NCBI GenBank assembly: GCA_964016885.1 | Contig: OZ024744.1 | Span: 76,012,001 to 76,076,000, forward strand | Length of the DNA stretch: 64,000 bases | Direction: 5' to 3' | Source of the DNA: Eledone cirrhosa | Lineage: Eukaryota | Shown here: in pieces, positions 1 to 64,000 of the stretch | Position numbering within the stretch: position 1 is the first letter of the stretch | How the letters are laid out: each line of letters begins with the position of its first letter | Made by a program: the position numbers and the translations under genes | The notes under the pieces: generated by a model | What the model was told of the DNA's origin: nothing | The model's input: the letters and a program-made list of their open reading frames with translations, nothing else | The model's database searches: none

Positions 1-3000
1 GTGTAGGTTTTGACATAGACATCTATATCAAGTGGGACAATCCTATTGTTGGTAGGTGTTGACATAGACATCTATATCAAGTGGGACAGTCCTCTTGTTG
101 GTAGGTGTTGACAGATACATCTATATCAATTGGGACAGTCCTATTGTTGGTAGGTGTTGACATAGACATCTATATCAATTGGGACAGTCCTATTGTTGGT
201 AGGTGTTGACATAGACATCTTTATCAAGTAGGACAATCCTATTGTTGGTAGGTGTTGACAGATACATCTATATAAGTGGGACAGTCCTATTGTGTGTAGG
301 CGTTGACATTGACATCTATATCAAGTGGGACAATCCTATTGTTGGTAGGTGTTGACAGATACATCTATATCAAGTGGGACAGTCCTATAGTTGGTAGGTT
401 TGAAAGATACATTTATATCAAGTGGGACAGTCCTATTGTTGGTAGGTGTTGACAGATATATCTATATCAAGTGGGACAGTCCTATTGTTGGTAGGTGTTG
501 ACATAGATATCTATATCAAGTGGGACAATCCTATTGTTGGTAGGTGTTGACATAGACATCTATATCAAGTGGGATAGTCCTATCGTTGGTAGGTGTTGAC
601 AGATACATCTATATCAAGTGGGACAGCCCTATTGTTGGTAGGTGTTGACAGATACATCGATATCAAGTGGGACAATCCTATTGTTGGTAGGTGTTGACAG
701 ATACATCTATATCAAGTGGGACAGTCCTATTGTTGGTAGGTGTTGACAGATACATCTATATCAAGTGGGACAGTCCTATTGTTGGTAGGTGTTGACAGAT
801 ACATCTATATCAAGTGGGACAGTCCTATTGTTGGTAGGTGTTGACAGATATATCTATATCAAGTGGGACAGTCCTATTGTTGGTAGGTGTTGACATAGAT
901 ATCTATATCAAGTGGGACAATCCTATTGTTGGTAGGTGTTGACATAGACATCTATATCAAGTGGGATAGTCCTATCGTTGGTAGGTGTTGACAGATACAT
1001 CTATATCAAGTGGGACAGCCCTATTGTTGGTAGGTGTTGACAGATACATCGATATCAAGTGGGACAATCCTATTGTTGGTAGGTGTTGACAGATACATCT
1101 ATATCAAGTGGGACAGTCCTATTGTTGGTAGGTGTTGACAGATACATCTATATCAAGTGGGACAGTCCTATTGTTGGTAGGTGTTGACAGATACATCTAT
1201 ATCAAGTGGGACAGTCCTATTGTTGGTAGGTGTTGACATAGACATGTATATCAAGTGGGACAGTCCTATTGTTGGTAGGTGTTGACATAGACATCTATAT
1301 CAAGTGGGACAATCCTATTGTTGGTAGGTGTTGACAGATACATCTATAACAAGTGGGACAGTCCTAGTGTTGTTAGGTGTTGACATTGATATCTATATCA
1401 ATTGGGACAGTCCTATTGTTGGTAGGTGTTTACATAGACATCTATATCAAGTGGGCCAGTCCTATTGTTGGTAGGTGTTGACAGATACATCTATATTAAG
1501 TGGGACAGGCCTATTGTTGGTAGGTGTTGACATAGACATCTATATCAAGTGGGACAGTCCTATTGTTGGTAGGTGTTGACATAGACATCTATATCAAGTG
1601 GGACAATCCTATTGTTGGTAGGTGTTGACAGATACATCTATATCAAGTGGGACAGTCCTATTGTTGGTAGAGGTTGACAGATATATCTATATCAAGTGGG
1701 ACATTCCTATTGTTGGTAGGTGTTGACAGATACATCTATATCAAGTGGGACGGACCTATTGTTGGTAGGTGTTGTCAGATACATCTATATCAAGTGGGAC
1801 AGTCCTATTGTTGGTAGGTTTTGACAGATACATCTATATCAAGTGGGACAGTCCTATTGTTGGTAGGTGTTGACATAGACATCTATATCAAGTGGGACAA
1901 TCCTATTGTTGGTAGGTGTTGACAGATACATCTATATAAGTGGGACAGTCCTATTGTGTGTAGGTGTTGACAGATACATCTATATCAAGTGGGACAGTCC
2001 TATTTTTGGTAGGTGTTGACAAATACATCTATATGAAGTGGGACAGTCCTATTGTTAGTAGGTGTTGACATAGACATCTATATAAAGTGGGATAGTCCTA
2101 TTGTTGGTAGGTGTTGACAGATACATCTATATCAAATGGGACAGTCCTATTGTTGGTAGGTGTTGACATAGACATCTATATCAAGTGGGACAGTCCTATT
2201 GTTGGTAGGTGTTGACAGATACATCTATATCAAGTGGGACAGTCCTATTGTTGGTAGGTGTTGACATAGACATCTATATCAAGTGGGACAATCCTATTGT
2301 TGGTAGGTGTTGACAGATACATCTATATAAGTGGCACAGTCCTATTGTGTGTAGGTGTTGACAGATACATCTATATCAAGTGGGACAGTCCTATTTTTGG
2401 TAGGTGTTGACAAATACATCTATATGAAGTGGGACAGTCCTATTGTTAGTAGGTGTTGACATAGACATCTATATAAAGTGGGATAGTCCTATTGTTGGTA
2501 GGTGTTGACAGATACATCTATATCAAATGGGACAGTCCTATTGTGTGTAAGTGTTGACATAGACATCTATATCAAGTGGGACAGTCCTCTTGTTGGTAGG
2601 TGTTGACATAGACATCTATATCAAGTGGGACAGTCCTATTGTTGGTAGGTGTTGACATAGACATCTTTATCAAGTAGGACAATCCTATTGTTGGTAGGTG
2701 TTGACAGATACATCTATATCAAGTGGGACAGTCCTATTTTTCGTAGGTGTTGACAGATACATCTATATGAAGTGGGACAGTCCTATTGTTAGTAGGTGTT
2801 GACATAGACATCTATATAAAGTGGGAAAGTCTTCTTCTTGGTAGGTGTTGACAGATACATCTATATCAAGTGGGACAGTCCTATTGTTGGTAGGTGTTGA
2901 CATAGACATCTATATCAAGTGGGACAATCCTATTGTTGGTAGGTGTTGACAGATACATCTATATAAGTGGGACAGTCCTATTGTGTGTAGGTTTTGACAT

Positions 3001-6000
3001 AGACATCTATATCAAGTGGGACAATCCTATTGTTGGTAGGTGTTGACATAGACATCTATATCAAGTGGGACAGTCCTCTTGTTGGTAGGTGTTGACAGAT
3101 ACATCTATATCAATTGGGACAGTCCTATTGTTGGTAGGTGTTGACATAGACATCTATATCAATTGGGAAAGTCCTATTGTTGGTAGGTGTTGACATAGAC
3201 ATCTTTATCAAGTAGGACAATCCTATTGTTGGTAGGTGTTGACAGATACATCTATATAAGTGGGACAGTCCTATTGTGTATAGGCGTTGACATTGACATC
3301 TATATCAAGTGGGACAATCCTATTGTTGGTAGGTGTTGACATAGACATCTATATCAAATGGGACAGTCCTATTGTTGGTAGGTGTTGACATAGACATCTA
3401 TATCAAGTGGGACAGTCCTATTGTTGGTAGGTGTTGACAGATACATCTATATCAAGTGGGACAGTCCTATTGTTGGTAGGTGTTGACATAGACATCTATA
3501 TCAAGTGGGACAATCCTATTGTTGGTAGGTGTTGACAGATACATCTATATAAGTGGGACAGTCCTATTGTGTGTAGGTGTTGACAGATACATCTATATCA
3601 AGTGGGACAGTCCTATTTTTGGTAGGTGTTGACAAATACATCTATATGAAGTGGGACAGTCCTATTGTTAGTAGGTGTTGACATAGACATCTATATAAAG
3701 TGGGATAGTCCTATTGTTGGTAGGTGTTGACAGATACATCTATATCAAATGGGACAGTCCTATTGTGTGTAAGTGTTGACATAGACATCTATATCAAGTG
3801 GGACAGTCCTCTTGTTGGTAGGTGTTGACATAGACATCTATATCAAGTGGGACAGTCCTATTGTTGGTAGGTGTTGACATAGACATCTTTATCAAGTAGG
3901 ACAATCCTATTGTTGGTAGGTGTTGACAGATACATCTATATCAAGTGGGACAGTCCTATTTTTCGTAGGTGTTGACAGATACATCTATATGAAGTGGGAC
4001 AGTCCTATTGTTAGTAGGTGTTGACATAGACATCTATATAAAGTGGGAAAGTCTTCTTCTTGGTAGGTGTTGACAGATACATCTATATCAAGTGGGACAG
4101 TCCTATTGTTGGTAGGTGTTGACATAGACATCTATATCAAGTGGGACAATCCTATTGTTGGTAGGTGTTGACAGATACATCTATATAAGTGGGACAGTCC
4201 TATTGTGTGTAGGTTTTGACATAGACATCTATATCAAGTGGGACAATCCTATTGTTGGTAGGTGTTGACATAGACATCTATATCAAGTGGGACAGTCTTC
4301 TTGTTGGTAGGTGTTGACAGATACATCTATATCAATTGGGACAGTCCTATTGTTGGTAGGTGTTGACATAGACATCTATATCAATTGGGACAGTCCTATT
4401 GTTGGTAGGTGTTGACATAGACATCTTTATCAAGTAGGACAATCCTATTGTTGGTAGGTGTTGACAGATACATCTATATAAGTGGGACAGTCCTATTGTG
4501 TGTAGGCGTTGACATTGACATCTATATCAAGTGGGACAATCCTATTGTTGGTAGGTGTTGACAGATACATCTATATCAAGTGGGACAGTCCTATAGTTGG
4601 TAGGTTTGAAAGATACATTTATATCAAGTGGGACAGTCCTATTGTTGGTAGGTGTTGACAGATATATCTATATCAAGTGGGACAGTCCTATAGTTGGTAG
4701 GTGTTGACATAGATATCTATATCAAGTGGGACAATCCTATTGTTGGTAGGTGTTGACATAGACATCTATATCAAGTGGGATAGTCCTATCGTTGGTAGGT
4801 GTTGACAGATACATCTATATCAAGTGGGACAGCCCTATTGTTGGTAGGTGTTGACAGATACATCGATATCAAGTGGGACAATCCTATTGTTGGTAGGTGT
4901 TGACAGATACATCTATATCAATTGGGACAGTCCTATTGTTGGTAGGTGTTGACAGATACATCTATATCAAGTGGGACAGTCCTATTGTTGGTAGGTGTTG
5001 ACAGATACATCTATATCAAGTGGGACAGTCCTATTGTTGGTAGGTGTTGACATAGACATGTATATCAAGTGGGACAGTCCTATTGTTGGTAGGTGTTGAC
5101 ATAGACATCTATATCAAGTGGGACAATCCTATTGTTGGTAGGTGTTGACAGATATATCTATATCAAGTGGGACAGTCCTATTGTTGGTAGGTGTTGACAG
5201 ATACATCTATATCAAGTGGGACAGTCCTCTTGTTGGTAGGTGTTGACAGATACATCTATATGAAGTGGGACAGTCCTATTGTTGGTAGGTGTTGACATAG
5301 ACATCTATATAAAGTGGGATAGTCCTATTGTTGGTAGGTGTTGACAGATACATCTATAACAAATGGGACAGTCCTACTGTGTGTAAGTGTTGACATAGAC
5401 ATCTATATCAAGTGGGACAGTCCTCTTGTTGGTAGGTGTTGACATAGACATCTATATCAAGTGGGACAGTCCTATTGTTGGTAGGTGTTGACATAGACAT
5501 CTATATCAAGTGGGACAGTCCTATTGTTGGTAGGTGTTGACATAGACATCTATATCAAGTGGGACAATCCTATTGTTGGTAGGTGTTGACAGATACATCT
5601 ATATAAGTGGGACAATCCTATTGTGTGTAGGTGGTGACATAGACATCTATATCAAGTGGGACAATCCTATTGTTGGTAGGTGTTGACAGATACATCTATA
5701 TCAAGTGGGACAGTCCTATTGTTGGTAGAGGTTGACAGATATATCTATATCAAGTGGGACATTCCTATTGTTGGTAGGTGTTGACAGATACATCTATATC
5801 AAGTGGGACGGACCTATTGTTGGTAGGTGTTGTCAGATACATCTATATCAAGTGGGACAGTCCTATTGTTGGTAGGTGTTGACATAGACATCTATATCAA
5901 GTGGGACAGTCCTATTGTTGGTAGGTGTTGACATAGACATCTATATCAAGTGGGACAATCCTATTGTTGGTAGGTGTTGACAGATACATCTATATAAGTG

Positions 6001-9000
6001 GGACAGTCCTATTGTGTGTAGGTGTTGACAGATACATCTATATAAAGTGGGATAGTCCTATTGTTGGTAGGTGTTGACAGATACATCTATATCAAATGGG
6101 ACAGTCCTATTGTGTGTAAGTGTTGACATAGACATCTATATCAAGTGGGACAGTCCTCTTGTTGGTAGGTGTTGACATAGACATCTATATCAAGTGGGAC
6201 AGTCCTATTGTTGGTAGGTGTTGACATAGACATCTTTATCAAGTAGGACAATCCTATTGTTGTTAGGTGTTGACAGATACATCTATATAAGTGGGACAAT
6301 CCTATTATGTGTAGGCGTTGACATTGACATCTATATCAAGTGGGACAATCCTATTGTTGGTAGGTGTTGACAGATACATCTATATCAAGTGGGACAGTCC
6401 TATTGTTGGTAGGTGTTGACAGATACATCTATATCAAGTGGGACAGTCCTATTTTTCGTAGGTGTTGACAGATACATCTATATGAAGTGGGACAGTCCTA
6501 TTGTTAGTAGGTGTTGACATAGACATCTATATAAAGTGGGAAAGTCTTCTTCTTGGTAGGTGTTGACAGATACATCTATATCAAGTGGGACAGTCCTATT
6601 GTTGGTAGGTGTTGACATAGACATCTATATCAAGTGGGACAATCCTATTGTTGGTAGGTGTTGACAGATACATCTATATAAGTGGGACAGTCCTATTGTG
6701 TGTAGGTTTTGACATAGACATCTATATCAAGTGGGACAATCCTATTGTTGGTAGGTGTTGACATAGACATCTATATCAAGTGGGACAGTCCTCTTGTTGG
6801 TAGGTGTTGACAGATACATCTATATCAATTGGGACAGTCCTATTGTTGGTAGGTGTTGACATAGACATCTATATCAATTGGGACAGTCCTATTGTTGGTA
6901 GGTGTTGACATAGACATCTTTATCAAGTAGGACAATCCTATTGTTGGTAGGTGTTGACAGATACATCTATATAAGTGGCACAGTCCTATTGTGTGTAGGC
7001 GTTGACATTGACATCTATATCAAGTGGGACAATCCTATTGTTGGTAGGTGTTGACAGATACATCTATATCAAGTGGGACAGTCCTATAGTTGGTAGGTTT
7101 GAAAGATACATTTATATCAAGTGGGACAGTCCTATTGTTGGTAGGTGTTGACAGATATATCTATATCAAGTGGGACAGTCCTATTGTTGGTAGGTGTTGA
7201 CATAGATATCTATATCAAGTGGGACAATCCTATTGTTGGTAGGTGTTGACATAGACATCTATATCAAGTGGGATAGTCCTATCGTTGGTAGGTGTTGACA
7301 GATACATCTATATCAAGTGGGACAGCCCTATTGTTGGTAGGTGTTGACAGATACATCGATATCAAGTGGGACAATCCTATTGTTGGTAGGTGTTGACAGA
7401 TACATCTATATCAAGTGGGACAGTCCTATTGTTGGTAGGTGTTGACAGATACATCTATATCAAGTGGGACAGTCCTATTGTTGGTAGGTGTTGACAGATA
7501 CATCTATATCAAGTGGGACAGTCCTATTGTTGTTAGGTGTTGACATAGACATGTATATCAAGTGGGACAGTCCTATTGTTGGTAGGTGTTGACATAGACA
7601 TCTATATCAAGTGGGACAATCCTATTGTTGGTAGGTGTTGACAGATATATCTATATCAAGTGGGACAGTCCTATTGTTGGTAGGTGTTGACAGATACATC
7701 TATATCAAGTGGGACAGTCCTCTTGTTGGTAGGTGTTGACAGATACATCTATATGAAGTGGGACAGTCCTATTGTTGGTAGGTGTTGACATAGACATCTA
7801 TATAAAGTAGGATAGTCCTATTGTTGGTAGGTGTTGACAGATACATCTATATCAAATGGGACAGTCCTACTGTGTGTAAGTGTTGACATAGACATCTATA
7901 TCAAGTGGGACAGTCCTCTTGTTGGTAGGTGTTGACATAGACATCTATATCAAGTGGGACAGTCCTATTGTTGGTAGGTGTTGACATAGACATCTATATC
8001 AAGTGGGACAGTCCTATTGTTGGTAGGTGTTGACATAGACATCTATATCAAGTGGGACAATCCTATTATTGGTAGGTGTTGACAGATACATCTATATCAA
8101 GTGGGACAGTCCTATTGTTGGTAGGTGTTGACAGATATATCTATATCAAGTGGGACAATCCTATTGTTGGTAGGTGTTGACAGATACATCTATATAAGTG
8201 GGACAATCCTATTGTGTGTAGGTGGTGACATAGACATCTATATCAAGTGGGACAATCCTATTGTTGGTAGGTGTTGACATAGAAATCTATATCAAGTGGG
8301 ACAGTCCTCTTGTTGGTAGGTTGTGACAGATACATCTATATCAATTGCGACAGTCCTATTGTTGGTAGGTGTTGACATAGACATCTATATCAAGTGGGAC
8401 AATCCTATTATTGGTAGGTGTTGACAGATACATCTATATCAAATGGGACAGTCCTATTGTTGGTAGGTGTTGACAGATATATCTATATCAAGTAGGACAG
8501 TCCTATTGTTGGTAGGTGTTGACAGATACATCTATATCAAGTGGGACAGTCCTATTGTTGGTAGGTGTTGACATAGACGTCTATATCAAGTGGGACAGTC
8601 CTATTGTTGGTAGGTGTTGACAGATACATCTATATCAAGTGGGATAGTCCTATTGTTGGTAGGTGTTGACAGATACATCTATATAAGTGGGACAGTCCTA
8701 TTGTGTGTAAGTGTTGAATTAGACATCTATATCAAGTGGGACAGTCCTCTTGTTGGTAGGTGTTGACATAGACATCTATATCAAGTGGGAGAGTCCTATT
8801 GTTGGTAGGTGTTGACATAGACATCTATATCAAGTGGGACAGTCCTATTGTTGGTAGGTGTTGACAGATACATCTATATCAAGTAGGACAGTCCTATTGT
8901 TGGTAGGTGTTGACATAGACATCTATATCAAGTGGGACAATCCTATTGTTGGTAGGTGTTGACGGATACATCTATAACAAGTGGGACAGTCCTATTGTTG

Positions 9001-12000
9001 TTAGGTGTTGACATTGACATCTATATCAATTGGGACAGTCCTATTGTTGGTAGGTGTTTACATAGACATCTATATCAAGTGGGCCAGTCCTATTGTTGGT
9101 AGGTGTTGACAGATACATCTATATTAAGTGGGACAGGCCTATTGTTGGTAGGTGTTGACATAGACATCTATATCAAGTGGGACAGTCCTATTGTTGGTAG
9201 GTGTTGACATAGACATCTATATCAAGTGGGACAATCCTATTGTTGGTAGGTGTTGACAGATACATCTATATCAAGTGGGACAGTCCTATTGTTGGTAGAG
9301 GTTGACAGATATATCTATATCAAGTGGGACAGTCCTATTGTTGGTAGGTGTTGACAGATACATCTATATCAAGTGGGACGGACCTATTGTTGGTAGGTGT
9401 TGTCAGATATATCTATATCAAGTGGGACAGTCCTATTGTTGGTAGGTGTTGACATAGACATCTATATCAAGTTGGACAGTCCTATTGTTGGTAGGTTTTG
9501 ACAGATACATCTATATCAAGTGGGACAGTCCTATTGTTGGTAGGTGTTGACATAGACATCTAAATCAAGTGGGACAGTCCTATTGTTGGTAGGTGTTGAC
9601 ATAGACATCTATATCAAAAGGGACAGTCCTATTGTTGGTAGGTGTTGGCGGATATATCTATATCAAGTGGGACAGTCCTATTGTTGGTAGCTGTTGACAT
9701 AGACATCTATGTCAAGTGGGACAATCCTATTGTTGGTAGGTGTTGACAGATACATCTATATCAAGTGGGACAGTGCTATTGTTGGAAGGTGTTGACATAG
9801 ACATCTATATCAAGTGGGACAGTCCTATTGTTGGTAGGTGTTGACATAGACATCTATATAGAGTAGGACAGGCCTATTGTTGGTAGGTGTTGACATAGAC
9901 ATCTATATCAAAAGGGACAGTCCTACTGTTGGTAGGTGTTGACAGATACATCTATATCAAGTGGGACAGTGCTATTGTTGGTAGGTGTTGACATAGACAT
10001 ATATATCAAGTGGGACAGTCCTATTGTTGGTAGGTGTTGACATAGACATCTATATCAAGTGGGACAGTCCTCTTGTTGGTAGGTGTTGACAGATACATCT
10101 ATATCAAGTGGGAGTGTCCTATTGTTGGTAGGTGTTGACATAGACATCTATATCAAGTGGGACAATCCGATTGTTGGTAGGTGTTGACAGATACATCTAT
10201 ATAAGTGGGACAGTCCTATTGTGTGTAGGTGTTGACAAAGACATCTATATCAAGTGGGACAATCCTATTGTTGGTAGGTGTTGACATAGACATCTATATC
10301 AAGTGGGACAGTCCTATTGTTGGTAGGTGTTGACAGATACATCTATATCAAGTGGGACAGTCCTATTGTTGGTAGGTGTTGACAGATACATCTATATCAA
10401 GTGGGACAGTCCTATTTTTCGTAGGTGTTGACAGATACATCTATATGAAGTGGGACAGTCCTATTGTTAGTAGGTGTTGACATAGACATCTATATAAAGT
10501 GGGAAAGTCTTCTTCTTGGTAGGTGTTGACAGATACATCTATATCAAGTGGGACAGTCCTATTGTTGGTAGGTGTTGACATAGACATCTATATCAAGTGG
10601 GACAATCCTATTGTTGGTAGGTGTTGACAGATACATCTATATAAGTGGGACAGTCCTATTGTGTGTAGGTTTTGACATAGACATCTATATCAAGTGGGAC
10701 AATCCTATTGTTGGTAGGTGTTGACATAGACATCTATATCAAGTGGGACAGTCCTCTTGTTGGTAGGTGTTGACAGATACATCTATATCAATTGGGACAG
10801 TCCTATTGTTGGTAGGTGTTGACATAGACATCTATATCAATTGGGACAGTCCTATTGTTGGTAGGTGTTGACATAGACATCTTTATCAAGTAGGACAATC
10901 CTATTGTTGGTAGGTGTTGACAGATACATCTATATAAGTGGGACAGTCCTATTGTGTGTAGGCGTTGACATTGACATCTATATCAAGTGGGACAATCCTA
11001 TTGTTGGTAGGTGTTGACAGATACATCTATATCAAGTGGGACAGTCCTATAGTTGGTAGGTTTGAAAGATACATTTATATCAAGTGGGACAGTCCTATTG
11101 TTGGTAGGTGTTGACAGATATATCTATATCAAGTGGGACAATCCTATTGTTGGTAGGTGTTGACATAGACATCTATATCAAGTGGGATAGTCCTATCGTT
11201 GGTAGGTGTTGACAGATACATCTATATCAAGTGGGACAGCCCTATTGTTGGTAGGTGTTGACAGATACATCGATATCAAGTGGGACAATCCTATTGTTGG
11301 TAGGTGTTGACAGATACATCTATATCAAGTGGGACAGTCCTATTGTTGGTAGGTGTTGACAGATACATCTATATCAAGTGGGACAGTCCTATTGTTGGTA
11401 GGTGTTGACAGATACATCTATATCAAGTGGGACAGTCCTATTGTTGTTAGGTGTTGACATAGACATGTATATCAAGTGGGACAGTCCTATTGTTGTTAGG
11501 TGTTGACATAGACATCTATATCAAGTGGGACAGTCCTATTGTTAGTAGGTGTTGACATAGACATCTATATCAAGTGGGACAATCCTATTGTTGGTAGGTG
11601 TTGACAGATATATCTATATCAAGTGGGACAGTCCTATTGTTGGTAGGTGTTGACAGATACATCTATATCAAGTGGGACAGTCCTCTTGTTGGTAGGTGTT
11701 GACAGATACATCTATATGAAGTGGGACAGTCCTATTGTTGGTAGGTGTTGACATAGACATCTATATAAAGTAGGATAGTCCTATTGTTGGTAGGTGTTGA
11801 CAGATACATCTATATCAAATGGGACAGTCCTACTGTGTGTAAGTGTTGACATAGACATCTATATCAAGTGGGACAGTCCTCTTGTTGGTAGGTGTTGACA
11901 TAGACATCTATATCAAGTGGGACAGTCCTATTGTTGGTAGGTGTTGACATAGACATCTATATCAAGTGGGACAGTCCTATTGTTGGTAGGTGTTGACATA

Positions 12001-15000
12001 GACATCTATATCAAGTGGGACAATCCTATTGTTGGTAGGTGTTGACAGATACATCTATATAAGTGGGACAATCCTATTGTGTGTAGGTGGTGACATAGAC
12101 ATCTATATCAAGTGGGACAATCCTATTGTTGGTAGGTGTTGACATAGACATCTATATCAAGTGGGACAGTCCTATTGTTGGTAGGTGTTGATATAGACAT
12201 CTATATCAATTGGGACAGTCCTCTTGTTGGTAGGTTGTGACAGATACATCTATATCAATTGCGACAGTCCTATTGTTGGTAGGTGTTGACATAGACATCT
12301 ATATCAAGTGGGACAATCCTATTATTGGTAGGTGTTGACAGATACATCTATATCAAGTGGGACAGTCCTATTGTTGGTAGGTGTTGACAGATATATCTAT
12401 ATCAAGTAGGACAGTCCTATTGTTGGTAGGTGTTGACAGATACATCTATATCAAGTGGGACAGTCCTATTGTTGGTAGGTGTTGACATAGACGTCTATAT
12501 CAAGTGGGACAGTCCTATTGTTGGTAGGTGTTGACAGATACATCTATATCAAGTGGGATAGTCCTATTGTTGGTAGGTGTTGACAGATACATCTATATAA
12601 GTGGGACAGTCCTATTGTGTGTAAGTGTTGAATTAGACATCTATATCAAGTGGGACAGTCCTCTTGTTGGTAGGTGTTGACATAGACATCTATATCAAGT
12701 GGGAGAGTCCTATTGTTGGTAGGTGTTGACATAGACATCTATATCAAGTGGGACAGTCCTATTGTTGGTAGGTGTTGACAGATACATCTATATCAAGTAG
12801 GACAGTCCTATTGTTGGTAGGTGTTGACATAGACATCTATATCAAGTGGGACAATCCTATTGTTGGTAGGTGTTGACAGATACATCTATAACAAGTGGGA
12901 CAGTCCTATTGTTGTTAGGTGTTGACATTGACATCTATATCAATTGGGACAGTCCTATTGTTGGTAGGTGTTTACATAGACATCTATATCAAGTGGGCCA
13001 GTCCTATTGTTGGTAGGTGTTGACAGATACATCTATATTAAGTGGGACAGGCCTATTGTTGGTAGGTGTTGACATAGACATCTATATCAAGTGGGACAGT
13101 CCTATTGTTGGTAGGTGTTGACATAGACATCTATATCAAGTGGGACAATCCTATTGTTGGTAGGTGTTGACAGATACATCTATATCAAGTGGGACAGTCC
13201 TATTGTTGGTAGAGGTTGACAGATATATCTATATCAAGTGGGACAGTCCTATTGTTGGTAGGTGTTGACAGATACATCTATATCAAGTGGGACGGACCTA
13301 TTGTTGGTAGGTGTTGTCAGATATATCTATATCAAGTGGGACAGTCCTATTGTTGGTAGGTGTTGACATAGACATCTATATCAAGTTGGACAGTCCTATT
13401 GTTGGTAGGTTTTGACAGATACATCTATATCAAGTGGGACAGTCCTATTGTTGGTAGGTGTTGACATAGACATCTAAATCAAGTGGGACAGTCCTATTGT
13501 TGGTAGGTGTTGACATAGACATCTATATCAAAAGGGACAGTCCTATTGTTGGTAGGTGTTGGCGGATATATCTATATCAAGTGGGACAGTCCTATTGTTG
13601 GTAGCTGTTGACATAGACATCTATATCAAGTGGGACAATCCTATTGTTGGTAGGTGTTGACAGATACATCTATATCAAGTGGGACAGTGCTATTGTTGGA
13701 AGGTGTTGACATAGACATCTATATCAAGTGGGACAGTCCTATTGTTGGTAGGTGTTGACATAGACATCTATATAGAGTAGGACAGGCCTATTGTTGGTAG
13801 GTGTTGACATAGACATCTATATCAAAAGGGACAGTCCTACTGTTGGTAGGTGTTGACAGATACATCTATATCAAGTGGGACAGTGCTATTGTTGGTAGGT
13901 GTTGACATAGACATATATATCAAGTGGGACAGTCCTATTGTTGGTAGGTGTTGACATAGACATCTATATCAAGTGGGACAGTCCTCTTGTTGGTAGGTGT
14001 TGACAGATACATCTATATCAAGTGGGAGTGTCCTATTGTTGGTAGGTGTTGACATAGACATCTATATCAAGTGGGACAATCCGATTGTTGGTAGGTGTTG
14101 ACAGATACATCTATATAAGTGGGACAGTCCTATTGTGTGTAGGTGTTGACAAAGACATCTATATCAAGTGGGACAATCCTATTGTTGGTAGGTGTTGACA
14201 TAGACATCTATATCAAGTGGGACAGTCCTCTTGTTGGTAGGTGTTGACAGATACAATTATATCAATTGGGACAGTCCTATTGTTGGTAGGTGTTGACATA
14301 GACATCTATATCAATTGGGACAGTCCTATTGTTGGTAGGTGTTGACAGATACATCTATATCAAGTGGGACAGTTCTATTGTTGGTAGGTGTTGACAGATA
14401 CATCTACATCAAGTGGGACAGTCCTATTGTTGGTAGGTGTTGACAGATATATCTATATCAAGTGGGACAGTCCTATTGCTGTTAGGTGTTGACATAGATA
14501 TCTATATCAAGTTGGACAATCCTATAGTTGGTAGGTGTTGACATAGACATCTATATCAAGTGGGTCAGTCCTATTGTTGGTAGGTGTTGACATAGACATC
14601 TATATCAAGTGGGACAGTCCTATTGTTGGTAGGTGTTGACAGATACATCTATATCAAGTGGGACAGTCCTATAGTTGGTAGGTTTGAAATATACATCTAT
14701 ATCAAGTGGGACAGTCCTATTGTTGGTAGGTGTTGACAGATATATCTATATCAAGTGGGACAGTCCTATTGTTGGTAGGTGTTGACATAGATATCTATAT
14801 CAAGTGGGACAATCCTATTGTTGGTAGGTGTTGACATAGATATCTATATCAAGTGGGATAGTCCTATTGTTGGTAGGTGTTGACATAGACATCTATATCA
14901 AGTGGGACAATCCTATTGTTGGTAGGTGTTGACAGATACATCTATATCAAGTGGGACAGTCCTATTGTTGGTAGAGGTTGACAGATATATCTATATCAAG

Positions 15001-18000
15001 TGGGACAGTCCTATTGTTGGTAGGTGTTGACAGATACATCTATATCAAGTGGGACGGACCTATTGTTGGTAGGTGTTGTCAGATATATCTATATCAAGTG
15101 GGACAGTCCTATTGTTGGTAGGTGTTGACATAGACATCTATATCAAGTTGGACAGTCCTATTGTTGGTAGGTTTTGACAGATACATCTATATCAAGTGGG
15201 ACAGTCCTATTGTTGGTAGGTGTTGACATAGACATCTAAATCAAGTGGGACACTCCTATTGTTGGTAGGTGTTGACATAGACATCTATATCAAAAGGGAC
15301 AGTCCTATTGTTGGTAGGTGTTGGCAGATATATCTATATCAAGTGGGACAGTCCTATTGTTGGTAGCTGTTGACATAGACATCTATATCAAGTGGGACAA
15401 TCCTATTGTTGGTAGGTGTTGACAGATACATCTATATCAAGTGGGACAGTGCTATTGTTGGAAGGTGTTGACATAGACATCTATATCAAGTGGGACAGTC
15501 CTATTGTTGGTAGGTGTTGACATAGACATCTATATCAAGTGGGACAGTCCTATTGTTGGTAGAGGTTGACAGATATATCTATATCAAGTGGGACAGTCCT
15601 ATTGTTGGTAGGTGTTGACAGATACATCTATATCAAGTGGGACGGACCTATTGTTGGTAGGTGTTGTCAGATATATCTATATCAAGTGGGACAGTCCTAT
15701 TGTTGGTAGGTGTTGACATAGACATCTATATCAAGTTGGACAGTCCTATTGTTGGTAGGTTTTGACAGATACATCTATATCAAGTGGGACAGTCCTATTG
15801 TTGGTAGGTGTTGACATAGACATCTAAATCAAGTGGGACAGTCCTATTGTTGGTAGGTGTTGACATAGACATCTATATCAAAAGGGACAGTCCTATTGTT
15901 GGTAGGTGTTGGCAGATATATCTATATCAAGTGGGACAGTCCTATTGTTGGTAGCTGTTGACATAGACATCTATATCAAGTGGGACAATCCTATTGTTGG
16001 TAGGTGTTGACAGATACATCTATATCAAGTGGGACAGTGCTATTGTTGGAAGGTGTTGACATAGACATCTATATCAAGTGGGACAGTCCTATTGTTGGTA
16101 GGTGTTGACATAGACATCTATATAGAGTAGGACAGTCCTATTGTTGGTAGGTGTTGACATAGACATCTATATCAAAAGGGACAGTCCTACTGTTGGTAGG
16201 TGTTGACAGATACATCTATATCAAGTGGGACAGTGCTATTGTTGGTAGGTGTTGACATAGACATATATATCAAGTGGGACAGTCCTATTGTTGGTAGGTG
16301 TTGACATAGACATCTATATCAAGTGGGACAGTCCTCTTGTTGGTAGGTGTTGACAGATACATCTATATCAAGTGGGAGTGTCCTATTGTTGGTAGGTGTT
16401 GACATAGACATCTATATCAAGTGGGACAATCCGATTGTTGGTAGGTGTTGACAGATACATCTATATAAGTGGGACAGTCCTATTGTGTGTAGGTGTTGAC
16501 AAAGACATCTATATCAAGTGGGACAATCCTATTGTTGGTAGGTGTTGACATAGACATCTATATCAAGTGGGACAGTCCTCTTGTTGGTAGGTGTTGACAG
16601 ATACAATTATATCAATTGGGACAGTCCTATTGTTGGTAGGTGTTGACATAGACATCTATATCAATTGGGACAGTCCTATTGTTGGTAGGTGTTGACAGAT
16701 ACATCTATATCAAGTGGGACAGTTCTATTGTTGGTAGGTGTTGACAGATACATCTATATCAAGTGGGACAGTCCTATTGTTGGTAGGTGTTGACAGATAT
16801 ATCTATATCAAGTGGGACAGTCCTATTGTTGTTAGGTGTTGACATAGATATCTATATCAAGTTGGACAATCCTATAGTTGGTAGGTGTTGACATAGACAT
16901 CTATATCAAGTGGGACAGTCCTATTGTTGGTAGGTGTTGACATAGACATCTATATCAAGTGGGACAGTCCTATTGTTGGTAGGTGTTGACAGATACATCT
17001 ATATCAAGTGGGACAGTCCTATAGTTGGTAGGTTTGAAATATACATCTATATCAAGTGGGACAGTCCTATTGTTGGTAGGTGTTGACAGATATATCTATA
17101 TCAAGTGGGACAGTCCTATTGTTGGTAGGTGTTGACATAGATATCTATATCAAGTGGGACAATCCTATTGTTGGTAGGTGTTGACATAGATATCTATATC
17201 AAGTGGGATAGTCCTATTGTTGGTAGGTGTTGACATAGACATCTATATAGAGTAGGACAGTCCTATTGTTGGTAGGTGTTGACAGATACATCTATATCAA
17301 GTGGGACAGTCCTATTGTTGGTAGAGGTTGACAGATATATCTATATCAAGTGGGACAGTCCTATTGCTGGTAGGTGTTGACAGATACATCTATATCAAGT
17401 GGGACGGACCTATTGTTGGTAGGTGTTGTCAGATATATCTATATCAAGTGGGACAGTCCTATTGTTGGTAGGTGTTGACATAGACATCTATATCAAGTTG
17501 GACAGTCCTATTGTTGGTAGGTTTTGACAGATACATCTATATCAAGTGGGACAGTCCTATTGTTGGTAGGTGTTGACATAGACATCTAAATCAAGTGGGA
17601 CAGTCCTATTGTTGGTAGGTGTTGACATAGACATCTATATCAAAAGGGACAGTCCTATTGTTGGTAGGTGTTGGCAGATATATCTATATCAAGTGGGACA
17701 GTCCTATTGTTGGTAGCTGTTGACATAGACATCTATATCAAGTGGGACAATCCTATTGTTGGTAGGTGTTGACAGATACATCTATATCAAGTGGGACAGT
17801 GCTATTGTTGGAAGGTGTTGACATAGACATCTATATCAAGTGGGACAGTCCTATTGTTGGTAGGTGTTGACATAGACATCTATATAGAGTAGGACAGTCC
17901 TATTGTTGGTAGGTGTTGACATAGACATCTATATCAAAAGGGACAGTCCTACTGTTGGTAGGTGTTGACAGATACATCTATATCAAGTGGGACAGTGCTA

Positions 18001-21000
18001 TTGTTGGTAGGTGTTGACATAGACATATATATCAAGTGGGACAGTCCTATTGTTGGTAGGTGTTGACATAGACATCTATATCAAGTGGGACAGTCCTCTT
18101 GTTGGTAGGTGTTGACAGATACATCTATATCAAGTGGGAGTGTCCTATTGTTGGTAGGTGTTGACATAGACATCTATATCAAGTGGGACAATCCGATTGT
18201 TGGTAGGTGTTGACAGATACATCTATATAAGTGGGACAGTCCTATTGTGTGTAGGTGTTGACAAAGACATCTATATCAAGTGGGACAATCCTATTGTTGG
18301 TAGGTGTTGACATAGACATCTATATCAAGTGGGACAGTCCTCTTGTTGGTAGGTGTTGACAGATACAATTATATCAATTGGGACAGTCCTATTGTTGGTA
18401 GGTGTTGACATAGACATCTATATCAAGTGGGATAGTCCTATTGTTGGTAGGTGTTGACAGATACATCTATATCAAGTGGGACAGTCCTCTTGTTGGTAGG
18501 TGTTGACAGATACATCTATATGAAGTGGGACAGTCCTATTGTTACTAGGTGTTGACATGGACATCTATATAAAGTGGGATAGTCCCATTGTTGGTAGGTG
18601 TTGACAGATACATCTATATCAAATGGGACAGTCCTATTGTGTGTAAGTGTTGACATAGACATCTATATCAAGTGGGACAGTCCTCTTGTTGGTAGGTGTT
18701 GACATAGACATCTATATCAAGTGGGACAGTCCTATTGTTGGTAGGTGTTGACATAGACATCTATATCAAGTGGGACAGTCCTATTGTTGGTAGGTGTTGA
18801 CATAGACATCTATATCAAGTGGGACAATCCTATTGTTGGTAGGTGTTGACAGATACATCTATATAAGTGGGACAATCCTATTGTGTGTAGGTGTTGACAT
18901 AGACATCTATATCAATTGGGACAATCCTATTGTTTGTAGGTGTTGACATAGACATCTATATCAAGTGGGACAGTCCTCTTGTTGGTAGGTGGTGACAGAT
19001 ACTTCTATATCAATTGGGACAGTCCTATTGTTGGTAGGTGTTGACATAGACATCTATATCAAGTGGGACAATCCTATTATTGGTAGGTGTTGACAGATAC
19101 ATCTATATCAAGTGGGACAGTCCTATTGTTGGTAGGTGTTGACAGATATATCTATATCAATAGGACAGTCCTATTGTTGGTAGGTGTTGACAGATACATC
19201 TATATCAAGTGGGACAGTCCTATTGTTGGTAGGTGTTGACAGATACATCTATATCAAGTGGGATAGTCCTATTGTTGGTAGGTGTTTACATAGACATCAA
19301 TATCAAGTGGGACATTCCTATTGTTGGTAGGTGTTGACAAATACATCTATATCAAGTGGGGCAGTTCTATTGTTGGTAGGTGTTGACAGATACATCTATA
19401 TCAAGTGGGACAGTCCTATTGTTGGTAGGTGTTGACAGATATATCTATATCAAGTGGGACAGTTCTATTGTTGGTAGGTGTTGACATAGATATCTATATC
19501 AAGTGGGACAGTCCTATTGTTGGTAGGTGTTGACAGATACATCTATATCAAGTGGGACAGTCCTATTGTTGGTAGGTGTTGACATAGACATCTATATCAA
19601 GTGAGACAGTCCTATTGTTGGTAGGTGTTGACATAGACATCTATATCAAGTGTGACAATCCTATTGTTGGTAGGTGTTGACAGATATATCTATATCAAGT
19701 GGGACAGTCCTATTGTTGGTAGGTGTTGACAGATACATCTATATCAAGTGGGACAGTCCTCTTGTTGGTAGGTGTTGACAGATACATCTATATGAAGTGG
19801 GACAGTCCTATTGTTAGTAGGTGTTGACATAGACATCTATATAAAGTGGGATAGTCCTATTGTTGGTAGGTATTGACAGATACATCTATATCAAATGGGA
19901 CAGTCCTATTGTGTGTAAGTGTTGACATAGACATCTATATCAAGTGGGACAGTCCTCTTGTTGGTAGGTGTTGACAGATACATCTATATAAGTGGGACAA
20001 TCCTATTGTGTGTAGGTGTTGACATAGACATCTATATCAAGTGGGACAATCCTATTATTGGTAGGTGTTGACAGATACATCTATATCAAGTGGGACAGTC
20101 CTATTGTTGGTAGGTGTTGACAGATATATCTATAACAATAGGACCGTCCTATTGTTGGTAGGTGTTGACAGATACATCTATATCAAGTGGGACAGTCCTA
20201 TTGTTGGTAGGTGTTGACATAGACATCTATATCAAGTGGGACAGTCCTATTGTTGGTAGGTGTTGACAGATACATCTATATCAAGTGGGATAGTCCTATT
20301 GTTGGTAGGTGTTGACAGATACATCTATATAAGTGGGACAGTCCTATTGTGTGTAAGTGTAGAATTAGACATCTATAACAAGTGGGACAGTCCTCTTGTT
20401 GGTAGGTGTTGACATAGACATCTATATCAAGTGGGAGAGTCCTATTGTTGGTAGGTGTTGACATAGACATCTATATCAAGTGGGACAGTCCTATTGTTGG
20501 TAGGTGTTGACAGATACATCTATATCAAGTGGGACAGTCCTATGTTGGTAGGTGTTGACACAGACATCTATATCAAGTGGGACAATCCTATTGTTGGTAG
20601 GTGTTGACAGATACATCTATATCAAGTGGGACAGTCCTATTGTTGTTAGGTGTTGACAGTGACATCTATATCAATTGGGACAGTCCTATTGTTGGTAGGT
20701 GTTTACATAGACATCTATATCAAGTGGGACAATCCTATTGTTGGTAGGTGTTGACAGATACATCTATATCAAGTGGGACAGTCCTATTGTTGGTAGAGGT
20801 TGACAGATATATCTATATCAAGTGGGACAGTCCTATTGTTGGTAGGTGTTGACAGATACATCTATATCAAGTTGGACAGTCCTATTGTTGGTAGGTTTTG
20901 ACAGATACATCTATATCAAGTGGGACAGTCCTATTGTTGGTAGGTGTTGACATAGACATCTAAATCAAGTGGGACAGTCCTATTGTTGGTAGGTGTTGAC

Positions 21001-24000
21001 ATAGACATCTATATAAAAAGGGACAGTCCTATTGTTGGTAGGTGTTGGCAGATATATCTATATCAAGTGGGACAGTCCTATTGTTGGTAGCTGTTGACAT
21101 AGACATCTATATCAAGTGGGACAATCCTATTGTTGGCAGGTGTTGACAGATACATCTATATCAAGTGGGATAGTGCTATTGTTGGTAGGTGTTGACATAG
21201 ACATCTATATCAAGTGGGACAGTCCTATTGTTGGTAGGTGTTGACATAGACATCTATATAGAGTAGGACAGTCCTATTGTTGGTAGGTGTTGACATAGAC
21301 ATCTATATCAAAAGGGACAGTCCTACTGTTGGTAGGTGTTGACAGATACATCTATATCAAGTGGGACAGTGCTATTGTTGGTAGGTGTTGACATAGACAT
21401 ATATATCAAGTGGGACAGTCCTATTGTTGGTAGGTGTTGACATAGACATCTATATCAAGTGGGACAGTCCTCTTGTTGGTAGGTGTTGACAGATACATCT
21501 ATATCAAGTGGGAGTGTCCTATTGTTGGTAGGTGTTGACATAGACATCTATATCAAGTGGGACAATCCTATTGTTGGTAGGTGTTGACAGATACATCTAT
21601 ATAAGTGGGACAGTCCTATTGTGTGTAGGTGTTGACAAAGACATCTATATCAAGTGGGACAATCCTATTGTTGGTAGGTGTTGACATAGACATCTATATC
21701 AAGTGGGACAGTCCTCTTGTTGGTAGGTGTTGACAGATACATTTATATCAATTGGGACAGTCCTATTGTTGGTAGGTGTTGACATAGACATCTATATCAA
21801 TTGGGACAGTCCTATTGTTGGTAGGTGTTGACAGATACATCTATATCAAGTGGGACAGTTCTATTGTTGGTAGGTGTTGACAGATACATCTATATCAAGT
21901 GGGACAGTCCTATTGTTGGTAGGTGTTGACAGATATATCTATATCAAGTGGGACAGTCCTATTGTTGTTAGGTGTTGACATAGATATCTATATCAAGTTG
22001 GACAATCCTATAGTTGGTAGGTGTTGACATAGACATCTATATCAAGTGGGACAGTCCTATTGTTGGTAGGTGTTGACAGATACATCTATATCAAGTGGGA
22101 CAGTCCTATAGTTGGTAGGTTTGAAAGATACATCTATATCAAGTGGGACAGTCCTATTGTTGGTAGGAGTTGACAGATATATCTATATCAAGTGGGACAG
22201 TCCTATTGTTGGTAGGTGTTGACATAGATATCTATATCAAGTGGGACAATCCTATTGTTGGTAGGTGTTGACATAGACATCTATATCAAGTGGGATAGTC
22301 CTATTGTTGGTAGGTGTTCACAGATACATCTATATCAAGTGGGACAGCCCTATTGTTGGTAGGTGTTGACAGATACATCTATATAAGTGGGACAATCCTA
22401 TTGTGCGTAGGTGTTGACATAGACATCTATATCAAGTGGGACAATCCTTTTGTTTGTAGGTGTTGACATAGACATCTATATCAAGTGGGACAGTCCTCTT
22501 GTTGGTAGGTGTTGACATAGACATCTATATCATGTGGGAGAGTCCTATTGTTGGTAGGTGTTGACATAGACATCTATATCATGTGGGACAGTCCTATTGT
22601 TGGTAGGTGTTGACAGATACATCTATATCAAGTGGGACAGTCCTATTGTTGGTAGGTGTTGACATAGACATCTATATCAAGTGGGACAATCCTATTGTTG
22701 GTAGGTGTTGACAGATACATCTATATCAAGTGGGACAGTCCTATTGTTGGTAGAGGTTGACAGATATATCTATATCAAGTGGGACAGTCCTATTGTTGGT
22801 AGGTGTTGACAGATACATCTATATCAAGTTGGACAGTCCTATTGTTGGTAGGTTTTGACAGATACATCTATATCAAGTGGGACAGTCCTATTGTTGGTAG
22901 GTGTTGACATAGACATCTATATCAAGTGGGACAGTCCTCTTGTTGGTAGGTGTTGACAGATACATCTATATCAAGTGGGAGTGTCCTATTGTTGGTAGGT
23001 GTTGACATAGACATCTATATCAAGTGGGACAATCCTATTGTTGGTAGGTATTGACAGATACATCTATATAAGTGGGACAGTCCTATTGTGTGTAGGTGTT
23101 GACAAAGACATCTATATCAAGTGGGACAATCCTATTGTTGGTAGGTGTTGACATAGACATCTATATCAAGTGGGACAGTCCTCTTGTTGGTAGGTGTTGA
23201 CAGATACATTTATATCAATTGGGACAGTCCTATTGTTGGTAGGTGTTGACATAGACATCTATATCAATTGGGACAGTCCTATTGTTGGTAGGTGTTGCCA
23301 GATACATCTATATCAAGTGGGACAGTTCTATTGTTGGTAGGTGTTGACAGATACATCTATATCAAGTGGGACAGTCCTATTGTTGGTAGGTGTTGACAGA
23401 TATATCTATATCAAGTGGGACAGTCCTATTGTTGTTAGGTGTTGACATAGATATCTATATCAAGTTGGACAATCCTATAGTTGGTAGGTGTTGACATAGA
23501 CATCTATATCAAGTGGGACAGTCCTATTGTTGGTAGGTGTTGACAGATACATCTATATCAAGTGGGACAGTCCTATAGTTGGTAGGTTTGAAAGATACAT
23601 CTATATCAAGTGGGACAGTCCTATTGTTGGTAGGTGTTGACAGATATATCTATATCAAGTGGGACAGTCCTATTGTTGGTAGGTGTTGACATAGATATCT
23701 ATATCAAGTGGGACAATCCTATTGTTGGTAGGTGTTGACATAGACATCTATATCAAGTGGGATAGTCCTATTGTTGGTAGGTGTTCACAGATACATCTAT
23801 ATCAAGTGGGACAGCCCTATTGTTGGTAGGTATTGACAGATACATCTATATAAGTGGGACAATCCTATTGTGTGTATGTGTTGACATAGACATCTATATC
23901 AAGTGGGACAATCCTATTGTTTGTAGGTGTTGACATAGACATCTATATCAAGTGGGACAGTCCTCTTGTTGGTAGGTGGTGACAGATACTTCTATATCAA

Positions 24001-27000
24001 TTGGGACAGTCCTATTGTTGGTAGGTGTTGACATAGACATCTATATCAAGTGGAACAATCCTATTATTGGTAGGTGTTGACAGATACATCTATATCAAGT
24101 GGGACAGTCCTATTGTTGGTAGGTGTTGACAGATATATCTATATCAATAGGACAGTCCTATTGTTGGTAGGTGTTGACAGATACATCTATATCAAGTGGG
24201 ACAGTCCTATTGTTGGTAGGTGTTGACATAGACATCTATATCAATTGGGACAGTCCTATTGTTGGTAGGTGTTGACAGATACATCTATATCAAGTGGGAT
24301 AGTCCTATTGTTGGTAGGTGTTGACATAGACATCAATATCAAGTGGGACATTCCTATTGTTGGTAGGTGTTGACAAATACATCTATATCAAGTGGGACAG
24401 TTCTATTGTTGGTAGGTGTTGACATAGACATCTATATCAAGTGGGACAATCCTATTGTTGGTAGGTGTTGACAGATATATCTATATCAAGTGGGACAGTC
24501 CTATTGTTGGTAGGTGTTGACAGATACATCTATATCAAGTGGGACAGTCCTCTTGTTGGTAGGTGTTGACAGATACATCTATATAAAGTGGGATAGTCCT
24601 ATTGTTGGTAGGTGTTGACAGATACATCTATATCAAATGGGACAGTCCTATTGTGTGTAAGTGTTGACATAGACATCTATATCAAGTGGGACAGTCCTCT
24701 TGTTGGTAGGTGTTGACAGATACATCTATATCAAGTGGGACAATCCTATTGTGTGTAGGTGTTGACATAGACATCTATATCAAGTGGGACAATCCTATTA
24801 TTGGTAGGTGTTGACAGATACATCTATATCAAGTGGGACAGTCCTATTGTTGGTAGGTGTTGACAGATATATCTATATCAATAGGACAGTCCTATTGTTG
24901 GTAGGTGTTGACAGATACATCTATATCAAGTGGGACAGTCTTATTTTTGGTAGGTGTTGACATAGACATCTATATCAAGTGGGACAATCCTATTGTTGGT
25001 AGGTGTTGACAGATACATCTATATCAAGTGGGACAGTCCTATTGTTGGTAGGTGTTGACATAGATATCTATATCAAGTGGGACAATCCTATAGTTGGTAG
25101 GTGTTGACATAGCCATCTATATCAAGTGGGACAGTCCTATTGTTGGTAGGTGTTGACATAGACATCTATATCAAGTGGGACAGTCCTATTGTTGGTAGGT
25201 GTTGACAGATACATCTATATCAAGTGGGACAGTCCTATAGTTGGTAGGTTTGAAAGATACATCTATATCAAGTGGGACAGTCCTATTGTTGGTAGGTGTT
25301 GACAGATATATCTATATCAAGTGGGACAGTCCTATTGTTGGTAGGTGTTGACATAGATATCTATATCAAGTGTGACAATCCTATTGTTGGTAGGTGTTGA
25401 CATAGACATCTATATGAAGTGGGATAGTCCTATTGTTGGTAGGTGTTGACAGATACATCTATATCAAGTGGGACAGCCCTATTGTTGGTAGGTGTTGACA
25501 GATACATCGATATCAAGTGGGACAATCCTATTGTTGGTAGGTGTTGACAGATATATCTATATCAAGTGGGACAGTCCTATTGTTGGTAGGTGTTGACATA
25601 GATATCTATATCAAGTGGGACAATCCTATAGTTGGTAGGTGTTGACATAGACATCTATATCAAGTGGGACAGTCCTATTGTTGGTAGGTGTTGACATAGA
25701 CATCTATATCAAGTGGGACAGTCCTATTGTTGGTAGGTGTTGACAGATACATCTATATCAAGTGGGACAGTCCTATTGTTGGTAGGTGTTGACATAGATA
25801 TCTATATCAAGTGTGACAATCCTATTGTTGGTAGGTGTTGACATAGACATCTATATCAAGTGGGATAGTCCTATTGTTGGTAGGTGTTGACAGATACATC
25901 TATATCAAGTGGGACAGCCCTATTGTTGGTAGGTGTTGACAGATACATTGATATCAAGTGGGACAATCCTATTGTTGGTAGGTGTTGACAGATACATCTA
26001 TATCAAGTGGCACAGTCCTATTGTTGGTAGGTGTTGACAGATACATCTATATCAAGTGGGACAGTACTATTGTTGGTAGAGGTTGACAGATATATCTATA
26101 TCAAGTGGGACAGTCCTATTGTTGGTAGGTGTTGACAGATACATCTATATGAAGTTACACAGTCCTATTATTAGTAGGTGTTGACATAGACATCTATATA
26201 ATGTGGGATAGTCCTATTGTTGGTAGGTGTTGACAGATACATCTATATCCAATGGGACAGTCCTATTGTGTGTAAGTGTTGACATAGACATCTATATCAA
26301 GTGGGACAGTCCTCTTGTTGGTAGGTGTTGACATAGACATCTATATCAAGTGGGACAGTCCTATTGTTGCTAGGTGTTGACATAGACATCTATATCAAGT
26401 GGGACAGTCCTATTGTTGGTAGGTGTTGACATAGACATCTATATCAAGTGGTCAATCCTATTGTTGGTAGGTGTTGACAGATACATCTATATCAAGTGGG
26501 ATAGTCCTATTGTTGGTAGGTGTTGACATAGATATAAATATCAAGTGGGACATTCCTATTGTTGGTAGGTGTTGACAGATACATCTATATCAAGTGGGAC
26601 AGTTCTATTATTGGTAGGTGTTGACAGATACATCTATATCAAGTGGGACAGTCCTATTGTTGGTAGGTGTTGACAGATATATCTATATCAAGTGGGACAG
26701 TCCTATTGTTGGTAGGTGTTGACATAGATATCTATATCAAGTGGGACAATCCTATAGTTGGTAGGTGTTGACATAGACATCTATATCAAGTGGGACAGTC
26801 CTATTGTTGGTAGGTGTTGACATAGACATCTATATCAAGTGGGACAGTCCTATTGTTGGTAGGTGTTGACAGATACATCTATATCAAGTGGGACAGTCCT
26901 ATAGTTGGTAGGTTTGAAAGATACATCTATATCAAGTGGGACAGTCCTATTGTTGGTAGGTGTTGACAGATATATCTATATCAAGTGGGACAGTCCTATT

Positions 27001-30000
27001 GTTGGTAGGTGTTGACATAGATATCTATATCAAGTGTGACAATCCTATTGTTGGTAGGTGTTGACATAGACATCTATATGAAGTGGGATAGTCCTATTGT
27101 TGGTAGGTGTTGACAGATACATCTATATCAAGTGGGACAGCCCTATTGTTGGTAGGTGTTGACAGATACATCGATATCAAGTGGGACAATCCTATTGTTG
27201 GTAGGTGTTGACAGATATATCTATATCAAGTGGGACAGTCCTATTGTTGGTAGGTGTTGACATAGATATCTATATCAAGTGGGACAATCCTATAGTTGGT
27301 AGGTGTTGACATAGACATCTATATCAAGTGGGACAGTCCTATTGTTGGTAGGTGTTGACATAGACATCTATATCAAGTGGGACAGTCCTATTGTTGGTAG
27401 GTGTTGACAGATACATCTATATCAAGTGGGACAGTCCTATTGTTGGTAGGTGTTGACATAGATATCTATATCAAGTGTGACAATCCTATTGTTGGTAGGT
27501 GTTGACATAGACATCTATATCAAGTGGGATAGTCCTATTGTTGGTAGGTGTTGACAGATACATCTATATCAAGTGGGACAGCCCTATTGTTGGTAGGTGT
27601 TGACAGATACATTGATATCAAGTGGGACAATCCTATTGTTGGTAGGTGTTGACAGATACATCTATATCAAGTGGCACAGTCCTATTGTTGGTAGGTGTTG
27701 ACAGATACATCTATATCAAGTGGGACAGTACTATTGTTGGTAGAGGTTGACAGATATATCTATATCAAGTGGGACAGTCCTATTGTTGGTAGGTGTTGAC
27801 AGATACATCTATATGAAGTTACACAGTCCTATTATTAGTAGGTGTTGACATAGACATCTATATAAAGTGGGATAGTCCTATTGTTGGTAGGTGTTGACAG
27901 ATACATCTATATCCAATGGGACAGTCCTATTGTGTGTAAGTGTTGACATAGACATCTATATCAAGTGGGACAGTCCTCTTGTTGGTAGGTGTTGACATAG
28001 ACATCTATATCAAGTGGGACAGTCCTATTGTTGCTAGGTGTTGACATAGACATCTATATCAAGTGGGACAGTCCTATTGTTGGTAGGTGTTGACATAGAC
28101 ATCTATATCAAGTGGTCAATCCTATTGTTGGTAGGTGTTGACAGATACATCTATATCAAGTGGGATAGTCCTATTGTTGGTAGGTGTTGACATAGATATA
28201 AATATCAAGTGGGACATTCCTATTGTTGGTAGGTGTTGACAGATACATCTATATCAAGTGGGACAGTTCTATTATTGGTAGGTGTTGACAGATACATCTA
28301 TATCAAGTGGGACAGTCCTATTGTTGGTAGGTGTTGACAGATATATCTATATCAAGTGGGACAGTCCTATTGTTGGTAGGTGTTGACATAGATATCTATA
28401 TCAAGTGGGACAATCCTATAGTTGGTAGGTGTTGACATAGACATCTATATCAAGTGGGACAGTCCTATTGTTGGTAGGTGTTGACATAGACATCTATATC
28501 AAGTGGGACAGTCCTATTGTTGGTAGGTGTTGACAGATACATCTATATCAAGTGGGACAGTCCTATAGTTGGTAGGTTTGAAAGATACATCTATATCAAG
28601 TGGGACATTCCTATTGTTGGTAGGTGTTGACAGATATATCTATATGAAGTGGGACAGTCCTATTGTTGGTAGGTGTTGACATAGATATCTATATCAAGTG
28701 GGACAATCCTATTGTTGGTAGGTGTTGACATAAACATCTATATCAAGTGGGATAGTCATATTGTTGGTAGGTGTTGACAGATACATCTATATCAAGTGGG
28801 ACAGCCCTATTGTTGGTAGGTGTTGACAGATACATCGATATCAAGTGGGACAATCCTATTGTTGGTAGGTGTTGACAGATACATCTATATCAAGTGGGAC
28901 AGTCCTATTGTTGGTAGGTGTTGACAGATACATCTATATCAAGTGGGACAGTACTATTGTTGGTAGAGGTTGACAGATATATCTATATCAAGTGGGACAG
29001 TCCTATTGTTGGTAGGTGTTGACAGATACATCTATATCAAGTGGGACAGTCCTATTGTTGGTAGGTGTTGACATAGACATCTATATCAAGTGGGACAGTC
29101 CTATTGTTGGTAGGTGTTGACATAGACATCTATATCAAGTGGGACAGTCCTATTGTTGGTAGGTGTTGACATAGACATCTATATCAAGTGGGACAATCCT
29201 ATTGTTGGTAGGTGTTGACAGATATATCTATATCAAGTGGGACAGTCCTATTGTTGGTAGGTGTTGACAGATACATCTATATCAAGTGGGACAATCCTCT
29301 TGTTGGTAGGTGTAGACAGATACATCTATATGAAGTGGGACAGTCCTATTGTTACTAGGTGTTGACATGGACATCTATATAAAGTGGGATAGTCCTATTG
29401 TTGGTAGGTGTTGACAGATACATCTATATCAAATGGGACAGTCCTATTGTGTGTAAGTGTGGACATAGACATCTATATCAAGTGGGACAGTCCTCTTGTT
29501 GGTAGGTGTTGACATAGACATCTATATCAAGTGGGACAGTCCTATTGTTGGTAGGTGTTGACATAGACATCTATATCAAGTGGGACAGTCCTATTGTTGG
29601 TAGGTGTTGACATAGACATCTATATCAAGTGGGACAATTCTATTGTTGGTAGGTGTTGACAGATACATCTATATAAGTGGGACAATCCTATTGTGTGTAG
29701 GTGTTGACATAGACATCTATATCAAGTGGGACAATCCTATTGTTGGTAGGTGTTGACATAGACATCTATATCAAGTGGGACAGTCCTATTGTTGGTAGGT
29801 GGTGACAGATACTTCTATATCAATTGGGACAGTCCTATTGTTGGTAGGTGTTGACATAGACATCTATATCAAGTGGGACAATCCTATTATTGGTAGGTGT
29901 TGACAGATACATCTATATCAAGTGGGACAGTCCTATTGTTGGTAGGTGTTGACAGATATATCTATATCAATAGGACAGTCCTATTGTTGGTAGGTGTTGA

Positions 30001-33000
30001 CAGATACATCTATATCAAGTGGGACAGTCCTATTGTTGGTAGGTGTTGACATAGACATCTATATCAAGTGGGACAGTACTATAGTTGGTAGTTGTTGACA
30101 GATACATCTATATCAAGTGGGATAGTCCTATTGTTGGTAGGTTTTGACATAGACATCAATATCAAGTGGGACATTCCTATTGTTGGTAGGTGTTGACAGA
30201 TACATCTATATCAAGTGGGACAGTTCTATTGTTGGTAGGTGTTGACAGATACATCTATATCAAGTGGGACAGTCCTATTGTTGGTAGGTGTTGACAGATA
30301 TATCTATATCAAGTGGGACAGTCCTATTGTTGGTAGGTGTTGACATAGATATCTATATCAAGTGGGACAATCCTATAGTTGGTAGGTGTTGACATAGACA
30401 TCTATATCAAGTGGGACAGTCCTATTGTTGGTAGGTGTTGACATAGACATCTACATCAAGTGGGACAGTCCTATTGTTGGTAGGTGTTGACAGATACATC
30501 TATATCAAGTGGGACAGTCCTATAGTTGGTAGGTTTGAAAGATACATCTATATCAAGTGGGACAGTCCTATTGTTGGTAGGTGTTGACAGATATATCTAT
30601 ATCAAGTGTGACAATCCTATTGTTGGTAGGTGTTGACATAGACATCTATATCAAGTGGGATAGTCCTATTGTTGGTAGGTGTTGACAGATACATCTATAT
30701 CAAGTGGGACAGCCCTATTGTTGGTAGGTGTTGACAGATACATCGATATCAAGTAGGACAATCCTATTGTTGGTAGGTGTTGAATGATATATCTATATCA
30801 AGTGCGACAGTCCTATTGTTGGTAGGTGTTGACATAGATATCTATATCAAGTGGGACAATCCTATAGTTGGTAGGTGTTGACATAGACATCTATATCAAG
30901 TGGGACAGTCCTATTGTTGGTAGGTGTTGACATAGACATCTATATCAAGTGGGACAGTCCTATTGTTTGTAGGTGTTGACAGATACATCTATATCAAGTG
31001 GGAAAATCCTATTGTTGGTAAGTGTTGACATAGACATCTATATCAAGTGGGACAATCCTATTGTTGGTAGGTGTTGACATAGACATCTATATCAAGTGGG
31101 ACAGTCCTATTGTTGGTAGGTGGTGACAGATACTTCTATATCAATTGGGACAGTCCTATTGTTGGTAGGTGTTGACATAGACATCTATATCAAGTGGGAC
31201 AATCCTATTATTGGTAGGTGTTGACAGATACATCTATATCAAGTGGGACAGTCCTATTGTTGGTAGGTGTTGACAGATATATCTATATCAATAGGACAGT
31301 CCTATTGTTGGTAGGTGTTGACAGATACATCTATATCAAGTGGGACAGTCCTATTGTTGGTAGGTGTTGACATAGACATCTATATCAAGTGGGACAGTAC
31401 TATAGTTGGTAGTTGTTGACAGATACATCTATATCAAGTGGGATAGTCCTATTGTTGGTAGGTTTTGACATAGACATCAATATCAAGTGGGACATTCCTA
31501 TTGTTGGTAGGTGTTGACAGATACATCTATATCAAGTGGGACAGTTCTATTGTTGGTAGGTGTTGACAGATACATCTATATCAAGTGGGACAGTCCTATT
31601 GTTGGTAGGTGTTGACAGATATATCTATATCAAGTGGGACAGTCCTATTGTTGGTAGGTGTTGACATAGATATCTATATCAAGTGGGACAATCCTATAGT
31701 TGGTAGGTGTTGACATAGACATCTATATCAAGTGGGACAGTCCTATTGTTGGTAGGTGTTGACATAGACATCTACATCAAGTGGGACAGTCCTATTGTTG
31801 GTAGGTGTTGACAGATACATCTATATCAAGTGGGACAGTCCTATAGTTGGTAGGTTTGAAAGATACATCTATATCAAGTGGGACAGTCCTATTGTTGGTA
31901 GGTGTTGACAGATATATCTATATCAAGTGTGACAATCCTATTGTTGGTAGGTGTTGACATAGACATCTATATCAAGTGGGATAGTCCTATTGTTGGTAGG
32001 TGTTGACAGATACATCTATATCAAGTGGGACAGCCCTATTGTTGGTAGGTGTTGACAGATACATCGATATCAAGTAGGACAATCCTATTGTTGGTAGGTG
32101 TTGAATGATATATCTATATCAAGTGCGACAGTCCTATTGTTGGTAGGTGTTGACATAGATATCTATATCAAGTGGGACAATCCTATAGTTGGTAGGTGTT
32201 GACATAGACATCTATATCAAGTGGGACAGTCCTATTGTTGGTAGGTGTTGACATAGACATCTATATCAAGTGGGACAGTCCTATTGTTTGTAGGTGTTGA
32301 CAGATACATCTATATCAAGTGGGACAGTCCTATAGTTGGTAGGTTCGAAAGATACATCTATATCAAGTGGGACAGTCCTATTGTTGGTAGGTGTTGACAG
32401 ATATATCTATATCAAGTGGGACAGTCCTATTGTTGGTAGGTGTTGACATAGATATCTATATCAAGTGTGACAATCCTATTGTTGGTTGGTGTTGACATAG
32501 ACATCTATATCAAGTGGGATAGTCCTATTGTTGGTAGGTGTTGACAGATACATCTATATCAAGTGGGACAGCCCTATTGTTGGTAGCTGTTGACAGATAC
32601 ATCGATATCAAGTGGGACAATCCTATTGTTGGTAGGTGTTGACAGATACATCTATATCAAGTGGGACAGTCCTATTGTTGGTAGGTGTTGACAGATACAT
32701 CTATATCAAGTGGGACAGTACTATTGTTGGTAGAGGTTGACAGATATATCTATATCAAGTGGGACAGTCCTATTGTTGGTAGGTGTTGACAGATACATCT
32801 ATATCAAGTGGGACAGTCCTATTATTGGTAGGTGTTGACATAGACATCTATATCAAGTGGGACAGTCCTATTGTTGGTAGGTGTTGACATAGACATCTAT
32901 ATCAAGTGGGACAATCCTATTGTTGGTAGGTGTTGACAGATATATCTATATCAAGTGGGACAGTCCTATTGTTGGTAGGTGTTGACAGATACATCTATAT

Positions 33001-36000
33001 CAAGTGGGACAGTCCTCTTGTTGGTAGGTGTTGACAGATACATCTATATGAAGTGGGACAGTCCTATTATTAGTAGGTGTTGACAGAGACATCTATATAA
33101 TGTGGGATAGTCCTATTGTTGGTAGGTGTTGACAGATACATCTATATCAAATGGGACAGTCCTATAGTGTGTAAGTGTTGACATAGACATCTATATCAAG
33201 TGGGACAGTCCTCTTGTTGGTAGGTGTTGACATAGACATCTATATCAAGTGGGACAGTCCTATTGTTGGTAGGTGTTGACATAGACATCTATATCAAGTG
33301 GGACAGTCCTATTGTTGGTAGGTGTTGACATAGACATCTATATCAAGTGGGACAATCCTATTGTTGGTAGGTGTTGACAGATACATCTATATAAGTGGGA
33401 CAATCCTATTGTGTGTAGGTGTTGACATAGACATCTATATCAAGTGGGACAATCCTATTGTTGGTAGGTGTTGACATAGACATCTATATCAAGTGGGACA
33501 GTCCTCTTGTTGGTAGGTGGTGAGAGATACTTCTATATCAATTGGGACAGTCCTATTGTTGGTAGGTTTTGACATAGACATCTATATCAAGTGGGACAAT
33601 CCTATTATTGGTAGGTGTTGACAGATACATCTATATCAAGTGGGACAGTCCTATTGTTGGTAGGTGTTGACAGATATATCTATATCAAGTAGGACAGTCC
33701 TATTGTTGGTAGGTGTTGACAAATACATCTATATCAAGTGGGATAGTCCTATTGTTGGTAGGTGTTGACATAGACATCAATATCAAGTGAGACAATCCTA
33801 TTGTTGGTAGCTGTTGACAGATACATCTATATAAGTGGGACAGTCCTATTGTGTGTAAGTGTTGAATTAGACATCTATATCAAGTGGGACAGTCCTCTTG
33901 TTGGCAGGTGTTGACATAGACATCTATATCAAGTGGGACAGTCCTATTGTTGGTAGGTGTTGACATAGACATCTATATCAAGTGGGACAGTCCTATTGTT
34001 GGTAGGTGTTGACAGATACATCTATATCAAGTGGGACAGTCCTATTGTTGTTAGGTGTTGACATTGACATCTATATCAATTGGGACAGTCCTATTGTTGG
34101 TAGGTGTTTACATAGACATCTATATGAAGTGGGCCAGTCCTATTGTTGGTAGGTGTTGACAGATACATCTATATTAAGTGGGACAGGCCTATAGTTGGTA
34201 GGTGTTGACATAGACATCTATATCAAGTGGGACAGTCCTATTGCTGGTAGGTGTTGACATAGACATCTATATCAAGTGGGACAATCCTATTGTTGGTAGG
34301 TGTTGACAGATACATCTATATCAAGTGGTACAGTCCTATTGTTGGTAGAGGTTGACAGATATATCTATATCAAGTGGGACACTCCTATTGTTGGTAGGTG
34401 TTGACAGATACATCTATATCAAGTGGGACGGTCCTATTGTTGGTAGGTGTTGTCAGATACATCTATATCAAGTGGGACAGTCCTATTGTTGGTAGGTGTT
34501 GACATAGACATCTATATCAAGTTGGAGAGTCCTATTGTTGGTAGGTTTTGACAGATACATCTATATAAAGTGGGACAGTCCTATTGTTGGTAGGTGTTGA
34601 CATAGACATCTATATCAAGTGGGACAGTCCTATTGTTGGTAGGTGTTGACATAGACATCTATATCAAAAGGGACAATCCTATTGTTGGTAGGTGTTGACA
34701 GATACATCTATATCAAGTGGGACAGTGCTATTGTTGGTAGGTGTTGACATAGACATCTATATCAAGTGGGACAGTCCTATTGTTGGTAGGTGTTGACATA
34801 GACATCGATATCAAGTAGGACAGTCCTATTGTTGGTAGGTGTTGACATAGACATCTATATCAAAAGGGACAGTCCTACTGTTGGTAGGTGTTGACAGATA
34901 CATCTATATCAAGTGGGACAGTGCTATTGTTGGTAGGTGTTGACATAGACATATATATCAAGTGGGACAGTCCTATTGTTGGTAGGTGTTGACATAGACA
35001 TCTATATCAAGTGGGACAGTGCTCTTGTTGGTAGGTGTTGACAGATACATCTATATCAAGTGGGAGTGTCCTATTGTTGGTAGGTGTTGACATAGACATC
35101 TATATCAAGTGGGACAATCCTATTGTTGGTAGGTGTTGACAGATACATCTATATAAGTGGGACAGTCCTATTGTGTGTAGGTGTTGACATAGACATCTAT
35201 ATCAAGTGGGACAATCCTATTGTTGGTAGGTGTTGACATAGACATCTATATCAAGTGGGACAGTCCTCTTGTTGGTAGGTGTTGACAGATACATCTATAT
35301 CAATTGGGACAGTCCTATTGTTGGTAGGTGTTGACATAGACATCTATATCAATTGGGACAGTCCAATTGTTGGTAGGTGTTGACAGATACATCTATATCA
35401 AGTGGGACAGTTCTATTGTTGGTAGGTGTTGACAGATACATCTATATCAAGTGGGACAGTCCTATTGTTGGTAGGTGTTGACAGATATATCTATATCAAG
35501 TGGGACAGTCCTATTGTTGGTAGGTGTTGACATAGATATCTATATCAAGTGGGACAATCCTATAGTTGGTAGGTGTTGACATAGACATCTATATCAAGTG
35601 GGACAGTCCTATTGTTGGTAGGTGTTGACAGATACATCTATATCAAGTGGGACAGTCCTATAGTTGGTAGGTGTTGACAGATACATCTATATCAAGTGGG
35701 ACAGTTCTATTGTTGGTAGGTGTTGACAGATACATCTATATCAAGTGGGACAGTCCTATTGTTGGTAGGTGTTGACAGATACATCTATATCAAGTGGGAT
35801 AGTCCTATTGTTGGTAGGTGTTGACATAGACATCAATATCAAGTGGGCAATCCTATTGTTGGTAGGTGTTGACAGATACAGTCCTATTGTGTGTAAGTGT
35901 TGAATTAGACATCTATATCAAGTGGGACAGTCCTCTTGTTGGTAGGTGTTGACATAGACATCTATATCAAGTGGGACAGTCCTATTGTTGGTAGGTGTTG

Positions 36001-39000
36001 ACATAGACATCTATATCAAGTGGGACAGTCTATAGTTGGTAGGTGTTGACAGATACATCTATATCAAGTGGGACAGTCCTATTGTTGTTAGGTGTTGACA
36101 TTGACATCTATATCAATTGGGACAGTCCTATTGTTGGTAGGTGTTTACATAGACATCTACATCAAGTGGGCCAGTCCTATTGTTGGTAGGTATTGACAGA
36201 TACATCTATATTAAGTGGGACAGGCCTATTGTTGGTAGGTGTTGACATAGACATCTATATCAAGTGGGACAGTCCTATTGTTGGTAGGTGTTGACATAGA
36301 CATCTATATCAAGTGGGACAATCCTATTGTTGGTAGGTGTTGACAGATACATCTATATCAAGTGGGACAGTCCTATTGTTGGTAGAGGTTGACAGATATA
36401 TCTATATCAAGTGGGACAGTCCTATTGTTGGTAGGTGTTGACAGATACATCTATATCAAGTGGGACGGTCCTATTGTTGGTAGGTGTTGTCAGATACATC
36501 TATATCAAGTGGGACAGTCCTATTGTTGGTAGGTTTTGATAGATACTTCTATATCAAGTGGGACAGTCCTATTGTTGGTAGGTGTTGACATAGACATCTA
36601 TATCAAGTGGGACAGTCCTATAGTTGGTAGGTGTTGACATAGACATCTATATAAAGTGGGACATTCCTATTGTTGGTAGGTGTTGACAGATACATCTATA
36701 TCAAGTGGGATAGTCCTATTGTTGGTAGGTGTTGACATAGACATCAATATCAAGTGAGACAATCCTATTGTTGGTAGCTGTTGACAGATACATCTATATA
36801 AGTGGGACAGTCCTATTGTGTGTAAGTGTTGAATTAGACATCTATATCAAGTGGGACAGTCCTCTTGTTGGCAGGTGTTGACATAGACATCTACATCAAG
36901 TGGGCCAGTCCTATTGTTGGTAGGTGTTGACAGATACATCTATATTAAGTGGGACAGGCCTATTGTTGGTAGGTGTTGACATAGACATCTATATCAAGTG
37001 GGACAGTCCTATTGTTGGTAGGTGTTGACATAGACATCTATATCAAGTGGGACAGTCCTATTGTTGGTAGGTGTTGACATAGACATCTATATCAAGTGGG
37101 ACAATCCTATTGTTGGTAGGTGTTGACAGATACATCTATATCAAGTGGGACAGTCCTATTGTTGGTAGAGGTTGACAGATATATCTATATCAAGTGGGAC
37201 AGTCCTATTGTTGGTAGGTGTTGACAGATACATCTATATCAAGTGGGACGGTCCTATTGTTGGTAGGTGTTGTCAGATACATCTATATCAAGTGGGACAG
37301 TCCTATTGTTGGTAGGTTTTGATAGATACTTCTATATCAAGTGGGACAGTCCTATTGTTGGTAGGTGTTGACATAGACATCTATATCAAGTGGGACAGTC
37401 CTATTGTTGGTAGGTGTTGACATAGACATCTATATAAAGTGGGATATTCCTATTGTTGGTAGGTGTTGACAGATACATCTATATCAAGTGGGATAGTCCT
37501 ATTGTTGGTAGGTGTTGACATAGACATCAATATCAAGTGAGACAATCCTATTGTTGGTAGCTGTTGACAGATACATCTATATAAGTGGGACAGTCCTATT
37601 GTGTGTAAGTGTTGAATTAGACATCTATATCAAGTGGGACAGTCCTATTGTTGGTAGGTGTTGACAGATACATCTATATCAAGTGGGACAGTCCTATTGT
37701 TGTTAGGTGTTGACATTGACATCTATATCAATTGGGACAGTCCTATTGTTGGTAGGTGTTTACATAGACATCTATATGAAGTGGGCCAGTCCTATTGTTG
37801 GTAGGTGTTGACAGATACATCTATATTAAGTGGGACAGGCCTATAGTTGGTAGGTGTTGACATAGACATCTATATCAAGTGGGACAGTCCTATTGCTGGT
37901 AGGTGTTGACATAGACATCTATATCAAGTGGGACAATCCTATTGTTGGTAGGTGTTGACAGATACATCTATATCAAGTGGGACAGTCCTATTGTTGGTAG
38001 AGGTTGACAGATATATCTATATCAAGTGGGACACTCCTATTGTTGGTAGGTGTTGACAGATACATCTATATCAAGTGGGACGGTCCTATTGTTGGTAGGT
38101 GTTGTCAGATACATCTATATCAAGTGGGACAGTCCTATTGTTGGTAGGTGTTGACATAGACATCTATATCAAGTTGGAGAGTCCTATTGTTGGTAGGTTT
38201 TGACAGATACATCTATATAAAGTGGGACAGTCCTATTGTTGGTAGGTGTTGACATAGACATCTATATCAAGTGGGACAGTCCTATTGTTGGTAGGTGTTG
38301 ACATAGACATCTATATCAAAAGGGACAATCCTATTGTTGGTAGGTGTTGACAGATACATCTATATCAAGTGGGACAGTGCTATTGTTGGTAGGTGTTGAC
38401 ATAGACATCTATATCAAGTGGGACAGTCCTATTGTTGGTAGGTGTTGACATAGACATCGATATCAAGTAGGACAGTCCTATTGTTGGTAGGTGTTGACAT
38501 AGACATCTATATCAAAAGGGACAGTCCTACTGTTGGTAGGTGTTGACAGATACATCTATATCAAGTGGGACAGTGCTATTGTTGGTAGGTGTTGACATAG
38601 ACATATATATCAAGTGGGACAGTCCTATTGTTGGTAGGTGTTGACATAGACATCTATATCAAGTGGGACAGTGCTCTTGTTGGTAGGTGTTGACAGATAC
38701 ATCTATATCAAGTGGGAGTGTCCTATTGTTGGTAGGTGTTGACATAGACATCTATATCAAGTGGGACAATCCTATTGTTGGTAGGTGTTGACAGATACAT
38801 CTATATAAGTGGGACAGTCCTATTGTGTGTAGGTGTTGACATAGACATCTATATCAAGTGGGACAATCCTATTGTTGGTAGGTGTTGACATAGACATCTA
38901 TATCAAGTGGGACAGTCCTCTTGTTGGTAGGTGTTGACAGATACATCTATATCAATTGGGACAGTCCTATTGTTGGTAGGTGTTGACATAGACATCTATA

Positions 39001-40561
39001 TCAATTGGGACAGTCCAATTGTTGGTAGGTGTTGACAGATACATCTATATCAAGTGGGACAGTTCTATTGTTGGTAGGTGTTGACAGATACATCTATATC
39101 AAGTGGGACAGTCCTATTGTTGGTAGGTGTTGACAGATATATCTATATCAAGTGGGACAGTCCTATTGTTGGTAGGTGTTGACATAGATATCTATATCAA
39201 GTGGGACAATCCTATAGTTGGTAGGTGTTGACATAGACATCTATATCAAGTGGGACAGTCCTATTGTTGGTAGGTGTTGACAGATACATCTATATCAAGT
39301 GGGACAGTCCTATAGTTGGTAGGTGTTGACAGATACATCTATATCAAGTGGGACAGTTCTATTGTTGGTAGGTGTTGACAGATACATCTATATCAAGTGG
39401 GACAGTCCTATTGTTGGTAGGTGTTGACAGATACATCTATATCAAGTGGGATAGTCCTATTGTTGGTAGGTGTTGACATAGACATCAATATCAAGTGGGC
39501 AATCCTATTGTTGGTAGGTGTTGACAGATACAGTCCTATTGTGTGTAAGTGTTGAATTAGACATCTATATCAAGTGGGACAGTCCTCTTGTTGGTAGGTG
39601 TTGACATAGACATCTATATCAAGTGGGACAGTCCTATTGTTGGTAGGTGTTGACATAGACATCTATATCAAGTGGGACAGTCTATAGTTGGTAGGTGTTG
39701 ACAGATACATCTATATCAAGTGGGACAGTCCTATTGTTGTTAGGTGTTGACATTGACATCTATATCAATTGGGACAGTCCTATTGTTGGTAGGTGTTTAC
39801 ATAGACATCTACATCAAGTGGGCTAGTCCTATTGTTGGTAGGTGTTGACAGATACATCTATATTAAGTGGGACAGGCCTATTGTTGGTAGGTGTTGACAT
39901 AGACATCTATATCAAGTGGGACAGTCCTATTGTTGGTAGGTGTTGACATAGACATCTATATCAAGTGGGACAATCCTATTGTTGGTAGGTGTTGACAGAT
40001 ACATCTATATCAAGTGGGACAGTCCTATTGTTGGTAGAGGTTGACAGATATATCTATATCAAGTGGGACAGTCCTATTGTTGGTAGGTGTTGACAGATAC
40101 ATCTATATCAAGTGGGACGGTCCTATTGTTGGTAGGTGTTGTCAGATACATCTATATCAAGTGGGACAGTCCTATTGTTGGTAGGTTTTGATAGATACTT
40201 CTATATCAAGTGGGACAGTCCTATTGTTGGTAGGTGTTGACATAGACATCTATATCAAGTGGGACAGTCCTATTGTTGGTAGGTGTTGACATAGACATCT
40301 ATATAAAGTGGGATATTCCTATTGTTGGTAGGTGTTGACAGATACATCTATATCAAGTGGGACAGTCCTATTGTTGGTAGGTGTTGACATAGACATCTAT
40401 ATCAAGTGGGACAGTTCTATTGTTGGTAGGTGTTGACAGATATATCTATATCAGTGGGACAGTCCTATTGTTGGTAGGTGTTGACAGATATATTTATATC
40501 ATTTGGGAAAGTCCTATTGTCTGTAGGTGTTGACAGATATATCTATATCAATTGGGACAGT
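1..40561. repeat. 49-bp tandem satellite array, ~830 monomers, open at the left window edge
   Basis: Consensus GTTGGTAGGTGTTGACA(TAG/GAT)ACATCTATATCAAGTGGGACAGTCCTATT repeats with period 49 (e.g. GTTGG at 48 and 97). No non-repeat insertion was seen. The array ends at ...ATTGGGACAGT (40561). Confidence 0.99.
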
Positions 40562-41040
40562 AGATGAGGAGTCGTGACTTCTGTCTGAAATCCTTCAATA
40601 TGATGTCTAACATATTTGCCTTTATCTTCTGTCTGTTTGAACAGAAAAGTTCCATAGTAGTGAGATATGATCTTTTGCAAGTACCGGATGTCTAGGTCCT
40701 TGTAAATTACCCAGTTGATACACCATGCAGCTCTATTATCTCTGTTGAGATACCCTTGGGTCACCAGAAGATTACAAGTAGAGACAATTTAATCGATGTT
40801 TTTAAACTGTTGTTTATATGTTCTACATGTTATAATAAACCCTTCTGTGCCCTATTTTAAGCCAGAGGACTCTAACTACTGATGCGTAACACATTTGACA
40901 ACACCAGCATCGTTAGCTCTCTCTGAGTATTCACCATGAAGTGTCTTTTCTTGCCATTTGCCGATAAGATTATTTAAGGCTGCATTTTTAGTAAAGGTTT
41001 CGCGGGTTTAGCTTTTTCTGTGGTTGTTTTCAGTTTATGT
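40562..41040 (-). pseudogene. Decayed C-terminal part of an R4/Dong-type (RLE) non-LTR retrotransposon ORF
   Basis: Manual minus-strand translation through stops and frameshifts: KWQEKTLHGEY...THQ*LESSGLK*GTEGFII..CRTY...NID*IVSTCNLL..GYLNRDN.AA.CINW, then HISLLWNFSVQTDR...MLDIILKDFRQKSRLLI. The motif order matches the R4-like copy at 49420-50213 (MPGY..W..HFEGYAFA, Y..RHD..A, WWNFPVKT, RPDIMIWD). Confidence 0.85.
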
Positions 41041-41130
41041 AATTCTGAGACGTCAGTAACTTTTATATTTTTGTTACTGAATATAATTTTTTGCTGCTTT
41101 CGTACTTTATAACAATTTATTATTATTATT

Positions 41131-41320
41131 AGGGTGGTGAATTGGCAGTATCGGTAGTGGGTTTGACGCCATGCTTTGAGGCAAAGAGTTACGGTCCATT
41201 ATGGTCTGAGTTCAAATCCCGCCGAGGTTAACTGTGCCTTTCATCCTTACAGGGTCGATAAAATAAAGTACTAGTAATAAAGTGGGATAATTGCTGGCTT
41301 TGTGCCAAATGTAGAAACAA
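41131..41320 (+). mobile_element. tRNA-derived SINE
   Basis: A-box-like TGGCAGTATCGG, B-box-like GAGTTCAAATCCC, then the core GCCTTTCATCCTTAC.GGGTCGATAAAATAAAGTAC and tail GGC.TTGTGCC..A.TAGAAAC shared by about nine copies in the window. Confidence 0.85.
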
Positions 41321-41326
41321 CTATTT

Positions 41327-41508
41327 AGAGCGTGGAACAACATACTTTACGGTATAGAGATACGGCCTTTTACCTTCTAAGTTCAGTTCCCGCCAAGGCT
41401 AGCTTTGACTTTCATCGTTGTGGGGTAGATAAAATATAGTACCAGTCACGCACTGGTTCGATTTATTCGACTTTTCCGTCCTCCCAAATTGCTGGCCTTG
41501 TGCCTAAT
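41327..41508 (+). mobile_element. tRNA-derived SINE, diverged tandem copy
   Basis: AAGTTCAGTTCCCGCC, then CTTTCATCGTTGTGGGGTAGATAAAATATAGTACCAG, then GCTGGCCTTGTGCCTAA. Confidence 0.75.
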
Positions 41509-41516
41509 AAAAGAAA

Positions 41517-41712
41517 AGGGTGGTGGATTGGCAGTATCGGTGACATATAGCTACGGCCCTTTACATTCTGATCTCAAATCCTGCCGAGGTTAGCTTTACC
41601 TTTTATCTTTACGGGGGTCAATAAAATAAAGTACCAGTAATGCTTTGGGGTCAATATAATCGACTTTCCACTCCCGTTCAAATTACAGGCCTTGTGCCTA
41701 AATCAGAAATCC
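41517..41712 (+). mobile_element. tRNA-derived SINE followed by an (ATT/GTT/GTC/ATC)n tract
   Basis: TGGCAGTATCGG, CTCAAATCCTGCCGAGG, the shared core and the GGCCTTGTGCCTAAATCAGAAA tail. The trinucleotide tract runs to ~41795. Confidence 0.8.
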
Positions 41713-41908
41713 TTATTATTATTATTGTTGTTGTAATTGTTGTTGTTGTCGTTGTCGTCGTCGTCGTCGTTGTCGTCGTCATCATCATCATCATAATCGA
41801 CTACAAATATGTTTCTTTGTATAAGTATGCGACAAGACGCGTATGAAGTATGTGAAATTTATGTAGGCATATGCAGGAATTTCACGCCTATAATATTTTA
41901 GCTATACA

Positions 41909-42058
41909 CTAGCAGAATGGCCCGGCGTTGCTCGGGTTTTGCTCTAGGTTTCTTATATATTTGATATATATTTATCCTTATCGAGCCTCGTGAAATAAAT
42001 ACGTTTGTTTATGTTTTGTGATTGCATATGCAAAAATATCTGTACACGAATATATAAT

Positions 42059-42135
<77 letters not shown>

Positions 42136-42632
42136 ATGTGTGTGTGTGTGTATGTGTGTGTGTGTGTGTGAGTGTGTATTAAAATAACAAATTAACGTTT
42201 AAGCAAAGAATCGCTGCTTTCACCCTTAACTGGATCTTCTGAAACTAAAAAAATCAATCTGTGAACACAGAAGTAAATATTTCGAAAAACGTTACACACA
42301 CTCTATATATATATACACACTATATATATACATATATATAGACACACACATAGCGTCATAATGTCGTAATGCAGAGATATAGACAGAAATTATAAAGGCG
42401 CAACGTTATATCTATGTATCTATCTAAAAAGAAAAACTAAGAATTATACAGAGAGATCGCTAAATCGCCTAAAGCGGTCCCTAGGGCTTTGAACATTTGA
42501 AATATGTTTTGCTCAAAACACTCACAGGACCATCTGTATTACATGTGTAAAGTTTGAAAACAATCGGTTGGGTGCTTCTCGGGTTTTAGGGAGTCAGACA
42601 GACAGATAGACATTCTCTGTTTTAGATATAGA
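41909..42632 (-). mobile_element. Non-autonomous Helitron-type element
   Basis: On the minus strand it starts A|TCTATATC with (TGTC)n nearby and ends with a GC hairpin (CCCGAGCAACGCCGGG, 41921-41936) 8 nt before CTAG|T. This is the canonical 5'-TC / 3'-hairpin-CTAG structure in an A^T target. Confidence 0.75.
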
Positions 42633-42805
42633 TAATTACATTCAATTCTATTAGAAATAGTATAAAATACTTTATGTAACTCAAGGCATGTGTTAGTTTC
42701 TAGTTATAATATATAGAGATATAAGTGTGTGTATTTGTTTATAAACGTGTTATCCATCTATGTCATATATATACTAGCAGGAAAACCACCCTTTGGATGA
42801 GGACG

Positions 42806-42947
42806 TATTGAGTTACGGCCCTTGCCATTCTGAGTACAAAGCCCGCCGAGGTTAACTTTGCCTTTCATCCTTACGGGGTCGATAAAATAAAGTACCAGTA
42901 ATGCACTGGATAATTGCTGGCCTTGTGCCAAAAGTAGAAACAATTAT
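42806..42947 (+). mobile_element. 5'-truncated SINE, left arm of a tail-to-tail pair
   Basis: Core and tail match the other SINE copies. Confidence 0.85.
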
Positions 42948-42951
42948 GACA

Positions 42952-43137
42952 ATAATTGTTTCTACTTTAGGCACAAGGCCAGCAATTATCCAGTGCATTA
43001 CTGGTACTTTATTTTATCGACCCCGTAAGGATGAAAGACAAAGTTAACCTCGGCGGGATTTGAACTCAGATCGTAAAGGGACGTAACTATGCTGGAAAGC
43101 ATGGTGTCCGACTCTCTACTGATACTGCCAATCCACG
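42952..43137 (-). mobile_element. SINE, right arm of the tail-to-tail pair
   Basis: Reverse complement of tail, core, B box (GGGATTTGAACTC) and A box (GATACTGCCA). Confidence 0.85.
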
Positions 43138-43515
43138 GTTTAGGCACAAGGCCAGCAACTTTTTAATTTTTTTTAATTTTTGGCGGGTCTAAGTCTATTA
43201 AATCGACCCCTAGTCCATTAGTAGTACTTTACATTATCGAACCCTTAAAGATGAAAGGTAAAGTTAACCTTGGCGTGATTTGAACTTAGAACATAAAGGG
43301 CCATATCGCTATGCTGTAAAGCATGGCGTCCAACCCTATATCAATACTGTCAATCCAGCGTCATGTAATGTAATATAATTTAATGATTTCTAATTTAGAC
43401 TCAAGGCCGACAATGTGGAGAGGGGTCGAGTTTATTATAATGACCTTATTTCGATTTGAACTCACAAATACCGCAAAACGTTTTTTCCAGCACTCTAACG
43501 ATTCTGCCAATCCCC
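43138..43515 (-). mobile_element. Two more diverged SINE copies in tandem
   Basis: TAGGCACAAGGCCAGC...GATGAAAGGTAAAGTTAACC..GATTTGAACT (43138-43358) and an internally deleted copy (43385-43515). Confidence 0.7.
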
Positions 43516-43870
43516 GACCATTATCTCTCTCTATATAAAATCCCTTGTTTCTCTGTCTGTCTGTTCCTATGCATTTTCAAATGGCTGGACCAAATCAAAT
43601 CAAATTTTACAAGGTAATAGTATTAGACCCCGGTAGTGTCAACATGTAATTTCAATTTTCATTTGGATGAAAACAATATATTTCAACTAAAATATCCTTT
43701 CTATAATGAACTATAGTAAACCACCACCACTACCACGACGTCACATTTTGTATATGAGTGTGTATGTGTCTGTGAGTGTGTGTGTGTGTGTGTGTTTGCG
43801 AGTTCGTTACGTACGTTAGGCCTCAGAGAATTAAACACACACACATCTACACATACATATATCCTAAGTA

Positions 43871-45079
43871 CAGAGTGCGGACGGTATTTGAGGACACATG
43901 CATTTTTAGTCATTATTTAATTGGACTAATTTTCATTGAACTTCTATTTCAGAAAATAACAATGAAAATAACTATGCTTACCACTGAAATGAAAAGGCAT
44001 GTTGTAATTGTGGCTTTGAAGGCTAAGCATGGTAATTTAGAAATTTCTTGTTTTCTGAAAGTTGCAAAACCTTTTGTCCACAAGAGTGTGAGTTAGAGAA
44101 AGATGGAAGCGTATTACCTGTATCAAAACGTAAAAACCATTCCAAACGCTCTGATTCTATCAGGACACCTGAATTTATTCAGGAAGTTAAGAAAAACATT
44201 GATCCAGGAAAATCAATGAGGTCAATTGCAAAAAAATGTTGGTGTGTCAGAAAAAACAATCAGAAATATTGTGCATGAAGACATCAGATACAAATCTTAC
44301 GTGATGAGGAGAGGTCAATTCATGTCAGAAAAAACGAAAGAAAGCCGTTTAATCAGATCCAAAAGTCTTTTGAACAAACTTAAAAATCCATCAGAAGATG
44401 ATGTGATTTGGTTTTTCTCAGATGAGAAAAACTTTGACTAGGACCAGAAAACTAACAGAAGAAATGACAGGTGGCTATGTGCAGACCCTTCTGAGGTTCC
44501 AAGAATAATGCTCACAAAATTTCCTGCAAGTGTCATGGTTTTGGGTGTTGTTAGCAATGAAGGACATGTGATGCCTCCTTACTTTTTCTACAAGGCCTTA
44601 GGGTGAATGCTGTTGGATTATGGATAAAGTTGTTAAGCCTTGGATCAACAGTGTATGCAATGAAAAGTCTTAGGTCTTTCAACAAGATTCTGCACCCTCA
44701 AATGTCACTAGAATGGGTGGCTGACAATTTGCATGATTACGTCACCCCCAACATTTGGCTTCCTAATTCTCCAGATCTCAATCCACTGGAGCATCGTTGT
44801 AAAAAATGTCAGTGAACACCCTCATAGGACCAAACATTCTTTGAAAGCCGCCATAGTTCGACAATGTCCGATATGAACAAGAACCATTTAATCCGAGCTT
44901 GTAAACGATTTCGACCCAACGTGGAGTCAGTTATTGATGCTTATGGTGGTTTTATTGAATGAAATTATTAAATTGATAATTTAGCTTTATGTTTATGTTA
45001 TTTTTATAAGAATGCAGGTTTTCTTCTGTTATTATATAAGCGTTTTTTTTTTTAACCAAAAAATACCATCCGCACACTG
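43871..45079 (+). mobile_element. Tc1/mariner DNA transposon, ~1.2 kb, DD37D/maT-like
   Basis: TIRs CAGAGTGCGGACGGTATTT / AAATACCATCCGCACACTG match at 17 of 19 positions. TA lies on both flanks (43869-70, 45080-81). A transposase pseudogene is inside. Confidence 0.92.
43962..44962 (+). pseudogene. Frameshifted Tc1/mariner transposase
   Basis: Fragments across frames: HTH region (PGKSMRSIAK..GVSEKTIRNIV), WFFSDEKNFD, VMVLGVVS, FQQDSAP, WLPNSPDLNPL and terminal YGGFIE*. Confidence 0.9.
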
Positions 45080-45459
45080 TACATATCTTCACATGCAGAC
45101 AATTACACACACACATCTACACATACAGATACATATGTGTTGACAGACAGGTGTGCATGAATGTATGTCTGTGTGTGTCTGTCTTGGTATATGTATGTGA
45201 GAGTGTATGTGTGTGGTGTGTAGCAACAATTTATTCAAAAAATTACACAATGAATATTCTTTACCTTAAGGTGCTTCAAGATTAACAGATTTTTATTTCT
45301 AAATTCTATTATCATTACAATTTTGATATTTTAAAGTAATTATGAGAAAAAAAACATATCTTCATATTAATTGTTTACTAATCTAAATAAGAAGAGCAGT
45401 AACCCGGGCAATGCCGGGTAATTCAGGTAGTATAATATAAATAACACAAACATGCATAC

Positions 45460-45496
<37 letters not shown>

Positions 45497-45522
45497 TATT
45501 GATTGTAACCAATTATGATATC

Positions 45523-45615
45523 AGAAATCTAACGAGGTTTTGATTCCAGAGTCGGGCCCGATCGATACAGATCGGACCTTGAGCTGATCAATCGCGAAAC
45601 ACGCGTGCCACCTCC
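45523..45615 (+). ncRNA. Degenerate type I hammerhead ribozyme with a long stem II insert (same family as 63812-63898)
   Basis: CTAACGA-G (mutated CUGANGA), ~60-nt insert, GAAAC ACGC GT, then ACCTC. The insert TTTTGATTCCAGAGTCGGGCC.GATCGATACAGATCG..CTTGAGCTGATCA recurs inverted at 63832-63884. Confidence 0.55.
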
Positions 45616-45659
45616 ATAAATGTAATGAAAATTTGACACCTCGTCCATATTATATATAT

Positions 45660-45836
45660 TTGGCAGTATCGGTAGAGGGTCTGACGCCATGCTTAGCAGC
45701 AAAGAGTTGCGACCCTTTATGATCTGAGTTCAAATCCCGCCGAGGTTAACTTTGCCTTTCATCCTTACGGGGTCGATAAAATAAAGTACCAGTAATACAC
45801 TGGGATAATTGGTGGCCTTGTGCCGTAAGTAGAAAC

Positions 45837-45840
<4 letters not shown>
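45660..45840 (+). mobile_element. tRNA-derived SINE between (TA)n tracts
   Basis: TGGCAGTATCGG, GAGTTCAAATCCC, core and tail are all present. Confidence 0.85.
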
Positions 45841-45896
<56 letters not shown>

Positions 45897-46425
45897 TTAT
45901 CTCTCTCTCTCTATATATAGATATATATAATATATACATATAATGTATATGCACATATTTGTGCGTCTACGTGTGTGTGTGTCTATGCGCGCGCGTTATT
46001 GTGTGTGTGTGTTTGTCTTTAAGTACGCAGTGGTATATTGATTTGTATTTCAATTAATTATAACTTTATTCGTCTACATATTTCTATATTTGTAGCGAGG
46101 CCTAGTCATAAGGTTTTAGCATTCGATTTATACTGTTTTTACTATGTTTATTTAATGCATTCCTTGTATTTAAAGTCTAACATTTGTAAATTTCTACTAC
46201 CCACCCATTCGTACATTCCAAAAACACCATGCTAAAAATTCCCTGGAATCATTTCCAGCCTCATATACAAACACAAACACGTGGAAGTAGAATTTAGCTC
46301 ACATAAACATACACCCTCTTCATACGTACCCCTTCAACCTTAGCAATCCAGTTGCCCCTTTCAACTTTAAATGACCTTTAGCTTTCAAATATGATTATAA
46401 GGCACATACCAGAATTCCAGCATAA

Positions 46426-46675
46426 TGGTTTCTAATTTAGGCACAAGGCCAACAATTTATGGGGAGAGAGGGGGTATTAGTCAATTACATCCAATCCACC
46501 CTATCTCCTCTCTAGTATGTGACTGATACTTTATTTTAATGAGCCCCGAATGGATGAAAGGAAAAGTTTATACAGGCGGGATTTGAACTTAGAAGTTAGA
46601 AATTCGTAACTAAATACTCGTACAGCAAAAACAAATTGTCCGACGCTCCACTGATTCTGCCAATCTACCACCGCT
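46426..46675 (-). mobile_element. tRNA-derived SINE
   Basis: GTTTCTAATTTAGGCACAAGGCC, GGATGAAAGG, GGGATTTGAACT and GATTCTGCCA in reverse-complement order. Confidence 0.75.
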
Positions 46676-46798
46676 TTCAAAATTCCAATATAATTGCACA
46701 CACACATACGCATACACACTCACACGCATATATATGCCCACATATACACACATCCGCACGCACATTATTAATTTGCTATCTATTGTCGAATGTATGTA

Positions 46799-46901
46799 TA
46801 GGGTGTTCCCCCCAAAATGTATGTACACTTCAACGGCATTCTAATAAATATTGCCTGTATAGGTAATCAAAGTGTGTATACATTTTTGGGAGGACACCCT
46901 G
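46799..46901. mobile_element. 103-bp mariner-type MITE
   Basis: Imperfect TIRs of ~32 bp (TAGGGTGTTCCCCCCAAAATGTATGTACACTT / AAGTGTGTATACATTTTTGGGAGGACACCCTG) with TA flanks. Confidence 0.75.
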
Positions 46902-47046
46902 TATATTTATAAGTTGATGTGATGATTGGGATAAAATTACTATCTGCTGCGTATGTTACTTTATTCCTTTCTACAAAGTCATTTTAACACACATAAACAC
47001 CTGAATTTGATAACACAATCTAACGTAAAACCAAATTAACTAGACC

Positions 47047-47450
47047 CTTCTTCTTCTCCCACTTATTCCTGAAATGGTCATGGGGTGCAGAGTCCTCAAA
47101 CACTCCTTCCAACAGGTCCTGTCAGAAGCAACCGTCTCCAACTGATCCGGCTGGATCCCCAAGCGTGACCAGCCAAGCTCATGGATGCTATCTAACCATC
47201 TTGCTCGGGGTCTACCTCTGGGTCTCTTAACGATAGGTTATGCCCGTAAAACATGTCCGGTGATCCTTTCCTATGCCCATAGTATCGGAGCTGTGTTCTC
47301 TAAACCCGTCCGACATAAATATATCACATGCACCTCCTCCATACATGCTATATTATTTTTCGAGTATAAATATGTAGAAGTTCTCCATCGATCCCATACT
47401 TGCAGGAGCTGGTGCAGTAAGGTGACAGCTGCAGCACTCGGTCATCAAAA
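47047..47450 (-). mobile_element. RTE-clade LINE 3' end fragment
   Basis: Minus strand reads KRPRGRPRARWLDSIHELGWSRLGI...VASDRTCWKECL followed by a (GAA)n tail, with an upstream piece YGIDGELL. Confidence 0.75.
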
Positions 47451-47554
47451 GGGTATGTATGTATGTTACCATAACTCCTGATAGAGTCGTAAGGATGCCG
47501 TATTGAATGCAAGAACGGCGCTATCATTCTGTACACATTTCTCTGTTTATCTGC

Positions 47555-48342
47555 ATGTATGTATGTATGTATGTGTATGTATGTATGTCTGTCTGTATGT
47601 ATGTATGTATGTATGTATGTGTATGTATGCATGTCTGTCTGTATGTATGTATGTATGTATGTATGTATGTATGTATGTATGTATATGTATGTATGCATGT
47701 CTGTATGTATGTATGTGTATGTATGTGTATGTATGTATGCATGTTTGTCTGTCTGTATGTATGTATGTGTATGTATGTATGCATGTCTGTATGTATGTAT
47801 GTATGTATGTATGTATGTATGTGTATGTATGTGTATGTATGTATGTATGTATGTATGTATGTATGTATGTGTATGTATGTATGTATGTATGTGTATGTAT
47901 GTATGTATGTATGTATGTATGTATGTGTGTGTATGTATGTATGCATGTCTGTCTGTATGTATGTATGTATGTATGTATGTATGTATGTATGTATGTGTAT
48001 GTATGTATGCATGTCTGTATGTATGTATGTATGTATGTATGTATGTATGTATGTATGTATATGTATGTATGCATGTCTGTATGTATGTATGTGTATGTAT
48101 GTATGCATGTTTGTCTGTCTGTATGTATGTGTATGTATGTATGCATGTCTGTCTGTATGTATGTATGTATGTATGTATGTATGTGTATGTATGTATGTAT
48201 GTATGTATGTATGTATGTGTATGTATGTATGTATGTATGTCTATGTATGTATGTATGTATGTATGTATGTGTATGTATGTATGCATGTCTGTCTGTATGT
48301 ATGTATGCCCGCCTGTCTGTATGTATATAGTATGTCTGTATG

Positions 48343-48378
<36 letters not shown>

Positions 48379-48565
48379 TGTATGTATGTATGTATGTATG
48401 TATGTCCGTCTGTCTGTCTGTATGTCTGTATGTATGTATATCCGTCTGTCTGTATGTATGTATGTCTGTCCGTATGCATGTATGTCTATGTATGTATGTA
48501 TGTATGTATGTATGTATGTATGTATGTATGTATGTATGTATGTTGTATGTATGTGTATATATATG
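47555..48565. repeat. ~1-kb (TATG)n microsatellite with recurring GCATGTCTG and TGTG interruptions
   Basis: Directly visible. It is the source of the MYVC/HTYI pseudo-ORFs. Confidence 0.98.
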
Positions 48566-48566
48566 T

Positions 48567-49172
48567 CAGGTCACCAGTTGGTGCTACTGTTAACATGTAA
48601 CCCAGTACAACCTGTCTCATGGTCGGGTCATTGGCGACTAAACTGGCAACCCCACCAAGGTTTCTTGGTGAGGAGGGTGACTTTGGACATCCTGCAGGAC
48701 TAAAAACAAAACCTGTCAAAGAACAAAGGAACTCTTAAGAGTTAATGGCCATCCAAAATCACCGGGAGAGATGACCCCTTAGCCTTTGTCAAGGCAGAAT
48801 TCTAGGAGAAGGAAAACTCTGATATAACACCTGCAGCCCTGATGGTATCCAATGATGTTGACTTGTTCTTCTTTTTGGTAAATATCATCTTGGTTAAGAG
48901 AGTGAGACTGGCTTTGTGCATTGCCTTTGCTCACTATAAAAGCTTCACGGCACAGGCATTGCTTTATATCTGGAGATCTCTCTCCACTTGTCGTCACATG
49001 GTACCATGGACCCAGCACTGTGTCAATAATTGTCACAAGTGTAGTGTTTGTACCAGAGTTTTCAAGTCGCTGGCTGGACTAAAAAGTCACACTTGTTCAG
49101 CGCATCGGTAGGGATTCTCCTACATGCATATAAAGTAGTGGCCGTACTCGAAAACGAGTTGGCAGCCACCAT
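48567..49172 (+). mobile_element. Internally deleted RTE-derived element
   Basis: The 5' part has GAAGGAAAACTCTGA, typical of RTE 5' regions. The 3' part encodes a terminal C2H2-like finger CSVCTRVFKSLAGLKSHTCSAHR*, then a short hairpin CTCGAAAACGAG and an (ATGT)n tail. Confidence 0.55.
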
Positions 49173-49234
49173 GTATGTACATGTATGTATTTTCTTCTGG
49201 TATTATAATTTCACAAATGTTTACCAATAGAGCG

Positions 49235-51324
49235 AGAGTCGGTTTCTAACATAGACACAAGACTCTCTCATTGGAATTTACACAACATAAACTTGGTAGA
49301 TATGTATGTATGCATGCATGTATAGATATGGATGGTATTGTATGTGTGGATGTGGATGTTTTGAGTTGTATGTGTGCATGTGTATATGCTTTGTATCTGT
49401 ACATGTGTATATGCAGTTATTAGATGCAACATTTTTGGAATGTTTTACATCTTTTTACTGTTCCATTAATGGATTGTACTTGTAATTTCCTAACTAGTTG
49501 TGTTCTTTCTGTTCCTGTGAAGCCTAGCTTCTCAAGATTTGTATTGAGGCAGTTACTAACATACCCCAGTGCCCCAATAATCACAGGCATAAATCTGAAG
49601 GTGTAATCAGGGTGGAGTATCTGCAGATTTCTCATCAGTTCTGCATAAATATTATCCTTTTCTCTAATCTTTGATATTATTTTGGCATCTGCAGGGCAGC
49701 TAATTTCCACTACTGTGCATACTTTCTTCTCCCTGTCCCATATCATTATATCTGGTCTGTTATCTCTGCATTTTATTGGGGTTTTTACTGGAAAATTCCA
49801 CCAGTACTCTTTCATATTATGTACATGGATGTCTTCCACATTGCTGTAGCATTTAATGTGTTTATTATCGGGGCTATCTTTTTTACGGATTGCATTGTAC
49901 AGTGTTTTGGCCACTACATCATGCCTCATAGGTAGATAGTATCGCGATGACATCTTTGGACAGCTGCTGATGACATGGGCGATATCCTCGATGTTAGTTC
50001 TGCAGAGTCTGCAGTTGTTATCATATCTAGATGTTTTGCCTGCATGCTATCTCTTTGGTGAATCAGGTATTTCTTGTTAATTTCCTGTTCTTGGATTGCA
50101 AAAGCGTATCCTTCAAAGTGGGAGCCAATATAGCGGTTGTTGGTCCAAGATAGACTACTTTCCTTATCTATATTACTCTCACTCTGGAGCTTCCTGGCAA
50201 CATATCCAGGCATGATTTTTGCTGATAAGCATGCAGTTTTTTATCCATGGATTCACTGCGATACTGCTAAGTGACTTCCCTGGGTGTGAGTTTTTGATTA
50301 TCACATGGAATATCTTTTGAGGAGTTCCTTCCCAACTCTCATGATCTTATCTGTTTCATGCAGATAGATTTGTTCGAGAGATGGGCTCCTACGCTTCGAG
50401 GTTCGTAGATATTTTCGGAGGGATATGATGCTACATTCAAATGCTGTCTGGACTGATGTTATGCCTCTGCTTCCCTGCTTACGTTTCAAGTACAAGCGGT
50501 CTATGTCACTGATCATTCACAAAGAAATTATGGGTTAGGTTCCTATTTCTGTCCTCCTGTGAGCCAATGATGTATCCTTCACATTTCTTGATCAGAAAGG
50601 ACAAGGGGTTTAATAACAAGATGAATAATATCACAGAGAGACTGTCCGCCTGATATATCCCCCTGCGATATTTTATTTTATCAGTGAAAATAGAGTCCTC
50701 CCTCTCTGTCTTCAACATTAGGATAGTAGCCCAAGACAGCTTCTCTATGGCTCTGACAATAATGTCTTGGGCTTTAGCAAGTTGGAGGTCCTCTATCATC
50801 CAAGAGTGGGGAACAGAATCGAAAGCTTTCCTGTAGTACAGCCAGACTGTAGCCATCCCCAAACCCCTTTCTTTACAGCTGCTTGTTCATCTGTGATGAT
50901 GTTATTATTTTCACAGTGTTCTTGGAGGAATAGGTTCAGGCAGTCTGTATACATCTTATACATCAGGTTCTGGTATGCAATGGGTCGGTAGTGTTTTTCC
51001 AAGCGGGTGTCTTTGTTCTTGGGGACCAGTAATGTTGGTAGAGGTCAGTAAGATACCTCCGATAGAATATCAGTTTTTTGTACCACTAGCCGCAATCATG
51101 TCTCTTCCTGGTGTATTCTCATCTTGGAGTTTTCCTATCACAGTCTCAAGAGTACCCTCACTTATTTCGTATGTTTTTTTGTAGTGTAGGAGCAATAGTT
51201 CTTTCGGATTTCGTTTAGCCATACTGCATCTTGATTGAAATTCTTCTTTTCACCCCATATTTTGCTCCAAAAGGAATCTATATCTTTCTGGGATGGGGCC
51301 TCAGTGACACTTATTATTTTGTTC

Positions 51325-51330
<6 letters not shown>
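49235..51330 (-). mobile_element. R4/Dong-type RLE non-LTR retrotransposon, pseudogenised
   Basis: RT motifs YRPIA.QNLMYK, EQAA.KKGVWG, YRKAFDSVPH, RRGIYQADSLS, LTHNFFVND and DIDRLYL.RK.G. RLE domain RHD..RPDIMIWD..EISCP..KDNIY..PVIIGALG (49420-49953). Multiple frameshifts and an internal deletion near 50510. Confidence 0.9.
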
Positions 51331-51362
<32 letters not shown>

Positions 51363-51804
51363 ACGAAATATATATATATATTGCTGCCCTAAGGATAGAC
51401 ACTGGTCTGTTGGAGACGCAGGATATGGCACCGATAATGAGGGACAGAGACCGCTGCAAAGAACTCATCCATGGATATCAATTCCACTTGGGTCCAGGCC
51501 TGTTTATATCATTTATTTTGTTTGACCTGTTTAGCTTGACTTGTTTTTTTGGCTTAGGTGGTTAATGCCTTCTTGACCACTTTTCAGTTTGTATGGCGTT
51601 TTAACATATTGTTTAGTTCTAGTTTTTTTAACTATTGGAGCGCTTGCCAGCATTTCTACGATTTTGCGTTTCGTTTCGCTTTTTCTACCAGCCGAAATAC
51701 GATTCTCGCTGAATATATATTTATATATATATATACAATATATTAATAAATGGAAACTATATTTATAAAACCATAATTATTTTATTATATATATTTCAAG
51801 GGCA

Positions 51805-51886
<82 letters not shown>

Positions 51887-51925
51887 GATATTAACAAATG
51901 GAAACTATATTTATAAAACCATATT

Positions 51926-51990
51926 TATTTTATTATACATATTTCAAGGATACCATGTTAAATTATGGTATGCTTTCATCAGACAAAATA
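51926..51990 (-). ncRNA. Type I hammerhead ribozyme, Penelope-like element terminus
   Basis: TATTTTGT-CTGATGA-AAGCATACCAT aatttaac ATGGTATCCTT-GAAA-TATGTAT-A-ATAAAATA: intact core, 8-bp stem I, stem II, AUA cleavage triplet. Confidence 0.85.
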
Positions 51991-53014
51991 CAATATGTAC
52001 CAGTTTTATAAATAAACATTGACGTACCCTTTCAAAATGCAACCGTTACTTTTGGAAGACATCAAGGATAGTGTTTATTTTAGTAAGTCGTTGTGTTAAG
52101 GAGAAGAAAAAGACGAAGAGAGAGAAAAAACCGAGAGAGAGAAAAGTGGAGAAAGAAAGAAGAAAGAAAAAAGAAAAAAAAAGAAAACAGAGAAAAACAA
52201 TAGAGAGATACCAAACCACCAGACAGAGAGAAAAAATCAAGAGAGAGAAATATTGAGATAGAGAGAGGGGGAGAGAACGAAAACCTTAAGTCATGTCATA
52301 TTAAGTTAAGTTAACAATTGAGATGAAATGAATAAATAAAATTAGAAATATTAATATTCATGAATGGAATGTACATATATAATATGAGAAATTAATCATT
52401 GTTTAACTATGATTAGATATTTAGTTTAAAAATTGAGATCAATATATTAAAAATTGGAATTTAAACATTACGAAATATATATATTGCTAGAGAAATTACC
52501 TATCATATAGCACGTACATATACGCAAAAATACGCATAAATATATATATTCACACACACTCAGAAAATACACACTATATCCACTCCCGCATATAATATAT
52601 ACATACAAAGCATAAATGATTTTTTTAAATTAATGTTATACATCCCTTGTGTTATTAAATAAAAAAATTTTAGTATATATATATAAATATATGGGATTAA
52701 CTTTCATGCATTTATGGCTGTTAAATTATGCCTATCTGCAATCAAATTGTATGGGTACACATGTACATGTACACACACAATTCTTACATATACATATATA
52801 AACAAGTGTGTGCATCCTCACCCAATTGGTAGACTTGCGTCACTCATGCATATATACAGACAGACATATATTCATAAAAATGCATATAACACATGTGTAT
52901 GTATGTTAATACACACACATACATACATAGTCGTATAGAGATAAGTATACATCAATATATTACATAGTATAATTGAGTACATAAAATACAAAAGGATTAT
53001 ATTTTGGAAATATA

Positions 53015-53395
53015 ATTATATCAATATAACTTAAAAACAAAAGAATTCTACAAATATCAAAATATTAAAATATTTTAAAATATTATAGAATATTTTAAGT
53101 TAAAATAATATGTTTAATAGATTTAGTATAGAAATTTATCTTACGTATATTTTATTCAAGATATTGAAAGGACAAACTTTTGAACATTATGAGAAGCTAT
53201 AAGAATAAAAGCAAACCTAATAAAAAATAAATAAAATATTATATCAATATAACTTAAAAACAAAAGAATTCTACAAATATCAAAATATTAAAATATTTAA
53301 AAATATTATAGAATATTTTAAGTTAAAATAATATGTTTAATAGATTTATTTTAGAAATTTATCTTACGTATATTTTACTCAAGATATTGAAAGGA
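53015..53395. repeat. Direct duplication of ~158 bp (period 223) in the Penelope-like 3' region
   Basis: ATTATATCAATATAACTTAAAAACAAAAGAATTC...AAGATATTGAAAGGA starts at 53015 and again at 53238. Confidence 0.9.
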
Positions 53396-53552
53396 TAACC
53401 TTTTCTAGAACAGTTTATTATATTTATATTTATATTTAGGAAGAAAATTTATTTATACTTGAGTACTTAACCAAAGAAAATGAAAAAGGTGAAAGAATCT
53501 AATGATTTATCGACAGGTTTCATATATTAACCAAATTACTTAATTAATTATA

Positions 53553-54155
53553 CTACATTTTAAATTTATATTTATATTTAAACGTTGAGTTCAATCTATG
53601 TCTGCAGCAACTGAATAAATTATTCCTTAAATTAAGGGAATGTTTGGTCTTTAATATAAAGAATATTTCCTCTATACAAAGATCACAATTTTCTGAAGAG
53701 GAATTAAAAGGAGTAGCTTTTGAAATAATATTCCAAATCAGCGAATATTCAACATTATCTCGTTTTAGGTCCCATAATAGGCTAGATAGCGACGTTGAAG
53801 ATTTTTTGTTTGGATCTGTAAAATAATTTTTATGATTATTGAAGCGGGATTTAAACTCTGTGGAGGTAGAACCGACATAATTAAATGAATTTAAATTAGT
53901 TTTTACATTACAATTATAAACTACATTTTTAACTAAGCAATTGTTATTTAACGGACAGTTGGATTTATTTCTACAGTTACAATTATTCGATTGAATATTG
54001 CTTGGGTTATTATTGGTATTTTGGTTAGGTTTTAAATTTCTATTATTAATTCTATTAATATTTTGCGCTAAATTTTTGGTGGAAGAGTAAGTTAATTTTA
54101 TAGTATGTCTATTAAAAATTGAGTAATATCTATGTGTTCTAGGGAAGCGTTTGTC
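53553..54155 (-). pseudogene. Stop-free 200-codon C-terminal fragment of a Penelope-like polyprotein (RT thumb end, Cys linker, GIY-YIG endonuclease), no start codon
   Basis: DKRFPRTHRYYSIFNRHTIKLTYSS...CNCRNKSNCPLNNNCLVKNVVYNCNV...FNYVGSTSTEFKSRFNNHK...STSLSSLLWDLK...WNIISKATPF....CDLCIEE...SLNLRNNLFSCCRHR...KM*. Confidence 0.92.
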
Positions 54156-54438
54156 ATATATATATGTATATATGGAAAAGAATGAAACGAAATTTCATTT
54201 CTCACTCTTAGTACGGCTTGTACTTAAATGTAAGTATGTATGTATACGTACATACATATATGTATACAGACGTACAGTAGTATGTATATATATATATATA
54301 CATGCACACATATATATATGTACGTATGGGCTTACCGAACATTTATTATAATGCTCGGTTTGTTTGTAAACAGCTCGAATTATGCCGTACAGTTTTCAGG
54401 CAATCATCGTCACCTTTTTGTTCAACACTGATACAGGA

Positions 54439-54481
54439 ACGATGTACTAGTTTCAAGCTTATTAGCTATCGTCAGCAGCGT
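54439..54481 (-). ncRNA. Minimal type I hammerhead ribozyme (family shared with 61782-61824)
   Basis: ACGCTG-CTGACGA-TAGCT aata AGCTT-GAAA-CTAGT-A-CATCGT: palindromic stem III ACUAGU, GUA triplet, U.U at the base of stem II. It lies in a ~380-bp element (54167-54545) bounded by (TA)n. Confidence 0.75.
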
Positions 54482-54543
54482 ATACCTTTCTGTCAGATGG
54501 TTGAACGTCTAAAAGTATATACTTTCCTTATGCATATTAACGA

Positions 54544-54605
<62 letters not shown>

Positions 54606-54608
<3 letters not shown>

Positions 54609-55174
54609 TCAGAAATATTTCCTTCTTCGAGCTAATTCCATTGTAAAAGAATTCATTACACTTAATAATATAACTGCTCCTAGGCTGAGCTGAACGTTGC
54701 CTCATATATACGACTGTTATTTCTAGCAGTACGGTTATGAGACTAGCTAGAAACTGTAAACCATGTGCGTTACACAGTCTTTTAAATTATTTAGAAGTGA
54801 AGCATATCAATTTGTCCCTGGATGTTTACTGAGGAGAGCAGGACATGATATTCCTACACTTATTCATCTCGAAACATATTTGGATTTTAAAGTTTAAACT
54901 TATCTACAGAACAGGTTTGATTTTGAAATTTAAATGTGTCTAAACATCATAGCCATTTGGCAATGCAGTTCGTCTTTGTTGATTTATTATTTTAAATCGA
55001 TATGGACAAACTGTAGTATAATAATTAGTATACTTCATTCTGGCTAAATTTTCTTTTGCAATATAAATACAGATGTGTTGGTATCTGTGTTTCATCATAT
55101 ATATTAGTTTATACACGGCTCAGAAATATTTCCTTCTTCGAGCTAATTCCATTGTAAAAGAATTCATTACACTT

Positions 55175-55183
<9 letters not shown>
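54606..55183 (+). mobile_element. Non-coding hammerhead-containing element: 511-bp unit plus 67-bp terminal direct repeat (retrozyme-like)
   Basis: GGCTCAGAAATATTTCC...CTTAATAATATA is identical at 54606-54672 and 55117-55183. Both flanks are (TA)n and a hammerhead lies inside. Confidence 0.75.
54821..54948 (+). ncRNA. Type I hammerhead ribozyme with extended stem III
   Basis: GATGTTTA-CTGAGGA-GAG...CTC-GAAA-CATATTTGGATTTTAAAGT...ATTTTGAAATTTAAATGTG-TC-TAAACATC: perfect 8-bp stem I, ~20-bp stem III with G.U pairs, GUC triplet at 54938-54940. Confidence 0.85.
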
Positions 55184-55250
<67 letters not shown>

Positions 55251-55259
<9 letters not shown>

Positions 55260-55660
55260 TAAAAGGAAAAGAAAGTGCTGACAAATTTTTCCCAGTGAAA
55301 AATAGTTTAATTAGGAATAAGTAAAAATTAGTAATAAGTATTGGTTAGTATTCACTTTTAGTTTTAAATTTTAAGATTTTACCGGTTGCGCATTTTTAAT
55401 AGTTTTCAAAATTAATTTTGACATAGAGAGCCCGTGATGTTTGCTCTAATCTGATTAGAGCAAACATCACGGGTGCTCTACCTCAACACTATTTTTGAAA
55501 ACCATTAGAAATGCGCAACCGGTAAAATCTTAAAACTTAAAACTAAAACTGAATACTAACCAATACTTATTACTAATTTTTACTTATTCCTAATTAAACT
55601 ATTTTCCACTGGGAACTGGGAAAACTTTGTCAGCATTTTCTTTTCCTTTTACTAATATAT
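55251..55660. repeat. ~410-bp fold-back palindrome centred on 55452
   Basis: Perfect 21-bp inner arms CCCGTGATGTTTGCTCTAATC-T-GATTAGAGCAAACATCACGGG, extending imperfectly ~200 bp each way to TTAGTAAAAGGAAAAG / CTTTTCCTTTTACTAA. Confidence 0.95.
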
Positions 55661-55690
55661 CACAACTCGTGTGTTACACCTCTATTCTTT

Positions 55691-55756
<66 letters not shown>

Positions 55757-55884
55757 GAAGTTCTATTTAAATTGTTGGGATACAACAAGCAAATATTTTT
55801 ATAACTGATATAAAGCACTCAACAAATTATTGGAGTAAAAATACGATATATTAATAAATGGAACTATATTTATAAAACCATATT

Positions 55885-55949
55885 TATTTCATTATACATA
55901 TTTCAAGGACACCAAGTTAAATTATGGTGTGCTTTCATCAGATAAAATA
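55885..55949 (-). ncRNA. Type I hammerhead ribozyme, inverted terminal copy
   Basis: Reverse complement of 57715-57779. Confidence 0.85.
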
Positions 55950-57515
55950 TAATATAGAGCAGTTTTATAAATAAATATTGACATACCCTTAAAGAATGCG
56001 ACCATTTCTGTTGGAAGCTCCCAATTTATTCAGTCGCTGCAGACATAGATTGAACTCAACGTTTAAATATAAATTTAAAATGTAATATATAATTAATTAA
56101 TTCTATTAATATATTGAACCTATCGATAAATCATTAGATTCATTCATTTGACTGCTTAAACTCAAGTTAAAAATTTTTTCTTCCTAAGTATAAATAAAAA
56201 TACAAAACTCTTCTAGAGAAACATACTGAAAGCTCTTAAAAGGGGAAAATATTTTATTTGAAAGTTACTCCTATTTTTGAAAGTTTCTGTTTTGAAAGTC
56301 TCTCTTTCTTTTCCTTATGGCTATAAAATTAAGTTAAACATACGAAGAACATTTTTATACTGAATCTATTAAACATATTATTATTTTAAAATTATAACTT
56401 GAAATATTCTATAATATTTTTAAAAATTATATTGATTTAAAGTTATATTGTTTATAATTATATTTCCAAATCGTAATATAATTCCTTTTTATTTTTATTT
56501 TATTTTATTTTATTTTATTTTATTTTATTTTATTTTATTTTATATATATTATGTACTTCAATTATACTATGTACTGTATTTATATATCTCTCTCTCTATA
56601 TGTATGTGTGTATATATATATGTATGTATATATATATATATATATGTGTGTGTATGTATGTATATATATATGTGTGATGCATATCTACCTATATGTGTAA
56701 GTAAGTCTATGTGTATCTATGTGGGGATTGTGTGTATATATATGCATACAAATCGATTGCACTCGTTTATAAGGATTTTCTTAAGATTCGTGATAATCAA
56801 ACCTATATAATAACAGTCACAACTACATAACAGGTGGATTTATTAGATATAAAACTTATATTTAAAAAAATTTGTATAATAACATAAGGTGTGTATAACC
56901 TAAAATTTCCTTTACTATCTTAACATTTGTAACATTTAATATAAGTAAATAACTTAATTTCTTTCACGAGGTTTTGATATTCTCTGTTTTTTCTAAGATT
57001 TTCTCCGAAAAATCTATAAGTTTATGAAAATTCCTATATCTTAAATAAAAAAAATCCTTTATAGTTTGTATGTATATGTATATATATGTAGGTGTATGTA
57101 TATATATTTATATGTATATATATGTGTGCGTATGTATATATATGAATATATTCTTTTAATAATATATAGATTTTTTAATAATATATAGATCTCAATTTTT
57201 AATGTATAGATCTCAATAATTTAAATGATAAACTAAACATTTAATCATATTTAAACAATGGTTAAAATTCTCCTATTATGTATGTATTTTCCATTCACGG
57301 TTATTTACACTTCTCTATTCATCCATTAAATATTTATTCTTTCACTTCATCTCGAAAGTTAAGATAATACAACAACCTATCACTTAGAGCTTTCGCTTTC
57401 TCTTTTCTTTTTTCTTTTCTCTCTCTCTCCTTTTCTTATTTTCCTCTTAGAGTTTGCTCTTTTTTCTCTATTTCTCTTTTTTCTATCTCTCTTTTTTTTC
57501 TCTCTCTCTCTTTTT

Positions 57516-57547
<32 letters not shown>

Positions 57548-57714
57548 CATAACCCAACGGCTTATTTAAATCTACTCTGATTTTAAAATATCCAAAACTA
57601 ATTTACATATTAGTATAAAAAAATTTATAACCCCACTATCCGGGAGCTTCCAACAGAAATGGTCGCATTCTTTAAGGGTATGTCAATATTTATTTATAAA
57701 ACTGCTCTATATTA

Positions 57715-57779
57715 TATTTTATCTGATGAAAGCACACCATAATTTAACTTGGTGTCCTTGAAATATGTATAATGAAATA
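57715..57779 (+). ncRNA. Type I hammerhead ribozyme, Penelope-like element terminus
   Basis: TATTTTAT-CTGATGA-AAGCACACCA taatttaact TGGTGTCCTT-GAAA-TATGTAT-A-ATGAAATA. Predicted cleavage is 3' of 57771. Confidence 0.85.
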
Positions 57780-57820
57780 AATATGCTTTTATAAATATAG
57801 TTTCCATTTGTTAATATATC

Positions 57821-57879
<59 letters not shown>

Positions 57880-57969
57880 CATATATGTAGGAGGTGAGTT
57901 TTATTGTAGCACAATAAAGCAATGCAAATATCGGATAAGTAGCACTCAACAGTTCATTGGACTCAACAG

Positions 57970-58033
57970 TTTATTGATGAGAACGCAAATATCGTCCCAG
58001 GATGATATTTGTTTTTGAAATGCGCATAATAAA
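57970..58033 (+). ncRNA. Degenerate hammerhead (core C missing)
   Basis: TTTAT-TGATGA-GAACGCAAATATCGTC ccag GATGATATTTGTTTTT-GAAA-TGCGCAT-A-ATAAA: long stem II and palindromic stem III AUGCGCAU. Confidence 0.6.
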
Positions 58034-58074
58034 ATACATGGAACTTTTTTAACCATCTTTTAATTTCTTCTTAT

Positions 58075-58135
<61 letters not shown>

Positions 58136-58163
58136 AAAACATATATATGTATATATAAATATA

Positions 58164-60030
58164 GGGGCCATTGAGAAAATCAAACTCAACCCCAAAGAGC
58201 TTTTCTCATTCGCTAAAAAACACAAGGTCACCGTCTCTACTATTGGCCCCCTAGTTGATGAAAATGATACACTCCATGACAATGCCCCAAACCATGGGCG
58301 AGATACTGCAGAAACAATACTGCTCTGGTTTCAGCAACCCTGATATGGTCGATCTGGGCCGTATCAGTGATATTAACCCCCAACACACTATATCAGACAT
58401 AACGTTTGTCGCCCCTGATGTCTTAGCGGCAATAAACGAAATTAAACACAATTCAGCAGTAGGCTCCGACAGGTTCCCTGCTTGTGTCCTGAAGGTGTGT
58501 CGACTCCAACTTGCAACTCCTCTTGCTAATCTGTGGAGGAACTCACTGGACACTGGCTATATTCCTGAAAACTTTCTGTCCCAGTCCGTTGTCCCAGTCT
58601 TCAAAAAGGGAAATAAGTTCCTTGCAGTGAACTACCGTCCGATCTCACTCACCTCTCATATTATCAAGGTATTTGAGAGAGTGGTGAGATCACGAATAAC
58701 CCACTTTCTTGAAAGCAACGGCTTGCTGAACTCCAACCAACATGGGTTTCGTAATGGAAGGGACTGCCTAACGCAGCTCCTGCATCACTTTGACGATGTT
58801 TTGAGAGCCTTGGGAGAGGGCTCCAACACTGATGTCATCTACCTTGATTTCAGCAAGACCTTCGACAGGGTTGATCATAAGATTCTACTGAAAAAAACTA
58901 TCCAATGTTGGTGTCTCTGGAAGGTTACTACAGTGGATCAAATGTTTCCTGTCAGGCAGAACCCAGCATGTTGTAGTCGAAGGACTAAAATCAAGCCCTG
59001 CCAAAGTCAGCAGTGGTGTCCCACAAGGCACTGTGTTGGGCCCACTTCTTTTCATCATCTACATTAATGACATTACTGACATCATCAAACACAGTAACAT
59101 CAGAATCTTCGCAGGGTCATCAATGAGGTGGGTCGCCGGACTTGCCTTCAGTCACACCTACTAGCTGTTATCCAATGGGCAGAAATGAATAATATGCTGT
59201 TGAATGAGGATAAATTTGAACTAATCCACTTTGGAAAAAAGGATGCCCTGAAACTACCATACTCTCTTCCTTCGGGTGAAACTCTAGTCGATTCCAATAA
59301 CACCAGAGACCTGGGAGTAATTGTGGACAACAATATAAGCTGGCCCACTCATATAAATAGCAAAGTTGAAATGGCCCGCAGAATGTGTTCCTGGATTCTC
59401 AGAACTTTCCAGTCGAGAGATATCCACATTCTTGTCCTTCTCTTCTCCACGTTTGCCCGACCCCACCTTGAATACTGTTGTTCACAGTGGTCATCCCACA
59501 CGAAACAAAGTATCATGAAAGTTGAAGCATCCCAAAGGTCAATTACAAAAAGATAGTTGGCATAACAGGCCTTGACTATTGGGGTCGATTAGAAAAGCTC
59601 AAAATTTATTTTCTTCAACGTCGCCGTGAGCGCTACATTATCTGTATGATGTGGAAAATATTCCATCAGCTTAGCCCAAATGATGTTGGCATCACCTTTA
59701 GTGTACACCCAAGGGTTGGGCCCCGTGCTATCCGCCCACGACAAAAATCCCACTCGCATCACATAACAACAATACGGCACTATTATTTCACCTCAATTGG
59801 CCCTGCTCCCTTTAACATTACACCCAAACACCTCAAAACAGAAACATACCCCGTCAGGTTCAAGAAGTCTTTGGATACATTCCTTCAAGAAATCCCGGAT
59901 AAGCCCCCTACACACGGATATGCCTCCGTAAACAATAACTCTCTGCTCGAGTGGGCCATGGTGCCCAAACACTGATTTGTAAGACTTCGCCAGGTGATGC
60001 TATTAAGTTAGACATGGCCTGGGCCAATAA
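58164..60030 (+). mobile_element. 5'-truncated CR1-clade LINE, ORF2 reverse transcriptase pseudogene
   Basis: NYRPISLTSHIIKVFER, QHGFRNGRDCLTQLL, DVIYLDFSKTFDRVDH, SGVPQGTVLGPLLF after a frameshift, FADD destroyed by a deletion near 59113, RDLGVIVD, RPHLEYC. The frame stops at 59975. Confidence 0.92.
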
Positions 60031-60423
60031 TGACCTTTTAAGCGTAACTTTCCGTATTTATTATTACTATGTAATATTGATTGTTATTCTGGTATCATAT
60101 CTCTGTTTTTAGCCTAAGAAAATACCTGTATGCATGTATAAATAATACATGCATATATTTATTTTTTTAAAAATCTAATTGAGTTCTTCACACGCAAGAT
60201 TAACATTTTTGAAAAAATTAATTGACACACGTGCATATTATTTTAAATCCTTGTGTTTCCCGATTACCTCCCCTTTCCGCTTGAAGACAGTGTGAGACTC
60301 CTCATTCTGAGACTGCTGGAATTTCAAATTTGGCGGTCATTCTCATACGGAGAGAGACAACCGCTGACATGGGATTAAAACATCGGTAAGAAAAGTTTTT
60401 TTTATATCGATGTTTGACGGGCA

Positions 60424-60545
60424 TCCACTGATGATTTATAAGTGCCCACCTGCATATATTCCTACGGAATGTTGTGAAGGCTTCTACATAACCCGGACAC
60501 ATTCTCCCAACTTGTAGAAAACTTATAATGAAACAATTGTTTGGA
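60424..60545 (+). ncRNA. Type I hammerhead ribozyme with a ~77-nt insert in stem II
   Basis: TCCA-CTGATGA-T TTATAAGT...ACTTATAA T-GAAA-CAATTGT-T-TGGA: 8-bp stem II closed by U.U, palindromic stem III ACAAUUGU, GUU triplet. Confidence 0.75.
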
Positions 60546-60601
60546 AAAGGATATATATTTTAATTATGTCTCATATAAAATAATACTACTGGTCTTCCGC
60601 A

Positions 60602-60727
60602 AAATACATATAGTTAGCACCCCAAACGTAAAATTGGGATTATACTAAGGTATATCCTAATGTTTGTTGAGTGAGATGGAAGCGAGTCAGAGTATAGCTT
60701 AAGGCTTTCTCTGTTAATGTATTGAAT

Positions 60728-60771
<44 letters not shown>

Positions 60772-61170
60772 CAAATAACGAAACGAAATTAAATTTCGTT
60801 TCGTTTGTAACTCACTTTTGTATGACTGACGCTTAAACAATTAAGTTAAAGATGTACATCCATATATGTATACTGAAATACTAGTATGTATATGAATACA
60901 CACACGTATACATATGTAGATGTACCAAGTTTTTTCACTGGTCACTTTACTGTGAGTGGCCAGCTATTCTGTATGTAAACACACAGACAAACCGGTTTTT
61001 AGAGTCATACTGGTTTTTCAGGAAACACCTTTCCTCTATTCTCTAGAAAGCCAGACAAGGAATATTGAACTAGTTTCGTTGTTGTTACAACTCATCAGCA
61101 ATATTTACCTATCTTCCGGCCTCTCTAGAGAATCGTAAAAGCACATATCGTTATATGCTTTAACTTAATT

Positions 61171-61261
<91 letters not shown>

Positions 61262-61271
61262 TATATATAGG

Positions 61272-61306
<35 letters not shown>

Positions 61307-61335
61307 ATATGTATATATATATGTATATATGTATA

Positions 61336-61418
<83 letters not shown>

Positions 61419-61477
61419 ATATATATATATATATTGTTATACTTTGGGAGGGTCATGTTGCCAAATTCAGAAACGAA

Positions 61478-61550
<73 letters not shown>

Positions 61551-61676
61551 ATTCAATACATTAACAGAGAAATCCTTAAGCTATACTCTGACTGGCTTCC
61601 ATCTCACTCAACAAACATTAGGATATACCTTAGTATAATCCCAATTTTACGTTTGGGGTGCGAACTATATGTATTT
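60602..61676. repeat. 130-bp inverted repeat pair (60602-60731 / 61547-61676) enclosing (TA)n tracts and a hammerhead element
   Basis: AAATACATATAGTT.GCACCCCAAACG...ATTGAATATTG and its near-exact reverse complement. Confidence 0.93.
61061..61105 (-). ncRNA. Minimal type I hammerhead ribozyme, fully canonical
   Basis: AATATTG-CTGATGA-GTTGT aaca ACAAC-GAAA-CTAGT-T-CAATATT: perfect 7-bp stem I, 5-bp stem II, palindromic stem III. Confidence 0.9.
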
Positions 61677-61781
61677 ATTATAATTTATTATAATGCTCGG
61701 TGTGTTTGTAAACAAACATCCCACATTAAGCCGTAGTGTCTAGCAACCATCGTTGCTCGTTTGTTCAACACTGACAAAGGA

Positions 61782-61824
61782 ACGCTGTACTAATTTCAAG
61801 CCCATCAGCCATCGTCAGCAACGT
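61782..61824 (-). ncRNA. Minimal type I hammerhead ribozyme, homologue of 54439-54481
   Basis: ACGTTG-CTGACGA-TGGCT gatg GGCTT-GAAA-TTAGT-A-CAGCGT. The flanks 61684-61831 align with 54342-54488. Confidence 0.72.
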
Positions 61825-61831
61825 AAACCTT

Positions 61832-62608
<777 letters not shown>

Positions 62609-62629
62609 GAGAGAGATGGATAGATAGAT

Positions 62630-63590
62630 AAATTTCTTTATTAGCCACAAGGGCACAAAAGAAGGGGACAAATACAAATGGGGAGTTTACATGCAGGTAT
62701 ATGAAAATAAAACTATTAATAAAATAACAAATAACAATTGATATCCCCAATAGGGGGGAGGTCTTACACAGGGGTTTTACACACCTCGAAAAAATGTACA
62801 ACCCTCATCTCCAGGAGCAACAAGAGTGAGTACTCCCTTCCTCTCTTCCTCTTTTTCCTCAACCTATAGGCTTATATAGAGAGAAGGCCCAACCACTCGG
62901 GCCATCTTTGCCACATTCACCCACCTTTTATAAAACTTGCTGGGGTACAGCACCTCTCTCTCCATCCTGATTCTTCTTCCAAAATGATATTTGAAAAAAC
63001 GAATCAGTTGCTCGCCGGAGAGAAAGGTGTCTGACCTCAGCCCTTTTGACCTCGTCCACCATATATCCTCTTTCACCAGAGCCATAACACATAGGAAAAC
63101 CGCCTCTCCTTCGTGTTTGAAGGAGGGTGGCAGTTTGATCATGACAATGGACTCTGTGGTCAACTGGATTGGTCCCACCCGCGACAATAGTCGTTCTACA
63201 TAGCCCCACAGGTCGGTAAAGCCCGGGCAGTGTATAAATTCGTGCCCCACGGTTTCTTCGTCGCGCACGCATCTCGGACAGATCTTTTTCGAAGGGTCCC
63301 TACCCGGGCGCCCATGTCTGTAGAGCTTGTCTCGAACTGGTAGAGCTCCTCGGTAGCACTGCCAGGCCAGTGACTTTTGGAAGTTGTCCATTGGTCCCGG
63401 GCGGATGGTCCTACCGAACAGACTGGCCAGTTCGTTCTCCTCTACGCCTCGAGTTTCTCCGAGCGTGTCGTCGCACTTGCTGCGGACCAACCCTCTATAG
63501 AATGTCGAAGTGGAGTCTCCACTGACCGCCGGGTCCGTTTGCTATAGGACTGAGCGCCTGAGCACATTCGATGTGCCAGTCGCCCATAGA
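62630..63590 (-). mobile_element. 3' end of an L1/Tx1-clade LINE (zf-RVT domain) in an (ATCT)n microsatellite
   Basis: ORF 62864-63490: KSLAWQCYRGALPVRDKL..CPRC...ETVGHEFIHC..LW...IWWTR. The 3' UTR ends AATAAAGAAATTT followed by (ATCT)n, and (GATA)-rich sequence lies on both flanks. Confidence 0.82.
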
Positions 63591-63811
63591 TAAACAGATA
63601 GATATATAGATAGATAGATATAGATACAGATATAGATATGGATATAGATATATAGATATATGTCCAGGGACTGTAACGTTAAGTTACTGTAGGTTTACCC
63701 AGGTGAACATCGATGTTTAGATTCAAGTCAGTAGCGAGATGTAGAGCTAAACAGAGTGTAATTACAATAATATAAGGACGATTTGTTAAGCCTTCATTAC
63801 GTTTATTGTTT

Positions 63812-63898
63812 GGTGACGCGCGTTTCGTTAATGATCAGCTCAAGTTTCGATCTGTATCGATCTGGCCCGACTCTGGAATCAAAAGCTCATCGGACCTC
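63812..63898 (-). ncRNA. Degenerate type I hammerhead (family shared with 45523-45615)
   Basis: GAGGT-CCGATGA-G...~60 nt...C-GAAA-CGCGCGT-C-ACC: palindromic stem III and GUC triplet, with one core mutation (CUGA to CCGA). Confidence 0.65.
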
Positions 63899-63919
63899 TG
63901 CTTTTGTAATGACAGAATA

Positions 63920-64000
<81 letters not shown>

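What the first reader, a model, noticed from the sequence alone, without database searches (positions are those of the whole stretch)
54606..55183. 511-bp hammerhead unit with exact 67-bp terminal redundancy: candidate retrozyme copied from circular RNA
Seen: a unit with no credible ORF, flanked by (TA)n, whose first 67 bp repeat exactly 511 bp later, with one intact hammerhead inside. Known: non-LTR retrozymes are hammerhead-processed circular RNAs inserted as partial tandems. Inference: a ~1.13-unit insert is what reverse transcription around a 511-nt circle would leave, and the identical repeats imply a recent insertion.
Basis: partly seen in the sequence, partly recalled or inferred. Interest (0 to 1): 0.75.

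Follow-up and report, generated by a model that had tools for sequence, protein, structure and literature searches.

The report
Penelope-mobilised hammerhead repeat with "tail"
This is one copy of an abundant non-coding repeat with a predicted self-cutting RNA fold, whose 67-base end repeat is the stretch between two fixed insertion ends, the footprint likely left by a Penelope-type jumping gene, and whether it was copied from an RNA circle remains untested.

Summary
Observation confirmed: exact 67-bp repeat, 511-bp period, (TA)n flanks, no ORF, and a type I hammerhead fold supported by compensatory changes in five related families. The window's fold looks weak (GUU site, 2-bp helix III). The repeat is neither a one-off nor a random circular permutation: 100 of 113 family segments end at two fixed sites 70 nt apart. 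Head-to-head insertions usually carry one end of each kind. This is the Penelope-like element (PLE) 'tail' signature. Both sites sit just before a GCUC…GAGC hairpin, also found at 5 of 6 ends of three Hydra-clade PLE families here and at 0 of 4 ends of two Neptune-type families. So this is a non-autonomous, probably Hydra-mobilised, non-LTR retrozyme. A circular template fits: 71 of 113 segments cross the ribozyme cut, none starts there, and passes within an insertion share rare variants. It is unproven: 6 of 17 long arrays carry variants shared by only some units, and no RNA run was listed. The scan reported similar families and the hairpin signal earlier in this genome (e1-8805697, e1-10309686). 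New member of a known kind; interest 0.42.

The parts
54545..54605 (.). left (TA)n target run; the 5' junction falls at the unit's own TA-rich stretch (unit 490-511)
54606..55116 (+). one 511-bp non-coding unit of family A
54606..54672 (+). upstream copy of the tail, ending at internal fixed site 2 (unit 67)
54607..54632 (+). hairpin following site 1 (GCUC...GAGC stem), upstream copy
54676..54690 (+). hairpin motif following site 2 (GCUC...GAGC); putative start signal, not the minimum-energy local fold
54816..54909 (+). predicted type I hammerhead: core 54829-54835, GAAA 54871-54874, GUU site with predicted cut after 54894, bulged helix I
55113..55113 (+). fixed site 1 (unit 508), the 'no-tail' 3' end used by many other copies
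55114..55183 (+). 70-nt PLE-type tail between site 1 and site 2; 55117-55183 is the 67-bp terminal repeat; 55183 is this insertion's 3' end
55179..55256 (.). right (TA)n target run

Best explanation
This is a 5'-truncated copy of a non-coding, hammerhead-bearing tandem repeat family whose copies end at two fixed sites 70 nt apart in (TA)n, and it is likely a non-autonomous passenger (non-LTR retrozyme) of Hydra-clade Penelope-like retrotransposons. Shown: fixed 3' ends, variable 5' ends, partial tandems of up to 9 units, head-to-head pairs with one tailed and one untailed end, a hairpin motif just 3' of both ends, and the same motif at Hydra ends. Inferred: the Hydra GIY-YIG/RT protein nicks both strands of (TA)n. 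Each nick anneals to the UAUA just 5' of a hairpin on the RNA, one strand starting at site 2 and the other at site 1. The RT runs upstream through successive units, and the cDNA ends join by microhomology. The window copy would have started at site 2, run one unit plus the tail, and joined (TA)n at the TA-rich site-1 region, which gives the exact 67-bp repeat. For the template I commit, at about 50%, to a ribozyme-cut and ligated circle, against about 40% for an uncut multi-unit transcript.
For: Ends: 100 of 113 family-A segments end within 5 nt of the two sites. One tailed plus one untailed end in 26 of 30 head-to-head insertions (queries contained the tail) and in 11 of 13 from a query not ending in the tail; no tail-tail pair in either set. 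Related families B, D and E show the same two-end pattern. Craig 2021 (PMC8557442) describes partial tandems, inverted 5' copies, a tail at one end only, and (TA)n insertion for Hydra. Frangieh 2024 (PMC11167929) shows the tail lies between two internal RT start sites. Signal: [GA]CUC..GAG[CU] starts within -1..+6 nt of 5 of 6 main ends of three Hydra families and of 7 of 8 ends of families A, B, D, E, but of 0 of 4 ends of two Neptune-type families (the eighth, family D site 1, is mutated in the reference copy but present in other D copies). In the A unit the motif occurs only at the two sites. Hydra copies with 743-aa open frames and RWR, DKT and CxCX5C motifs exist. Hammerhead covariation: C3-G8 versus U3-A8, and A-U versus C-G swaps in helices I and II; family D folds as a canonical GUC hammerhead at its energy minimum. 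One template per insertion: diagnostic sites agree in 179 of 180 tandem and 106 of 107 cross-arm comparisons, against 45% discordance between loci; 82 rare variants are shared by all passes of their insertion. Cut site: 71 of 113 segments cross it and none begins within 10 nt of it (4.6 expected).
Against: No autonomous element with a homologous pLTR was found: a profile of six units hit only separate insertions in 60 PLE loci, so the Hydra link rests on a short motif defined after looking at the data, with a lead from e1-8805697. Neptune-type families here also have two ends in (TA)n. Against a pure monomer circle: 18 sites in 6 of 17 arrays are shared by only some units, and in L229 and L236 such variants span both arms. 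The active hammerhead fold of family A is 11.8 kcal/mol above the minimum. In vitro a PLE prefers unprocessed RNA. In family E, 2 of 45 5' ends lie at the cut itself, which hints at some linear cut templates. Helix-I pair counts are biased by the search pattern.
Confidence: 0.78

Rival explanations
1. Same PLE-driven element, but copied from uncut linear multi-unit transcripts of genomic arrays; the hammerhead is weak or idle and no circle is involved.
For: Arrays of 5-9 units exist as possible sources. Variants are shared by subsets of units, including across arms. The active fold is disfavoured. Unprocessed RNA is the main substrate of an anole PLE in vitro.
Against: 11 of 17 arrays show no subset-shared variants, and 82 rare variants are insertion-wide. 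5' truncation should erode array length in a linear-only lineage (inference). Several long arrays have the canonical GUC site (4 of 5 arrays printed).
Confidence: 0.4
2. The unit is the solo pLTR, or an internal deletion derivative, of an autonomous PLE not sampled here, with the retrozyme label only descriptive.
For: Order of parts as in PLE pLTRs: hammerhead, site 1, tail, site 2. Li et al. 2026 derive retrozymes from pLTRs.
Against: No ORF is contiguous with the unit in the 30 loci whose frames were listed. Units follow each other seamlessly up to 9 times. No pLTR homology in 60 PLE loci. Five families at 56-82% identity keep the 510-560 bp non-coding form.
Confidence: 0.15
3. DNA-level satellite or local duplication: the 67-bp repeat and the arrays arose by slippage or unequal exchange.
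For: Block-like and period-2 or period-3 sharing of variants inside the longest arrays suggests some secondary DNA duplication or conversion.
Against: Dispersed copies on many contigs with fixed 3' ends, variable 5' ends and head-to-head arms.
Confidence: 0.03

Closest known systems
Metazoan non-LTR retrozymes (Cervera and de la Pena 2020, PMC7229834: passages and Discussion read; Li, Clavereau and Pollet 2026, 10.64898/2026.07.22.740005: parts 1-3 of 5 read)
   Same: Non-coding low-GC tandem units with one type I hammerhead each; monomers to multimers; proposed PLE mobilisation through circular RNA.
   Different: The unit (511-525 bp) is longer than the 150-450 bp first described, though inside the 51-972 bp of Li et al. 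The hammerhead has long loops II and III. The parts read do not describe fixed ends, tails, head-to-head arms or a named partner clade. Circles are not shown here.
Hydra-clade Penelope-like elements (Craig et al. 2021, PMC8557442: passages and sections 11 and 15 read)
   Same: (TA)n target, hammerhead, partial tandems, inverted 5' copy, tail at one end; in this genome the same hairpin motif follows the ends.
   Different: No ORF; tail 70 nt against the 30-40 bp quoted for PLEs (Hydra tails here are 63-89 nt); no pLTR sequence homology detected.
Anole Poseidon PAc (Frangieh et al. 2024, PMC11167929: parts 1-2 of 4 read)
   Same: Two internal RT start sites delimit the tail; both DNA strands are cut and extended; a stem-loop lies at the start region.
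   Different: PAc starts at sites not homologous to the cut DNA, with no strand difference reported. Here both sites are UAUA matching (TA)n, and the two ends of an insertion use different sites.
Non-autonomous Chlamys elements such as MRC1 (passage in PMC8557442)
   Same: Non-coding PLE passengers with pLTRs and head-to-tail multicopy insertions.
   Different: Those resemble their autonomous family at the 3' end and mostly lack hammerheads; this one has a hammerhead and shares only a short signal.

Membership tests
Non-LTR retrozyme | Type I hammerhead in each unit | tested here: met
   Core and helices conserved with compensatory changes across families A-E; Rfam gives no hit; structure only
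Non-LTR retrozyme | Tandem copies, dimers to multimers | tested here: met
   Family arrays up to 9.1 units; the window copy itself holds only one hammerhead
Non-LTR retrozyme | Non-coding, GC below about 45-50% | tested here: met
   Longest frame 62 aa, GC 31.7%
Non-LTR retrozyme | Monomer size 150-450 bp (original description); 51-972 bp in Li et al. | tested here: inconclusive
   511-525 bp: outside the first range, inside the second
Non-LTR retrozyme | Self-cleavage of the RNA | not testable with these tools
   Predicted active fold +11.8 kcal/mol in family A, 0.0 in family D
Non-LTR retrozyme | Accumulates as circular RNA | not testable with these tools
   Needs RNA data; only genomic signs for and against
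Non-LTR retrozyme | No primer-binding site or polypurine tract; target-site duplication when present | not tested
   No PBS/PPT search run; a TSD cannot be read in (TA)n
PLE-mobilised element | Fixed 3' ends with optional tail, variable 5' truncation | tested here: met
   100 of 113 ends at two sites; 5' ends spread over the unit
PLE-mobilised element | Inverted 5'-truncated copy, tail at one end only | tested here: met
   26 of 30 and 11 of 13 head-to-head insertions
Hydra-clade passenger | (TA)n target and shared end signal with Hydra | tested here: met
   short motif defined after inspection
Hydra-clade passenger | Sequence homology to the pLTR of an autonomous family | tested here: inconclusive
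   None in 60 PLE loci, a small sample of tens of thousands of candidates
Autonomous PLE pLTR | Flanks an RT + GIY-YIG ORF | tested here: not met
   No contiguous ORF in 30 loci; seamless tandems

The most novel reading that the evidence does not exclude
A Hydra-clade PLE enzyme, likely a dimer, grips one circular retrozyme RNA at two hairpin-marked UAUA sites and primes both strands of a (TA)n break from them, one strand per site, rolling round the circle. The GCUC…GAGC hairpin is then a portable, clade-specific start signal that is enough to make any RNA a Hydra passenger.
Probability: 0.3. Interest if true: 0.72.

Novelty: new member of a known kind. Interest (0 to 1): 0.42.

Why it matters
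That PLEs mobilise animal retrozymes through RNA circles is proposed in print but not shown in the papers read. This family names a candidate partner clade, gives a short cis signal, predicts exact start sites and a strand asymmetry, and has open-frame Hydra ORFs in the same genome, so the proposal can be tested in an existing in vitro TPRT format. The single window copy is otherwise ordinary, and this scan has already noted several such families in this genome.

Tried and rejected
Rfam: no hammerhead hit. Type III and short-helix-III readings of the ribozyme were rejected by inspection of the alignment: the nearer GUU is AUU in families A and E, while the distal site is kept in all five and aligns with the canonical GUC of family D. 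RNA evidence: no RNA holder listed. The four listed runs are contigs of unrecorded library type and add only presence of the family. Search for the autonomous parent: GIY-YIG family search, a Neptune-type RT search, a Hydra protein search and a Hydra DNA search gave no ORF-linked homologue. Pfam family PF26215 is not in the library. A pattern search was mis-specified, gave 4 matches and was not used. A-to-G editing scars (lead from e1-8803865): 15 A>G versus 14 T>C among 82 insertion-wide variants, 15 versus 34 among 248 single-pass variants, Fisher p=0.09; not supported. Pile-up of 5' ends at the ribozyme cut: 0 of 113 in A, 1 of 41 in B, 2 of 45 in E. One search had alignment artefacts at unit 8-12 and 493-495, and one search failed to cut most arrays; one search replaces both. 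A look-up of earlier findings by sequence gave nothing.

Full report
Observation. Bases 54606-54672 repeat exactly at 55117-55183, a period of 511 bp, between two (TA)n runs. The unit is 31.7% GC and has no frame over 62 aa even when read as a circle. Rfam finds no hammerhead, but a type I core is present: C3-A9 at 54829, GAAA at 54871, and a GUU site with a predicted cut after 54894.

The ribozyme fold is conserved, but looks weak in this subfamily. Four sister families (B-E, 510-560 bp, 56-82% identity) keep the core with compensatory changes. C3-G8 occurs in A, D and E and U3-A8 in B and C. Helix II swaps A-U for C-G and G-C for A-U, and helix I has similar swaps (53, 37, 1, 3 and 23 instances, overlapping loci not removed; helix I counts are biased by the pattern). 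Family D forms a canonical GUC hammerhead at its energy minimum, whereas the window's active fold costs 11.8 kcal/mol. Four of five long-array units printed carry GUC at the same site. The circular unit folds at -123 kcal/mol against -95 +/- 5 for 40 shuffles. Cleavage itself is untested.

The family. The window's 3-Gb genome gives 1,560-2,122 first-look candidates, of which about 40 were scored per search. Among 51 fully held insertions from 60 loci (two segmental-duplicate pairs left in), 46 of 81 outward ends lie at unit 64-68 and 26 at 507-511, nearly all running into (TA)n. Thirty insertions are head-to-head; 26 of these have one tailed and one untailed end and none has two tails. Both queries contained the tail, but a query that does not end in it gave 11 of 13. 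With the long arrays added, 100 of 113 segments end within 5 nt of the two sites, while 5' ends are spread over the unit. Arrays reach 9.1 units in one arm. End points are therefore not circular permutations. They are the PLE signature of partial tandems, an inverted 5' copy and a tail at one end (Craig 2021, PMC8557442), where the tail is the stretch between two internal RT start sites (Frangieh 2024, PMC11167929). The window copy ends at the tail site, and its 5' end falls at the unit's TA-rich stretch, a common junction (about nine copies join at 480-508). That accounts for the 67-bp repeat and the 1.13-unit length.

The likely partner. PLEs abound here (10,596, 16,836 and 72,122 candidates). 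Both fixed ends of family A are UAUA followed within 3-4 nt by a GCUC…GAGC stem, a motif found nowhere else in the unit. The same motif follows 5 of 6 main ends in three Hydra families and 0 of 4 ends in two Neptune-type families. The Hydra assignment rests on RWR, DKT and CxCX5C motifs in a 743-aa frame; the label 'Neptune-type' rests on the CX4CxxC linker and partly on recall. The motif is short and was defined after inspection. A six-unit profile found no homologous pLTR in 60 PLE loci. The link is likely, not shown. The site-2 hairpin lies beyond the copied end, so the template must extend 3' of the start, as internal initiation requires.

Circle or linear multimer. For a circle: 71 of 113 segments cross the predicted cut and none begins within 10 nt of it. 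Passes and opposite arms of one insertion agree at 179 of 180 and 106 of 107 diagnostic sites, against 45% discordance between loci (47 loci). Eighty-two rare variants are shared by all passes of their insertion, beside 248 single-pass variants. Against: 18 sites in 6 of 17 arrays are shared by subsets of units, in blocks or with period 2-3, and in L229 and L236 they span both arms. This needs a heterogeneous template or later conversion. Long genomic arrays could supply linear templates, the fold is disfavoured, and PAc uses unprocessed RNA. Family E has 2 of 45 5' ends at the cut. No RNA run was listed, which says nothing either way. I put the circle at about 50% and the uncut multimer at about 40%.

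Comparison and novelty. The element works like, and at family level meets the testable features of, a metazoan non-LTR retrozyme (PMC7229834; preprint 10.64898/2026.07.22.740005). Cleavage and circles were not testable. Those papers propose PLE mobilisation, and the preprint gives phylogenetic support in Xenopus. Searches for retrozymes with PLE tails or inversions, for cephalopod retrozymes and for a Hydra start stem-loop returned no paper describing the fixed ends or the hairpin for a retrozyme. The library is incomplete, and the Hydra supplements of PMC8557442 were not seen. This scan has noted the same kind of element, and apparently this family group and signal, elsewhere in this genome; those are unchecked AI notes and not independent support.

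Verdict. Observation confirmed; interpretation partly supported; new member of a known kind; interest 0.42.

Noticed in passing
window 1-40561: 49-bp tandem satellite of more than 800 copies at 91% matches.
   Followed up: no
window about 51886-54194 (-): 5'-truncated Hydra-type PLE: GIY-YIG C-terminal frame at 53556-54194, hammerhead near 51982, 3' end in (TA)n; its family has 743-aa open frames elsewhere.
   Followed up: partly
window about 55753-57822: Two-armed Hydra remnant with hammerheads at 55941 (-) and 57723 (+); the left arm ends with the tail, the right arm without.
   Followed up: partly
window 55289-55615: Fold-back of two 163-nt arms at 93%, also present in L011 and L023.
   Followed up: no
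window 61098 (-): Another minimal hammerhead motif with a short helix III.
   Followed up: no
L108-L117: Very young Neptune-type PLE: 122 of 122 scored matches at 99-100% identity, many with a 777-aa open frame; by eye its hammerhead has the U3-A8 core, a variant reported in PMC4209133 (part 1 of 4 read).
   Followed up: partly
families B (L078-L107), C (L077), D (L148-L177), E (L178-L207): Sister families of 510-560 bp at 56-82% identity; B and C use a U3-A8 core, D is a canonical GUC hammerhead.
   Followed up: yes
unit position 44 (window 54649 and 55160): G changes to T or A in one pass of several unrelated insertions (L002, L005, L021, L023, L026, L030): a mutation hotspot or a copying error near the start site.
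   Followed up: no
unit positions 8-10 and 19: Subfamily split AAA/T versus GGG/C inside the site-1 hairpin, which looks compensatory.
   Followed up: no
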